In this document: positions 1 to 64,000 of the stretch, one piece after another | How the letters are laid out: each line of letters opens with the position of its first letter | Numbering within the stretch: position 1 is the stretch's first letter | Origin: an uncultured delta proteobacterium | Lineage (GTDB): Bacteria > Myxococcota_A > Polyangia > Fen-1088 | Length of the DNA: 64,000 bases | Reading direction: 5' to 3' | Assembly (NCBI GenBank): GCA_963737265.1 | Contig: CAVTRY010000011.1 | Span: 768,001 to 832,000, forward strand | Made by a program: the position numbers and the translations under genes | The notes under the pieces: generated by a model | The model's input: the letters and a program-made list of their open reading frames with translations, nothing else | What the model was told of the DNA's origin: nothing | Database searches by the model: none

Positions 1-1
1 G

Positions 2-850
2 GCCACCGGCTACGACCTCGTGTGCGTGCACGTGCCCAAGACCATCGACAACGACCTGGCCGGCGGCACCGATCACTGCCCGGGCTTCGGCTCGGCGGCC
101 AAGTTCGTGGGCCAGGCCTTCGCCGGCGCCAACATGGACAACCGCGCCCTGCCCGGCGTGTACATCGCGGTAGTCATGGGACGCCACGCCGGCTTCCTCA
201 CGGCCGCTTCGGCGCTCGGCCGCAAGTTCGACGACGACGGCCCGCACCTCATCTACGTGCCCGAGCGCGTGTTCGACGCCGACAAATTTGTCGCCGACGT
301 ACAGAAGGTCTACGACATGCACGGCCGCTGCATCATTGCCGTCTCCGAAGGCGTCAGCGACAAGTCGGGCGCCCCCATCATCACCTCGCTCAAGGGCTCG
401 GAAAAAGACTCGCACGGCAACGTGCAGCTTTCGGGCACCGGCGCGCTCGGTGACTTGCTCGCCGACCTCATCAAGGCCAAGACCAAGATCAAGCGCGTGC
501 GCGCCGATACCTTGGGCTACTTGCAGCGCTCGTTCCTCGGCTGCATCAGCAAAAGCGACGCCGCAGAAGCGCGCGCGGTCGGCCAACGGGCGGTGCAGTT
601 TGCCGCCATCCACGGCACGGCCGGTTCGGTGGCTATCAAGAGAACGGGCGATTATGCCGTTACCTATGATTTGATCCCGCTCGCAGCCGTAGCTGCCAAG
701 ACCCGCCACATGGACGAAGCCTTCATCAACGCCGAGGGCAACAATGTCACCGAGGCCTTCCTCAAGTACTGCCGCCCGCTCGCGGGCGAAATGCCGACCC
801 AGGACCGCTTCCAGGCCCCGCAGGTCGCGAAGATCCTGAACACGAAGTAA
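2..850 (+). CDS. pfkA: 6-phosphofructokinase (PfkA family), 5'-truncated by the window edge
   Basis: PKTIDND and MGRHAG motifs. The frame is open from position 2 and the gene sits directly upstream of fba. ATP versus PPi specificity cannot be read because the N-terminus is outside the window. Confidence 0.9.
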   Translation, partial: ATGYDLVCVHVPKTIDNDLAGGTDHCPGFGSAAKFVGQAFAGANMDNRALPGVYIAVVMGRHAGFLTAASALGRKFDDDGPHLIYVPERVFDADKFVADVQKVYDMHGRCIIAVSEGVSDKSGAPIITSLKGSEKDSHGNVQLSGTGALGDLLADLIKAKTKIKRVRADTLGYLQRSFLGCISKSDAAEARAVGQRAVQFAAIHGTAGSVAIKRTGDYAVTYDLIPLAAVAAKTRHMDEAFINAEGNNVTEAFLKYCRPLAGEMPTQDRFQAPQVAKILNTK

Positions 851-875
851 CCACTGGACCAAGGAGCGAAACGCT

Positions 876-1892
876 ATGTCAGAGAATGCTCTCTATAAGG
901 AAATCGGGCTCGTCAATACCAAATCCATGTTCAAGGCGGCCATGGCGGGCAAGTTCGCCGTGCCGGCCTACAACTTCAACAACATGGAGCAACTGCAGGC
1001 CATCGTGCTCGGCTGCGTGGCTTCCGACTCGCCGTTTATCCTGCAAGTCAGCTCGGGCGCGCGCAAGTACGCCGACCAGACTCTGCTGCGCTACATGGCC
1101 CAGGGCGCGGTCGAAATGATCAAGGCAGCCAAGAGCCCGCTCAAGTTCTCCCTGCACCTCGACCACGGCGACACCTTCGAGCTGTGCAAGTCGTGCATCG
1201 AGACCGGCTTCTCGTCGGTCATGATCGACGGCTCGCACCACCCGTACGACAAGAACATCGAAGAGACCCGCAAGGTCGTCGAGTACGCCCACAAGTACGA
1301 CGTCACGGTCGAGGGTGAGCTCGGCGTACTGGCCGGCATCGAGGACGACGTGGTGGCCGCGAAGTCGGTCTACACCCACCCCGACCAGGTGGAAGACTTC
1401 GTCAAGAAGACCGGCGTGGATTCGCTTGCCATCTCCATCGGCACCTCGCACGGCGCCTACAAGTTCAAACCCGCGCAGTGCACGCGCAACAAGGAAGGCG
1501 TCCTCGAGCCCCCGCCCCTCCGCTTCGACATTCTCGAAGAGATCGAGAAGCGCATTCCCGGCTTCCCCATCGTGCTCCACGGCGCGTCGTCGGTGGTGCC
1601 CAAGTACGTCGACATGATCAACCAGTTCGGTGGCAAGCTCGACAACGCGGTCGGCATTCCCGAGGCCCAACTGCGCCGCGCCGCCACCTCCGCCGTGTGC
1701 AAGATCAACATCGACTCCGACGGCCGCCTGGCCATGACTGCCGCCATCCGCAAGGCGTTCGCCGAGAACCCGAAAGAGTTCGACCCGCGCAAATACCTCG
1801 GTCCCGCGCGTGACGAGCTCAAGACCCTCATCATCGAGAAGAACAAAAACGTGCTCGGCTCGGCTGGGCACGGCAAAGAGATCTTCGGCTAA
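876..1892 (+). CDS. fba: class II fructose-1,6-bisphosphate aldolase
   Basis: HLDHG, GTSHGAYKF, VLHGASS and KINIDSD motifs; AAGGAG RBS upstream. Confidence 0.96.
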   Translation: MSENALYKEIGLVNTKSMFKAAMAGKFAVPAYNFNNMEQLQAIVLGCVASDSPFILQVSSGARKYADQTLLRYMAQGAVEMIKAAKSPLKFSLHLDHGDTFELCKSCIETGFSSVMIDGSHHPYDKNIEETRKVVEYAHKYDVTVEGELGVLAGIEDDVVAAKSVYTHPDQVEDFVKKTGVDSLAISIGTSHGAYKFKPAQCTRNKEGVLEPPPLRFDILEEIEKRIPGFPIVLHGASSVVPKYVDMINQFGGKLDNAVGIPEAQLRRAATSAVCKINIDSDGRLAMTAAIRKAFAENPKEFDPRKYLGPARDELKTLIIEKNKNVLGSAGHGKEIFG

Positions 1893-1914
1893 TCGAACGA
1901 AGCTGCGGATTCGA

Positions 1915-1952
1915 CAAAGGGCACGGACGGGGCGACCTGACCGTGCCCTTTG
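1915..1952 (+). terminator. hairpin, putative intrinsic terminator after fba
   Basis: Perfect 12-bp inverted repeat CAAAGGGCACGG (1915-1926) / CCGTGCCCTTTG (1941-1952), followed by T-rich repeats. Confidence 0.65.
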
Positions 1953-2013
1953 CGCCCTTTGTGTCCTTTGTGTCCTTTGTGTCCTTTGTGTAGAGGGACT
2001 GTGTAGAGGGACT
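1947..2013. repeat. 9-bp tandem repeat (CCTTTGTGT)n followed by a 13-bp direct repeat
   Basis: About 4-5 units of CCTTTGYGY, then GTGTAGAGGGACT twice (1988-2000 and 2001-2013). Confidence 0.85.
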
Positions 2014-2131
2014 AGACGGATGCATGCAGAAACCCTAGAGTGCTGAGATGGCTTGGCGTGTAGGCGGGTGTGGTTTCCAGAAGAATCTCGGTTATCGGGA
2101 CATTTTGCGGATGCGATCCAGTGGAGGAAAA

Positions 2132-3610
2132 ATGGCGCTCAAAATGACTGGCCACTCTTTGCTAACAATGGCGCTGATCGCTGCGGGGTGTGGAACATCC
2201 GCAGTTCACAGTCCTGATGCCGGAACGCAGGAGTCTGGAGGTCGAGGAGGCGGAGCGGCCGGAGGTGGCGCGGGAGCCGGTGGAGCGAGTGGCCAAGCGG
2301 GGTCGGGCGGAGCCGGCCGGACCGGTGGCGCCGCAGGATCGGGCGGCGTTCTGGCTTCGGGTGGCGCCGCTGGCGCCTCTGGATCGGGCGGCGTTCTAGC
2401 TTCGGGTGGCGCCGCTGGATCGGGCGGCGTTCTAGCTTCAGGTGGCGCCGGTGGCACGTCGGGGTCGGGAGGAGCTGGCCGGACCGGTGGTGCCGCAGGA
2501 GCGGGCGGCGCGCTAGCTTCGGGTGGGACCAGTGGCGGCGCAGGAGCGGGCGGCGTTCTAGCTTCGGGCGGCGCCAGCGGCGCGCCGGGAGCCGGCGGCG
2601 GTGGCGGCGGTACCACGAGCGAGAATCCGCTCAGCTGCGCACCCGGCGGCCCAGGGATGACCAACTGCGGTGCTAGTGGCAAAGGCACGGAAAGCTGCTG
2701 TACGAGCCTGCTTGTCGCAGGGGGCACGTTCTATCGAAGCTTCGACAATGTGACCTACACGGATAAGAGCCATCCGGCGACGGTCAGCGACTTTCGGCTC
2801 AACAAATACGAAATCACCGTTGGACGATTTCGCCAGTTCGTGAGCGCATGGGTCGCAGGGTGGCGGCCTACGGCTGGCTCGGGCAAGCACACCCATCTGA
2901 ACACCAGCAAAGGTTTGAGCACCACGCAGAATGGCTACGAGACTGGGTGGGATCCGAGCTGGAACGGCCTTTTTCCGAAGTCAGTTGCTGAATGGAACAG
3001 CGATCTGGTGCAATGGGGAGGCACATGGACGCCATCGCCGGGTGCGAACGAGAACCAGCCCGTGGGCAACCAGTCCTGGTATGACGCCTATGCGTTTTGC
3101 ATATGGGACGGCGGCTTCCTGCCGAGCGAGGCCGAGTGGAACTATGCTGCCGCGGGAGGCGGCGGCCCCACCGGCCAGCGGGTGTTCCCCTGGTCGACCC
3201 CACCGACGAGCACCACGGACGACTGCGCGCATGCGAACTATGCGCACTATCTGGCGGGAACGTCAACACCCCCGGGATCGCAAGTGTGCGCTTCGGCGGA
3301 CTGCAATGGCGGGTGCCTCACGGAGCTTCCGAACAATGTTGGATCGGAGTCTCCCCTGGGGGACGGAGCCTATGGTCAAACAGATCTCGCCGGCAACATG
3401 GAGGAGTGGGTGCTCGATGTCTCCGCCTCGTACGTCACACCATGCGTCGATTGCGTCAATCTAGCCACGGGTTCCGGGCGAGCGTGTCGCGGCGGCGGCT
3501 GGAGCGCGGACGCGACTCGGAATGGCAACTTGCGTATCTCCTCTCGTTGGAACTTCGGGCCGGAGAGCCGCTACAACGACATGGGGTCCCGCTGCGCAAG
3601 GACGCCGTGA
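2132..3610 (+). CDS. lipoprotein with Gly-rich linker and SUMF1/FGE-sulfatase (EgtB/PvdO-like) domain
   Basis: GGAGG RBS before ATG 2132; lipobox IAAGC; LPSEAEWNYAA, DLAGNMEEWV, RGGGW and GSRCAR motifs. Confidence 0.85.
   Translation: MALKMTGHSLLTMALIAAGCGTSAVHSPDAGTQESGGRGGGAAGGGAGAGGASGQAGSGGAGRTGGAAGSGGVLASGGAAGASGSGGVLASGGAAGSGGVLASGGAGGTSGSGGAGRTGGAAGAGGALASGGTSGGAGAGGVLASGGASGAPGAGGGGGGTTSENPLSCAPGGPGMTNCGASGKGTESCCTSLLVAGGTFYRSFDNVTYTDKSHPATVSDFRLNKYEITVGRFRQFVSAWVAGWRPTAGSGKHTHLNTSKGLSTTQNGYETGWDPSWNGLFPKSVAEWNSDLVQWGGTWTPSPGANENQPVGNQSWYDAYAFCIWDGGFLPSEAEWNYAAAGGGGPTGQRVFPWSTPPTSTTDDCAHANYAHYLAGTSTPPGSQVCASADCNGGCLTELPNNVGSESPLGDGAYGQTDLAGNMEEWVLDVSASYVTPCVDCVNLATGSGRACRGGGWSADATRNGNLRISSRWNFGPESRYNDMGSRCARTP
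2240..2610 (+). repeat. intragenic Gly-rich repeats (GSGGVLASGGAAG-like)
   Basis: Near-identical GGCGGCGTTCTAGCTTCGGGTGGCGCC units repeated about 5 times in the linker. Confidence 0.8.
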
Positions 3611-3741
3611 CGACGTCGCCGTTCAGGGCGAACAGGACCTGCCCCACAGTCTGACTCGTCTTCGACCGTTTCCACATCGAGCACCGCCTCGCCGATGCAG
3701 TCGACCAGGTCCGCAAGGCCAATCGCATCCTCCTTGTGTCG

Positions 3742-4089
3742 CTACCCCTTCGGCCGCGCCTCAGGATGCTCGTCCAGAAATGCTTGACGGCTCTCGCGCG
3801 AAATCTCGACTACGTACGAACGATCTTTCAGCAATTGCGATTGGCAGCCCAGGCGAGAATTAGCGCGCACGTCGAAGGCTTTGTCGAGGATATCCCCCTC
3901 GCCGTCTTCCATGGCGGAGACGTCGTCGCCACCCTGTTTAATGTAGACGTGGCAAGTGGAGCAAGCACACACGCCGCCGCAGGCGGAGCCGAGTTGCGCC
4001 CCGGCTCGCTCGGCGGCATCGCGAATGGTCGTGCCCACTGGCACCTCGGCCTCGATGCCGTCGGGCTCGAAGCGGATTCGTGCCGTCAT
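3742..4089 (-). CDS. fdx: ISC-type 2Fe-2S ferredoxin
   Basis: CGGVCACSTCH and SRLGCQ motifs; last gene of the isc operon. Confidence 0.93.
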   Translation of the reverse strand: MTARIRFEPDGIEAEVPVGTTIRDAAERAGAQLGSACGGVCACSTCHVYIKQGGDDVSAMEDGEGDILDKAFDVRANSRLGCQSQLLKDRSYVVEISRESRQAFLDEHPEARPKG

Positions 4090-4099
4090 TTCTTGCCAG

Positions 4100-6014
4100 T
4101 CATTTCTTGCCGATTCTTCGCTCGACCGAGTCCACAGCCAGGCCGCGCACGTTTTGCTCAAGCGCGGAGTTCATCCGCCGCCGCGCGAATTCCTTGCAGG
4201 TTTCGTCGAGCGCCTGGATGGCGGCGCGAATCGCCAGATGGTTGGTCGCGGACTTGGCCGACTCCAAGGCCGTCATCGCGGCTTCGATGGCTTCGCGTTC
4301 GCCCTCCACCAGCAAATCGGCAGAGGTAGCCAGCGCGACCTGTGTCGCGTTCAGGATGCGATCGGCCTCCACACGCTCCACCGTAAGCAGACGCGCACCC
4401 ATGTCCTCGTCCGCGTGATCGAAGGAATCGCGAATCATGCGCTCGACCTCGTCGTCGGTCAGGCCGTAGCTCGGCTTGACCCGAATCTCGGTCTGCTTGC
4501 CGGTGCGCTCTTCCTGCGCGGAAACGCTCAGGATGCCGTCGGCGTCCACAGTGAAGGTGACTGTCAGTTGCGCCAGGCCGGCGGTCATGGGGGGGATTCC
4601 GCCCAACTTGAAGCGCGCCAGCGAGCGACAATCGGCGACCAATTCGCGTTCGCCCTGCACGACGTGCAGATCGAAAGCAGTCTGGTTGTCGGCGTAGGTC
4701 GTGAAGGTCTGAACCGCGCCGCAGGGAATGGTGGTATTGCGGTGGACAAGCTTCTCGGTCACGCCGCCCATCATTTCCAAGCCCAGCGACAACGGAACTA
4801 CGTCCATTAGCACGACGTCCTGGCGGCCGCCGCTGGCCAGCAGATCCGCCTGCACCGCCGCGCCGAGCGCCACGACCTCGTCGGGATCGATGTCGGCCAG
4901 CGGCTGCTTGCCGAAAAGCTCGGCGACGAATCGACGAACGATCGGCATGCGCGTGGCGCCGCCGACCAGAATCACGCCGGACAATTTCGCTACGGCGAGG
5001 CCGGCATCACGAATCGCGCGACCGACCGGTGGACCGCAGCGGTTCGAGCACCGGGCGCACCAGTTCGTCGAGGTCGGTGCGGGTCAGGCGCCCTTCGCAA
5101 GTCCCGCCGCCGGGGAGCTCGATAGCGACTGTGGTTTCGTTTGCCGTGGTGAGCGCTTCCTTGGCGGCGCGCGCGGCATCGAGCAGCGCCCGCACCAGCG
5201 CGGGATCGCCGCCGGCATCGGCGGGCAAGCCCATCGCGCGCAAAAGGTGCTCCGCCACGGCTCGATCGAAATCATCGCCCCCCAGGGCGGAATCGCCGCC
5301 GGTCGACTTCACCTCGAAAACGCCACCGGCTAGCTTCAGGACGGAAATATCGAATGTGCCGCCGCCCAGGTCGAACACCGCGAAGGTCCCCTCGGCCTGC
5401 TTGTCGAGGCCGTAAGCAAGCGCGGCCGCGGTCGGTTCGTTGAGCAGGCGCATGACTTCGAGGCCCGCCAGTCGCCCCGCATCGCGCGTGGCTTGGCGCT
5501 GGCCATCGTCGAAATACGCCGGCACGGTGATGACCACGCCGTCGAGCTCACCGCCCAACGCCGCCTCGGCGCGCGCCTTGAGAACGCGCAGGATCTCCGC
5601 CGAGACTTCCACCGGCGTCACGCTTCGCATGCCACCCGACACGGCAAAGCGAACCACGGAATCGCCCGCGTTGCCGGGCACGAAACGGTATGGAGTCAGT
5701 TGGCGCGTGGCCTCGGCGTCGTCGGGGCCGCGGCCCATGAACCGCTTGACCGATGCGATGGTGTCGTGGGGCGCGCCGGCAGCCAGCGCGCGCGCCGTCT
5801 GGCCCACCACGACAGCACCGTCGGCGCCATAGTGGACCACCGAAGGCAGCAACGCACCGTCGTCATCGCGCAAACACACAGGCTGCCCCGCCTGAACCAC
5901 CGCGACCAGCGAATTGGTCGTTCCGAGATCGATGCCAACCGCCCTCCCCTTGCAGACCGTCTTGCTGTGCGCTTCGCCGGGTTCGGAAATACTGAACAGC
6001 GCCTCAACCGGCAT
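4100..6014 (-). pseudogene. hscA: Fe-S assembly chaperone HscA (Hsp70), split by a +1 frameshift near 5041
   Basis: [17 protein letters not shown] and VGGATRMP motifs lie in two ORFs (5007-6014 and 4100-4984). Removing one base at about 5041 restores [18 protein letters not shown]. May be a sequencing error. Confidence 0.88.
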
Positions 6015-6672
6015 GGCCGCCCGTTTCTTTCCCCCGCGCTATTCCATCTTCGACAACGACGCGAGCTTCGTCGAGAAAGCGCCGGTAGTAGCGGACAGTC
6101 ACCAGGCGTGCCGAGATCGTTGCCAGATCGGTAGGCGTGGCGGCGAATGCCTTTGCCACATCCGCCATCACGGTGTCCAAGCGGTCGCGGACCTTGACAG
6201 CCAGCGCTTCGGCCTCACCGAAATCTCGGGCCGCGTGCGCCTCGGCGAGCGCTTCGCGCAATTCGAGCGCTTCCATGAGCAGAACCTGCGGCACCGGCAG
6301 CGTGGCGGGCTCGCCGGACTGAGCCGGTCTGCCGGTCGTCACGATTTCGCCCATAGCAATGCCGTGGAGCGATAGCAAATACTCTGCGCGCCGGACTGGG
6401 TCGACCAAGGTCCGCCAAGCTTCGTTGAGTTGCACCGACCGCTCCAGCGACGCGCGACGGGCCTGACCATCGGCGCGCGCAAAGCGATCCGGATGCAGCA
6501 CCTTGGTCGCTTCCTTGTAGCGCTTCTCCAGATCTTCGACGTCGAGGGAAAACATGCGCGGAATGCCGAGGACGCGAAAGTAGTCCGCCTTGGCATCCGG
6601 AGGCTGCACGGCGTTGCAGTGCGCGCATAGCATTCCATCGCCGGCGGCCTTCTGGCAGGACCAGCAGATCAT
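6004..6672 (-). CDS. hscB: Fe-S co-chaperone HscB with N-terminal CxxC..CxxC
   Basis: J-domain HPD motif, CWSC...CAHC, and operon position. Confidence 0.92.
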
Positions 6673-6685
6673 CGCGTCACCATCG

Positions 6686-7021
6686 CTAGAACTGAACGCT
6701 CTCGCCGCAGCTGCAGGTCGACTTCACGTTGGGGTTCACCCACTTGAATCCGCTGGCCATCAACGTGCTGGCGAAATCCAGCGTCGATCCGTCGAGAAAA
6801 GCGAAGCTCTTGGGATCGACGAACACCTTTACCTGGTCGTTTTCAAAGGAAAGCACGCGGTCCTCAGGACGCGAATCCAGGTCCGACCATTCGAAGAGAT
6901 AGGAAAACCCGGTGCAGCCGCCGCCGCGAATACCCACACGCAGGCCCTTGGCTGGCGTGGCGCGCTTGGCCGCCGCGCCCCTGATGGCCTGGATTGCTTT
7001 CTCGGTCACTTGAATCGCCAT
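6686..7021 (-). CDS. iscA: A-type Fe-S carrier (IscA/HesB)
   Basis: GGGCTGFSY and CSCGES motifs; true start MAIQVT at 7021. Confidence 0.92.
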   Translation of the reverse strand: MAIQVTEKAIQAIRGAAAKRATPAKGLRVGIRGGGCTGFSYLFEWSDLDSRPEDRVLSFENDQVKVFVDPKSFAFLDGSTLDFASTLMASGFKWVNPNVKSTCSCGESVQF

Positions 7022-7065
7022 GTGATTTCCTCCTGTCGCCTTAGCTTCTCGTCCTGGCTTCGGCC

Positions 7066-7467
7066 TCACGCCGCGCTCTGGGATTTCTCTTCTTGCTTCC
7101 TGCGATAGTCGGCGATGGCGCCTTTGATGGCGTCTTCGGCCAGCACGGAACAGTGGATCTTCACTGGCGGTAGACTCAGTTCTTGCACAATCTGCGTGTT
7201 CTTCACCGCCATGGCCTGATCGATGGTCATGCCCTTGATCCACTCGGTTGCCAGCGATGACGATGCGATGGCCGAACCGCAACCGAAGGTCTTGAACTTG
7301 GCGTCCTCGATGACGCCCTCGCCGCTGACCTTGATTTGCAGCTTCATCACGTCGCCACACGCCGGTGCCCCCACCAGCGCCGTGCCCACGTTGGGCTCGG
7401 CGGGATCGAGGCTGCCGACGTTGCGGGGATTTTCATAGTGCTCGATGACTTTGTCGCTGTATGCCAT
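7066..7467 (-). CDS. iscU: Fe-S scaffold IscU
   Basis: MAYSDKVIEHYENPRNVG, APACGD, FGCGSA and LPPVKIHC motifs. Confidence 0.97.
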   Translation of the reverse strand: MAYSDKVIEHYENPRNVGSLDPAEPNVGTALVGAPACGDVMKLQIKVSGEGVIEDAKFKTFGCGSAIASSSLATEWIKGMTIDQAMAVKNTQIVQELSLPPVKIHCSVLAEDAIKGAIADYRRKQEEKSQSAA

Positions 7468-7497
7468 GACGTACTTCCTCTGTTCACAATCGAAAAA

Positions 7498-8715
7498 CTA
7501 GTGGCTCCCCCATTGGATGCCCTTGATGTCCACCCCGGACTGCGCCAGCTCCCACAGGGGCGACATGTCACGCAATTTCTTTACTTTCGCGGTGACCAAG
7601 TCGATGACGTAGTCGACTTCTTCCTGGGTGGTGAAGCGGCCGAGGCCGAAGCGAATCGACGTGTGCGCCATTTCCTCGGGCACGCCAATCGCGCGCAACA
7701 CATAGGACGGTTCGAGCGAGGCCGACGTGCATGCCGAACCCGACGACACCGCCACTTCCTTGAGCGCCATCATCATGGCCTCGCCCTCGACGAAGGCGAA
7801 GCTGAGGTTGAGATTGCCAGGCAGCCGGTGTTCGAGCGAGCCGTTGAGAACTGTGTTCGGAACGCCGCGCCTCGATACCCTTGCGCAGGCGTTCGCGCAG
7901 CGCGAGCACGCGCGCGCTTTCCTCGACCATTTCCAGCCGGCACAGCTCCGCGGCTTTGCCAAAGCCAACGATGCCAGGCACGTTGAGCGTGCCCGAGCGC
8001 ATGCCGCGTTCGTGCCCGCCGCCATCAATGATGGGGGTCACGCGCACGCGCGGCTTGCGGCGCACGTAGAGCGCGCCGATGCCCTTGGGGCCGTACATCT
8101 TGTGCGCCGACAGCGACACGAGATCCGCGTTGCTGCGATTCACGTCGAAAGGAATCTTGCCGACGCCCTGAACCGCGTCAATGTGGAAGAACGAGCCTTG
8201 CGCCTTTGACCAGGGCGCCGATCTCCTCCACCGGATTGATGGTGCCGATCTCGTTGTTGGCCAGCATGATCGATACCAGCATGGTCTTGTCGGTCAGTGC
8301 CGCCGCCACGGCCTCGGGATTCACCCGGCCATCGCGGTCGACGGGTAGATAGGTGACGACCTAGCCTTGCTTCTCCAGGCGCTTGCAGGTGTCGAGCACC
8401 GCCTTGTGTTCGGTCATCGCGGTGATGATGTGGCTGCCGCGATCCTTGTAGAACTCGGCCACGCCCTTGATGGCCAAATTGTCCGATTCGGTCGCGCCGG
8501 ATGTCCAGACAATCTCCTTGCCCACGGCGCCGATGAGCTTCGCGACTTCCTCGCGCGCCCGTTCTCACCGCTTCTTCGGCGTGCCAGCCAAATGAATGCG
8601 ACCGGCTGGCGGCATTGCCGAAATCCTCGCGAAAGTATGGCAGCATGGCATCTAGCACCCGAGGATCGACGGGCGTGGTCGCGTGGTAATCCATGTAAAT
8701 GGGCAGCTTTGGCAT
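7498..8715 (-). pseudogene. iscS: cysteine desulfurase IscS, disrupted by three +1 frameshifts and one in-frame TAG
   Basis: [30 protein letters not shown] and [17 protein letters not shown] lie in different frames. Extra bases at about 8565, 8206 and 7868; TAG at 8361-8363. Confidence 0.88.
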
Positions 8716-9218
8716 CAGGGACTCGTGGTTTTGGAGATTCCGTCCACTAACAGGGGCACCTCGCGATCCGGCCCTTGATTCTTGCAAGAGCAGCACTCGT
8801 TCTGGCCCTGGTCGGGACTGCAGGAGCGACATCGTTCGAGATAAGCCAGGCTGTCGGCCAACTCGTCGGCCAGGCGCGAAAGGCGCTCGATCGTTTCGCG
8901 CGTTTCGTGCAACTTGTCGGAAAAAATCTCGCGCACCGTCGCCATGGCCTCGGGAGCGGTGGCGCTGTCTTCCCAGACTCGCAGGAAGGCTTTGATTTCA
9001 GTCAGCGAGAAGCCCATATACTGGAGCTTCTGAATCCACTCGATCCGCTTCACGCCGTCGCCCGAATACATGCGAAAGCCGCCCTTCGAGCGCAGCGGGT
9101 GTGAAAGGAGGCCCAGCTCCTCGTAAAGATGAATGGCGCGGACGGTCTTGCCGGTTTGGCGCGCAAGGTCGCCAACCTTCAGAAGCGTTTTCCTGCCTAT
9201 TTCTCGTTCGATCGCCAT
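8715..9218 (-). CDS. MerR-family transcriptional regulator with Cys-rich C-terminus
   Basis: MerR HTH ([33 protein letters not shown]); tail CRSC..CCSC; stop overlaps the iscS start (TGATG). Confidence 0.9.
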
Positions 9219-9227
9219 ACTCGAATT

Positions 9228-9273
9228 CTTACGTATAGGTACGAGTTATGAGACAGGCCAGCGTAACTGTCAA
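9228..9273 (-). promoter_or_regulatory. putative sigma70 promoter and MerR-type operator for the merR-isc operon
   Basis: Minus-strand TTGACA (9268-9273) with a weak -10 (CATAAC) 17 bp away; imperfect palindrome CTTACGT-AT-AGGTACG at 9228-9243. Confidence 0.45.
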
Positions 9274-9313
9274 GGCGAATTCGATCGCAGGCGCGGCGCA
9301 GAGCGAGACTGTC

Positions 9314-11074
<1,761 letters not shown>

Positions 11075-11245
11075 TCCCGACCTACAACGGCAGATCCCCG
11101 ACCCGGCTTGATGGTCGCGCTCTCGGCCGTCCGGTGAATCCGCGTTCGTCGGAGATCCGACACCGCTTTCCGTGCACGAACGGCAAATGTCGGCGCACGC
11201 CTGAAGTTTCCCGATCCCCCTGCCGATGGACGAAATGAGGGGGAA

Positions 11246-11791
11246 ATGACCTACCAAATGAGAGATGTCCGATTGTTCGAGTCGTTTTCCGATCCGGATC
11301 GCGCCGACCTCGTTCAGTTCATGCACGAGAGACACTACGCGGTCGGGGAAGTCGTGTGTACGCGCGGCGAGCCAGGTCACACGATGATGGTGATCGTCGA
11401 GGGGTCGCTGTCGGTGGTGGTACCGGGCAAGGATAACCAGCCGAGCGAAATCGCCCGCCTCGCTCAGGGCGCCGTTTTGGGCGAGATGTTTTGCATCGAC
11501 CCGGCGCCGCGCCCGGTGACCGTGATGGCGAACGAGCCGGCCACGGTTCTGGAGCTAGGCCGCGACGATCTCACCAAGATGCGCCAGGATGCTCCGCGCG
11601 CGGCTGCCGCGCTCATTGGCGCTGTCTTCCGCGAAGTCCTGCGCCGCATGCGACGGGTGGATGACCGTGTCGAGCGCGAGCAGTTTGCCGAGGACACGCG
11701 CGATTTAAACCCGGGCTCGATTCGCGCCAAGGGCTCAATCGTGCCAGGACCGTGGGAGGCGTGCTTCGCGCGCTTGCGGGGTTCGGCTTGA
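11246..11791 (+). CDS. cyclic nucleotide-binding domain protein
   Basis: [24 protein letters not shown] cNMP fold; GAGGGG RBS. Confidence 0.85.
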
Positions 11792-12318
11792 GCGATTCAG
11801 AGACCGCTGCGACTACCGACGGTTGCGCGATTTTGGAAACAGCAATTCTCGTTCGGGCCGGGCGCACGCGAGCCATGCCGGCCCTGTCCGTTCTTTGCCA
11901 GGAAGGCCAAGTCACCGACCTCTGTTTCGTCGTGACGGCGGGAAATGTCGAAATCGCAAAGACCATCGCGGGAAGAAGCCGCGCCCTCTCGACCTTGGGA
12001 CCGGGAAGTATTCTGGCCCTCATGGCCGCTCTCGACGGCGCGCCTTGTTCGGTGTCGATGCGAACCCTGGCCGACGCCACCGTGGTCGAGATTACGCGCG
12101 ACTGTTTGCTTGGCCTGCTCGACGTCGACCAAAATTCCAATCCAGCCGCAGTGCACCAGCTAGCCCTGCTCGGCATTCGCCATCTGCGCGGCGCCACCGA
12201 CGATCTAGCGCGCGCCCTTTGCCATGCGCTGGGCTCGTCCGGGCAAGAAGGTCACTTCGATCCCTTGGAGCTGGCGAGGGTGCAGACAAGAACGAACGCC
12301 TGGGTCGCGGCCGGCTAG
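11788..12318 (+). CDS. cyclic nucleotide-binding domain protein (degenerate)
   Basis: [33 protein letters not shown]; TTG start overlaps the upstream stop. Confidence 0.7.
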
Positions 12319-12467
12319 CATCGAGGTGTCGGCCGGCCCAGGGCCCTGGCACAGGCATGGAAGCGGCAGACAATGCCGCCCCAATGCCGACAATGGCGGC
12401 TAGGAATTCCCGCGCCCGCGTGCTAGCAAACTTCGCGCTAGAGAAGCTTGCCCAGGAGTACCGAGCA

Positions 12468-14473
<2,006 letters not shown>

Positions 14474-14477
<4 letters not shown>

Positions 14478-15025
14478 TCTGCCGACTGCTTCAGGTTTTG
14501 TGTGTCTTGGCGTTCGCCGCGACCTGCGTGCCCACGTCGCGCGCAGGCGAAACCCAGCAACCGCCCACCGTGTTCGACGGAGCCTACCAGGGGCTGCTGG
14601 TCGGGGGTACCGCGGGCCTGGCGACGGGCTATTTGTTCGCCAGACGTAGTTCGACCGAGTGGAAGCCCCTGGTCTACGGCGTGGGCATTGGCGCTCTTGC
14701 CGGCGCCAGCGTCGGGCTCACCTTGGGAATCGTCGATATGGCGCAGAGACGGCCGGGACGGAATGGCTATGTCATGCGCGACGGCCTCTACGGCGCGGGC
14801 CTGGGCGCGGTGCTGGGCGGGATCGCCGGCGGCCTGGCCGCCTTGTCGTCGAAAAAAGGCGAGCACATTCTGCTTGGCGGCTCCATCGGAATCCTGTCGG
14901 GCACTTGCCTCGGCATGGGCGTCGGCGCCGTCGAGGGCTATCGTCGATACTCGGCGTCCGTCGCGACGGTGGAGCAGGCCGGAGGCGGCATCGCCTTCCT
15001 GCCGGCGTTCGCCGCGCGCTTCTAG
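14474..15025 (+). CDS. hypothetical exported/membrane protein with glycine-zipper helices
   Basis: Signal-like N-terminus, GxxxG-rich hydrophobic segments, ATGA overlap with tkt. Confidence 0.65.
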
Positions 15026-15906
15026 AGCGTCTTTCGTCTGACTTCGACGAACTTGCCGGTCGCTTCGTCGTGGGCGTAGGTCGCGACGGCGATGGCCCTG
15101 CCTTCGAGCTCGAAGATATGGTAGCGCGAACGCCGATCGGCCCCGCCGTTGTACGAGGCCGAGCCGGCGCCGACGACCGGAATGGCCGTGCCGCCAGGTC
15201 CGGGCAATTGGGCGAAGAAATCGCGGTGGTCGTGACCGTGCAGAATGAGATCCACACCCGTGCGCGCGAGCAATGCCTGCAATTCCTGGCGATCGCGCAG
15301 ATTGCGATCTTCGCCAGGCCGGTGCACGAGCGGCGGGTGGTGAATGAGGAGCACGCGCCGGCGGCCCTTGACCTCCGGTGCCTCGAGAAGCGATTCCAAA
15401 CGGGCGAGCTGAGCTGCGCCGAGCTTTCCCCACGCACCCAAATCCCCGGTGGGCACGGCCGTGCTCACGCACAACAAAGCGACCTCGCCGCGCAGACGCA
15501 CGAAGGGATACACGGCCTGGTCCACGCGCATCTGCGCCGTCTGATAGGCCGCAAACATGCGTTCGAAGACTCCGGCGGCGACGACCTTGGGAACGTAGGC
15601 ATCGTGGTTGCCTGGAATCACGGTGACTTGTTCCGACGAAAGTTGCGAGCCGTCGATCCAACGCAGGGCCGCCGACCATTCGGATTCGAGGGCGATATTG
15701 CACAGGTCGCCGGTGAGCGCCAGATGGTCCACGCTTCGCCCGCGCAGATCTTCTAGCAGCGATTGCAACAGCGCCATGCTGTGTTTGTGCCTGCGGCGCA
15801 GTAGCAGGTTCAGCCCGCCGATGGCGCGCTTGCCGAGCAGGTCGCGCAGCTTGACGTCACGGAAGCTCTGAAAATGCGGGTCGCTAACCTGGGCCAGGCG
15901 GAACAT
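15022..15906 (-). CDS. metallophosphoesterase (calcineurin-like, CpdA/Icc type)
   Basis: SDPH, TGD, PGNHD, HHPP and HGHDH motifs. Confidence 0.88.
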   Translation of the reverse strand: MFRLAQVSDPHFQSFRDVKLRDLLGKRAIGGLNLLLRRRHKHSMALLQSLLEDLRGRSVDHLALTGDLCNIALESEWSAALRWIDGSQLSSEQVTVIPGNHDAYVPKVVAAGVFERMFAAYQTAQMRVDQAVYPFVRLRGEVALLCVSTAVPTGDLGAWGKLGAAQLARLESLLEAPEVKGRRRVLLIHHPPLVHRPGEDRNLRDRQELQALLARTGVDLILHGHDHRDFFAQLPGPGGTAIPVVGAGSASYNGGADRRSRYHIFELEGRAIAVATYAHDEATGKFVEVRRKTL

Positions 15907-16715
15907 CAGGTGGCCTCGACTTGGATATCCGCCAGCAGGCCGAAGTGATCGGACGCGTACACCCGGTCGGCGCCGGGCTGCTCGAACACGATGCGGCAAG
16001 AATGAATCGTCCCTCGTCCGTCGCCGCGCATGGGAGTCACGAAGATGTAGTCGAGTCGACGATCCGGCTCAAGGAAGGCGAGCTTCGCCGTGTAGGGATT
16101 GGCGCGCGCCCATGTCCAGCCCATCTCGCCCGGGTGCAAGCGATCCCACGCATCCTGAAAATAGGTACGCCGACCGCCGACAGTCACCATCCCTCGCAAC
16201 CAGCGGATCTCGTCCGACTCCGGCCGCGCGTTGAAGTCGCCCATGAGGATGTGCGGCGCAGCGGTGGCCCGCCCGGCGACGCTCGCATCGATCGCTTGAA
16301 CCTGATCCTCGCGCTGCTTGCCATGCGCCAGGCGGAAGTTGAGGTGGGTGGTGTGAATCCAAACCCCGCCCTGCCCGCTCTGGATGCGCGCCGATAGCAG
16401 GAATCGCCGTTCCTTGGGCTCAGCATGCGGCAATTCCACGGCGGCACTTTCAACGATTGGGTCGCGGCTGAGCAGCGCCAAACCCTCCAGACCGCCGCCG
16501 ATGGGCGTGGCGGGCGCGAATACGTGATGGTAACCAGCCGCCCGGGCCAGCGTCTCGGCCTGATTCGGCAGCGACGAAGGCACTTCGCGCACCTCTTGCA
16601 GCGCCACCACGTCGGGGGCGAGCTCGGCAAGCCCGCCTAGGACCATTGCCATGCGCTGCTCGAGTGGTGGCTCCGAACCCCATAGATTGAGCGTGAGACA
16701 GCGAAGAATTCTCAC
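15906..16715 (-). CDS. endonuclease/exonuclease/phosphatase (EEP) family protein
   Basis: TLNLW, ALQEV, THL, GDFNA, RLDYIF and SDHFG motifs. Confidence 0.88.
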   Translation of the reverse strand: MRILRCLTLNLWGSEPPLEQRMAMVLGGLAELAPDVVALQEVREVPSSLPNQAETLARAAGYHHVFAPATPIGGGLEGLALLSRDPIVESAAVELPHAEPKERRFLLSARIQSGQGGVWIHTTHLNFRLAHGKQREDQVQAIDASVAGRATAAPHILMGDFNARPESDEIRWLRGMVTVGGRRTYFQDAWDRLHPGEMGWTWARANPYTAKLAFLEPDRRLDYIFVTPMRGDGRGTIHSCRIVFEQPGADRVYASDHFGLLADIQVEAT

Positions 16716-16727
16716 GACGCGAGATCC

Positions 16728-17096
16728 CTACGCAGCCTCGCCGCGATAGGTACAGCACGAGTCGGCGGTTTCCCACACCGTCACCGCCGAGAGATACGAA
16801 ATCTTCCGGGCCACGGCCTCCCAGATGTAGGCGCACAGGTTTTCGCAGGTCGGATTGTCCAGCCCGTGCACGTCGTTCAGTGTGTGGTGGTCGAATTGCC
16901 GAAACAGCTCGGCCCAGGCGTCGTCGATCACGGAGAAGTCAACGACCCATCCCGAAGCCGGGCTGACCGGCCCGCGCAGAGCGATCTCGACGCGATAGCT
17001 GTGGCCGTGCATGCGCGAGCACTTGTGCCCCACCGACACCTGCGGCAAGTGGTGGGCGGCTTCAAACAAAAAGATCTTCTTGAGCTCGACCGTCAA
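16728..17096 (-). CDS. queD: 6-carboxy-5,6,7,8-tetrahydropterin synthase
   Basis: FEAAHHLP, KCSRMHGHSY, FDHHTLN, NPTCEN and VWET motifs. Confidence 0.92.
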   Translation of the reverse strand: MTVELKKIFLFEAAHHLPQVSVGHKCSRMHGHSYRVEIALRGPVSPASGWVVDFSVIDDAWAELFRQFDHHTLNDVHGLDNPTCENLCAYIWEAVARKISYLSAVTVWETADSCCTYRGEAA

Positions 17097-17129
17097 AGCG
17101 ACGGGAGTCTAGCACGGGCTTGGCACGGG

Positions 17130-17798
17130 CTAGCAACCTGCGTAGCGCTTGAGTGCATCCAGATGAACCAGCCTGCCCTCAGGCAGGATCAGCGCCGTCA
17201 ATTGCCTTCCGTACACACACCCGGTGTCGAGGCCGGTCGCCAGCGGATACTGCTGCAAACCTCGGACGGCGTCGTGGCCAAATATGACGTGCTCTGGACC
17301 CCGCCAGCGCGCGGCCCACGGACTGCGAAGCAGAAGGCGGCTGGTTGGCTCGCCGCCGTCCGGGATGCTGCGCAGACTGAGCAGGTGCTCCCGTTTCTGA
17401 CTCTCGACGGCCACGCCGGGCACCAAACCCGCGTGCACGACCACGAGCTCGGGCCCATCGACGCTCGCCGGACCCAGCCGCAGGAACAAAGGCAGCGCCT
17501 CGAGATACGCCCAGTCCTCCGCGCGCAGACTGCGCAGGTAGGCCCGGCGGTTGCGCGGCCCAGTGCGTCTGTCCGCCTCGCGCTGGTGCGCGAGCGCAAA
17601 AGCGTCGTGATTGCCAAGAACGGCCAGGGCGCCGTTTTCGCGGGCGAACTGCACAGCGCCCTGGGAATCAGGCCCCTTGGCCACCAGATCCCCCGCAAGC
17701 ACCAAACGGTCGCCTTGGCTATGGCCACACTTGCGCAGCAGGAGCCGCAGCTCCTCGGCGCAACCATGAACATCACCCACAACGATGGTTCTTTGCAT
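17130..17798 (-). CDS. metallophosphoesterase (PPP/ApaH-like)
   Basis: GDVHGC, GDLVAKGP, GNHD, HAG, FGH and LDTGCVYG motifs. Confidence 0.88.
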   Translation of the reverse strand: MQRTIVVGDVHGCAEELRLLLRKCGHSQGDRLVLAGDLVAKGPDSQGAVQFARENGALAVLGNHDAFALAHQREADRRTGPRNRRAYLRSLRAEDWAYLEALPLFLRLGPASVDGPELVVVHAGLVPGVAVESQKREHLLSLRSIPDGGEPTSRLLLRSPWAARWRGPEHVIFGHDAVRGLQQYPLATGLDTGCVYGRQLTALILPEGRLVHLDALKRYAGC

Positions 17799-17904
17799 GG
17801 GCCAAGGGTCATGATAGCAGCCTGTGCCAAGGCCCGCGCCTTTCGCCGAGCAAAAAGCGGGCGCAACCATCGACTTCCGCACTAAGATCGCTCAGATTCT
17901 GGGT

Positions 17905-18855
17905 GTGAGAGAACTTGTCGACACCCGTTCGCGTAGGCTGCGCGTTCTCGGGCAAACGGCTGCCGCGGCGGAAGACAAAGAGCGGCCTCACCATCCCCCG
18001 TGGATTCGGGCGCGCCTGCCGTCCGGTCAGGTCTACTTCGACTTGCGCCAGCGCGTGCACGCCCTCGGTTTGCACACGGTGTGCGAAAGCGCGTCCTGCC
18101 CCAACGTGGGCGAGTGCTGGAGCGCCAAGTCGCTTACCATCATGATTCTCGGTGCTCTGTGCACGCGGTCGTGCAAGTTCTGCGACGTTCCCACCGGCAA
18201 GCCCCTGCCGCCCGATCCCGACGAGCCGGCTCGCGTAGCCACCATGCTTGCAGAGCTCGGCCTAGCGCACGCCGTGATCACCTGCGTAACCCGCGACGAT
18301 CTGGCCGACGGGGGCGCCGCCCATTGGGCCGCCACCATTCGCGCCGTCAAGGAGCGTTGCCCCGACATGGTGCTCGAGGTATTGACCAGCGATTTCAAGG
18401 GCGACACCGGTGCTGTCGACGTGGTGCTGGACGCCGGCCCGGACGTCTTCGCCCACAACTTGGAAACCGTGCCGCGACTCGCGCGACAGGTGCGCGTGCA
18501 GGCCAGCGACGAACGCTCGTTGGCGGTCCTTACCCACGCGAACAAGCGCGGCGCGCTCACCAAGAGCGGGCTGATGCTCGGGCTCGGCGAGACTCTCGAC
18601 GAAGCGCGCGCGGTGATGCGAGAGCTGAGCGCGGCGGGCGTGGCCATTTTGACCCTGGGCCAGTACCTGCGGCCGTCCCGCCAACACCTGCCTGTCGAGC
18701 GCCATGTCACGCCCGACGAATTCCAGCAGCTCAAGGAAGAAGGCCTCGCCATGGGATTCTCCCACGTCGAATCGGGGCCGCTCGTGCGCTCCAGCTACCA
18801 TGCCTCGAACCAGCACGACCTGGTTCGCCAACGCAAGGCGCTCGCGGCCAAGTAA
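17905..18855 (+). CDS. lipA: lipoyl synthase
   Basis: CESASCPNVGEC, CTRSCKFC and RSSYHA motifs; start approximate. Confidence 0.95.
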   Translation: MRELVDTRSRRLRVLGQTAAAAEDKERPHHPPWIRARLPSGQVYFDLRQRVHALGLHTVCESASCPNVGECWSAKSLTIMILGALCTRSCKFCDVPTGKPLPPDPDEPARVATMLAELGLAHAVITCVTRDDLADGGAAHWAATIRAVKERCPDMVLEVLTSDFKGDTGAVDVVLDAGPDVFAHNLETVPRLARQVRVQASDERSLAVLTHANKRGALTKSGLMLGLGETLDEARAVMRELSAAGVAILTLGQYLRPSRQHLPVERHVTPDEFQQLKEEGLAMGFSHVESGPLVRSSYHASNQHDLVRQRKALAAK

Positions 18856-18863
18856 AACCGCCG

Positions 18864-20138
18864 CTAGCCCAAATCGGCCTCGGCGCGAGCGATTTGATCT
18901 TCCAGGCGACGCTCTTCGGCCGCAAGGTCGCTGCGGCCAAGGAAGGCGGTGTAGCTCATGAACGCGGTCAAATACGACAGATCCTTCGCCCAGGCAGGCA
19001 GGTAGACTGGCTCGCTCACCACGCCCTCGCGCGCCAGCCGGTCGAACAGCGGCGTGTCGTCGACCCCTAGTTTGCCGACGAAGAGAAGTCTGACGAGCTG
19101 GCTCTGGCCCTTGACCAAGGCGATGCGCAGAAAGTTCGTCACGCGCAAGAGTCCATCGAGATAACAGCCATCCTTGGTGAACGGCGCACCACCCTCGACC
19201 AGGCCGCCGCGCATGACCCGGCGAGCGCAGTCGAACGACATGTGCGGGTCGTTTCCGCGCTCGCAAAAGAAGCGATACAGATCGACGAAGCTCGCGCCCC
19301 CCTCGGCCATGTGAATGGCCAAAGTTCGATCGCACAGTCGCCGAACGCGCGAAAGGCTGGTTGAGCCCGTGATGAATTCCGTGAACACTGCCAAGCCTTC
19401 CTGGGTGCGCGTGGTGCGTGGCGAAGGCATACCGATGAAGGGAACCACGGGCTGGGCACGGCCATTCAGCGTGGTCGCCATGTGGACCTGTCCCTCGTGA
19501 AATTCAATCTGGCGCAGGTCGCGCTGGGAAAAGCGAGCATTGCGCTTGAGCCGAATCTCCGCGGCGGTGCTCGACGCGGTGGCGGCCAGGTGGTCCACGA
19601 TCTTCACCTTCACCGGATGATCGGTGAAGAATGCGGCAAATCGCCCGCGCAGAAAATCGGCGGCTTCCTCGGCGCCGAGCGTGGGCTGGTCGACGTCGGA
19701 CAAGGGCGGCGAAAAGCCGGCGACAACCTGTTCGAAATGCCGAGCAAGATCGAGGTTCGTCGTGTGGCGATCCGAGGAAAGGCTCGCCGGCTTGCCGTAC
19801 AGCTCGACGGAGTTGTGGTAAAAATCTCTGGTGCCGATGGCAAGCAGCATGCGCGCGGCTGTCGCCATGGCGACGCAGGTTTCTCGCAAAAAACGCTCGA
19901 TTTCGTTCTCGCCGTCGAGACGGCGGACCAAGTCCTGGAACGTGGCAAGGGCGTCCGCCACACCCGGGGGGATGTTGTAGCTCGCCCGTGGCAAGCCCCT
20001 CGCACCGCGCGCGAAAAACTCCTGCTCGACCTCGTCGGGCCACGCCAAGGCGCGGAGCACGCGCAGTGGCTTCTGCGCCGCCAGGATCTCGGCCGAGCCA
20101 TCGCGCAGCAGGTTCACCAACCGCTGTGAAATCCCCAT
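18864..20138 (-). CDS. QEGLA-motif (DUF1704) putative metallo-carboxypeptidase
   Basis: HEGQVH zinc motif, QEGLA, FTKDGCYLDG. Confidence 0.85.
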   Translation of the reverse strand: MGISQRLVNLLRDGSAEILAAQKPLRVLRALAWPDEVEQEFFARGARGLPRASYNIPPGVADALATFQDLVRRLDGENEIERFLRETCVAMATAARMLLAIGTRDFYHNSVELYGKPASLSSDRHTTNLDLARHFEQVVAGFSPPLSDVDQPTLGAEEAADFLRGRFAAFFTDHPVKVKIVDHLAATASSTAAEIRLKRNARFSQRDLRQIEFHEGQVHMATTLNGRAQPVVPFIGMPSPRTTRTQEGLAVFTEFITGSTSLSRVRRLCDRTLAIHMAEGGASFVDLYRFFCERGNDPHMSFDCARRVMRGGLVEGGAPFTKDGCYLDGLLRVTNFLRIALVKGQSQLVRLLFVGKLGVDDTPLFDRLAREGVVSEPVYLPAWAKDLSYLTAFMSYTAFLGRSDLAAEERRLEDQIARAEADLG

Positions 20139-20158
20139 GCGGCTCCTTATCGACGAGA

Positions 20159-21067
20159 TTAGCCGCCGCCGACCCGGCGCCCGGCCGGAACCGAGTAGGT
20201 GATCCACGCGTTTGCACCGACCACGGCACCCTTGCCTATCACCGTGTCGCCGCCCAAGATTGTGGCGTTGGCGTAGATCACGACCTCATCCTCGATGGTC
20301 GGGTGACGTTGCGGCACCACGGGCTTGCCCGACTTCTCGCCGGACGCGACCTTACTGCGTTTGATCGAAAGCGCGCCCAGGGTCACGCCTTGGTAGATGC
20401 GCACGAAATTTCCGATACGGGTCGTCTCGCCGACCACAATCCCGGTGCCGTGATCGATAAAGAAGGGTGAGCCGATGGTGGCGCCGGGGTGGATGTCGAT
20501 GCCAGTGCGGGCGTGCGCGTATTCGGTCATCATGCGTGGGACGAGCTCTCCGCCTTCGCGCAAGATGCGATTGGCCGCACGGTAGATTGCGATGGCGTAG
20601 AGTCCCGGATAGCAGGCGATGACCTCGTCGGGCCCCGTGGCGGCGGGGTCCGCCTCGCACGCGATCTGAACGTCGAGGGCCAGCGCCGCGCGCAGCTCGG
20701 GCAGCGTGGCAAGCGTCCGGCCAACGATTGCTCGCGCCTTGCGCTTGCAAGCGTCCCTGCCCTTTCCGTTCGCCTCGCAGCGCCGATGCCCGACGAGGTA
20801 GAGCGCGTCCTCCAGCCGGGGTTCCAAGTCGGCCAAGACCTCGGCCAGTCGATCGCGAGCTTCTTCGTGAGAAGAGTCTTCGGCCAGTCGCGTCCGCCGC
20901 GTGCCCGGAAGAATGACGGACAGGACGTCGTTGACGATGGCCGCGATCTCATCCTGCGAAGGCAGCGCCCCGACCAATACGGATTCGCCGGCCTTCTGGC
21001 CCATGCGCAGGACACGCTCTGCAAGCGCGCGATGGGAGGTCGTGGTCAGCGAGGAATTCGTCGTCAT
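20159..21067 (-). CDS. cysE: serine O-acetyltransferase (CysE/EpsC type)
   Basis: DPAA, TGIDIHPGATIG, FIDHGTG, YQGVTLGA and RHPTIED motifs. Confidence 0.9.
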   Translation of the reverse strand: MTTNSSLTTTSHRALAERVLRMGQKAGESVLVGALPSQDEIAAIVNDVLSVILPGTRRTRLAEDSSHEEARDRLAEVLADLEPRLEDALYLVGHRRCEANGKGRDACKRKARAIVGRTLATLPELRAALALDVQIACEADPAATGPDEVIACYPGLYAIAIYRAANRILREGGELVPRMMTEYAHARTGIDIHPGATIGSPFFIDHGTGIVVGETTRIGNFVRIYQGVTLGALSIKRSKVASGEKSGKPVVPQRHPTIEDEVVIYANATILGGDTVIGKGAVVGANAWITYSVPAGRRVGGG

Positions 21068-21121
21068 TCGTGCAATCTAACTCCATTTCAGCCTCGCATC
21101 CGACAGGAATTGCGCCGCGGA

Positions 21122-21709
21122 TCAGCCGTTCTCCGCCGATCGCCGCAGCAGAATCACGATTGCCCCCTCGCCTCCATGCGCCGGCGAAGCCGACGAGAAT
21201 GCCAGAACCCGAGCCAGCAGCGGCGGCCGACCGAGCGAGTCGATCACGACCTCACGAAGCACGGGACCTGCGGGGCCTGAATGCAGGCCGCGGCCGAAAA
21301 CCACCAGAACCGCGCGCCACCGGGCCACGGCCGCTTCTTCCACAAACTGCCGAACTCTCCGCCGGGCCGCCTCGGCGTGAAGACCATGCAGATCGCAACT
21401 TGCCTCGGGACGAAGGTCGCCCCGACCGAGCGCACGCAAAGTCAGACGGGACACGCCAAAGCTCGCTCCGGTCACGCGCCCATCCTGCCGATTCACAACC
21501 AGACGCTGATCCAAAACGGACTTCTGCTGTGCTTTGCCCAAAGGCGCAGGAGATGTCGGGGCGAGATTGTCGAAGGTCGGCACGATTCGATCCGAGCCCC
21601 GGTGCAGAGGTCGGACATCGGCGAACTCCCGCTCGAACAGCAGCCGATCTTCGTCGCTCAGACCTGACGAAGCGGGCGCTATCTTGGATGGCGGTTTGCG
21701 CGCGGACAC
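21122..21709 (-). CDS. Smr domain protein
   Basis: CDLHGL, GRGLHS and HGGEGA motifs. Confidence 0.85.
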   Translation of the reverse strand: MSARKPPSKIAPASSGLSDEDRLLFEREFADVRPLHRGSDRIVPTFDNLAPTSPAPLGKAQQKSVLDQRLVVNRQDGRVTGASFGVSRLTLRALGRGDLRPEASCDLHGLHAEAARRRVRQFVEEAAVARWRAVLVVFGRGLHSGPAGPVLREVVIDSLGRPPLLARVLAFSSASPAHGGEGAIVILLRRSAENG

Positions 21710-21755
21710 GATTGGGGCTCTCCGCGCCCAATCTTACCGCTTGGCTCGTCGCTGG

Positions 21756-24128
21756 CTACTTGCTTGCGCGCGCCGCCGGGCCACGCTCGTCGAGGTAGAA
21801 CAGAACCCACGCCAGCGGCGCGTTCCAATTGATGGTGATTTCGTTGGTTGCCCAGGATTCGATGTTGTCGGCGAAACACTTGTCCGGCGCGCAATCAAAC
21901 ATGTTGGCCGCCTTGACGTACGGATCTTGCAGCCCCGAATTGGGGCCGCCCGAAACCGCGCCGGGCGGCGCGTGCGGAAACCTGTTGTTCGACTGATACG
22001 CCCAGAAGCGATGGTGCGGATTCACCAGCGGCCGCGAGCCCCAGCCGGTCACGTAGGATTGATCCATGGCGTTGCGGCCGAGGATGTAGTCCATGCCCGC
22101 GACCACCGCATTCAGGTACTTGCGCGAATCCGTGAAATCCCCGGCCAACCCCAAGACGACCAGATTGTTGAGCAGGAACGAGTTCGACCCCCAAGGCGAC
22201 TTGTTGCTCTTGCCCCAGTCGATGGGGACGCGAAAACCGCGCTGCTTTAGAATCGCCATGTACGCGTCCGCCGCGCCGATCACGGCGCCGCGCGCGGTCT
22301 TGAGCTCGCCGGCCGGCAAGGCGCCAGGCGCGATCGAAAGCGATATGGTCCCGAGCGCCGCCACCTCCTGCCACGTCATGCTCGACGGAATGCCCTGCCC
22401 CTCGCCCTGGCCCAAGTGAACCGGAACTTTCAGAAACGACGGCGACGAGGTGAGGTACTGGCGGTACTCCGGCCGCTTCGTCGTGATGAAAAGCTCGGCC
22501 GCCGCCCAGTAGAACTCGTCCTCGACGTGGTTGTCTTCGTAAGGACCACCACCGACGCCGCCGGGCTTGGCGAAGATCGCTGGATTGCGGGCCGCGGCGG
22601 CCCAAGCCTTTCCGGCGGCCGTCACGCAACGTGCGGCGAAAGCGGGATCGATGGTCTTCCAGATCCGCCCGGCCTGCGCGGCGACCGCGGCCAGATTCAG
22701 TGTCGCCGCAGTCGACACCGGGTAGAGGAAACGCGGCATCGGATCTTCGTGCGGCGCCAGTCCGAGCGCGGTCCATTCTTTGTCGTGAACCTTGTGGTGC
22801 ACCATACCCGCCTTGGGCTGGCCGTCGGGCACCTGCATCTTGAGCAAAAACTCCAACTCCCAGCGGACCTCGTCGAGCAAATCGGCGACGCCGTTGTGCT
22901 GTTCGGGGATGCTGAGGGTTCGGTCGGCAAACGCCTTAGTCGATTTGCCTATGAACGTGCTTCGCTCGTAGAGGTTGAGCAGGGTCCACACCGAAATGCC
23001 GCCGTTCACGACGTACTTGCCGTGATCGCCGGCGTCGTACCAGCCACCGGCAACGTCCAGACGGTAGGCGCAGCCTGACCCCTGTGCGCACGGCACGCTC
23101 TTGTCGGACAAGTGACCGGCCGGCCGCGTCCACTGAGCACCACCGGCATAGGGCATGGTGATGTCGATGCCCGATCGGTTGTGATAGTAGTACGCAAGGG
23201 CGTCGTACTTCATCTTGTGATAGATGTCGTTGCCGATCTCGAAGGGCCGGCTGCGGTCGTCGCCCACGGTCAGCACGAAGCCGCGCCCGGCGCCTTTGAA
23301 GGCAGAAAAGTCGATGATGTGAACACGTTCGCCTGACGGTTCGTCGAGGCCGGCGGGCTGGGTCTTGCCGTAGGCCGCCTCGTGGCCGTCGCCGCCCATC
23401 AATTTCCAGTCGAGCTGCTGAGGCGCCGCCGACTTCAGCGTCGCGATCTTGGCCAGGTTCGGATAGTAGCCGACCTGATTGACGAGAATATTGACGGTAT
23501 TGTCGGCCTTCTGTTTGGCCGGACGGGTGAACTGTTGGTCTTCCAGTCGGACGTTGTCGATACAGATCGTCAGCGGCGAGTGCGTTCCGTCGGCCAACCG
23601 TCCGCCCATGTGAAAGGCGAACTCGGCACCCGGATCGTCCCCGCTGCTCTTCCTGAACCTGCCCGTGAAACGCCGCGGGGTCTGGTCGAGCTTGATTTCC
23701 TCAAACCAGTATTCGGCATAGGGCGGGCCTTGCATGCCGACCTTGGGGCGAATGCTCGTGGGCTGCGTGGCGAAGGCGCGAAAGCTGATGGTGTAGCGAT
23801 GGCCGCCCTGGATCACCATCTCGCGATGGCGAACCTGGGCGTCCCAGTTGTTGTAGCCGCGATTGTCGATGCGTAAGCACAGGGCGCCGTCGACCACTCC
23901 CACCTCGCCGTTGGCGGGGGAAGTGAACGACGACGTCCACGGCAGGCTGGTTCCGTCTTCAAAGGTCGCGTTCGCGATCAGGTTGTGCGGCGAGATAGCG
24001 ATGTCGCCAGGAACCGCGGCCGATTCGGCCGAGTCGCCTGCGCTCGACCGTTCATCTCGCCTGGTCTCGCCAATCGGGACGCAGGCTGCAATCCCGAAAA
24101 CACAAGGAAGCAGCCTGACTATCCGCAT
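21756..24128 (-). CDS. GH9 cellulase with CBM4/9 and Ig-like domains, probable lipoprotein
   Basis: Lipobox IAAC; NLIANATFE CBM; NQVGY Ig-like; GGWYDAGDHGKY, NPHHR and NEITINWNA GH9 motifs. Confidence 0.93.
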   Translation of the reverse strand: MRIVRLLPCVFGIAACVPIGETRRDERSSAGDSAESAAVPGDIAISPHNLIANATFEDGTSLPWTSSFTSPANGEVGVVDGALCLRIDNRGYNNWDAQVRHREMVIQGGHRYTISFRAFATQPTSIRPKVGMQGPPYAEYWFEEIKLDQTPRRFTGRFRKSSGDDPGAEFAFHMGGRLADGTHSPLTICIDNVRLEDQQFTRPAKQKADNTVNILVNQVGYYPNLAKIATLKSAAPQQLDWKLMGGDGHEAAYGKTQPAGLDEPSGERVHIIDFSAFKGAGRGFVLTVGDDRSRPFEIGNDIYHKMKYDALAYYYHNRSGIDITMPYAGGAQWTRPAGHLSDKSVPCAQGSGCAYRLDVAGGWYDAGDHGKYVVNGGISVWTLLNLYERSTFIGKSTKAFADRTLSIPEQHNGVADLLDEVRWELEFLLKMQVPDGQPKAGMVHHKVHDKEWTALGLAPHEDPMPRFLYPVSTAATLNLAAVAAQAGRIWKTIDPAFAARCVTAAGKAWAAAARNPAIFAKPGGVGGGPYEDNHVEDEFYWAAAELFITTKRPEYRQYLTSSPSFLKVPVHLGQGEGQGIPSSMTWQEVAALGTISLSIAPGALPAGELKTARGAVIGAADAYMAILKQRGFRVPIDWGKSNKSPWGSNSFLLNNLVVLGLAGDFTDSRKYLNAVVAGMDYILGRNAMDQSYVTGWGSRPLVNPHHRFWAYQSNNRFPHAPPGAVSGGPNSGLQDPYVKAANMFDCAPDKCFADNIESWATNEITINWNAPLAWVLFYLDERGPAARASK

Positions 24129-24131
24129 CGA

Positions 24132-26003
24132 TTACCACCACATGCTGGCTGCGAGCGAGATGACGTACTTATCGGGCTGCGGCGATCCGTGGCTCAGAGC
24201 CGCGACGTCGAGCGTGCCGTATCTCCCATAGGGCCACGGCATGATTGCTTCGACCTTGGTGGGATCGTGATACGAAGAGCCATAATTGTAGAACGAGCCC
24301 TGCAGAACGATCATCTCGTGGGTGACGAACTCGCTGCGGAAGATGAGCTTCGGCGTGAAGACCTGGAAGGATTGGTTGCTGTCACTCATGTTGGGGTTGA
24401 CGAGGTCCACGCGAAACGCCACGGCCATCATGGGCAGGAACGAGTAGGTGGGCTCGAGTCCCCACTTCAGCTTGCTCATGTTCGCACTTCCGGCCGGAAT
24501 GGTCACGTTGTCAGCTCCAAGTGCGGTGGTCCCAGAGACCTTGTTGTACATACCAAACAACGTGACCGATAGGTCGGCGGCCTGGCCCCAGAACGGCCGC
24601 GGCCGCATCATGAAGGCGGCCATGCTGAAGGTATACTGCCCCGCGATGGTGTCGACGCTGCCATTGCCGTCGGCAAAGTAGTTCTGCGCCAGCTGCCAGC
24701 CGCCTTGCGAGTGGAGCACCTCGATGGAGTCGGCAACCGCCAGGGCATTGGAAGCCTTGATGTGCGAGTAGCCGATGTACCCGTCTCCCATCCAGCCACC
24801 ATTCAGCCTGAGATCCGCGCCGTAGACCTGAATCGAAGCCGAGTTGGGAATGGCGGATTTTCCGGTGGGAGCGATGGCTTTGTCGGGTAAACCTGAAGCT
24901 GCATCGCCAGTTCCAGTACCGCCCGTCGTGGCAACGTTCCAACGAGCATCGCGCACGAAGGAATTGAGGTAGTGGCCGGTCACGGTCCAAATTCCGTTGA
25001 TCACGAGCCCGGCATGAAGGTGGGCCAGCATGTTCGTACCCTCCTGGACTTTATTACCGGGAAAGGGTTGCCAGGAAGGATAGTTGTAACAAGCCTGCCC
25101 CGCAGCGTCGGCGGTGCAGGGGTTCTGATTGTATGTGGCGGCGGTCCCCGTTTCGTATTGCTGGTACTGCTGGTCGACCTTGGCACCAAAGCCGCCCTCT
25201 ACGAGCAGCTTCATGTCGTCGTTGATTTCGATGTCCGCGGTCGCAGTCGCGCCGGCGATGCGGGTGCGGCCAAACAGGTAGGTTTGGTACTGGCCGCCGT
25301 CGTACTTTCCAAACGCGCCGTAGAAGTTCGAAAACACACCCACGTCCCAGGCCATGCCGCCCAGGTTGCCGAGTGCCTCAGGGAACTTCAAGGTCAGGAA
25401 GGCGCGGTCGATGCCGAGCTGGTCCTGCAATTCGCGCCACCCGCCGGAGGTGATGTTGTAGCTGGCGATGGAGGTCGTCATCATGACCCGCTGGTTACCG
25501 TACTGGAAAAGCAACTCGGCCCATGGGCCCGGGGCGACGCCAGTAAACATCCATCGGGTGTAGTTACCGTCGGGTACGACTGGCGGGGCATGGAACTGAA
25601 GCTGGCCCGGAGTGAGGCTGCCACTGTTGTCGATGCCGAGGCGCATCGGTCCGCGGAAGTAGCCCTTGAACTTGAAGCCCCAGTCCTTCTCCGACGTGGC
25701 GGTTTCAGTCGTTTCCGTGCCGCCGCTGAACGTCAAGCTCTGGCTGCTGAGACCGGCAGAATCGATGGTCTTGGCCTTCTTCTGCTGGGCGGCTGGCGCG
25801 ACGTCCACTTCGCTGTCGGCCGGCGGCGGGGGAGCAGGCACCGCGACGGGCGCAGCGCTGGCCGCCGGGACTTGGATTGGGGCCGCGGGTTTCCCGCCCT
25901 GCGTGAGCGAGTCGTCCGAAGCCGGCGCGCTTGGCTGAGCTGCCGCTACGCCTGTGAAAAGCAGGGTTCCGATGAATGCCGTGGATCGAATTGAACGCAA
26001 CAT
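24132..26003 (-). CDS. putative outer-membrane beta-barrel protein (possible carbohydrate porin)
   Basis: Signal peptide, Pro/Ala linker, alternating amphipathic strands and aromatic C-terminus (MWW). Ends 3 bp upstream of the GH9 start; GGGAG RBS. Confidence 0.65.
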   Translation of the reverse strand: MLRSIRSTAFIGTLLFTGVAAAQPSAPASDDSLTQGGKPAAPIQVPAASAAPVAVPAPPPPADSEVDVAPAAQQKKAKTIDSAGLSSQSLTFSGGTETTETATSEKDWGFKFKGYFRGPMRLGIDNSGSLTPGQLQFHAPPVVPDGNYTRWMFTGVAPGPWAELLFQYGNQRVMMTTSIASYNITSGGWRELQDQLGIDRAFLTLKFPEALGNLGGMAWDVGVFSNFYGAFGKYDGGQYQTYLFGRTRIAGATATADIEINDDMKLLVEGGFGAKVDQQYQQYETGTAATYNQNPCTADAAGQACYNYPSWQPFPGNKVQEGTNMLAHLHAGLVINGIWTVTGHYLNSFVRDARWNVATTGGTGTGDAASGLPDKAIAPTGKSAIPNSASIQVYGADLRLNGGWMGDGYIGYSHIKASNALAVADSIEVLHSQGGWQLAQNYFADGNGSVDTIAGQYTFSMAAFMMRPRPFWGQAADLSVTLFGMYNKVSGTTALGADNVTIPAGSANMSKLKWGLEPTYSFLPMMAVAFRVDLVNPNMSDSNQSFQVFTPKLIFRSEFVTHEMIVLQGSFYNYGSSYHDPTKVEAIMPWPYGRYGTLDVAALSHGSPQPDKYVISLAASMWW

Positions 26004-26424
26004 AGACACTCCCAAGGTTGGAAACATGAGGCGGCGAGCCCCCGAACGTTTATGGAAACCAGAACCGTCCTTCCGGGTCTGGATAGTGCGCGAACTTTTT
26101 CTTGCGTTCATGTCCACCCTCCAAGGTTGATTTTTGCGAATTCAAACAACCGAAGCGCGAGAGATGGGAACCCGAGAACGTGGCCGCTGTTCGCAAGACT
26201 TATAGGCTCTTAGGCAATAAACGGACGGACTGTACACGAGGTGTTTGTCTTTGTATACGGTCTGCCGGCGACCGCGCCGGCAGATTCGCTGCCCTTCGTC
26301 GATCGCGGCAGAGCCGCCAAGTCATGCGTTTGGTCTCCCGGAGGTTAGGAGTCGCCTGGCTGCGCCCGCGGGTCATCTTTCATCAGCGCGCTTCATCAGC
26401 GCGGGCTTCGGTCGGGCCGTCAGT

Positions 26425-27978
26425 CTAGAAGGCGACGACGCCGCCGAGCAGGGCGCTTCCCGCCGCACGATGGACGCGCTCGCCGTCGAGACGAAAGACT
26501 TCGCCCCCACCGTCGAGGTTGAGCGTGAGGTACGTCCGGGCATAGAGCCGCGTGCTGAAAACAGCCGCCCCGCCGTAGGCGAAGCCGAAAGAATTGGAAA
26601 TCAGGCCGTTCATGTCCTGCTGGCGCACCATCGGCACGCCAACCGTCGGCCCTAGCTGAATAGCTAGGTGGGGCGTGTTGAGCAGGGGAGCCAAAAGATC
26701 TAGGCTCGCCCCAACGCGCAGAAGCGACGAATGATAGACGTCCTGCTGGGAATCAAACGACGCAATGCTGGCGCGCGCGCGCACGGCAGCCCAGCGGAAA
26801 TTGTATGCGTAAGAGACCGTGGCGGTCCCGAGGACCGCGGGACTGCCTGGCACAACCGACGTGCTCACGCCGACATAGGCACCGAGGCTGCTGCGCAAAT
26901 CCAGTACGCCGCCTTTGCTACGCGGATTTCCCTGGGCAACCTCGACCATGCCCGCCGACTCCACCGGCGTGACACTGCCCGGGGCCAGCGCGAGCGTGCG
27001 TTCGCTGATTTTTCCCATCGTCCGCCGCACGATCCGATAGGCGCCGGCGGGAACGGACAGATAAAGGTCATCTCCCGCACTGGAAGAGATTTCGGCGATC
27101 ACGTCGCCGTTGCTCTTGTCGAGCACCGTGTACGTTGCACCTGCTTCGCGCGCGAACGCCAGACGCGCGTCTCTGGGACGGGTTCGGGTCAGGACGACTT
27201 CACCCGCGCCGGCCATGCGGTAATCGTAGGTCGGATGCTGACCACCCACCAAGCTGGCGGCGGTGTTGGCCAAGGTTCGATTGAAGGCGAACTGGTAAAC
27301 CTCGCTCAACGTGACCTGGCCGTCGTTCGAGGTGTCGGCGGCCCCGCGCAGCCCGGCCATGATGTTCTGACTGAAGAAGGATCCCCCGATGTCGTCCGAT
27401 TCCTGCGAAAACTCGTTGGCGGTGGACGACGTTACGATGGCCATGCCCTTGACCTGGCCTGGGTCGGCCAAGCGTACCTCGTAGCCCGGAGCGCGCTTGC
27501 CGCCTTTCACGCCCGTGAGCGCACCCGATTGGCACGCATCGACGAACGCCACGCGAACATCGGCGGCGCTTAGCTGTTCGAGGTACGATCGCAGGTCGCG
27601 CAGGGGCAAGCGCTCGGAGCCGAGCTCGAGCGCTTCGTTGTCGCCGTGCCCGGAGTAGTAAAAAAGAAAGAGCGTCTGATTGCCTGCGGCCTTGGCGGCC
27701 TGCAGCTTCTGTCGAACCTCGACCAAGCCCTTCTCGATGTCGCCACGGCTCGCCCCACGCAAGGTGACCACGTCCTCGAAATCTCCGGTGGTTCTGAGCA
27801 AATCCGCCAGGCGCCCGACCTCTTCTTCCGCGTAGCGCAGTCGGCGCGTGGGATCGTTTCCGGCGTTGTTTCCGGCGACGAGACCAAGGCGAACCTGTCG
27901 CGTCTGTGCCGAGGCAGGCACGACGCAAACACAGAGTCCAATCGCCAAGGCAACGATGCCTGAACACCAGGACCGCAT
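26425..27978 (-). CDS. exported caspase-family (peptidase C14) protein with C-terminal putative beta-barrel
   Basis: Signal peptide ending ASA; catalytic dyad YYSGHG / DACQSG; ADTSNDGQVTLSE; C-terminal amphipathic strands ending in F. Confidence 0.87.
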   Translation of the reverse strand: MRSWCSGIVALAIGLCVCVVPASAQTRQVRLGLVAGNNAGNDPTRRLRYAEEEVGRLADLLRTTGDFEDVVTLRGASRGDIEKGLVEVRQKLQAAKAAGNQTLFLFYYSGHGDNEALELGSERLPLRDLRSYLEQLSAADVRVAFVDACQSGALTGVKGGKRAPGYEVRLADPGQVKGMAIVTSSTANEFSQESDDIGGSFFSQNIMAGLRGAADTSNDGQVTLSEVYQFAFNRTLANTAASLVGGQHPTYDYRMAGAGEVVLTRTRPRDARLAFAREAGATYTVLDKSNGDVIAEISSSAGDDLYLSVPAGAYRIVRRTMGKISERTLALAPGSVTPVESAGMVEVAQGNPRSKGGVLDLRSSLGAYVGVSTSVVPGSPAVLGTATVSYAYNFRWAAVRARASIASFDSQQDVYHSSLLRVGASLDLLAPLLNTPHLAIQLGPTVGVPMVRQQDMNGLISNSFGFAYGGAAVFSTRLYARTYLTLNLDGGGEVFRLDGERVHRAAGSALLGGVVAF

Positions 27979-27979
27979 T

Positions 27980-28753
27980 TCAGGGTCTCCTTAGTAGCAA
28001 TGACACCTGTTCTACGGGTAGGTCAAGAACTGTTGCATGCCGAATGTCACCGCCTGCGGCGGAGAGCACGGTCGCAACCGCTTGGCGCACCCCATTATCG
28101 GTAAGAGGCTCTTCCGACCAAACGGCGAAGATCCGCTCCCAGCCGCTGTGGCTGTCTAGTTCCACCGAGCCGGGCAAGAAGACCCTGGCGCCCGCGGCCA
28201 CCGCCACGCTCGCCAGCCGCGGTTCCTGGTAGTAGGGGAAGATGCGCCCCTGGTCGTCGACGCCGAAGATGAGAAGAAATCCCGGCCGGTCCTGGGTATA
28301 GGCAAAACGCAGCCGGTCGCCCGCGAGAAAATCACTGCCATCCACCGCAGGGTAAACAGCCTCGCCACGCTTGCAATAGGTCTCGACGATAAGCCGGCCC
28401 TTGACCGTCGAGCCTGCCTGGCTGCCGTGTCCAAGGGGGTTCAGCGTGGGTTTGACGAAGAGCAACATCACCGCCGTGGCCGGCACCAACAGGACAGGCA
28501 CGAGAAACCGGAGCCAAGTCCGCCTGGCCTTACGCCGATTCACTATGTCCAGGATTGCGCGTGCGGCCCGAACGCTACGATCCGCCGGGTTGTCACCCAG
28601 CAGCAACGACCGCGCTTCGGCGATTTCGGCGACTACGGCGCCGCAACGGCTGCACGCACCCACGTGCTCCGAGACCGCCGCGGGACGTGCCGACTCGGGA
28701 CGACTCTCCCAGCGCGAGAGCTCGAGACGAGAAGGGCAAGGAGGCATAGACAT
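27980..28753 (-). CDS. putative anti-sigma factor (zf-HC2-like, one TM, periplasmic DUF4384-like domain)
   Basis: HVGACSRC, a single TM segment, GDRLRFAY..LPGSVELD; directly follows the ECF sigma gene. Confidence 0.75.
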   Translation of the reverse strand: MSMPPCPSRLELSRWESRPESARPAAVSEHVGACSRCGAVVAEIAEARSLLLGDNPADRSVRAARAILDIVNRRKARRTWLRFLVPVLLVPATAVMLLFVKPTLNPLGHGSQAGSTVKGRLIVETYCKRGEAVYPAVDGSDFLAGDRLRFAYTQDRPGFLLIFGVDDQGRIFPYYQEPRLASVAVAAGARVFLPGSVELDSHSGWERIFAVWSEEPLTDNGVRQAVATVLSAAGGDIRHATVLDLPVEQVSLLLRRP

Positions 28754-28758
28754 GGGGC

Positions 28759-29415
28759 CTATTCCTCGTCCTTTGAGTGCGGCGATTCTGGCGTATATTG
28801 CGCTTCCGCTTCCACCGTCCGGGGCTTGGAATGAAGCAGCTCATCCGCGATGCGGGCCATTTTTCGCAGACGATTGAAGACGGTCCTTCGCGTGATGCCA
28901 AGGACATCCGCGACTTCGACCTGCGACATGCCGTCGAGGTAGTGCATGATCGCCACTTGCGCCCCGCCCTCCCCACACTTTTCCATCACCGCCAGAACGA
29001 ATTCGCGATCCGCAAGTCCAGCTTCGGCTGAGCTGACGTGGGCGGCGTTGGCCGCTAACGTGGGCACCGCGCGCGAGTGAACATTGTGTTCGCGCAGCAG
29101 GTTCAGGCAGACATTGGTCGAGACGCGATAGAGATAGCGAAGCGCCTCCTCCTCGCGCGGCAGCACCACGCCTCGCGCGATCACGCGCACGAAGGCCTCC
29201 TGGGTAGCGTCGCGCGCGGCCGCGGGCGACTGCAGGAAGCGCCGGCAGTGGGCGTAGATCGCCGGAGAGAACTTGGAGTACAGATCCGCGAGCGCAGTCG
29301 CGGTCGTTTGGGCTTCCCTTGAGCTTTCTTTGTCGTTTTCCACGGCGCTGGCCGGGGCAGCATAGCCCACTGGCGTGGCGCCAGGAAAAATCGCTTCCGT
29401 GCACGCCCAAGGCAT
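28759..29415 (-). CDS. ECF RNA polymerase sigma factor
   Basis: Region 2 (ARDATQEAF..YLYRVSTNVCLN) and region 4 (GMSQVEVADVLGITRRTV). Start uncertain (29343-29514). Confidence 0.88.
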   Translation of the reverse strand: MPWACTEAIFPGATPVGYAAPASAVENDKESSREAQTTATALADLYSKFSPAIYAHCRRFLQSPAAARDATQEAFVRVIARGVVLPREEEALRYLYRVSTNVCLNLLREHNVHSRAVPTLAANAAHVSSAEAGLADREFVLAVMEKCGEGGAQVAIMHYLDGMSQVEVADVLGITRRTVFNRLRKMARIADELLHSKPRTVEAEAQYTPESPHSKDEE

Positions 29416-29879
29416 CGGCACGAACACCTCGCCCCGGCCGTCGCGGACTTCGGCCCCGCGAGATGCCCCGGCCGCGCCTGCCAAGAAAGCAGCGCCGGTG
29501 CACAACCCATTCATCAAAGCTCCGCGTTCCATCTCCCCAACCTTAGAACAACCCTTCCCATGACAATGGGAATGGCTCCAACCTCGTCGCAGGTACGCTT
29601 TTCCCGATCGACGCGCACCGGTTTCTTGGTTGTTTCCTGGCAGCCCGTGGTGAAGGTCTCCACGTCGCCGTTCGGGCGGATTCTGGGCCGTTTGCTGACC
29701 TTGGAGGCCTGGGAGGGTTCCAACCCTCCCGCGCCCAGAGCGGTCGAGCATAGCTCGCCCGCTCTCCCGCGTATGCGTCGCCGCTCGCTTGAATACCTCT
29801 AGTATTCGGCGCTTCGCTGCTCCTTGCGTCCGGCCCGAATCCGCTCCGAACGGCTCGATCCGACTTCCACCGCGGTCTG

Positions 29880-31748
29880 CTAGTAGATCGGAATCGCGGG
29901 CGGAATCGAGATCATGTCCCAGACCGGAGTGGTGTTCACGTAGGTAACCGGATCCGTCGGCGGCGCCTGCCACCACAGGTAAATCGACGGGTAGGTCGTG
30001 TACTTGCCGTTCTCCAGCGAAATCGCGGTCAGATAGAGTTGCGAAATCTCACGCGCCACACCGTCATACTGCGAGGTCTGCTTGGGTAGCCCCGCGCGGT
30101 TGGAAGAAAAGACAACCCAATAGTAGGTGCGGCCGGCACTGTTGGTCTGGGCCTGAGGCGCCCACTTGGGGAAGTGGTTATTGACGCCAGGGCTGGTCTT
30201 GCCCGTACACGCCACCGGGTCATTGGCGGCCAGACGAACCGCCGTGCCGGCGCCAGGCGCTTTGCCCAAGGGCACGAAGAAGATCTCGGCCGCGGGGTTG
30301 GCGTACATCACGCCGCCCGCGGCAATGCGATCGAAGAGAACCATGGTGTCGTCGGGAGCGTAGGCGGCGTAGTACTCCTCCCAGTTCCTATCCGAGGCAC
30401 CGGGTACAGGCTTGGCATCACCGCCATTGCCGCCGTTGTAGGGCACCACGTAGAGATCCGTCGCGCCCACCTGCAAGCGCCCGTCCATGTTGCCCCCAGC
30501 CGTGGATGCGTAAATGATGTTGGTGCCGTCGTGGCTCCAGGTCGGAAAGGCGACGCCGTTGGGATCGCCGTTGCGCGCGACGATGCCGTAGTTTCCGGCC
30601 GCAGCCTGCGCGATGGGCTGCTGGTTAGTACCCACCGTCTGCACAGTGGGTGGTGGGGGCGAGTCGAGGTTGTACCAAACCAGTTTCGCGAGCTGCTTAT
30701 TGTCCGTGCTCCATGGCACCAACTCGTTCTGCTGGGACGAGGTCGTCACCATGATGCGCTTGCCGTCCGCCCACGCCGCAGACGAGAAGGTGCTGGCCCC
30801 GCCCCATGGCTTCTGTAGGGCCGCCAGTCCGCCGACGGAAAGGTTGGGAAGTTGGTTGCCCACGATGCCCGGCTTGACCCCGGCAATGAGCGAGTTCCAC
30901 GGCCAGTTGTCCACGAAGGACACGTAACCCGAGTCGGGCGTGGCCGAGTGGCAGCCGATGCAGGAAGGCTTACGGATGCTTGCGGACTGATCCCGGCTGG
31001 GCTGCGTCACGTCCGGGAACTTCAGGGTGTCCGCCACGCCTTCCTCGCCCACGGTGAAGCCGCGCAAGAAGGAGCTGGTTGGCGAGACCGTCGTTAGGTT
31101 CTGGTTGTTGACCGCCGTGGGATCCGCGGCCCAGAACACGATGCTGCCCGCGGCGCTCGCGGATGCAATCTGAAATTTCACCACGGTCGCACCGCCCCCG
31201 GCAGCCCGAACCGTAACCGTGATGTCGGATTCGTGTACATGCTTCGACAGGCCGGTCCACACATCTTTTGGCATGATCCACGAGCTGGCCGTGGTGTAGA
31301 CGACGAGGTCATTTGCCTCGAGGTCGGCGTGGATGGTGATTTGGGTGAGGCCGGTCGTTCCCGTCCAGCGAATGCGCGGACGGGTCCAGTTGTAGGGAAA
31401 GAGCGAGCCATCCTCCGGCTCGACCAGGCACGGGCCGGCTCCCGACGGCGTCCCGGAGAACTGGCTGGCCGCATTCGGCGGCGCGCCCGTGTCCGTGATG
31501 GGGGAGGAGGAAAAATCGGTACAAGCAGTTGGATTGTCGCAGGCTACGGGAGCCGCGCCCTGGTCGGGGGTCGTCACCGTGGTCGAGGTGATGGTGTCGG
31601 TGCCGATGCTCGGCCCGGTCGCTCCGCCGCCTCCGCTGTTGCCGCCACCGCTGTTTGCCGACGAGCCACCTACTATGTGCGCGCCTGCGCACCCGAGGAA
31701 AGGCAGCCCAAATGCCAGACAGGAAATGATTCGTATCGTTCGTTTCAT
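29880..31748 (-). CDS. TolB-like/PD40 beta-propeller lipoprotein with one CxxCH motif
   Basis: Lipobox FLGC, Gly-rich linker, CIGCH, and FPTWSHDG / FPKWAP / VVFSSNR PD40-like motifs. Confidence 0.7.
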   Translation of the reverse strand: MKRTIRIISCLAFGLPFLGCAGAHIVGGSSANSGGGNSGGGGATGPSIGTDTITSTTVTTPDQGAAPVACDNPTACTDFSSSPITDTGAPPNAASQFSGTPSGAGPCLVEPEDGSLFPYNWTRPRIRWTGTTGLTQITIHADLEANDLVVYTTASSWIMPKDVWTGLSKHVHESDITVTVRAAGGGATVVKFQIASASAAGSIVFWAADPTAVNNQNLTTVSPTSSFLRGFTVGEEGVADTLKFPDVTQPSRDQSASIRKPSCIGCHSATPDSGYVSFVDNWPWNSLIAGVKPGIVGNQLPNLSVGGLAALQKPWGGASTFSSAAWADGKRIMVTTSSQQNELVPWSTDNKQLAKLVWYNLDSPPPPTVQTVGTNQQPIAQAAAGNYGIVARNGDPNGVAFPTWSHDGTNIIYASTAGGNMDGRLQVGATDLYVVPYNGGNGGDAKPVPGASDRNWEEYYAAYAPDDTMVLFDRIAAGGVMYANPAAEIFFVPLGKAPGAGTAVRLAANDPVACTGKTSPGVNNHFPKWAPQAQTNSAGRTYYWVVFSSNRAGLPKQTSQYDGVAREISQLYLTAISLENGKYTTYPSIYLWWQAPPTDPVTYVNTTPVWDMISIPPAIPIY

Positions 31749-31764
31749 GGCGTCACCCCCAGAC

Positions 31765-33279
31765 TTAGAATTCCCACCGAATGCCCGAGGTGAGATCGAG
31801 CACGGCCGAGTCATTTGGAATACCCACGAGGAATTGAGCGTCGATCGTCCATCGAAAATGCCTGTTTAGCTTGACAAGGATTCCCGTTCCCGCACCCGCC
31901 ACGAACGGTCCGCCGCGAACCGTATCCTTGACGGTTCCCCTGGAAGTGCCGTCGGGGTTGATGATCTGTGCCGTCACCCGGAAGCGGAAGCCTTCACCCG
32001 CTCCGACGGTCGGAGCAAAATACCAGCGAATGCGACCTTCGTCCTCGCCGAAGAAGGACACACGAAACAGCGCCGTCAGCGCGCCGGTGGCCGTTCCCTG
32101 GTAGGCACCCGGGATCCATTGCAGACGCCCCGCGACCGACAGCGCGGTATTTCTCCCAACGAAGTAGCCAAACTCGGGAACCGCATGTCCAAGGTATGCG
32201 ATGGCGAGCCCAGGATTGAACTGAACACCGTCCTTTCCAAACGCCTCCGTGGAGTGTCCGGCGGCATAGCCGATGCCGGAGCCAACACCGAGCGCGAGCC
32301 AAAAGGTCCCTTTTGATCCTTCGTGCTCCCTGCGGCGCTCATTCTCCAAGCGGGCCAAGGGATTGCTGTCGTCGATTTCCTCGGCCTCGTCGGTCTCGTC
32401 GGGATTGTCCTCGTCTACCTCTCCAGATCCGGCCGCCTTAGGCGCCTCCGCGCCCTTTACGAGAATCATGCTCGGACTGCTGTCGCGACCAGACAGCGCC
32501 ACGGCGGCGCCGAGGTCGTTACGCGCCTCCACATAGAATGGCACCAGGCGAGCCTTGGTGTCGGAGCCTGGTATCCTGGCCACCCACGTGGTGATCCCAT
32601 CCGCGGTGGACGCGTTGGTCATTGGCAAGATCTGGTACTGCTCGGCACCGTTGGCCTTGTAGTAAAGGATGACCGTCGCAGGGCGGAGTTCCGCCGTCGT
32701 GAGACACTTGAGCGTGATTTCGTCGCCCGCCTTGATCTCGCCGCCCGCCGGGCACTTCATGGCGTTCCCGGTTTCTTGTTCGCCAGCCTTGGCCGCGGCG
32801 GCCGGCTCCGCCTCTTTGGCGCCACCCGCGCCCCCACCCGCCGCGAGCTCGGCCTTGGCCCGCGCAAGGTTCGCTTCGGTTTCGGGCGTGGCTCGCTGTT
32901 TGCCCATCTTGAGATCCGGCTTGATTGCCAGCGCCTTCTTGAAATGGAAGACCGCCTTGTCCGGATCCTTGAGGCCGACGCTATACAACACCGCCAGATT
33001 ACCGTGGGTCGCAAGGCCCGCCGGACCATTGGTCAGATTCGCCTTCTCGACTACGCCAAGCGCCTCCAGCAGCGTCTTTTCCGCCAACTGGAAATTCATG
33101 TCGTCGAAGAGTTGCATGGCGTAGCGATTCAGCTTCTGCGCACGCGTCGCGGCATCGGCGGGAGCCTCCGCCTTGCTCTCGACGGCGTGTGCCGCTGAAG
33201 GCGCGACGGCCAGAAGCGCAAAAGCCAGAAGAAGTTTGAATGGGGGCGTGAGCAATCTCGCGAAATGTCTTGAGAGCAT
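31765..33279 (-). CDS. exported TPR protein with C-terminal putative beta-barrel
   Basis: Signal peptide (AHA), TPR-like helices (HGNLAVLY..AVFHFKKALAIKPD), acidic linker, amphipathic strands ending WEF. Confidence 0.68.
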   Translation of the reverse strand: MLSRHFARLLTPPFKLLLAFALLAVAPSAAHAVESKAEAPADAATRAQKLNRYAMQLFDDMNFQLAEKTLLEALGVVEKANLTNGPAGLATHGNLAVLYSVGLKDPDKAVFHFKKALAIKPDLKMGKQRATPETEANLARAKAELAAGGGAGGAKEAEPAAAAKAGEQETGNAMKCPAGGEIKAGDEITLKCLTTAELRPATVILYYKANGAEQYQILPMTNASTADGITTWVARIPGSDTKARLVPFYVEARNDLGAAVALSGRDSSPSMILVKGAEAPKAAGSGEVDEDNPDETDEAEEIDDSNPLARLENERRREHEGSKGTFWLALGVGSGIGYAAGHSTEAFGKDGVQFNPGLAIAYLGHAVPEFGYFVGRNTALSVAGRLQWIPGAYQGTATGALTALFRVSFFGEDEGRIRWYFAPTVGAGEGFRFRVTAQIINPDGTSRGTVKDTVRGGPFVAGAGTGILVKLNRHFRWTIDAQFLVGIPNDSAVLDLTSGIRWEF

Positions 33280-33433
33280 GTTCTCTTCTTGTCGGTCCTA
33301 TCGGTCCTTTCTTTTACACACGCACGGGGCCGGAAGTGGGAAGAATCGTCACGCGCTCGCGGCAACCATCGCCCACGATCGCAACACGATCGCACCCTCA
33401 TCCACCCCGCAGGCTAAACTGCGACAAGCAAGT

Positions 33434-34765
33434 CTAGAGATCGTATACCTTGAGCTTGTCGTAGAGCGTGCGCAGGCCGATTCCCAAGCGCGCCGCCGTC
33501 TGCTTGCGATTGCCTCCGGTGGTCACTAGCATGCGCCGGATGGCTTCCCTTTCCAGATCCTCCAGCTTCTCGCCGCCCAGGCCGCTTGCGGCCTGAGAAG
33601 CCGGCGCTGGCGGCCCGGTCAGAATCAGCTCGGCGCCAATCGTGGTGCCCTCGACCAAGATGGCGGCGCGTTCGAGCACGTTGCCTAGCTCACGCACGTT
33701 TCCCGGCCAGTCATACGTCACCAGGCGGGCACGCGCGGCCTCGTTCAGCACGAGAGAAGGCGCACCCATCTGGCGCGAGATCCTCGCCAGCAGAGTGTCG
33801 GCCAACGGTAAAATATCCGCCAGCCGCTCGCGCAAGGGAGGTATGCGAATGGGAAACACCGCCAGCCGATGGTACAGATCCTCGCGGAACCGGCCCTCGC
33901 GCATCTCTTCGGCGAGATCGCAATTGGTCGCGGCGACCACGCGCAGGTCCACCTCGACCGTGCGCATACCACCCACCCGTTCGAAGCGCCTCTCTTGCAA
34001 CACGCGCAGAAGCTTGGCCTGAAGCTGCGGGCGCAACTCGGCCACCTCATCGAGGAACAAGGTCCCTCCATCCGCCAACTCGAACCGACCCCGGCGCTGC
34101 GCCACCGCGCCCGTGAACGCACCCTTCTCATGCCCGAACATCTCGCTTTCGAGCAGCGTGTCCGAGATGGCCGCGCAATTGACGGCCACGAACGGCCCCG
34201 CGGCGCGCCGACTTTCGCGGTGCAAGGCGCGCGACAGCACCTCCTTGCCGGTGCCGCTTTCGCCCAGCAGCAGCACGGTCGCATCGGTGGGCGCGACCTT
34301 CTTGACCTGTGCCAGAACCGCCTGCATAGCCTTGTCCTGCGCCACTACCGCTGGTTCGCCATCGTCGGTCGGATGCAGGCGCTGGGCTTCCTCGCGCAGT
34401 CGCCGGCGTTCGAGAGCGCGGCGCGCGATGAGACGAAGCTCGTCCGGGCCCGACAGCGGCTTGTTGAGATAGTCGAAGGCCCCCATCTTCATCGCTTCGA
34501 CCGCGCCCGCCACCGTCCCGTGTGCTGTCAGCACCATGACCTCGGTCTCGGGTGATTCGGAACGCGCCTTGCGCAGCAGCGCCATGCCGTCGAGTCCCGG
34601 CAGTTTCAGATCCGTGATCATCAGGTGAAACGATTCCCGGTCGAGAAACCGCGCCGCCGACTCACCGTCGGCAGCCAAGGTCACGCGCAGCCCTTCGCCC
34701 TCCAGAACCTCACCGACAAATGAGCGAATCCCCTCTTCATCATCGACAACAAGTACACGTTCCAC
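33434..34765 (-). CDS. sigma-54-dependent response regulator (NtrC family)
   Basis: REC domain, [22 protein letters not shown] and Fis HTH. Confidence 0.93.
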
Positions 34766-34767
34766 GT

Positions 34768-36072
34768 TCAGGCTCCTTGCGTTCGCGGAGGCAGGGTCAC
34801 GCAAAAGACCGCGCCTCCGTCGGGATGGTTGTGGGCCGTGATAGCGCCGCCATGGCCCTCGACAATTCGGCGTGCCAGCGCCAGGCCAAGTCCGGTTCCC
34901 TTGGCCCGACGAGTGTAAAAAGGCTCGAACACGCGCTCTTCTTCGCCGGCCACGATCCCCTGCCCGCGATCGCGGACCTCGACTCGAAGATCGCGCTCCG
35001 GCTGAATGTCGACGGTGACGTCGACCCGCTGGCCCGATGGCGACGCATCGCGCGCGTTGCGCAGCAGATTGACCAGTACCTCTTCCATGCGCGCGCTATC
35101 GAGCGGCCACGTGGCGGGCCCGCCCCGCACATCGAGGTTCACCTCGGTGCCTCCGACGTTTGCAACCGCGTTGCGAACGATGGCCACCGGATCGGCCGGC
35201 TCGCAATGAACGGCTCCTGTGCGCGCGAATTCCAGCACCTGGCGCGAAAGCTCCTCTAGGCGCACGGTCTCGCGCAACACCACTTCGGCGCCCTTGCGCC
35301 CCGCGTGCTCAAGCGGGAGCTTTTCGAGCAGGAGCTGGACGTGGCCCTTGAGCGAGGCCAGGGGGTTCCTGATCTCGTGGCCAAGCACCGCCGACATTTG
35401 ACCCAGAATCTTGAGCTGACGGTCGTGTTCGATCTGCAACGACGCCTTTTCGGCGTGGCACGAGATGCGCCAAAAGAAGGCGGCGAGTCCCATAAGCACG
35501 GCTGCCGCGAGCAAGCTGACCCCGAGCGTGATGCCGGCACGCCAAACCAGCGCATGGGCCGCCGCCGAATCCACTTCGAAGCGGATCTCCTTGCCGTGCA
35601 GAGGATGCCGTTCGGCGTAAGCCTGCGAAGCCTCGACGTTCGGGTGCTGATTCGGTCCCGGCCCCACGGAATCGAGGGAATGCGCGGCGATGCGCGCGCT
35701 GGCACCGCCCGGACCAAAGGCGATGCTGACTGCCGGACCCAAGTGGCCGCCTGGGAGCCACCGCGTCTGCGTCGATGCGCTTCCAGCCTCTCCCACAACC
35801 GAATTGTCCGGGCCGAGCACCTCGACGAAACGCAGTCCCTGCGGCGCGAGCTCGGACAGGACTTCATGCATGACAGCCGGATTAATCTCTCCCGCCAAGC
35901 GCAGGGTTCGGCGAGCAGCGAACGCGATGCCAAGTGCCTGCCCGCGTGTGACGGTGGTCGCTGACTGGCGAACGCCGGAATAGACCCACGTTCCGGCCCC
36001 GACCAGCACCGCAGCCATCGCAAATGCGGACATGAGCAGGCCCCAACGGAGGTACACCGGCGAAGTTTTCAC
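34768..36072 (-). CDS. membrane sensor histidine kinase
   Basis: Two TM segments, GHEIRNPL H-box and GTGLGL; adjacent to the NtrC-type regulator. Confidence 0.9.
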
Positions 36073-36284
36073 CTGCTCGCAGATCCTTTCTCGCCTCTAC
36101 TCGCGCGCCGTCTCACTGCATCCATCATCGAATCCATCGCCTTGCGAAAGCATCCCCAGCAAGCATCGTGCCCATTGTCTCGTGCTATTCCACCGCGTGC
36201 TTCGCCATGCGACGAAAGCTTGCCATGCAGAATCCGCATTAGCCCGCTGCCGTTACGGCACGGTCGAACGAGGCGACGCTGGCC

Positions 36285-37379
36285 CTACTCGTCGTTGAGC
36301 GCGCTTGCAATGTCCTCGAACATGCCCTGCACCTCTTCGAAAGCGGCGAGCACGTCGGGGTCGAAGTAGCTCCGATTGCGAAGCGCCAAAGCGGCTCGGC
36401 ACTCGGAATGCGACAACGCCGGCTTGTAGCAACGCCGCGATCGGGCAGCGTCGTAGGAATCCGCGACGGCCATGATGCGCGCCGATAGCGGGATGTCCGT
36501 TCCGGCCAAGCCGGCCGGGTAGCCGTTGCCATCCCAACGCTCGTGGTGGCAGCGCGCGATCTCGATCCCCAAACGCAGAAATTCGTTGCGCGGATAGCGC
36601 GTCTTCACGGCTTCGAGCGTCTGCGCGCCGAGCGTTGTGTGCATCTTCATCTCGTCGAATTCGGGTGCCGTCAGCTCGCCTTGCTTGAGCAAGATGTGGT
36701 CGCGAATCGCGACCTTGCCGATGTCGTGCAGAGGACTGGCGAGAAACATGTTCTCGATGAAGGATTCCTCGATTCGCCCCGCATAGCTAGACTGCTCCGC
36801 CAGCGTGGCGGCCAACAACCGGCAGTACAACTGGACCCGCTCGATGTGTTTTCCGGTTTCGCCGTCGCGCGATTCGGCCAATTTGGCCAGTGCGAAGATG
36901 GTTGCCATCTGCGAATCGGAAATCTCCTGCACCTGCTCGCTGACCAGCTCGACCAAATGACGATTGTGTGCTTCGAGTTCCACCTGCAGTCGGCGCAAGC
37001 GCAGGTGGGTCTCGACGCGCATGCGTACCTCGGGAAACTGAAACGGCTTGGCGACGTAGTCGACGCCACCCGCGGTGAATGCCTTGACCTTGTCCCCCAC
37101 CTCATCGAGGGCGGAGAGGAAGATGACGGGTACGTCGCGCAGCCGCGGGTCTAGCTTGAGGCGGCGGCAAACCTCGAAACCGTCCACGGTCGGCATCACG
37201 ATGTCGAGCAGAATGAGGTCCGGAGGCAAGGATGTGGCGGCTGCGATGGCTGCGGCACCGTCGGACACAGCACGAGTGCGGTATCCCTCGCTACTCAGCA
37301 ATTCCCAAAGAATCCGCAGGTTTTCCGGCGTATCGTCGACGATCAGAATGTCGCCGTGCTTAGCACCTCTTTCACTCAT
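36285..37379 (-). CDS. REC + HD-GYP response regulator (RpfG-like c-di-GMP phosphodiesterase)
   Basis: IVDDTPEN receiver; LHDIGK, HHERWDGNGYP and ADSYDA motifs. Confidence 0.92.
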   Translation of the reverse strand: MSERGAKHGDILIVDDTPENLRILWELLSSEGYRTRAVSDGAAAIAAATSLPPDLILLDIVMPTVDGFEVCRRLKLDPRLRDVPVIFLSALDEVGDKVKAFTAGGVDYVAKPFQFPEVRMRVETHLRLRRLQVELEAHNRHLVELVSEQVQEISDSQMATIFALAKLAESRDGETGKHIERVQLYCRLLAATLAEQSSYAGRIEESFIENMFLASPLHDIGKVAIRDHILLKQGELTAPEFDEMKMHTTLGAQTLEAVKTRYPRNEFLRLGIEIARCHHERWDGNGYPAGLAGTDIPLSARIMAVADSYDAARSRRCYKPALSHSECRAALALRNRSYFDPDVLAAFEEVQGMFEDIASALNDE

Positions 37380-37557
37380 CGTTCGCTCCCGCTAACAACC
37401 GCGCCAGACAGTTTCCAAGATCGAGTCGGTCATGCGAGCCGTCAAAGTGGCGCGAGGATAGCCCAACGCCCGGCCTGATCGAAGCAATCCCGACGCAATT
37501 CTTGTGTCGGTGACCCGCCACTCGATCTCTCGAGCGGAGCTTGCTACGTTCTTCGCC

Positions 37558-40246
<2,689 letters not shown>

Positions 40247-40254
<8 letters not shown>

Positions 40255-41437
40255 ACTTGTAGCGGAAGAGCTTCATGCGTGGGGCTCCTGACACTTCGAA
40301 GAAGAAGCCGAATTCGAAGTTCACGAAGCCATGGCCAGCCTCGACCAGTTTATGGGGTGGGTTGAGGAAAGGCTGCGCCTCTTTGAAGGCTTCGACGGCG
40401 GTGTCGTCGAGGAAGTCCAAGCCGCAGGTGTGTTCCACCGAAACCTTGTCGAGCGAGCCGTCCGATTTCAGATTGACCTTGAGCAAGGTGTAGCGGTCTT
40501 CGGCGCCGTAGATCTTTCCCGTTGGATCGCGACGCTGATATTCCTCGGCGGGCTTCCAGTGATCCCGTACCCGTTCCTTCACCCGATTGAAAAACGTCGC
40601 ATAGACCCAGCGCTTGGCATTGAGAGCCGTCTCGCCACCGTCGTCCACGTCGGCCAAGTGATCCTGCGTACCGCTGCCCAGAGCGCGCGCGAGCTGTTGT
40701 TCCGACGGCACGAGTCCATAGAGGCCCGGCTGCGCCCCCGGCTCGGTTTCGGTTTCGTTCCGCGGCGCCGGCCTCGGCGCGCCGCTGCCGGCGTGCGAGA
40801 ACGCGCCGTTGGGATCGCTTGGCATTTGTTCTTCGCTGCCGGGCTGATCCTCCTGTCCAGTTTCGCCGGCCCGTGGACGCGACATCCTTTTTTGCTCCGC
40901 CGGCATGCGCATCGCCAGCGGCCCTGGCGACGCGGGCGCCTCCGAAGGATTAGGGGTCAGGGCCGGCGCGTTTCGTTTGTTGGGCTCAACCTCGCCGGTG
41001 TGCCGCTGTTGCGAGTTGGGGTCGAATTTTCCATAGCGCTTGGTTTCCTTCTCGACCCAGGAATCGTACTCGGCGGCGTAGCGGGCCTCATCGGGCCGAC
41101 GCTCGTCGCGCGGGCGTGGCAGGTCGACGACCTGGCCGGGCGCCTTGATCGCTTCCTCTTCCTTCTTGAGCTCTTCTTTCTTGGCCTTCTCTTCCTGGTG
41201 TTCGAGGTCGGCGATGATCTTGCGCGCGGTATCTTCGTCCACCGTACTGACCGAGATGGGCTCGGCGCGGGCCGCATCCTCGCGCCGTCTCGCCTCGATG
41301 TCGGCCTGGCGCGGAGCCCAGAAATAGAGCGCGACGCCCACGACCAGTCCGACCTCGGCGTGAATGACCAACGCCAGCGCAATCCATCGTAGGATGGAGG
41401 CGCGCTTGCCGCGCTTGGGTCGGTCGGTGCTGGCCAT
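40247..41437 (-). CDS. TonB-family energy transducer
   Basis: N-terminal TM with His (LVIH), Pro-rich spacer, and TonB_C-like C-terminus (GLDFLDDTAVEAFKEAQPF). Confidence 0.8.
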
Positions 41438-41499
41438 GGGAAACCTTCGGCTCTTAGCACACTATTCTAGCCGTCTACCGCAATCTGCAACCAGGACCA

Positions 41500-42077
41500 G
41501 GGTGCCTCCCTGAAACGGGGGCCCCAGCCGGGGGCTCGGTGAGGTAGCAACTTCTGGCGGAGTGCCGCCGAAAACGCAGATATGGAACAGCGAGGAACGG
41601 AGAAACAGAGACAGGATGACTTTACTGGGCAAATTATCGCCGCCTGCATCGAAGTCCACCGTCACCTCGGTCCCGGGCTGCTTGAGTCGGCCTACGAGCA
41701 CTGCCTGGCGCGCGAGCTAGGCCTGCGTGGATTTCGCACGCAACGTCAGGTCGCGATTCCTCTGCAGTACAAAGGCATTGACCTCGACTGCGGCTATCGC
41801 CTCGACCTCATGGTGGAAGGCCGTTTGGTCATCGAAGTCAAGGCGGTAGAGCGGTTGCTTCCTGTCCACTTGGCACAGGTCATTACCTATCTCAAGCTCC
41901 TACGACTGCCGGTGGGCCTGCTCGTCAATTTCCACGTCCCCGTACTTCGCGAGGGTCTCCGCCGCCTCTCAACCCAACCCGTGATCCCTCTGGTCCTCCG
42001 TTCCTCCCTGTTTTTCCCTCCGATCCCACCTGCGCGGGGCGAGGTGAAGCCCCAGCCCCCATTTCAGGGAAGCACCC
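41500..42077. mobile_element. non-autonomous TIR element (MITE/cassette-like, 578 bp) carrying a GxxExxY gene; 9-bp TSD
   Basis: TIRs GGGTGCCTCCCTGAAACGGGGGC (41500-41522) and GCCCCCATTTCAGGGAAGCACCC (42055-42077) are 21/23 complementary. CCAGGACCA sits directly on both sides (41491-41499 and 42078-42086). Confidence 0.8.
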
Positions 42078-42097
42078 CCAGGACCAGCATCACCTGA
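41582..42097 (+). CDS. GxxExxY protein (PD-(D/E)XK nuclease-like)
   Basis: LGPGLLESAYE, YRLDLMVE, IEVKAV and GLLVNF motifs. Confidence 0.93.
   Translation: MEQRGTEKQRQDDFTGQIIAACIEVHRHLGPGLLESAYEHCLARELGLRGFRTQRQVAIPLQYKGIDLDCGYRLDLMVEGRLVIEVKAVERLLPVHLAQVITYLKLLRLPVGLLVNFHVPVLREGLRRLSTQPVIPLVLRSSLFFPPIPPARGEVKPQPPFQGSTPRTSIT
41586..42012. repeat. inner 25-bp inverted repeat enclosing the GxxExxY core
   Basis: AACAGCGAGGAACGGAGAAACAGAG (41586-41610) and CTCTGGTCCTCCGTTCCTCCCTGTT (41988-42012) are 22/25 complementary. Confidence 0.8.
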
Positions 42098-43325
42098 CGA
42101 CGGGATTCTGGAATGGCACACGGACGGAAAGCGCCAGCGCCCGGCCGGGCGGCGAGAACGGCGCGGCCCGCCTGACCGCGGCCATCGCTTCCTCGTCGAA
42201 TTCGATAAATCCCGCGGACTTGACCACCTCGATGCGTCCGGCCAGGCGTCCATCCGCGGCCACGACGAACGCGAGAATCGTCTCGCCCTGTTCGAGCATC
42301 AAGGCCAGGTGCTGCGGAAACCGCAAAAACCGATCGATGCGCCGCCGGATATCAAGCTCGTGGTGGGCACGTAGACGTTGGTTGGCGTCGTCGCCGGAAT
42401 TTTCAGCGGCCCCAGCACCATGAGCTCCCATCGGGGACGGTGCGCTTCCCTTGGAGAAAACCGCGACCGCCCCGGGACCCGCGCCGGAGCCGCGCCCGAG
42501 ATTGCCGTTCTTCGGCCCGGGCGCCGAAGCAGCCGAGAAATCCATCCTGCCCGGGTGCACGTCGTCCGAAAGCAGCGGTGCCGAGCGCGAATCACGCGCC
42601 GGCCCTTCCTGGCCGACGTCAAAACGACGATCGCCTCGCTCGGCATCGAGCGGCCCCGAACCGCGAACCACGCTCGTTCCGGATGCCGCGAGCCTGGGCT
42701 TTTCATCGGACGGCAGAACTACGCGGTCGTTCTCGTCGAGCTCATCCGCGGGCAGAGCCATCACGGGACGACTCTCTGCATGCAACAGTTGGGTGCGCGC
42801 CAGATCGCCGACGCCGACCGAAGGCTCGCGCCGTTCGGCTTGCCTTGAGCTGGCGGTTCTCGCCGTGCGCTCATGCTCGGGCTCATAGAGCCGCGCGCCG
42901 TTGGTCAGCCGTTCGTGCATCGTCGAGCGATCCAAACGAAAGGCCGGCGCAATCGTCTTTCCCGTGCCGATCCCCTGATCCGGCGCTGGAGCTCGCTCCC
43001 CGACGAGAATTCCGGCGCTGGCGCGATCGCTCGGATCCAAAGCGAAGACGTCACTCGATTCGCCTTCGCCGGTCGCAACGGACAAAGACTCGGACGGCAA
43101 CTTCGAAGGCGGTACGAGATCGACCCAAATCGGCGGCGTGGCGTCGACTTCGCCAAGGCTGCAGGGCGGTGACGGCTTCGGACTCGCCGCGCGTGCCGCG
43201 CGCCACAGAGGCAAAACCGCGGCAACGACGAACAGGCCATGAGCTCCGAGCGAAAATGCGATCGCACCCGCCAGTCCAGCGTTGGCTCGCGACCTTGTCC
43301 TGTGCGCTGCGCCCTGGATCCGCAC
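42090..43325 (-). CDS. TonB-family protein
   Basis: TM with SxxxH (SLGAH), low-complexity spacer and TonB_C (KSAGFIEFDEEAMAAVRRAAPF). Start approximate. Confidence 0.72.
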   Translation of the reverse strand: MRIQGAAHRTRSRANAGLAGAIAFSLGAHGLFVVAAVLPLWRAARAASPKPSPPCSLGEVDATPPIWVDLVPPSKLPSESLSVATGEGESSDVFALDPSDRASAGILVGERAPAPDQGIGTGKTIAPAFRLDRSTMHERLTNGARLYEPEHERTARTASSRQAERREPSVGVGDLARTQLLHAESRPVMALPADELDENDRVVLPSDEKPRLAASGTSVVRGSGPLDAERGDRRFDVGQEGPARDSRSAPLLSDDVHPGRMDFSAASAPGPKNGNLGRGSGAGPGAVAVFSKGSAPSPMGAHGAGAAENSGDDANQRLRAHHELDIRRRIDRFLRFPQHLALMLEQGETILAFVVAADGRLAGRIEVVKSAGFIEFDEEAMAAVRRAAPFSPPGRALALSVRVPFQNPVVR

Positions 43326-43374
43326 GACGTCCTTCCCTAGAGTACCACGCACCCATGGACCAGACCGGAGCCCG

Positions 43375-44136
43375 ATGACTACGCCCCGCACGACCGCGCC
43401 CACCCGCGACAGAGCGGAACACGACCTGCTGCACGAAGTTGGCCGCGCCGTCGCACACTTCGACCTGATTTCAGCCGGGGATCGCATCATGGTCGCGCTT
43501 TCCGGCGGCAAGGACAGCTACGCCTTGTTGCTCTTGCTTGAAACCCTGCGCCGCCGGGCGCCCGTCGAATTCACGCTGGTTGGCGTGCATCTCGACCAGG
43601 CTCAGCCCGGCCACGATCCGGCGCCTCTTGCCGGCTGGCTGACCACGCACGGCTTCGAGCACCTCATCGTGCGTGAAGACACCTACTCGATCGTGAAGGA
43701 AACTGTCCCCGAGGGGCGGACCCCGTGCTCGATGTGCGCGCGTCTCCGCCGCGCCATTCTCTACCGTGCCGCGGACGAGCTCGGTTGCAACAAGATCGCC
43801 CTCGGACATCACCGGGACGACGCACTTGAAACCCTGCTGCTCAATCTATTTTTCGCGGGAAAGATCGCATCCATGCCGGCGCGCCTGACCAGCGACGACG
43901 GCGCGCACGTTGTCATTCGCCCGCTGATCTACTGCGCGGAAAATGAGCTGGCGGACTTCGCGGCCAGCAGAAATGTTCCGCTGCTGCCGTGCAACCTGTG
44001 TGGGTCGCTGCCAAACGCGCAACGCAAACAGATGAAAACGCTGCTCGACCGGCTCGAAACCGAACACCCGAACCTTCGCCAAACCATGCTGGCGGCGCTC
44101 GGGAACGTGACACTGAGCCACCTGCTGATCAAGTAA
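43375..44136 (+). CDS. ttcA: tRNA 2-thiocytidine(32) synthetase
   Basis: SGGKDS PP-loop, CSMC, GHHRDD, IRPL and CNLCGS motifs. Confidence 0.93.
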   Translation: MTTPRTTAPTRDRAEHDLLHEVGRAVAHFDLISAGDRIMVALSGGKDSYALLLLLETLRRRAPVEFTLVGVHLDQAQPGHDPAPLAGWLTTHGFEHLIVREDTYSIVKETVPEGRTPCSMCARLRRAILYRAADELGCNKIALGHHRDDALETLLLNLFFAGKIASMPARLTSDDGAHVVIRPLIYCAENELADFAASRNVPLLPCNLCGSLPNAQRKQMKTLLDRLETEHPNLRQTMLAALGNVTLSHLLIK

Positions 44137-44152
44137 GGATCCGCGTGGACCG

Positions 44153-45196
44153 CTACTTGTCGACGCCGTCGCGCGTGTCCACGGCCTGCTTCAGCTTGTG
44201 GCACCTTTGCAAAAGGTCCATGTATTGCGTCTGGAAGATCTTCACGTAGCGGCGTTCCTTGGCCTTGCGGGTGAGCGCCTCGCGCACTTCCACGAGCTGG
44301 GTGAGCAAATCGCCTGGGACGAGAAAGCGCGGGACCAGCACGTGCAGTCGGCTCTGATCGATCACCCTCACGTCGCCGGCCTGTTCCGCCGTCGGCGACC
44401 TAAACACCATGGCGACGACGCTCGGGACCGACGCCTTGATGCTCTTGACCACCATGCTGCCCGAGAGATCCGGCAGAGTTTCCTTGGCCACGAGAACCGT
44501 CGGCGGGATCTGCGTGGCGCTGTCGAGGGCCTCGCCCCCGCTTTGCACGTGCCGGAAGCGCCAACCTTTTTCCTCGGACAGATCTTTTTCGAGCGCGTTC
44601 GCGAGAGCGCTGTCGTCGTCGACCAAAAGTAGATTGATGGCACCGAGCCCGCTGGCGGTGGACGAAACGCCACCCTCGCGTTCGAGCAACTTGTCGTTGG
44701 AATCTGTCGCCTGCCGGGAAAGCGCCATCATTTTGCGCAGCAACTCTTCGTTGAGGTCGACAAGATCGGTGAGGAGTTGCTCCCGTCCCATGGCCGACTT
44801 GATGTCGCTCGCCGCCTTGACCACCCGGTCGCGCAGGTGGCGCACGTGCTCGCGCGACTTGGGAATCACGTCGGTGGCGCCGGCGCGAAAGACCGGTGCA
44901 ATGGCATCGAAGCCGATGCGACGGCTCATCACGATGACGGCGGTGAGCGGCGAGCGCTCCTTGACGAACTTGATGAGATCGATCGCGGCGCCCTCGGTCG
45001 GCGTGTCGAGATCGGTGAGCACGACAGGAAAGAACCGATTGGCGACTTGGTCCTTGGCGCGTTCGATGTCCGCCAGCGCCGTCACCGTCAGTCCAGCCTC
45101 ACGCAGCAGGCGCTCGGCACCCCGGCGAACGCTCTCATCGCCGTCGAGGACGAGGATCTCCGGCCCTGACTCGGGCTGGCTGTCTGGTGAGCTCAC
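44153..45196 (-). CDS. response regulator with two receiver-like domains and a coiled coil
   Basis: First REC ends VVLTDLDTP; second REC starts LLLVDDD and has K at the phosphoacceptor position. Confidence 0.75.
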   Translation of the reverse strand: MSSPDSQPESGPEILVLDGDESVRRGAERLLREAGLTVTALADIERAKDQVANRFFPVVLTDLDTPTEGAAIDLIKFVKERSPLTAVIVMSRRIGFDAIAPVFRAGATDVIPKSREHVRHLRDRVVKAASDIKSAMGREQLLTDLVDLNEELLRKMMALSRQATDSNDKLLEREGGVSSTASGLGAINLLLVDDDSALANALEKDLSEEKGWRFRHVQSGGEALDSATQIPPTVLVAKETLPDLSGSMVVKSIKASVPSVVAMVFRSPTAEQAGDVRVIDQSRLHVLVPRFLVPGDLLTQLVEVREALTRKAKERRYVKIFQTQYMDLLQRCHKLKQAVDTRDGVDK

Positions 45197-45286
45197 GGTC
45201 TATGAACGTAGGGGAGACCGGACAAAAGGTCAAAAGACGCGTTAGCAGCGCTCGTGGTACCCTGGGGTCCCGGGCGACCGGTAATC

Positions 45287-46489
45287 ATGGTCAACGTTCT
45301 CGACAAAGTGCTTGGGGCGGCTCGCCAACTCGGCGCCTCGGACGTTCATCTCAAGGTCGGCTTGCCGCCCATCTTCCGGGTCAAAGGCGACCTGCGCACC
45401 GTCGCCAACGTGCCGCCGCTCACCAAGGAAGCCATCGAGGAATTCGGCTTCAGCATGATGAACGCTCGGCAGCGGGACATCTTCGACAAGAACTGGGACG
45501 TGGATCTCGCGTACTCGACCCAAGAAGGGTACCGCTACCGCGTGAACGTGCTTCAGCAGCGCGGCTTCATGGGCGTCGTCATGCGCCTCATCCCGCCCAA
45601 CGTGCCGCCCTTCGATCGCCTGAATTTGCCGCCCAGGGTGCTCAGCCTGGCGGATGAAGAGCGCGGACTGGTCCTGGTTACCGGCATTACCGGCTCGGGC
45701 AAGTCGACCACCCTAGCCGCCATGGTGGACTACATCAACTCGAACCGAGCGGTCCACATCGTCACCATCGAAGACCCCATCGAGTACGCCTTCAAGGATC
45801 GACGCAGCGTCATCAACCAGCGCGAGATCGGTTTCGACACCACGTCGTTCGCGCGTGCCCTGCGCGCTTCGTTGCGCCAGGATCCCGATGTCATTCTTGT
45901 CGGTGAAATGCGCGATCTCGAAACCACCGAAATCGCCCTCACCGCAGCCGAAACGGGCCACCTCGTGCTCTCGACCTTGCACACCGTCGACGCCGTCGAA
46001 ACCGTCAACCGCATCGTGGCGCTCTACCCGCCCCACCAGCAGGGGCAGGCGCGCCTGCAGCTTTGCGCGGTCCTCAAGGGCGTGGTCTCGCAGCGCCTGG
46101 TGACCCGCGCCGACAACCAGGGCATGGTTCCGGCGGTGGAAATTCTCATCAACACCGCGCGGGTCAAGGAATTGATCGCCGACGGCAAGCGCACGCGCGA
46201 GATCCACGAGGCCATTGCCACCGGTCGCGATCCCTACGGCATGATCAGCTTCGACCAATCACTCACCGAGTTGGTCAGGAATCGCTTCGTCACCTATGAC
46301 GAGGCCCTGTCCAACGCAACCAACGCCGACGATTTCGCGCTCTACTTTCGCGGTGTCAGCAAGGGCGGCAGCGCGGGAGCGGATTTCAATCCAGGCGCCG
46401 CAGGGAGATCGGGCTACACGCCAACCCCGTCCACCGCCACGCCGGGATCCGCCGGCGACTTCCAGATCGAACGCTTCAAGGACAAGTAG
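45287..46489 (+). CDS. pilT: type IV pilus retraction ATPase (PilT/PilU family)
   Basis: ASDVH, GITGSGKSTT, TIEDPIE, LRQDPDVILVGEMRD and GHLVLSTLHT motifs. Confidence 0.9.
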   Translation: MVNVLDKVLGAARQLGASDVHLKVGLPPIFRVKGDLRTVANVPPLTKEAIEEFGFSMMNARQRDIFDKNWDVDLAYSTQEGYRYRVNVLQQRGFMGVVMRLIPPNVPPFDRLNLPPRVLSLADEERGLVLVTGITGSGKSTTLAAMVDYINSNRAVHIVTIEDPIEYAFKDRRSVINQREIGFDTTSFARALRASLRQDPDVILVGEMRDLETTEIALTAAETGHLVLSTLHTVDAVETVNRIVALYPPHQQGQARLQLCAVLKGVVSQRLVTRADNQGMVPAVEILINTARVKELIADGKRTREIHEAIATGRDPYGMISFDQSLTELVRNRFVTYDEALSNATNADDFALYFRGVSKGGSAGADFNPGAAGRSGYTPTPSTATPGSAGDFQIERFKDK

Positions 46490-46491
46490 CG

Positions 46492-47409
46492 CTATTTCTT
46501 CGCCGGCAGGTGGGCCGTGGCCTCGGCCAGCTTGGCCAGCACCTCGTCGCGCCGAGCCTCCGGCACGGAAACCCGCGTGGGCATCCCTCCGCCCATGCCA
46601 AACATCTTGACGAAATCCAGACCCGATTCGAAATCCGCGGCAATGGACAGCGATCCGGCATCGCGCACGACGGCCACCGCCGCTCGCTGCTGGCCGAGCA
46701 AAAGGAGCTCGGTTTTATCGTAGGGAAGATTGGATTTTGCCTCGACGTAGGCCACGTTTCCGTCCACGCGGTAGCGTTCGGAAATCCGCTGCGCTTGTTC
46801 GAGCAACGCATCTACAAGCCGAGCCGCCGCATCGATTTCCTGAAAGTGGTGCGGAGCATGGGTGTGCGCCAGCAAATAGTGCATGATACGCAGCTTGAGA
46901 TTTTCGTCGCGAAAACGGGCGCGAAGCGCGCGATCGATGCGCACGGCGATCGGACCGGGTGTTCCGCGACGCGTGTCGATGGCGCGCGCATCCTCGTCCG
47001 CGCCTTGGTAGGGCTCGATGCCGTCGAGCAGCCATTTTGCCCCGGAGTAGAGGCCATCGAGGTCGACGTGCATGGCAATGGTGTCGACTGGTCCAATGCG
47101 AGCAACGATATCCGGCGTGACCATCTCCGGACATCCGCCGTGCTCGGCCTTGGTGGCGAGCACGAACCGACTGTCGCCAGCGTAGTCAGCGTGGCGTTCG
47201 TGATCGTGGTGATCGACCCACGCGGCCAGACGCGATCCCAGGCCGTTGATAAAGGGCCGGGTGATGGTTTCGAAGGACGAACTCCCGGCTTCCGACGCGA
47301 AAGCGATATCGAGCACGACAACGCGCCCCGCAAGTTTTTCCGGCTTGGTCAGCGCCCGCGGCGTCAGAAATGCGAAGCGGGTTGCCGCCAGCTTGTCAGG
47401 GTTGTTCAT
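46492..47409 (-). CDS. DHH-like phosphoesterase/hypothetical protein
   Basis: VVVLD, WVDHHDH, HVDLDG and GGG near the C-terminus. Confidence 0.6.
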   Translation of the reverse strand: MNNPDKLAATRFAFLTPRALTKPEKLAGRVVVLDIAFASEAGSSSFETITRPFINGLGSRLAAWVDHHDHERHADYAGDSRFVLATKAEHGGCPEMVTPDIVARIGPVDTIAMHVDLDGLYSGAKWLLDGIEPYQGADEDARAIDTRRGTPGPIAVRIDRALRARFRDENLKLRIMHYLLAHTHAPHHFQEIDAAARLVDALLEQAQRISERYRVDGNVAYVEAKSNLPYDKTELLLLGQQRAAVAVVRDAGSLSIAADFESGLDFVKMFGMGGGMPTRVSVPEARRDEVLAKLAEATAHLPAKK

Positions 47410-47548
47410 CGCCTGCGGGAAGGATAGCCGGGCCGAGCACCGCGGGCTAGCACCGTCGGATCTCGTTGGCAGACAAATCGAGGCATGCGCGTGTCCCAAA
47501 CACCGTGCCGATCTGCGTGCCGAGCGGAATCGCCAACATTTGCCTAGC

Positions 47549-47576
47549 TTGACACGTTGGGGCCTGCCTATAAGAT
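47549..47576 (+). promoter_or_regulatory. putative sigma70 promoter of the tolQ/R/R cluster
   Basis: TTGACA-16 bp-TAAGAT. Confidence 0.55.
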
Positions 47577-47673
47577 ACCCATCTCGTAGCAAAGATCCTG
47601 ACGACGACAGCTGTTTTCACCAAACCCACGGCGGGATGGCAAAGGCGAGCCCAACAGGCTCGCGGAGGATGAG

Positions 47674-48321
47674 ATGCAAGGATTCGCAAAGTTCCTAGAA
47701 GATGGCGGTACCCTCATGTACTTCAACCTATGCACCTCGATCATCGTATTTTCGATGATCGTGGACCGGTTGATCTTCTTCCTGGTGAAAAGCAGCATCA
47801 ACGCGCGAGCCTTCCTCGACCAGATCCGCAAGCTCGTGCTGGCGAACAATGTCGACCGCGCCATCAAGCTATGCTCGGCCACGACCGCACCGGTGGCTCA
47901 GGTGGCGAAGGCAGGCCTGCAGCGGATCCACCGCGGTGAGATCGCGGTCGCGCAAGCCATCGAAGAGTCCTTGGTCGACGTGACGCCGATGATCAAAAAA
48001 CGCATCCAGATTCTGTGGTCGCTGGCCAACATCGCCACCCTCATCGGCCTTCTCGGAACAGTCGTCGGTCTCATCCGAGCGTTCGGCGCAGTCGCAGCCG
48101 CCAAGCCGGAAGAGCGCAGCAACTTGCTCGCCAAGGGTATTTCAGAGGCGCTCAACAACACGGCCATGGGTCTCGGCATCGCGGTAACGTGCATCATTGC
48201 CCACGCTGTCCTCGGTTCCATGTCCAAGCGGCAAGCCGCCGACCTCGAAGGATTCTCGCTCAAGCTAGAGAATCTTTTGGCCGAATCGGCCCACTCCGGC
48301 GGAACCGCTCAGCAAAAGTAG
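47674..48321 (+). CDS. MotA/TolQ/ExbB proton-channel protein (AglR-like)
   Basis: ATLIGLLGTVVGLIRAF and GISEALNNTAMGL motifs. Confidence 0.9.
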   Translation: MQGFAKFLEDGGTLMYFNLCTSIIVFSMIVDRLIFFLVKSSINARAFLDQIRKLVLANNVDRAIKLCSATTAPVAQVAKAGLQRIHRGEIAVAQAIEESLVDVTPMIKKRIQILWSLANIATLIGLLGTVVGLIRAFGAVAAAKPEERSNLLAKGISEALNNTAMGLGIAVTCIIAHAVLGSMSKRQAADLEGFSLKLENLLAESAHSGGTAQQK

Positions 48322-48369
48322 GCTCCACTTGGGGCGAGCCAGATGAGCTTCTCATACGGATAAACAGCG

Positions 48370-48900
48370 ATGACGAAACGCCAGGTACGGTCTCGCATGC
48401 GGCATATGCGGGCGCAGTTCGAGGAGGCCGAGGAAGACACCGGCGAAATCAACCTCGTCCCCTACATGGACATCGTCACCAACATCATCATCTTTCTCCT
48501 CGCCTCGGTCATCAACCAGGTTCCCCTCGGGACCGTCAATGTCTCGTCACCCACCTTCGGTGGCGGCGCCGGTGGCGACAGCGCGCAGGAAAAGCCGGCA
48601 CTCAACCTCACCGTGACCGTCGGTACCTCGGGCTTCACGCTTGCCGGTTCAGGGGGCGTCATGCCGCCCATTCCCAAGCTGCCGACAGGCGACTACGACT
48701 ACCTGGCCCTCACCGCGAAGCTCGCCGAAATCAAGAAGGCATTTTCCGACGAGACCAAAGCCACCTTCAACGCGGACGCCGCCACACCCTATGACATCGT
48801 CGTGAAGACGCTGGATGCCATGCGCTACTATAAGGATGAAAAAGACCAGCGAGACAAAGAGCTCTTCCCGGATGTAGTCTTCGCGGCGGGCATACTCTGA
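48370..48900 (+). CDS. ExbD/TolR family protein (AglQ-like)
   Basis: EINLVPYMDIVTNIIIFLL and ADAATPYDIVVKTLDA motifs. Confidence 0.88.
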   Translation: MTKRQVRSRMRHMRAQFEEAEEDTGEINLVPYMDIVTNIIIFLLASVINQVPLGTVNVSSPTFGGGAGGDSAQEKPALNLTVTVGTSGFTLAGSGGVMPPIPKLPTGDYDYLALTAKLAEIKKAFSDETKATFNADAATPYDIVVKTLDAMRYYKDEKDQRDKELFPDVVFAAGIL

Positions 48901-49475
48901 TGGCGACGGACCAAGTTCGAAAGTTTACGCCCGAGCAGGCCGCGCGGCTGGCGGGGAAGAAGGCGATTCGCAGTTATGCGCGCAAGCTGGCCGAGCCCGA
49001 GGATATCCACGACCTGAACATCACCCCGATGATGGACATGATGACCATCATTCTAGTCTTCCTGCTCAAGAGCTTCACGTCGTCCGCTGCCCTGGTCAAC
49101 CTCGACCAGAACCTGATGTTGCCCCCTTCACAGACGCGGCTCGCGCCCAAGCAGGCGGTGCCGGTGACCATCACCAAGCGCGTGGTCCTGGTCGAGGGCG
49201 AGGCCGTGGCGCCCATTACCAACGGGCGCATCGATCCACAGCTCAAACGGGACGGCGACAACGGCTATTACATCACGCCGCTGGTCGAGATGCTGTCCAA
49301 GGTCGCCCGTCGCGAGAAAAAGGTGGCGGAAGTGACGGGACAAAAATTCGACGGCGAACTGACTATTATCGCCGACAAGAACACGCCCTACCGTTTACTA
49401 ACCGAGATTCTCTATTCCTGTGGCCAAGCCGAATACGCCAACTATCGGCTGCTCGTCCTCAAGAGCCGCGAATAG
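48900..49475 (+). CDS. ExbD/TolR family protein (AglS-like)
   Basis: LNITPMMDMMTIILVFLLKS and ADKNTPYRLL motifs; TGATG overlap with the upstream gene. Confidence 0.88.
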   Translation: MATDQVRKFTPEQAARLAGKKAIRSYARKLAEPEDIHDLNITPMMDMMTIILVFLLKSFTSSAALVNLDQNLMLPPSQTRLAPKQAVPVTITKRVVLVEGEAVAPITNGRIDPQLKRDGDNGYYITPLVEMLSKVARREKKVAEVTGQKFDGELTIIADKNTPYRLLTEILYSCGQAEYANYRLLVLKSRE

Positions 49476-49602
49476 TTCCGGCTAGTTCAGCGCCGGAAAC
49501 GATAGCGCGGAAGGACGCACGTTCCGGGGCAGCGACACGCCATGCTCACCGGGCTGGCCGACATGGGCGAGCGAGATTCCGGGCCAGCTCGGGCCGGCCA
49601 CC

Positions 49603-49800
49603 GTGAGCGGTCGCGGTAGCGTGAGCGACCTGCGGTCGCGGCTCGCGTGCGCGTGCGCGTGCGCGCCCGCGACCCGCAGAGCGCTCACACCCTCGCCCCA
49701 CGCTTTCCGCCTTCCGCGCGCTGCCCACGAACTCGCTCACGCCCCCGCTCACGCGGCCCGCGAACCGCCACCCGCGGGCCGGCCCTCCGGGCGGCCCGCG
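49603..49800. repeat. intergenic palindrome-rich element between convergent genes
   Basis: GTGAGCG twice / CGCTCAC twice as arms, a nested CTGCGGTCGCGG..CCGCGACCCGCAG stem around (GCGTGC)x3, and a GC hairpin at 49773-49800. Confidence 0.6.
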
Positions 49801-49814
49801 ATTTCCCGACGGCT

Positions 49815-52085
49815 CTAGTTGACGACCACCAACTCGACGCGACGGTTCTTGACTTTGCCCTTGCCAAGGTTGGGAACCAACGGCTTCTTCGCTGCCATGC
49901 CGACGGGGACCACGCGCTCCGGCGCGATGCCTTGATCCACGAGATACTTGGCAACGGCCTTGGCCTGCTCGTCGGTAAGGGCCTGGGCCTCGGTTGCCGG
50001 CAAGCTGCCGTCCCAGTGAGCCTCGACGCGCACCTGTTTGATTTCCGAGCGGTTCACCAGGATGTCGACGACCTCGTCCAGCAGATGCGGCATTCCCACC
50101 GCCAACTCGACGCCGGACTTCTTGCCCGCCGGCTTGAAGGCGATTGCCTGCCGGAACTTGAACTTTCCATCCTGGAAGGTCACCCCGGCCACGGCCGGGC
50201 GGCTGCGCAGGGTGATGTTCACCGAATTCTCGCGCCCCTCGGCCACGGACAGTTGCACTTCCTTCGACAGATATTGATCGGCATCGACCCGCACGGCGTA
50301 CAGGCCCGACGCCACCGGTACAGCGAAGTTTCCCGACTCGTCCGACTTGGCCTCGGCGATTTGTGGACCGGCCATCTTGATGGAGGCCACCACGCCCTTA
50401 CCCGAGTCGTCGGTGATCCTACCGACGGCTTTGGCGGCTGGCGCACGAGGCGTGAGCGTCACCACCAGATTGGCGGTCTGACCGGCGATGACCTCGGTCT
50501 TGACCGAAGCGGTCTCGAAGCCATTCGCAACCACCAACAGCTCAACCGGCCCAGGCGCAAGCGGCACGCTCTGGAAGGTTCCATCGGTATCGGTCAGCAC
50601 GCGCGAATGCTCCCGGCCGCTCACCCCAACCACGGCACCTTCGATAGGCGTGCCCGCCGCGCTGATCACTCGGCCAGCCACCAAACCCTCCCGCATCAGG
50701 CCTTCCCTCGCCACCACCTTCTCGACCGGCACGTTGCGCGTGATGATGCGCGGGACCAGATCTAGTTGGTAGCCGACGCCGAAGAGCAGGTTCCACGGTG
50801 CGAGCGCCGGTCCGTAAACATAGCCAACGGACTTCATCGCAACGTCCAGCCCGACTGTCATCGTGAGACCGTGAAGCACTCGCGCCTGCACTCCCAGGGT
50901 GAGCCAGTGCTGGTCCCGGTTGTTCTTGCTGTTGGGCTGAGAATCAGCGATCACCTGGTCTGCGGTGCCGGTGAGATACTCGAAATGGTACTCCACTATT
51001 GGCCGCAATGAGAAGCCGTCGGCCAATTCCTCGAACGGCGCATCCGCGCCCAGGGCAAGTCGGAAGCGGTCTTCGGAAATGCCGTAGGCAAACCGGGAAA
51101 CGTACCGGGAAACGGCGGACGTATTGGCGGCGTTGTAATCAACCACATTGCCCGAATTGTCGATGTAGTAGCCGACATTCAGGTGAAGCCGCAGCGGCAC
51201 GTTTTGCGTCGCTGGCTTGAGATCGTAAGTTCCGATGGCATTGAGCCACACCGAGGTCGAGCTCGGAGAGAACGACAGACCGGTAATCGAGGACAGCATG
51301 CGCAGGCCAAACTCGCCACCGGCGGAAAAGCCGGGCGCGACCGGGTAGGCCAGCTTGGTTCCCAGGATCAGGTCACCGAAGGTCTTGATAAGCTCCGGGT
51401 CGGTGCGATTGGGCTCGGGCGTGCACACCTCGCCCGTGCCCGTCGTGGGATCGGGCCCGCACAAACGCCGATTCCGGTTCGCCGATCCCAGAACCGCGCC
51501 GAAGATCTCCCAATGTTGAATGGGCGTGATGCCGAAGGTCAGAGCCCCTTGCAGACGCGTGTCTTTGTCGCTCGTAGAAACGATTTGGTTCTGGGCCGTC
51601 GTTTCTTGTCCCTGAACCAAGACATTGCTCGCGCTGAAGAACTCGCCGTGCAGGCCGAGGCGGAGCTGGCCGACGTTGCCCGTGTCCGCCGAGCTCATGT
51701 GCAGCAGACCGACAGCGCCGCCGAGGCTAAGCTGGGGAATGAATCCGCGTTGCAGGTCATCGTTCTCCGATGTCGCGACCGCCGACGGCGTCTCTGCCGT
51801 CTCGGACGGCGCGGACTCAATGTTGCCGAAGGTCGCTGGTGGCGCGGCAAAGGGCATCGGCGCGGGTGCCGGTGCAGGCATCGCCGCTGGCGAGGGTATC
51901 GCCGCGGGAGCAGGTGCCGGCATCGCCGCCGGCGCAGGTACCGGCATCGCCGCCGGCGCCAACGCAGGGGGCGGCCAAGGTGTCGCGGGCGAAGCAGCCG
52001 GGGGCGGGCTGTACTGCGCGACCGCAGCCATCGGAATAAGGAAAACTGCGACGAAGGAGGCGAGGGTGGTCGGGTTGGTTCGCAT
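49815..52085 (-). CDS. OmpA-family outer-membrane protein (beta-barrel, carboxypeptidase-regulatory-like repeats, OmpA C-domain)
   Basis: Signal peptide, PAAMP repeats, two GRV/GRI..DG.F Ig-like repeats and C-terminal NRRVE. Confidence 0.8.
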   Translation of the reverse strand: MRTNPTTLASFVAVFLIPMAAVAQYSPPPAASPATPWPPPALAPAAMPVPAPAAMPAPAPAAIPSPAAMPAPAPAPMPFAAPPATFGNIESAPSETAETPSAVATSENDDLQRGFIPQLSLGGAVGLLHMSSADTGNVGQLRLGLHGEFFSASNVLVQGQETTAQNQIVSTSDKDTRLQGALTFGITPIQHWEIFGAVLGSANRNRRLCGPDPTTGTGEVCTPEPNRTDPELIKTFGDLILGTKLAYPVAPGFSAGGEFGLRMLSSITGLSFSPSSTSVWLNAIGTYDLKPATQNVPLRLHLNVGYYIDNSGNVVDYNAANTSAVSRYVSRFAYGISEDRFRLALGADAPFEELADGFSLRPIVEYHFEYLTGTADQVIADSQPNSKNNRDQHWLTLGVQARVLHGLTMTVGLDVAMKSVGYVYGPALAPWNLLFGVGYQLDLVPRIITRNVPVEKVVAREGLMREGLVAGRVISAAGTPIEGAVVGVSGREHSRVLTDTDGTFQSVPLAPGPVELLVVANGFETASVKTEVIAGQTANLVVTLTPRAPAAKAVGRITDDSGKGVVASIKMAGPQIAEAKSDESGNFAVPVASGLYAVRVDADQYLSKEVQLSVAEGRENSVNITLRSRPAVAGVTFQDGKFKFRQAIAFKPAGKKSGVELAVGMPHLLDEVVDILVNRSEIKQVRVEAHWDGSLPATEAQALTDEQAKAVAKYLVDQGIAPERVVPVGMAAKKPLVPNLGKGKVKNRRVELVVVN

Positions 52086-52260
52086 TCGTGGCTCCGGTTA
52101 GCGAGTCGAGGCCGTATGGTAGACGGGCTTTGGAAACGGCGCAATCGCCAGTTTCCGCACTTTGCTGGCTCAAGTCGTCAGTTAGTTACCCTCGTCACAC
52201 GTTTTTGCTCACCGGAACAGTTGAATTCTTGTTCCGGGCGTGGGAGTAAGTCCCGGCAGC

Positions 52261-53058
52261 ATGTCGTCGCCACTTGACCAGTTGACTGATGAGATTCGTG
52301 AAGTCGCTCTCCTCGTTCACTCGGCCCAGGAGCGGGCAGAGGACCGAGAGATAGTCAAAAGCGCCCACCTGGCCGTCGAACGCCTGTCGAAGCGCTACAA
52401 AGACCTCTCCACCAGCGGCCCCGAGGCCGAGCGGGAAAAGGTCGAGCGCAAGCTCGGACGCCGGGTGACCGATCTGCGGCGACTGGCGTCGATGCTTCCA
52501 CGCATCGGCTCGATTGCCAGCGAGCACACGGGAGACCAGGCGAGTGCCGGGCCATCGCAAGTGCAAGAGCGCCGTATTACCGGCGTTTCGTGGCGAAGCG
52601 AGGCACCCCTCGGCGCGGCCCTTCGCCCTGCCCTGCGCGTGGGCGGCGAAATCGACGGCTGGTGTGGCCCGTGCGAAAGCCTCACCACCCACCACATTAT
52701 CGCCATGGTGGGCGACACACCGAAACAGGTGGTCTGCCAGGCCTGCGGAGGCCGCCACGGGTATCGAACGACGCCTGCGCGCAGAGTTGTAAGCGAAAGC
52801 GAAAACACGCCCGTGGCGACGCCCAGGGAAACCGACGCTTCGCGCAGGGCGGAGCAGAAAGCCACGGAATTGCGCGTCCTCGGCCAAGAGCTTGCCGAAG
52901 CCACCACCGTTCGGGTATTCAGTGCGCGCGAGCGATTCAAAGTGGGAGAGGTCATCTCCCATCCCGAATACGGCCGCGGCAAGGTCGAAACCGTTCTGCG
53001 CTCCAGCCTGCTCGTGCGCTTCCCCAATGGCGGACTCAAGTCGCTGATGTTGTCCTAA
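52261..53058 (+). CDS. hypothetical protein with Zn-ribbon (CxxC..CxxC) and C-terminal Tudor-like domain
   Basis: WCGPC..VCQAC; C-terminus FKVGEVISHPEYGRGKV..VRFPNGGLKSL. Confidence 0.7.
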   Translation: MSSPLDQLTDEIREVALLVHSAQERAEDREIVKSAHLAVERLSKRYKDLSTSGPEAEREKVERKLGRRVTDLRRLASMLPRIGSIASEHTGDQASAGPSQVQERRITGVSWRSEAPLGAALRPALRVGGEIDGWCGPCESLTTHHIIAMVGDTPKQVVCQACGGRHGYRTTPARRVVSESENTPVATPRETDASRRAEQKATELRVLGQELAEATTVRVFSARERFKVGEVISHPEYGRGKVETVLRSSLLVRFPNGGLKSLMLS

Positions 53059-53112
53059 CCATTCCTTGCTAGGAGACCAAGCTTAGGGAAGGATCGGCCG
53101 GTAAGGATCCGC

Positions 53113-54570
53113 ATGGCTTCACCGGACGAAACGTATATCCACGCGCCCGGCGCTCCCTCCCGGTTGCGCACGTCGATCCTGGTCGTCGACGACGACGCCG
53201 ACATGCGCGAGTGGGTCAAGGAGGATCTCGAGCGCGAGGGTTTTGTGGTCGAGACCGCAGCGGGTGGACGGGCGGGCGTCGCGCGCGTGAAAGCGGGCGG
53301 CATCGACCTGGTGGTTTCAGACGTGAAGATGCCCGACCTCGACGGCTTGGACCTGCTGCGCGAAGTGCGCGAGGTCGAGCCGTCGCCCTTCGTCATCATC
53401 GTCACGGGCTTCGGCTCCATCGACACCGCCATTCGAGCGGTAAAGCTCGGTGCCTGCGACTACATCACCAAGCCCTTCAAAATCGACCAGCTCCTCCTCA
53501 GTATCGACAAGGCGCTGGCGGAACGTGCCCTGCGTTCCGAGGTCAGCCGCCTGCGCGAAGAAGTCAGCCGACGTGATCGCCTGGACAACATCATCGGACG
53601 ATCGGCGGCGATGCAGGAAATCTTCGCGCTCATCCGCCGCGTGTCGGCGTCCCACGCCAATGTGCTGGTGACCGGCGAATCGGGCACCGGCAAAGAACTG
53701 GTGGCGCGCGCCCTGCACGCCCACGGTTCGCGCCAAAGCCGCCCCTTCGTCGCCTTGAACTGCGCGGCCATCCCGGAGAATCTCCTCGAAAGCGAGCTCT
53801 TCGGCTACGCGCGCGGCGCACATTCGACGGCGCGCACCGATCGCCAAGGATTGTTCGTCGAAGCCAACGGTGGAACCTTGTTTCTCGACGAAATCGCCGA
53901 GCTTCCCCTGCCCTTGCAGCCCAAGCTGCTGCGCGTTCTGCAAGATGGCGAAGTGCGGCCGCTCGGTATGAATCGGGCCGAACGCGTCGACGTGCGCATC
54001 ATCGCCGCCACCAACCGCGACCTCGAACGCCAGCTCCGCGACGGCCGCTTCCGCGAGGATCTCTACTACCGCCTCAACGTGATTCAGATCCACCTACCCC
54101 CCCTGCGCGGTCGCCAGGAAGACATCCTCGCCCTGGCCGATCACTTTCTCGCCCGCTCGGTCCAGAGGTCGACCAAGCCCGTTGGTGGCTGGAAGGAAAG
54201 TGCCAAGAAGATCCTGCTTGGCTACCAGTGGCCGGGAAATGTGCGCGAATTGGAAAACATCGTCGAGCGCGCCGTGGCCCTTACCGAGAGCGACCTCATC
54301 GGCCCCGACGATCTGCCGCCCTCGATGCAAGAGCGCAAAAGCCAGGATCGCATCGCCACAGCCATCGCCCGGGGATTCACCCTCGACCAGCTTGAGCGCG
54401 AATACATCGAGCGCGTGCTTGAGGCGGAAGGCGGCAATAAGACGCGTGCGGCGCAGCGCCTGGGGCTCGATCGGAAGACGCTCTACCGAAAGCTGGAAGA
54501 ATACGCCGCCTCGCCCAAAGGTGAAGACGGCGGCACGCGAGGAGCTGGTCCAGACGATGCCGGCTCGTGA
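53113..54570 (+). CDS. NtrC-like response regulator (REC-AAA+-HTH) with non-canonical GAFTGA loop
   Basis: REC domain, [31 protein letters not shown] and HTH. Confidence 0.92.
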
Positions 54571-54625
54571 GCCGCGCAAGGACTGCGTAGTCGACTGGCG
54601 CGCGCCGTTGTCGTAGAAGACGATC

Positions 54626-56536
54626 ATGCGCACCACCGGATTGTGCATGCTGCTTCTGCTCGGATGTGCGCCGAGCTATGCCAACGCGCAGAAGCAGCAA
54701 AGCCCGATTCCTCCGCCGAGCGAAGGCGCAAGCGTCGATGCTGGCGACGATCTGGGCGGCGACGCCGACTTTCGACAAGCCGCCAGTCATGCGTTCGCCG
54801 CCGACACGCGGACCGCACGAAGCGCGATCGAATCCTTCCTCGCGCACCACCCCAACCACCACGAGCGCCCGGCCGCCATCGCGCTGCTGGCGCGGGAGCT
54901 GCTGGCGCTCGGCGATGCGGCCTCGGCCAAGGCCTTGCTCGACCGGGATGCCTCGCGGCCAGCCACGCCGGACCAAGTTTTTCTGGCCGGACTCTGTGAC
55001 AGCCGCCTAGGCAACCATGGGCGCGCCATCGAATTTCTACGAGGGTTTGCCCTCGCGGGTCCTCCCATGATCGGTGGCCAGCCAGACCCCGAAGCGAATT
55101 TCTATCTGCGCGGGGCCTTGGCCGAATCGCTGGCGGCGACCGGCGATCCGGCGGGTGCGATCGATCAGTTCGACGTCTACCGACAGCAGCCAGCGATTGG
55201 CGACCACGAACGGATCTTTGCCGGACGGCGAAGCGAGGACTTCGCCGGCCAGATGACCGAGCCAGCGGCTTTGCAAGCGCTGTCGGTTCATCGCAGCAGC
55301 CTTACCCGAGCCCTCCTCGGCGCCAAGGCCGTCGCGTTGCTGCGCGCCCGCGGCGACGAGGTAGGCGCGGCCAAGCTGGAGCAGGACACCCTCGCCGTTC
55401 GCCGGCAGCTAGGGCTGGAAACCATCCTGCCCTGGGCAGGGCCTGGCGATCCCTTTCGCTTTGGGCTCGTGGTTCCGCTGTCGGGGCCGCAAACCCGCCT
55501 CGGCGAGGTGGTTCTGCGCGGCGCCATGCTCGCCATCACGGCCGACACGCACACGACCGAACGGGCGCCGTACCAGCTGGTGTTGCGCGATTCCGCGGCG
55601 ACCGCGGATCGCTCGGCCCACGGCGGCGGCCCTAGCGCCGGTGTGCTTTCCCTGATCCGAGAAGAATCCGCGATCGGCGCCGTCAGTTCCCCCGACGCAC
55701 GCAGCGTGGACTTGGCCACACGCGACGGGATCGGCCTGCTCGTCCTCGACGAGCGCGCACCCGGCCCGGGCACGACCGCGTTTCAACTCATTCACTCCGC
55801 CGAAGCGCGCGCGGTGGCCTTGGCCCGCAAGGCGCTCACGCTTGGCGCGCGCCGATTCGCCATCCTCGGCCCGGACACTTCGTCGGGAAAGCGCTTGGCC
55901 GCCGCCTTCAAGAACGCCGTGGAAAGCGGTGGAGGAACCGTCACCGGCCAAATCACCTACGCTGCCGCTGCCACGAGCTTCTCCGCGAACGTCGCCAATC
56001 TGCGCAAGCTGGCCTTCGAGGCTCTCTTCGTCCCCGATGAGGCCAACCGCCTCGAACTGCTCGCGCCGGCGCTGGCGACAGTGAACATCTGGCCGCACTC
56101 ACCACGCACCAACATCGCCCCGGCGCACGAAGCGGCATCGTCTGGCACTGGTCGGCGGGAAACCCTGCTGCTATCCACCGCGCTTAGCCTCTCGCCCAAG
56201 CTCCTGCACAATGCCGAGCGCTACGTTCAAGGCGCCCTGCTCTGCCCCGGTTTCTATCCGGCCGACGACGACCGCAGCGGAAGTTTCGTAGCGCGGTTCA
56301 GGGAGACCTACGGCACGTCCCCCAGCGCGGCCGATGCCTATGGCTACGACGGCATCTTCCTTTTGCGAGGCGCGGTCGAACGCGGCGCAAGGACCCGAGC
56401 CGATGTCCTGCGCGTTCTGGCGTCGGAAACCTTCGAAGGAATCACAGGCGACATTCGCTTCGGGCCCGATCACGGCCGCATCGACCCACCGCTGGTTTAT
56501 GTTGTTGACGGCGACACCATCCGATCGCTCAAGTAG
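54626..56536 (+). CDS. LpoA/LppC-like lipoprotein (penicillin-binding protein activator; type I periplasmic binding fold)
   Basis: Lipobox LLGC, TPR-like N-half, GLVVPLSG, AYGYD and FEGITGDIRF motifs; upstream of holA. Confidence 0.75.
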   Translation: MRTTGLCMLLLLGCAPSYANAQKQQSPIPPPSEGASVDAGDDLGGDADFRQAASHAFAADTRTARSAIESFLAHHPNHHERPAAIALLARELLALGDAASAKALLDRDASRPATPDQVFLAGLCDSRLGNHGRAIEFLRGFALAGPPMIGGQPDPEANFYLRGALAESLAATGDPAGAIDQFDVYRQQPAIGDHERIFAGRRSEDFAGQMTEPAALQALSVHRSSLTRALLGAKAVALLRARGDEVGAAKLEQDTLAVRRQLGLETILPWAGPGDPFRFGLVVPLSGPQTRLGEVVLRGAMLAITADTHTTERAPYQLVLRDSAATADRSAHGGGPSAGVLSLIREESAIGAVSSPDARSVDLATRDGIGLLVLDERAPGPGTTAFQLIHSAEARAVALARKALTLGARRFAILGPDTSSGKRLAAAFKNAVESGGGTVTGQITYAAAATSFSANVANLRKLAFEALFVPDEANRLELLAPALATVNIWPHSPRTNIAPAHEAASSGTGRRETLLLSTALSLSPKLLHNAERYVQGALLCPGFYPADDDRSGSFVARFRETYGTSPSAADAYGYDGIFLLRGAVERGARTRADVLRVLASETFEGITGDIRFGPDHGRIDPPLVYVVDGDTIRSLK

Positions 56537-56560
56537 CGTAGGTGGGAAGCGAGAAGATCC

Positions 56561-57574
56561 GTGGCAAGCACGACAGACGTTCTCGGTGACATCGTTCGGG
56601 GCGAGATCGCTCCGATTTACTGCCTGCATGGTAACGAGCGGTATCTCGTGGATCGCTGCCTGGCGGCCTTGCGCAAAGCCATCCTCGGCAGCACAGACTC
56701 GTCCACGAGTGGCTTCGACCACGACATCTTCGACCTGAAGGAGACGCCCGTGGCCGAGGCGATCGGCGCCGTCCGCACGCTGCCGATGTTCAGCAAGCGC
56801 CGCTTGGTCGTCGCTCAAGGTATCGACCAGGTGAAGGCCGAAGAGCTCGATCCCCTCATCAAATATGTGGCCGATCCCAACCCCAAGGGCTGCCTGGTCC
56901 TGGTGGGCGAAAAGGTCGATGGTCGCTTGCGGGCATTCGCGGCCTTGCGCAAGGCCGGCTTCCTGCACGAGTTTGCGCGGCTCAAGGATCGCGAGCTTGC
57001 AGCGTGGATCGCCGGCGAGGCCAAGCAGCGAGGCTTCGACATCGAGCCCGGCGCGGTGCAGGCCCTGGCCGAAGCCACCGGCCCCGATCTGGGACGAATC
57101 GCGCAGGCTCTCGAACAGGTTTCCCTGTTCGCCGGAGGGCGCATTAAGCGCGAGCACGTGGAGGAGATGATCCCGGAATCGCGCGAGCGCAACGTCTTCG
57201 AGCTGACCAAGGCCATCGGCGCCGGCGACGTTCGGCTTGCCCTGCGCTTGGTGGCGAGCATGCTCGCCAACCGCGAACCGCCCCTGAAGATTCAGTTCAT
57301 GCTGCTGCGCCAGTTGCGACAGATCTGGCGCGCCAAAGAGTTGGCCGCAGCCTCGGTGTCGCGCGGCGAGATTGCAGCGGCGGTGGGGATAGCGCCGTAC
57401 TTTCTCGACGATATCCTCACGCCAGCGCGCCGCATGAGCGCGGCAACGCTACGGCGCGGCTTCTTGCGCCTTTATCAAGCAGATCGCAGCCTCAAGTCCT
57501 CGCGCATCGATCCCGACGTGCAAATGCTGCGCCTTGTGCGCCAACTGGCGGAAGACGCTTCGCCGGGGCGTTGA
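56561..57574 (+). CDS. holA: DNA polymerase III subunit delta
   Basis: PIYCLHGNERYL, TLPMFSKRRLVV, NVFEL and ADRSLKSS motifs; holA-rpsT synteny. Confidence 0.92.
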   Translation: MASTTDVLGDIVRGEIAPIYCLHGNERYLVDRCLAALRKAILGSTDSSTSGFDHDIFDLKETPVAEAIGAVRTLPMFSKRRLVVAQGIDQVKAEELDPLIKYVADPNPKGCLVLVGEKVDGRLRAFAALRKAGFLHEFARLKDRELAAWIAGEAKQRGFDIEPGAVQALAEATGPDLGRIAQALEQVSLFAGGRIKREHVEEMIPESRERNVFELTKAIGAGDVRLALRLVASMLANREPPLKIQFMLLRQLRQIWRAKELAAASVSRGEIAAAVGIAPYFLDDILTPARRMSAATLRRGFLRLYQADRSLKSSRIDPDVQMLRLVRQLAEDASPGR

Positions 57575-57596
57575 GCGTCGGCCCGACCGACACGCG

Positions 57597-57863
57597 CTAC
57601 TTGGCGGAAGAATTAGCGGCGACGGTCAGCCGCGAAACCGTGCGCGATGCCGTGCGCGGCTTGATCACGCCTCGCCCGCCAAGACGGGTGATGAGCCTCG
57701 TTGCATCCTTGAGCAGCGCCTGCGTCTGCTTGGGATCCTTGGCCGCGATCGCTGCCCGCAGCTTCTTCACGGCGGTGCGCATCGCCGACTTCTGGCCAGC
57801 GTTGCGCGCCTCGTGTGTGATGCGCTGCCTGTTCTTCTTCTCCGAAGATTGTATGTTCGCCAT
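57597..57863 (-). CDS. rpsT: 30S ribosomal protein S20
   Basis: MANIQSSEKKNRQ..KSAMRTAVKK..GVIKPRTASRTVSRL. Confidence 0.96.
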   Translation of the reverse strand: MANIQSSEKKNRQRITHEARNAGQKSAMRTAVKKLRAAIAAKDPKQTQALLKDATRLITRLGGRGVIKPRTASRTVSRLTVAANSSAK

Positions 57864-57877
57864 TGGGAAGGGTCGGA

Positions 57878-57906
57878 ATCTTGCTGGTGCCGGCCGCGCC
57901 TGTCAA
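57878..57906 (-). promoter_or_regulatory. putative sigma70 promoter of rpsT
   Basis: Minus-strand TTGACA-17 bp-CAAGAT, 14 bp before the ATG. Confidence 0.6.
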
Positions 57907-57929
57907 GGACTGGAAGGCGCGGGAACGAC

Positions 57930-58000
57930 TATTTGTCTTCTACTTGTCCTTTTACTTGTCCTCTTACTTGTCCTCCAACTTATCCTTCCACTTGTCCTCG
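57930..58000. repeat. 12-bp tandem repeat (about 6 units) spanning a stop codon
   Basis: TACTTGTCCTNN-like units at 57941, 57953, 57965, 57977 and 57989, plus an 11-bp unit at 57930. Confidence 0.85.
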
Positions 58001-58911
58001 CCCTTGGTCTCGCCGGTTGGCGAGGGGACCTTGACGTTCTGCTGACCGCTTCGTCGCTCGCCCGGTTTGAGCACTTCCTTACCGGTAATGCGATCGACCA
58101 CGTTGTCGTTCTCGTCGCGGTCGCTCGGCTTGTCGGAAAGAATCCCGTCCACGAACGAGCCCTTGGGCTGGCCCGCCTCGAAGTTCTTGCGAACCTCGGC
58201 CTGCCGTTGCGCCACGGCGTTGTCGTAGATGACAAGGCAGTAGACGTCGTAGAACTTGGAGCGGTCGACGAGGCGCAAGCCGTCGCCCTCGGACGACCGC
58301 CACAGGTAGCTGTCGAGCACCTTCTGCTTGCCCCCACCCGGCATCAGCATATCGCGGTAGACGGGCTGGGCCTTGCCATAGCTCTGCTGCATGAGGCCGC
58401 CGAACGCTTCGAAGCTCTTGCCCGCGACGACGTCCTTGTCGAACGCAACGAACATCTTGTAGAGCGCGTCACCCGAGAAGAAGAAGTAGCGGGTCGATTT
58501 GGGCTCTTTGTAAACGAGCATGGACTCGCCGTTGTTGCGCAGGAATTCCTCATCGATAATCGACACGTCCCAGCCGCTCTTGGGCCCCTCGAACTTGACC
58601 CGGCTCTTGGCTATCCGATCTTCCTCGGTCTTGATCTCCTGGCGAACCTGGTCCGATTTCGCCGGATCGTTGCGCGTCTTCTCGACCTTGTCTTTGAAGC
58701 CCGCCTCGATCTTGGCGTTGAGCTTCTCCATGACTTGGGTCGGGGTCATCCCCCACTTGAATTCGCTCTTGAATTCGCTGATGGCTTTGGCTGAGGCGAT
58801 GGGCGCCGTCTTCTCGCCCTTAATCTTCTTGGCACCCTTGGCCTGCGCAGCCATTGGCGCGGTGGACAGAACCAAAAGCACTGCCAGGAAGGAACGTGCG
58901 AATCTTCTCAT
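57964..58911 (-). CDS. hypothetical exported protein
   Basis: Signal peptide MRRFARSFLAVLLVLSTAPMAAQA; strong GC3 bias; GGAG RBS. Confidence 0.8.
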   Translation of the reverse strand: MRRFARSFLAVLLVLSTAPMAAQAKGAKKIKGEKTAPIASAKAISEFKSEFKWGMTPTQVMEKLNAKIEAGFKDKVEKTRNDPAKSDQVRQEIKTEEDRIAKSRVKFEGPKSGWDVSIIDEEFLRNNGESMLVYKEPKSTRYFFFSGDALYKMFVAFDKDVVAGKSFEAFGGLMQQSYGKAQPVYRDMLMPGGGKQKVLDSYLWRSSEGDGLRLVDRSKFYDVYCLVIYDNAVAQRQAEVRKNFEAGQPKGSFVDGILSDKPSDRDENDNVVDRITGKEVLKPGERRSGQQNVKVPSPTGETKGEDKWKDKLEDK

Positions 58912-58976
58912 CTGCGATTCTCCTTGGGTCGTGGGGCCGGCAAACACTAACACCGCAAGCCGAGGATCCACAACGC

Positions 58977-59792
58977 TCAATCGCTGAAGGGGTCCGCCGC
59001 TGCCTTCACCTCCTGGGCCGGCCGCTTGGCAGCGATCCGGTCGCCGGCCTTCGCGGCTGGCTTCACCCCCTCGTCCGCAAGCCCCGCCTGCGCCATGTCG
59101 TCTTGGCCTTCGGCTCGGCCCTCGGCGTCGTTGTCCACCGGTCGTCGCCGGTCAGCACGGCCCGCCTGCAGATCCGCGCGCGCATTCTCCGAATAGGACG
59201 CGGCTTGTCCCGGTCCCGAGTAGTCGATCCAAAACGCCGACGGGCCTCCGTTCTTGCGCACATCGAGATGCACGAAAACCGAGTTGGGATAGTAGCCCAC
59301 GCCGACGTGATCGTAGGCCTTGCGCAAATAGTCGCGTAGGGCAGCGTTGGGAATTCCTGCGAGACGAAAATCGCACGCCAAGCCCTGCTTGTGCGGACTG
59401 CGTGGGTTGCGGGCGACCTTGGGATGGCGATAGCCCGACACCACCTCGAAGCGATGCCCTTCGTAGTGACGCGCGGTCTGATAAAGCAAGTGCGCCAGCC
59501 GCGGATCCATCTTGTGCGTGGCCCCGGTTTGATGGCAGCGCATGAAGTGTTCGAACCGCTTCTGCCAACCCTTGATGGGCCGGCCGCGGTCGTCCTGAAA
59601 GCGCAGGTGCAGGGTTTCCTTGGTATTGATCTGGTAAAGCTCGACCGGCGCGTAACGCGAGAGCTTCTTGGCCGGCTTGCTGGATCCCTTGGTCTTCGCT
59701 TTGCCGCCGGGCGCGCTCGCGGGCGCCGCCGCCGCGTGGGCAACGCCGGGGATCAGAATGAGAAGGATGGCAAAAACAGCGCGCCGGATCAA
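58977..59792 (-). CDS. YcbK/DUF882 peptidase M15 family (MepK-like)
   Basis: MDPRL, VVSGYR, SPHKQGLACD, GVGYYP and FVHLDVR motifs. Confidence 0.87.
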   Translation of the reverse strand: MIRRAVFAILLILIPGVAHAAAAPASAPGGKAKTKGSSKPAKKLSRYAPVELYQINTKETLHLRFQDDRGRPIKGWQKRFEHFMRCHQTGATHKMDPRLAHLLYQTARHYEGHRFEVVSGYRHPKVARNPRSPHKQGLACDFRLAGIPNAALRDYLRKAYDHVGVGYYPNSVFVHLDVRKNGGPSAFWIDYSGPGQAASYSENARADLQAGRADRRRPVDNDAEGRAEGQDDMAQAGLADEGVKPAAKAGDRIAAKRPAQEVKAAADPFSD

Positions 59793-59814
59793 AGCGTCCC
59801 CATCATGGCCAAGG

Positions 59815-62505
59815 TCACCTGGCCGGCGTCAACTTTTTTCGCAGCTCCGCCACCAGATCCCACGCCGCCCGCGGCGAAAGCCCATCCAAGTCCGCCGCGC
59901 GTAGGGCGGCCAGAGCTTCTAGCTCGCACGGATCCATCTCGGCGGACGGCGCCGCCGGGTGCGGTCCCGGCAGATCAAACAGAGAAAGCTGGGGCGCGCG
60001 TTCCAGTTCTGGGCGCGCTGGCTTGGGACCGCCTGCTCGGCTTCGCGCCGAACCAGCACCGTCCTCGAGATGCTCGAGGATCGTGCGCGCACGAGCCACG
60101 ACCGGCTCGGGCAAGCCGGCCAGGCGTGCGACCTCGATACCGAAGGAACGACTCGTCCCGCCGGGGGTCAGCTTGCGCAGAAACACCACCTCGCCTTTCC
60201 ATTCGCGTGCCGCCACGCTGACATTGCGCACGCGTGGATGGGTTTCCACGAGCGCGCACAGCTCGTGGTAATGGGTGGCAAACAAGGCGCGCGCGAACAC
60301 GCGATCATGCAGGTACTCGGCAACGGCCCAGGCGATAGAGACGCCATCGTAGGTCGATGTGCCGCGGCCGATCTCGTCGAGGATGATGAGACTGCGCCGG
60401 GTCGCGTGGCGCAAGATGTGCGACGTCTCGCGCATTTCGAGCAAAAACGTCGACTCGCCGCGCGCCAGGTTATCGCCAGCGCCGACACGCGTGAACACCC
60501 GGTCGCACAGCCCGATGCGCGCGGCCCGGGCGGCCACGAAGCCCCCCATCTGCGCCATGATGGTGGCCAGGGCGACTTGGCGGATGAGGGTCGACTTGCC
60601 AGCCATGTTGGGACCGGTGATGAGCAGCATCTGTTCGTTTTCGGTGTCGAGCCGAACATCGTTGGGCACGAAGCCACCGGTGGCCGCCAAGCGCTCGACG
60701 ACGGGATGGCGACCGTCGGTCAGTTCGAGGATCTCGGAATCGTCCACCACGGGCCGGCAGTAGTTGCTGCGATGGGCTTGCTCGGCGAGCGCGGACAGGA
60801 CGTCCGCCGCGGCCACGCGCCCCGCCAGGGCCAGCAAGCGCTGAGACTCGGCGCCGACCTCGTCGCGCAGGCGGCTGAAGATCGACAATTCCAGGCTCAC
60901 CCGCCGGTCGTCGGCAGTGAGAATCTTCGCTTCGTAGTCGGCCAGCTCGGGCGTGACGAAGCGTTCGGCGTTGGCCACGGTCTGCTTGCGCGTGTAGTCC
61001 GCAGGGACGTTGGCCAGGTGCGAGCGCGTGATTTCGATGAAGTAGCCAAACACGGCGTTGTACTTCACCTTCAGCGACGGGATTCCGGTTCGCTCGCGCT
61101 CGCGCGTCTCGATAGCCAGTATGCCTTCGCGACCGCCAGTCGCGATAGCGACCAGATCGTCGAGCTCGGCCGAGATGCCCGGTCGGATGTAGCCGCCGTC
61201 CTTGGTGAAGGCCGGGGCGTCGTCGCTCAAAGTGGCGCGAATTCTCTCGCCGATGTCGGCGGCAAGGTCCGCACCTAGGTCAAGCAGATCCCCTGGCGCG
61301 CGGTCCGTTGCCGCGACAGCGGGCAGCTCGTCAGTCGCTTGCAAAAGCGTCGCGCGCAGCTCGGGCAGACGTGCCAACGATTTGCCGAGCACCACGAGGT
61401 CTCTCGGCGTGGCCACGCCCAGGCGGGCGCGCGTGGTCAAACGTTCGAGGTCGCCGAGCTCGCCGAGAATCTTGCGCGCGGCCTCACGCAGAGACTGTCG
61501 CGCCACCAGACCTTCGACCGCGTCTTGGCGGCGCCGGATTTGGGCGATGTCGACCAGGGGGAAAAGCAGCCACTTGCGCATCAGCCGGCCGCCCATGGCG
61601 GTGACCGTGACATCGAGCAGATCGAGGAGCGATCCCTGCCGCCGCCGGTCGATCATGGTTTCGACAAGCTCGAGGTGGGCACGTGCCTGCTCGTCGATGA
61701 TGAGGAAGTCGTCGCGCCGGAACAGCTCCAGGCGCGAAAGCGGCAAGGGCGCGGCCAGCTGCGTGGCGCGCACGTAGCGCACCACCCGCGCCGCCGCCGT
61801 CGCTACCAGCGGCAAACTCTGCAGAGGCTGCGGATCGAAGCCGGAGCCAAGGACCTCGGACAAAATCTCCAGCGGCCGGTTTTCATCGGCCGCGACAATC
61901 GCAGTCTGCGCTAGGTGACCGTAGACCCGCCGGATGATAGCCGCCAGATCGGCGTCGTCCCGCGCAAGCAATATCTCGCGCGGCTCCACACGCGCCAGCT
62001 CGTCGAGCAAGCCTTCGGTCGTGGCGCACGAAGTGGCGCGAAAATCGCCCGTCGTCACGTCGGCGAATGCCAAGCCGAAGCCATCGCGCGCCTCGCCCGC
62101 CACCGCAGCGAGGTAGTTCGGAGCGCGCGGCTCGAGCGACTCCTCGTCGAGGATCACGCCCGGGGTGATTACGCGCACCACCCCGCGCTTGACCATGCCC
62201 TTGGTGAGCTTGGGATCCTCCAGCTGCTCGCACACGGCGACTCTGTGTCCAAGCTCGGTCAGGCGCGCGATGTAGCCACGCGCCGAGTGGTGCGGCACCC
62301 CGCACATGGGCACAGGATCTTCCTTGCCCTTGTCCCGCGTCGTGAGCGTCAGAGAGAGAGCGCGCGCCACGTAGACCGCGTCCTCGTAGAACATCTCGTA
62401 GAAGTCCCCTAGCCGGAAGAACAATATGGCATCGGGATACCTCGCTTTGATGTCGAGGTATTGGCGCATGAGCGCCGTGGTGCCGCTGTCTTTGGGGCCG
62501 CCCAC
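59815..62505 (-). CDS. mutS: DNA mismatch repair protein MutS
   Basis: FFRLGDFYEMF, PMCGVP, TGPNMAGKST, DEIGRGT and FATHYHEL motifs. Confidence 0.97.
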   Translation of the reverse strand: MGGPKDSGTTALMRQYLDIKARYPDAILFFRLGDFYEMFYEDAVYVARALSLTLTTRDKGKEDPVPMCGVPHHSARGYIARLTELGHRVAVCEQLEDPKLTKGMVKRGVVRVITPGVILDEESLEPRAPNYLAAVAGEARDGFGLAFADVTTGDFRATSCATTEGLLDELARVEPREILLARDDADLAAIIRRVYGHLAQTAIVAADENRPLEILSEVLGSGFDPQPLQSLPLVATAAARVVRYVRATQLAAPLPLSRLELFRRDDFLIIDEQARAHLELVETMIDRRRQGSLLDLLDVTVTAMGGRLMRKWLLFPLVDIAQIRRRQDAVEGLVARQSLREAARKILGELGDLERLTTRARLGVATPRDLVVLGKSLARLPELRATLLQATDELPAVAATDRAPGDLLDLGADLAADIGERIRATLSDDAPAFTKDGGYIRPGISAELDDLVAIATGGREGILAIETRERERTGIPSLKVKYNAVFGYFIEITRSHLANVPADYTRKQTVANAERFVTPELADYEAKILTADDRRVSLELSIFSRLRDEVGAESQRLLALAGRVAAADVLSALAEQAHRSNYCRPVVDDSEILELTDGRHPVVERLAATGGFVPNDVRLDTENEQMLLITGPNMAGKSTLIRQVALATIMAQMGGFVAARAARIGLCDRVFTRVGAGDNLARGESTFLLEMRETSHILRHATRRSLIILDEIGRGTSTYDGVSIAWAVAEYLHDRVFARALFATHYHELCALVETHPRVRNVSVAAREWKGEVVFLRKLTPGGTSRSFGIEVARLAGLPEPVVARARTILEHLEDGAGSARSRAGGPKPARPELERAPQLSLFDLPGPHPAAPSAEMDPCELEALAALRAADLDGLSPRAAWDLVAELRKKLTPAR

Positions 62506-62543
62506 GTCGCGAGTGTCCCATGCGAGAAGGGACTTGCCCTGAC

Positions 62544-62711
62544 CTACTCCTTGGCCGGAGCAGCAGCCGGGCGCGGCTTCTTCGCGGCCTTGGTGCCAGG
62601 GCTACGGACGGCCTTCTTCTCGGTCTTCTGCCGCTTGATGCGGACCTTGAGCTTCTTCTGCGCCTTCTTACGGCGCATCTTCATCGATGTGCGGTTATCG
62701 TGTTTTCCCAT
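62544..62711 (-). CDS. small basic Lys/Arg-rich protein (55 aa)
   Basis: MGKHDNRTSMKMRRKKAQKKLKVRIKRQK...; GC3-rich codons; own promoter immediately upstream. Confidence 0.7.
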   Translation of the reverse strand: MGKHDNRTSMKMRRKKAQKKLKVRIKRQKTEKKAVRSPGTKAAKKPRPAAAPAKE

Positions 62712-62720
62712 GAAGTCGCC

Positions 62721-62749
62721 ACTATTCGGAAACTGGGGGGTTCTGTCAA
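62721..62749 (-). promoter_or_regulatory. putative sigma70 promoter with near-leaderless transcript
   Basis: TTGACA-17 bp-AATAGT, 9 bp before ATG 62711. Confidence 0.55.
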
Positions 62750-62781
62750 GGAGCTTCGCCCTGCGGGAATCGGATCGGTGA

Positions 62782-64000
<1,219 letters not shown>

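What the first reader, a model, noticed from the sequence alone, without database searches (positions are those of the whole stretch)
41491..42097. Transposase-less mini-element with TIRs and a 9-bp TSD whose only cargo is a GxxExxY nuclease
Seen: a 578-bp segment (41500-42077) bounded by 23-bp inverted repeats (21/23 match) and flanked by an exact CCAGGACCA duplication. The duplication can also be read as 10 bp, CCAGGACCAG. The element lies between two co-oriented tonB-like genes, and excising it leaves an ordinary spacer of about 65 bp. It has no transposase; its only ORF is a GxxExxY (PD-(D/E)XK-like) gene that reads through the right TIR and stops outside the element. Known: TIR plus TSD is the signature of DDE transposition, and GxxExxY genes are uncharacterised and often multi-copy. 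Inference: this is either a MITE/cassette mobilised in trans that captured a GxxExxY gene, or evidence that GxxExxY genes are themselves mobile units.
Basis: partly seen in the sequence, partly recalled or inferred. Interest (0 to 1): 0.85.

Follow-up and report, generated by a model that had tools for sequence, protein, structure and literature searches.

The report
Hitch-hiking mini-transposon carrying a small nuclease
This is a real, roughly 39-copy mini-transposon with no transposase of its own that borrows the ends and target habits of a known insertion-sequence family, and the small nuclease gene it carries sits inside a second, older hairpin structure that may belong to a separate family of genomic repeats.

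Summary
Window 41500-42077 is a 578-bp unit with 23-nt inverted ends (21/23) and a 9-bp duplication. The genome holds 35 copies with both ends plus 4 partial ones. Of the 35, 32 have a perfect and different 9-bp duplication.

It is not self-mobile through these ends. The ends match (19/23) those of one 2,120-bp ISKra4-family insertion sequence in the same genome, and 21-22/23 those of a relative's IS. The 9-bp duplication and the target geometry match a second ISKra4-like IS in this genome and the behaviour published for this IS group: a -35-like hexamer starts 17 nt from the junction in 14 of 34 right flanks (P about 5e-12). About half the copies have a broken GxxExxY frame. Best reading: a transposase-less cassette moved in trans by a DDE transposase.

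New point: the second inverted repeat (41586-41610 / 41988-42012) is a family-wide feature. Of 25 GxxExxY loci across the phylum, 17 have such arms, with 13 different arm sequences. The arms also occur as genome-specific, ORF-less hairpin repeats (28-157 arms per genome). In this genus, hairpins are abundant only in genomes that keep a GxxExxY gene. A REPIN/RAYT-like role for GxxExxY is possible but unproven.

The parts
41491..41499 (.). left copy of the 9-bp target-site duplication (CCAGGACCA)
   Evidence: the same 9-mer is at 42078-42086. Relatives carry a single CCAG[T/A]NCCAG at the homologous spot.
41500..42077 (+). 578-bp non-autonomous element with an ISKra4-type shell around a GxxExxY cassette
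   Evidence: BLASTN against the genome: 44 HSPs, grouped as 35 copies with both ends plus 4 partial copies, 93-99.5% identical, ending exactly at these coordinates.
41500..41522 (+). left terminal inverted repeat
   Evidence: I2. It matches 19/23 the ends of the ISKra4-family IS at G000 C20:66979-69098.
42055..42077 (-). right terminal inverted repeat
   Evidence: I2. The adjacent CCTCGCCCCGC stretch is shared with one IS end type in relative G009.
41582..42097 (+). GxxExxY / PDDEXK_3 ORF (171 aa). The domain covers residues 13-128. The window copy has a 1-nt deletion after residue 129 relative to the 579-bp family consensus. There is no stop codon inside the element.
   Evidence: Metagenome contigs show the extra G behind 41968. 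D75, E85 and K87 are conserved. The AF2 model has pLDDT 94.6 and a restriction-endonuclease-like fold.
41586..41610 (+). 5' arm of the inner inverted repeat; purine-rich and overlaps codons 2-10
   Evidence: I1. It pairs with the 3' arm in both the MFE and the centroid RNA folds. The same architecture is seen at 17 of 25 GxxExxY loci.
41988..42012 (+). 3' arm of the inner inverted repeat, downstream of the domain
   Evidence: A G:C to A:T double change keeps the pairing in the G005 homologue (read).
42078..42086 (.). right copy of the 9-bp target-site duplication
42094..42099 (+). -35-like hexamer CTGACG (4/6 to TTGACA) starting 17 nt from the right junction; no convincing -10 follows in this copy
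   Evidence: Same register as the peak seen in 14 of 34 copies.
40247..41437 (-). left neighbour, a weakly TonB-C-like gene. Its TTGCAG-N15-TAGAAT promoter-like stretch abuts the left duplication.
   Evidence: read. The stretch is conserved in relatives.
42090..43511 (-). right neighbour, a TonB C-terminal domain gene. It is absent from the homologous locus of the relatives examined.

Best explanation
The 578-bp unit is a non-autonomous transposable element of the 'mobile insertion cassette' kind: insertion-sequence ends around a passenger gene, with no transposase. Its 23-bp ends come from an ISKra4-family insertion sequence (Mutator-superfamily DDE transposase).

Proposed mechanism: a transposase of that family, supplied in trans, binds the two ends and inserts the unit with a 9-bp staggered cut. 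It prefers sites 16 bp upstream of a sigma-70-type -35 hexamer. This produced a recent burst to about 39 copies. The supplier is either the intact 2,120-bp IS at contig C20:66979-69098 of the same genome or a closer relative that is now lost or unassembled.

The cargo is a complete GxxExxY gene cassette that brought its own older inverted arms with it.

Shown: copy number, exact ends, duplications, target motif, relatedness of the ends, and the intact transposase gene.
Inferred: that this transposase recognises these ends, and that GxxExxY is not needed for the movement.
For: 1. Copy number and duplications. There are 35 copies with both ends and 4 partial ones, all ending exactly at the inverted repeats. 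Of the 35, 32 have a perfect direct repeat, each different: 29 at first cut and 3 more after a 1-2 nt boundary shift.

2. Related ends around a transposase. A search of the whole genome allowing up to 6 mismatches found only two related ends outside the copies. They face each other at C20:66979 and C20:69076, with 4 mismatches each. They enclose a 466-aa ORF that scores 256.9 bits against NF033572, ISKra4 family transposase (cut-off 205). An 8-9 bp duplication, GGAAAGCG(G), flanks this IS.

3. Relative G009. It has ends matching 21-22/23 at contig ends, one followed by the start of a transposase-like ORF, plus shared right subterminal sequence.

4. A second ISKra4-like IS. It is 1,782 bp and present as 10 full copies. 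Its best NCBIfam hit is NF033572 at 178 bits, below the cut-off. It also starts GGGTG and gives a perfect 9-bp duplication in 7 of 10 copies.

5. Target geometry. TTGACA (at least 4/6) starts at +17 in 14 of 34 right flanks, against a background of 0-5 per offset (binomial P 4.8e-12). TANNNT lies at +40/+41 in 9 of 34. The 1,782-bp IS shows the same +17 peak in 7 of 20 flanks (P 1e-6). The C20 IS has TCGACA at +17 on its left side. Passages read from PMC3942029 report that members of the ISKra4 group insert 13-17 bp upstream of sigma-A promoters, and that four ISKra4 elements carry extra genes of unknown function.

6. Broken cargo. Only 20 of 39 element loci keep an uninterrupted match to nearly the whole GxxExxY domain. 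Frameshifts are visible.

7. Empty site. Four relatives have a single CCAG[T/A]NCCAG at the homologous position.
Against: - The only full-length IS with related ends in this genome differs at 4 of 23 positions at each end. Nothing shows that its transposase accepts the mini-element's ends.
- Every one of the 73 end sequences in the genome belongs to a GxxExxY-bearing copy. No cargo-free shell exists, so a helper role for the cassette cannot be excluded.
- The closer IS in G009 is unassembled, and its transposase was not found with the C20 protein as query.
- The -35-like motif is absent from 20 of 34 right flanks, and it is weak in the window copy.
- The relatives' empty site is in species only 74-77% identical in the flank, and they lack the right-hand gene.
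- Public metagenome contigs showed no empty-site joint.
Confidence: 0.82

Rival explanations
1. GxxExxY is an accessory nuclease of the transposition reaction. It might cut the second strand at the ends, as TnsA does for Tn7 (the Tn7 comparison is recalled, from no call). On this reading the DDE transposase and GxxExxY together move the cassette, and that is why only cargo-bearing copies amplified.
For: All 39 element loci carry the cassette and no empty shell exists. The protein keeps the D-E-K catalytic residues. It is under purifying selection between species: dN/dS is 0.12-0.19 against the G009 homologues.
Against: The two ISKra4-type ISs in this genome carry no GxxExxY yet give the same 9-bp duplications and target geometry. 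Half of the copies are frameshifted, although supply in trans from intact copies is possible. A single founder that happened to carry the cassette explains the pattern equally well.
Confidence: 0.08
2. GxxExxY is itself the transposase of the 578-bp unit and acts on the outer 23-bp ends.
For: It is the only family-assigned ORF inside the unit, and the element is multicopy.
Against: The outer ends are homologous to the ends of a DDE-transposase IS. The target preference is the published hallmark of that IS group. GxxExxY homologues in relatives G005 and G009 lack these ends altogether. Only 1 of 41 genomes searched has the complete unit. No strand-transfer activity is known for the PD-(D/E)XK fold (recalled).
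Confidence: 0.03
3. The repeats are an assembly or binning artefact, or segmental duplications, and not transposition products.
For: The assembly has 7.6% estimated contamination. One pair, C14:364642 and C14:367409, lies in an 853-bp segmental repeat.
Against: There are 32 different perfect duplications, with unique flanks on 12 contigs. Independent metagenome contigs break exactly at 41500 and 42077/8, and their loose ends equal the flanks of other copies.
Confidence: 0.01

Closest known systems
ISKra4-family insertion sequences (p-MULT 4, Mutator-superfamily DDE transposases; Guerillot et al. 2014, PMC3942029, passages read)
   Same: Related 23-bp ends; a 9-bp duplication as in the ISKra4-like IS of this genome; insertion about 16 bp upstream of a -35-like hexamer; and the known ability of members to carry extra genes.
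   Different: It has no transposase gene and is only 578 bp. A transposase-less, gene-carrying derivative of this family did not come up in my searches (listing; passages).
Mobile insertion cassettes (MICs) and MITEs. The definitions are recalled from the IS literature (IS231/MIC231 of Bacillus cereus, ISfinder usage); no call supports them.
   Same: IS-type inverted ends plus a target duplication, no transposase, multicopy, presumed mobilisation in trans. Like a MIC, it carries a passenger ORF.
   Different: A MITE is non-coding, and this unit codes. The cargo is itself a structured hairpin cassette, so the element is nested.
23S rRNA intervening sequences with an ORF (Coxiella, Leptospira; PMC4990558, passages read)
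   Same: For the inner unit: a small ORF enclosed by roughly 25-30 nt terminal inverted repeats that can form a stem. The IVS stem is cut by RNase III. The IVS ORF family (PF05635) in this genus has the same kind of tandem-subrepeat arms in 6 of 11 loci.
   Different: It is not inside an rRNA gene. The ORF is a PD-(D/E)XK nuclease and not a four-helix bundle. The arms lie inside the reading frame. The arms also occur as dozens of ORF-less hairpins.
REPIN-RAYT systems (search listing and abstract starts only: PMC3337134, PMC5581495, PMC8049555)
   Same: For the inner unit: a low-copy, vertically inherited gene flanked by inverted repeats. ORF-less hairpin forms of these repeats are dispersed in tens of copies, are genome-specific, and are near-absent where the gene is lost.
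   Different: The gene is a PD-(D/E)XK nuclease and not a Y1/HUH transposase. The arms are 25-50 nt tandem subrepeats and not GTAG-type REPs. An unrelated ORF family shares the architecture. No activity is shown.

Membership tests
ISKra4-family IS (as a non-autonomous derivative) | Terminal inverted repeats homologous to those of an IS that encodes an ISKra4-family transposase | tested here: met
   19/23 at both ends of the IS at C20:66979-69098, whose ORF scores 256.9 bits against NF033572 (cut-off 205). 21-22/23 in G009.
ISKra4-family IS (as a non-autonomous derivative) | Target duplication of the length made by family members in the same host (9 bp) | tested here: met
   32 of 35 copies are perfect. 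The 1,782-bp ISKra4-like IS gives a perfect 9-bp duplication in 7 of 10 copies.
ISKra4-family IS (as a non-autonomous derivative) | Insertion 13-17 bp upstream of sigma-A promoters (a property of several ISKra4-group members, PMC3942029) | tested here: met
   A -35-like hexamer at +17 in 14 of 34 right flanks, P 4.8e-12, and TANNNT at +40/41 in 9 of 34. The resident ISKra4-like IS shows the same register.
ISKra4-family IS (as a non-autonomous derivative) | Encodes its own DDE transposase | tested here: not met
   The only family-assigned ORF is GxxExxY. The unit is therefore a derivative and not an IS.
ISKra4-family IS (as a non-autonomous derivative) | Mobilised by an ISKra4-family transposase | not testable with these tools
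   This needs a transposition assay.
MITE | Short, non-coding, with inverted ends, a target duplication and many copies | tested here: not met
   The ends, the duplication and the copy number are met. The unit carries a 129-aa domain ORF, so it is a cassette and not a MITE.
GxxExxY / PDDEXK_3 (TIGR04256, PF13366) | Profile score above the curated cut-offs | tested here: met
   140.2 bits against 35; 139.3 bits against 22.
GxxExxY / PDDEXK_3 (TIGR04256, PF13366) | GxxExxY motif and the D...ExK catalytic core of the PD-(D/E)XK fold | tested here: met
   G32, Y38, D75 and E85 are invariant and E35 and K87 are at least 90% conserved in 27 sequences. The model has pLDDT 94.6. The best structural rows are all restriction-endonuclease-like (Z 7.3 to Cas4 SSO0001, rmsd 3.3 over 96 residues).
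GxxExxY / PDDEXK_3 (TIGR04256, PF13366) | Nuclease activity and substrate | not testable with these tools
   No solved relative was found by sequence. The function is listed as unknown in PMC3424549.
REPIN-RAYT-type system (for the inner arms) | A gene flanked by inverted repeats whose ORF-less hairpin forms are dispersed in the same genome | tested here: met
   Type-1 arms: 16-157 per genome in this genus. G135 has 28, G114 has 89 and G037 has 79, against 0-2 in non-cognate genomes.
REPIN-RAYT-type system (for the inner arms) | The associated gene is a Y1 (HUH) transposase | tested here: not met
   The gene is PD-(D/E)XK. Strong Y1_Tnp hits occur only in G010 (7 IS200-like copies), with no match or only weak ones (21-28 bits) elsewhere in the genus.
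REPIN-RAYT-type system (for the inner arms) | Repeats persist only where the gene persists | tested here: inconclusive
   The 8 genomes with a GxxExxY gene have 16-157 type-1 arms. The 5 without have 0-5, and at least three different decay states are seen at the recA locus. However, the genomes are kin. G003 and G004 hold type-2 derivatives without an intact type-2 gene. G009's type-1 gene was not found.
23S rRNA intervening sequence | ORF enclosed by terminal inverted repeats that form a stem | tested here: met
23S rRNA intervening sequence | Located in helix 9, 25 or 45 of a 23S rRNA gene | tested here: not met
   The window copy lies between protein-coding genes. No rRNA match was found in 41300-42300.

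The most novel reading that the evidence does not exclude
GxxExxY genes, and in parallel the four-helix 'IVS protein' genes, are the resident genes of a so far undescribed class of hairpin repeat elements. The gene sits in the loop of a long hairpin whose 25-50 nt arms are built from 6-9 nt tandem subrepeats. ORF-less hairpins with the same lineage-specific arms spread to tens of copies per genome. The GxxExxY nuclease recognises and cuts these arms, as extruded DNA hairpin/cruciform or as RNA stem, and so drives or maintains their spread. That would be a PD-(D/E)XK analogue of the REPIN-RAYT partnership. On this reading the window's element is such a cassette that was captured by an ISKra4-type shell and thereby amplified 39-fold.
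Probability: 0.27. Interest if true: 0.85.

Novelty: new member of a known kind. Interest (0 to 1): 0.6.

Why it matters
The given finding itself is a clean natural example of a transposase-less cassette of the ISKra4 group with promoter-proximal targeting. It placed about 39 copies of a small nuclease gene, reading outward with no stop codon inside the element, just upstream of host promoters. That is useful for IS annotation and for understanding how such genes become multicopy, but it is a known kind of element.

The wider value lies in the inner repeat. GxxExxY is a large, uncharacterised family. I found only 3 papers holding the name, 1 holding PDDEXK_3 and 2 holding PF13366; of these I read one passage each in PMC8934634 and PMC3424549, and neither gives it a function. 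Its ORF is regularly enclosed by lineage-specific hairpin arms, and those arms are also dispersed repeats that track the presence of the gene. This gives the family a concrete, testable hypothesis, namely a hairpin-directed nuclease tied to a repeat population. It also links the family to the old, unsolved question of where ORF-bearing rRNA intervening sequences come from.

Tried and rejected
- The 1.43-kb inserts in two copies (C20:14118-16133, C23:162554-164571) as the partner transposase: rejected. They are an IS4-family IS (PF01609) with unrelated ends (CATAGGCATTAACCC...) and 11-bp duplications.
- The solo end in relative G018 (C51:4563) as an autonomous copy: rejected. Its neighbours are ordinary genes (SGL, GDSL lipase).
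- Finding the transposase in G009, G005, G003, G004 and G018 with the C20 protein: nothing found in 0 of 5 genomes, all fragmented assemblies. This is no evidence of absence.
- Whole-collection scan for the end pattern: 5 stretches only. Three are in two relatives already known from the genome search, and two are lone matches in unrelated phyla, about the number expected by chance.
- Whether insertions avoid genes: an open frame of at least 150 aa spans 23 of 35 reconstructed sites. In a 63% G+C genome such frames are common, so the test says nothing.
- Rfam: one chance-level row (E 0.39).
- PDB by sequence: no match at E up to 1.
- Foldseek: no match at E of 0.001 or better. VIA-align: best Z 7.3, in the range the tool calls common. 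Only the general fold is claimed.
- RNA evidence: no RNA holder was listed.
- Laying contigs from four soil-metagenome runs of one study: no joint across the element. Contigs cannot show absence.
- Target duplications for the ORF-less hairpins: none seen at the one clean presence/absence site.
- RAYT as the hairpin mobiliser: strong Y1_Tnp hits occur in only 1 of 13 genomes.
Supplementary files of PMC3942029 (its tables of insertion distances and passenger genes) could not be seen and may bear on how unusual this cassette is.
Full report
**1. The observation**

- CCAGGACCAG occurs at 41491-41500 and 42078-42087.
- A 23-nt inverted repeat (21/23) lies at 41500-41522 / 42055-42077.
- The unit between them is 578 bp.
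- The ORF 41582-42097 (171 aa) is a clear GxxExxY / PDDEXK_3 protein: TIGR04256 at 140.2 bits, PF13366 at 139.3 bits. It reads through the right end.

The right neighbour is a TonB C-terminal domain gene. The left neighbour only weakly resembles one and falls below both curated cut-offs.

The duplication is not significant on its own, because thirteen direct repeats of 9 nt or more occur in the same 1.2 kb. What makes it real is the rest of the genome.

**2. A real, multicopy, transposed element**

The window's genome has 25 contigs, 6.55 Mb and 63% G+C.
- BLASTN with the unit gave 44 HSPs. I grouped them into 35 copies with both ends and 4 partial copies, 93-99.5% identical. Homology stops exactly at the inverted repeats.
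- The 9 nt abutting the two ends are identical in 29 of 35 copies at first cut. In 3 more they are identical after a 1-2 nt boundary correction.
- Two older copies have 2 mismatches, and one (C20:7328) has no repeat.
- Every duplication has a different sequence. This is transposition with a 9-bp staggered cut.

Independent soil-metagenome contigs break at 41500 and 42077/8. Their loose ends equal the flanks of other copies.

**3. Who moves it**

The genome is rich in insertion sequences.

A fuzzy search for the 23-nt end over the whole genome found only two related sequences outside the copies. They have 4 mismatches each and face each other at C20:66979 and C20:69076.
- They bound a 2,120-bp IS with an 8-9 bp duplication.
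- The IS holds an uninterrupted 466-aa ORF that scores 256.9 bits against the NCBIfam ISKra4-family transposase model (cut-off 205).
- It also holds a 141-aa passenger ORF that matches no NCBIfam or Pfam family above noise.

Relative G009 has ends matching 21-22/23. They lie at contig ends, which is typical of an unassembled multicopy IS. It also shares right-subterminal sequence with the mini-element.

A second, ISKra4-like IS of 1,782 bp is present as 10 full copies. Its best hit is NF033572 at 178 bits, which is below the cut-off, and it has no Pfam hit. It also starts GGGTG and makes a perfect 9-bp duplication in 7 of 10 copies.

**4. Target preference**

Aligning the flanks of all copies in the orientation of the element showed a -35-like hexamer at a fixed distance.
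- TTGACA (at least 4/6) starts at +17 from the right junction in 14 of 34 copies. The background is 0-5 per offset (binomial P 4.8e-12, about 4e-10 after correction for 74 offsets).
- TANNNT lies at +40/+41 in 9 of 34 copies.
- A smaller peak, 6 of 34, is seen on the left side.
- The 1,782-bp ISKra4-like IS has the same +17 peak in 7 of 20 flanks (P 1e-6).

Passages of Guerillot et al. 2014 (PMC3942029) state that several ISKra4-group members, like TnGBS and ISLre2, insert 13-17 bp upstream of sigma-A promoters, and that four ISKra4 elements carry additional genes of unknown function.

Ends, duplication length and target geometry therefore all point to an ISKra4-type DDE transposase acting in trans. 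In the window copy the hexamer is CTGACG at 42094-42099, with no good -10.

**5. Is the cargo needed?**

- Only 20 of 39 element loci keep an uninterrupted match to nearly the whole domain. The others carry frameshifts or deletions.
- Within the genome dN/dS is about 0.3-0.4 on very few changes. Against the homologues in G009 it is 0.12-0.19. The gene is therefore constrained between species but not visibly within the burst.
- Against my reading: all 73 end sequences in the genome belong to cargo-bearing copies. A helper role for the nuclease cannot be excluded.
- The family consensus (579 bp) has no stop codon inside the element. The window copy lacks one G after residue 129.

**6. Empty site**

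In relatives G010, G002, G008 and G001 (flank identity 74-77%), homology with the left flank runs up to the insertion point. These spacers contain a single CCAG[T/A]NCCAG. They lack the right-hand TonB gene, and the next gene corresponds to the one that follows it in the window. This supports insertion, but only at a distance.

**7. The inner inverted repeat**

The repeat finder also reported arms at 41586-41610 and 41988-42012 (25 nt, 88%).
- They bracket the domain. The 5' arm overlaps codons 2-10.
- Both the MFE and the centroid RNA folds pair them.
- Homologues of the gene in G005 and G009 (82-91% DNA identity) share the leader, the ORF and the tail including these arms, but not the outer ends. 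The cassette is therefore older than its ISKra4 shell.
- The only other GxxExxY gene of this genome lies upstream of recA (L022). It has quite different 33-nt arms in the same positions.

Across the phylum, 17 of 151 sampled genomes have the family.
- Of the 28 loci I tested, 25 could be scored and 3 lay too near a locus end.
- 17 of the 25 have a bracket repeat of 18-50 nt with z from 8 to 28 against shuffles. 8 have none.
- Counting orthologues and same-genome copies once, this gives 13 different arm sequences. Each is built from 6-9 nt tandem subrepeats.

**8. The arms are also dispersed hairpin repeats**

The arms of the recA-locus gene (TTCACCACAGAG...) recur in relatives as 110-130 bp ORF-less hairpins in intergenic spacers.

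| Genome | Type-1 arms, forward + reverse (reversed-pattern controls all 0) |
|---|---|
| G004 | 157 |
| G009 | 119 |
| G002 | 64 |
| G008 | 48 |
| G010 | 40 |
| G003 | 24 |
| G005 | 22 |
| G000 | 16 |
| G001 | 5 |
| G011 | 2 |
| G006 | 2 |
| G007 | 1 |
| G012 | 0 |

- GxxExxY genes are present in exactly the first eight genomes and in none of the last five.
- At the recA locus the five show a scar (G001), two different deletion remnants (G007, G011) or nothing (G012, G006).
- In three other families of the phylum, the arms of the local gene are likewise genome-specific repeats: G135 has 28, G114 has 89 and G037 has 79, against 0-2 in the four non-cognate genomes of each search.
- One hairpin of G002 is absent from the orthologous spacer of G008 (flanks 93-94% identical), G010 and G001, with no target duplication.

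Results against a simple 'GxxExxY moves the hairpins' reading:
- The genomes are related.
- G003 and G004 hold many roughly 180-bp internally deleted type-2 units without an intact type-2 gene in their incomplete assemblies.
- G009's many type-1 arms have no type-1 gene in the assembly.
- PF05635 genes (four-helix 'IVS protein') of this genus show the same kind of arms in 6 of 11 loci. The architecture is therefore not specific to the nuclease.
- A Y1 transposase does not explain the hairpins. Strong hits occur in 1 of 13 genomes.

**9. The protein**

No solved relative was found by sequence.
- An alignment of 27 sequences has invariant G30, G32, Y38, D75, E85, Y103 and F117, with K87 conserved at 90% or more.
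- The AlphaFold2 model (pLDDT 94.6) resembles restriction-endonuclease-like proteins only in general. The Foldseek best E is 7e-3 (Cas4 SSO0001, Hjc, AF1548). VIA-align gives Z 7.3, rmsd 3.3 over 96 residues, and the tool warns that such values are common.
- I claim the fold and the catalytic triad, nothing more.

**10. Comparison and verdict**

The 578-bp unit works like, and qualifies as, a non-autonomous derivative of an ISKra4-family IS. It is of the cassette type, because it carries a gene and so is not a MITE. That is a new member of a known kind.

Its cargo is a GxxExxY hairpin cassette. In architecture the closest known things are ORF-bearing rRNA intervening sequences (PMC4990558). 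In population behaviour the closest are REPIN-RAYT systems (abstracts only). It is a member of neither.

Searches for GxxExxY, PDDEXK_3, PF13366 and the IVS-protein names found 3, 1, 2 and 7 papers. I read one passage each of PMC8934634 and PMC3424549 and, for the rest, only titles and abstract starts; in what I saw none describes these arms or repeats.

I put 0.82 on trans-mobilisation by an ISKra4-type transposase. I put about 0.27 on the bolder reading that GxxExxY is functionally tied to its hairpin repeat family.

Noticed in passing
G000 C20:14118-16133 and C23:162554-164571 (other copies of the element): A 1.43-kb IS4-family IS (PF01609; ends CATAGGCATTAACCC; about 10 copies in the genome) is inserted in two element copies at mirror-image positions, 24-34 nt from the left end in one and from the right end in the other. 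Each insertion has an 11-bp duplication. This suggests a preferred target in the palindromic subterminal sequence.
   Followed up: partly
G000 C17:62354-63520: Two element copies lie in tandem, separated by a single GCGCCACGG that also flanks the pair on both sides (three copies of one 9-mer). This could be a second insertion into the same duplicated target, or a tandem duplication.
   Followed up: no
G000, e.g. C2:48037-49818: A 1,782-bp IS is present as 10 full copies. Its 576-aa ORF has no Pfam hit at E of 0.001 or better and only a sub-threshold ISKra4 match (178 bits against 205). It makes 9-bp duplications and shows the same +17 -35-like target register.
   Followed up: partly
window 42090-43511: The TonB C-terminal domain gene to the right of the element is missing from the homologous locus in all six relatives examined. 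There the left gene is followed after about 170 bp by the homologue of the window's next gene, 43282-44136.
   Followed up: no
G000 C22:198300-200080 (L022, L122): recA is preceded by an intact GxxExxY hairpin cassette and followed by an internally deleted derivative of the same cassette, at C22:199895-200076.
   Followed up: partly
G000 C14:19280-19360 (L123): This is the only exact (0-mismatch) match to the type-2 arm motif outside the element copies; four looser matches (2-3 mismatches) were not examined. It is a short ORF-less hairpin with about 40 nt between the arms.
   Followed up: partly
G004 (13 loci, e.g. C237:15799-16098; L148, L156): The PF05635 'IVS protein' gene is multicopy in G004. 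Most copies carry one or two in-frame TAG codons (8 of the 13 carry exactly one), and the two G004 loci examined (L148, L156) are bracketed by arms made of GGCTTCA subrepeats. Either a pseudogene was amplified as a unit, or TAG is read through there.
   Followed up: no
G003 and G004 loci L004, L024-L035: The roughly 180-bp internally deleted type-2 GxxExxY units sit inside a larger repeated unit. That unit is bounded by REP-like palindromes of the form GGGAACCCTnnnAGGGTTCCC, and no clear target duplication is visible.
   Followed up: partly
G010 (7 loci, e.g. C29:25223-25582): Seven Y1_Tnp (IS200-like) matches, six scoring identically (142.7 bits) and one 140.9, occur in this one species of the genus only.
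   Followed up: no
G000 C7:298536-300524 and C17:97175-99169: A group II intron-type reverse transcriptase (RVT_1 + GIIM) is present in about 4 copies. The genome also holds IS3, IS21, ISL3, ISAs1, IS91, ISAzo13 and IS1634 family elements in 4-23 copies each.
   Followed up: no
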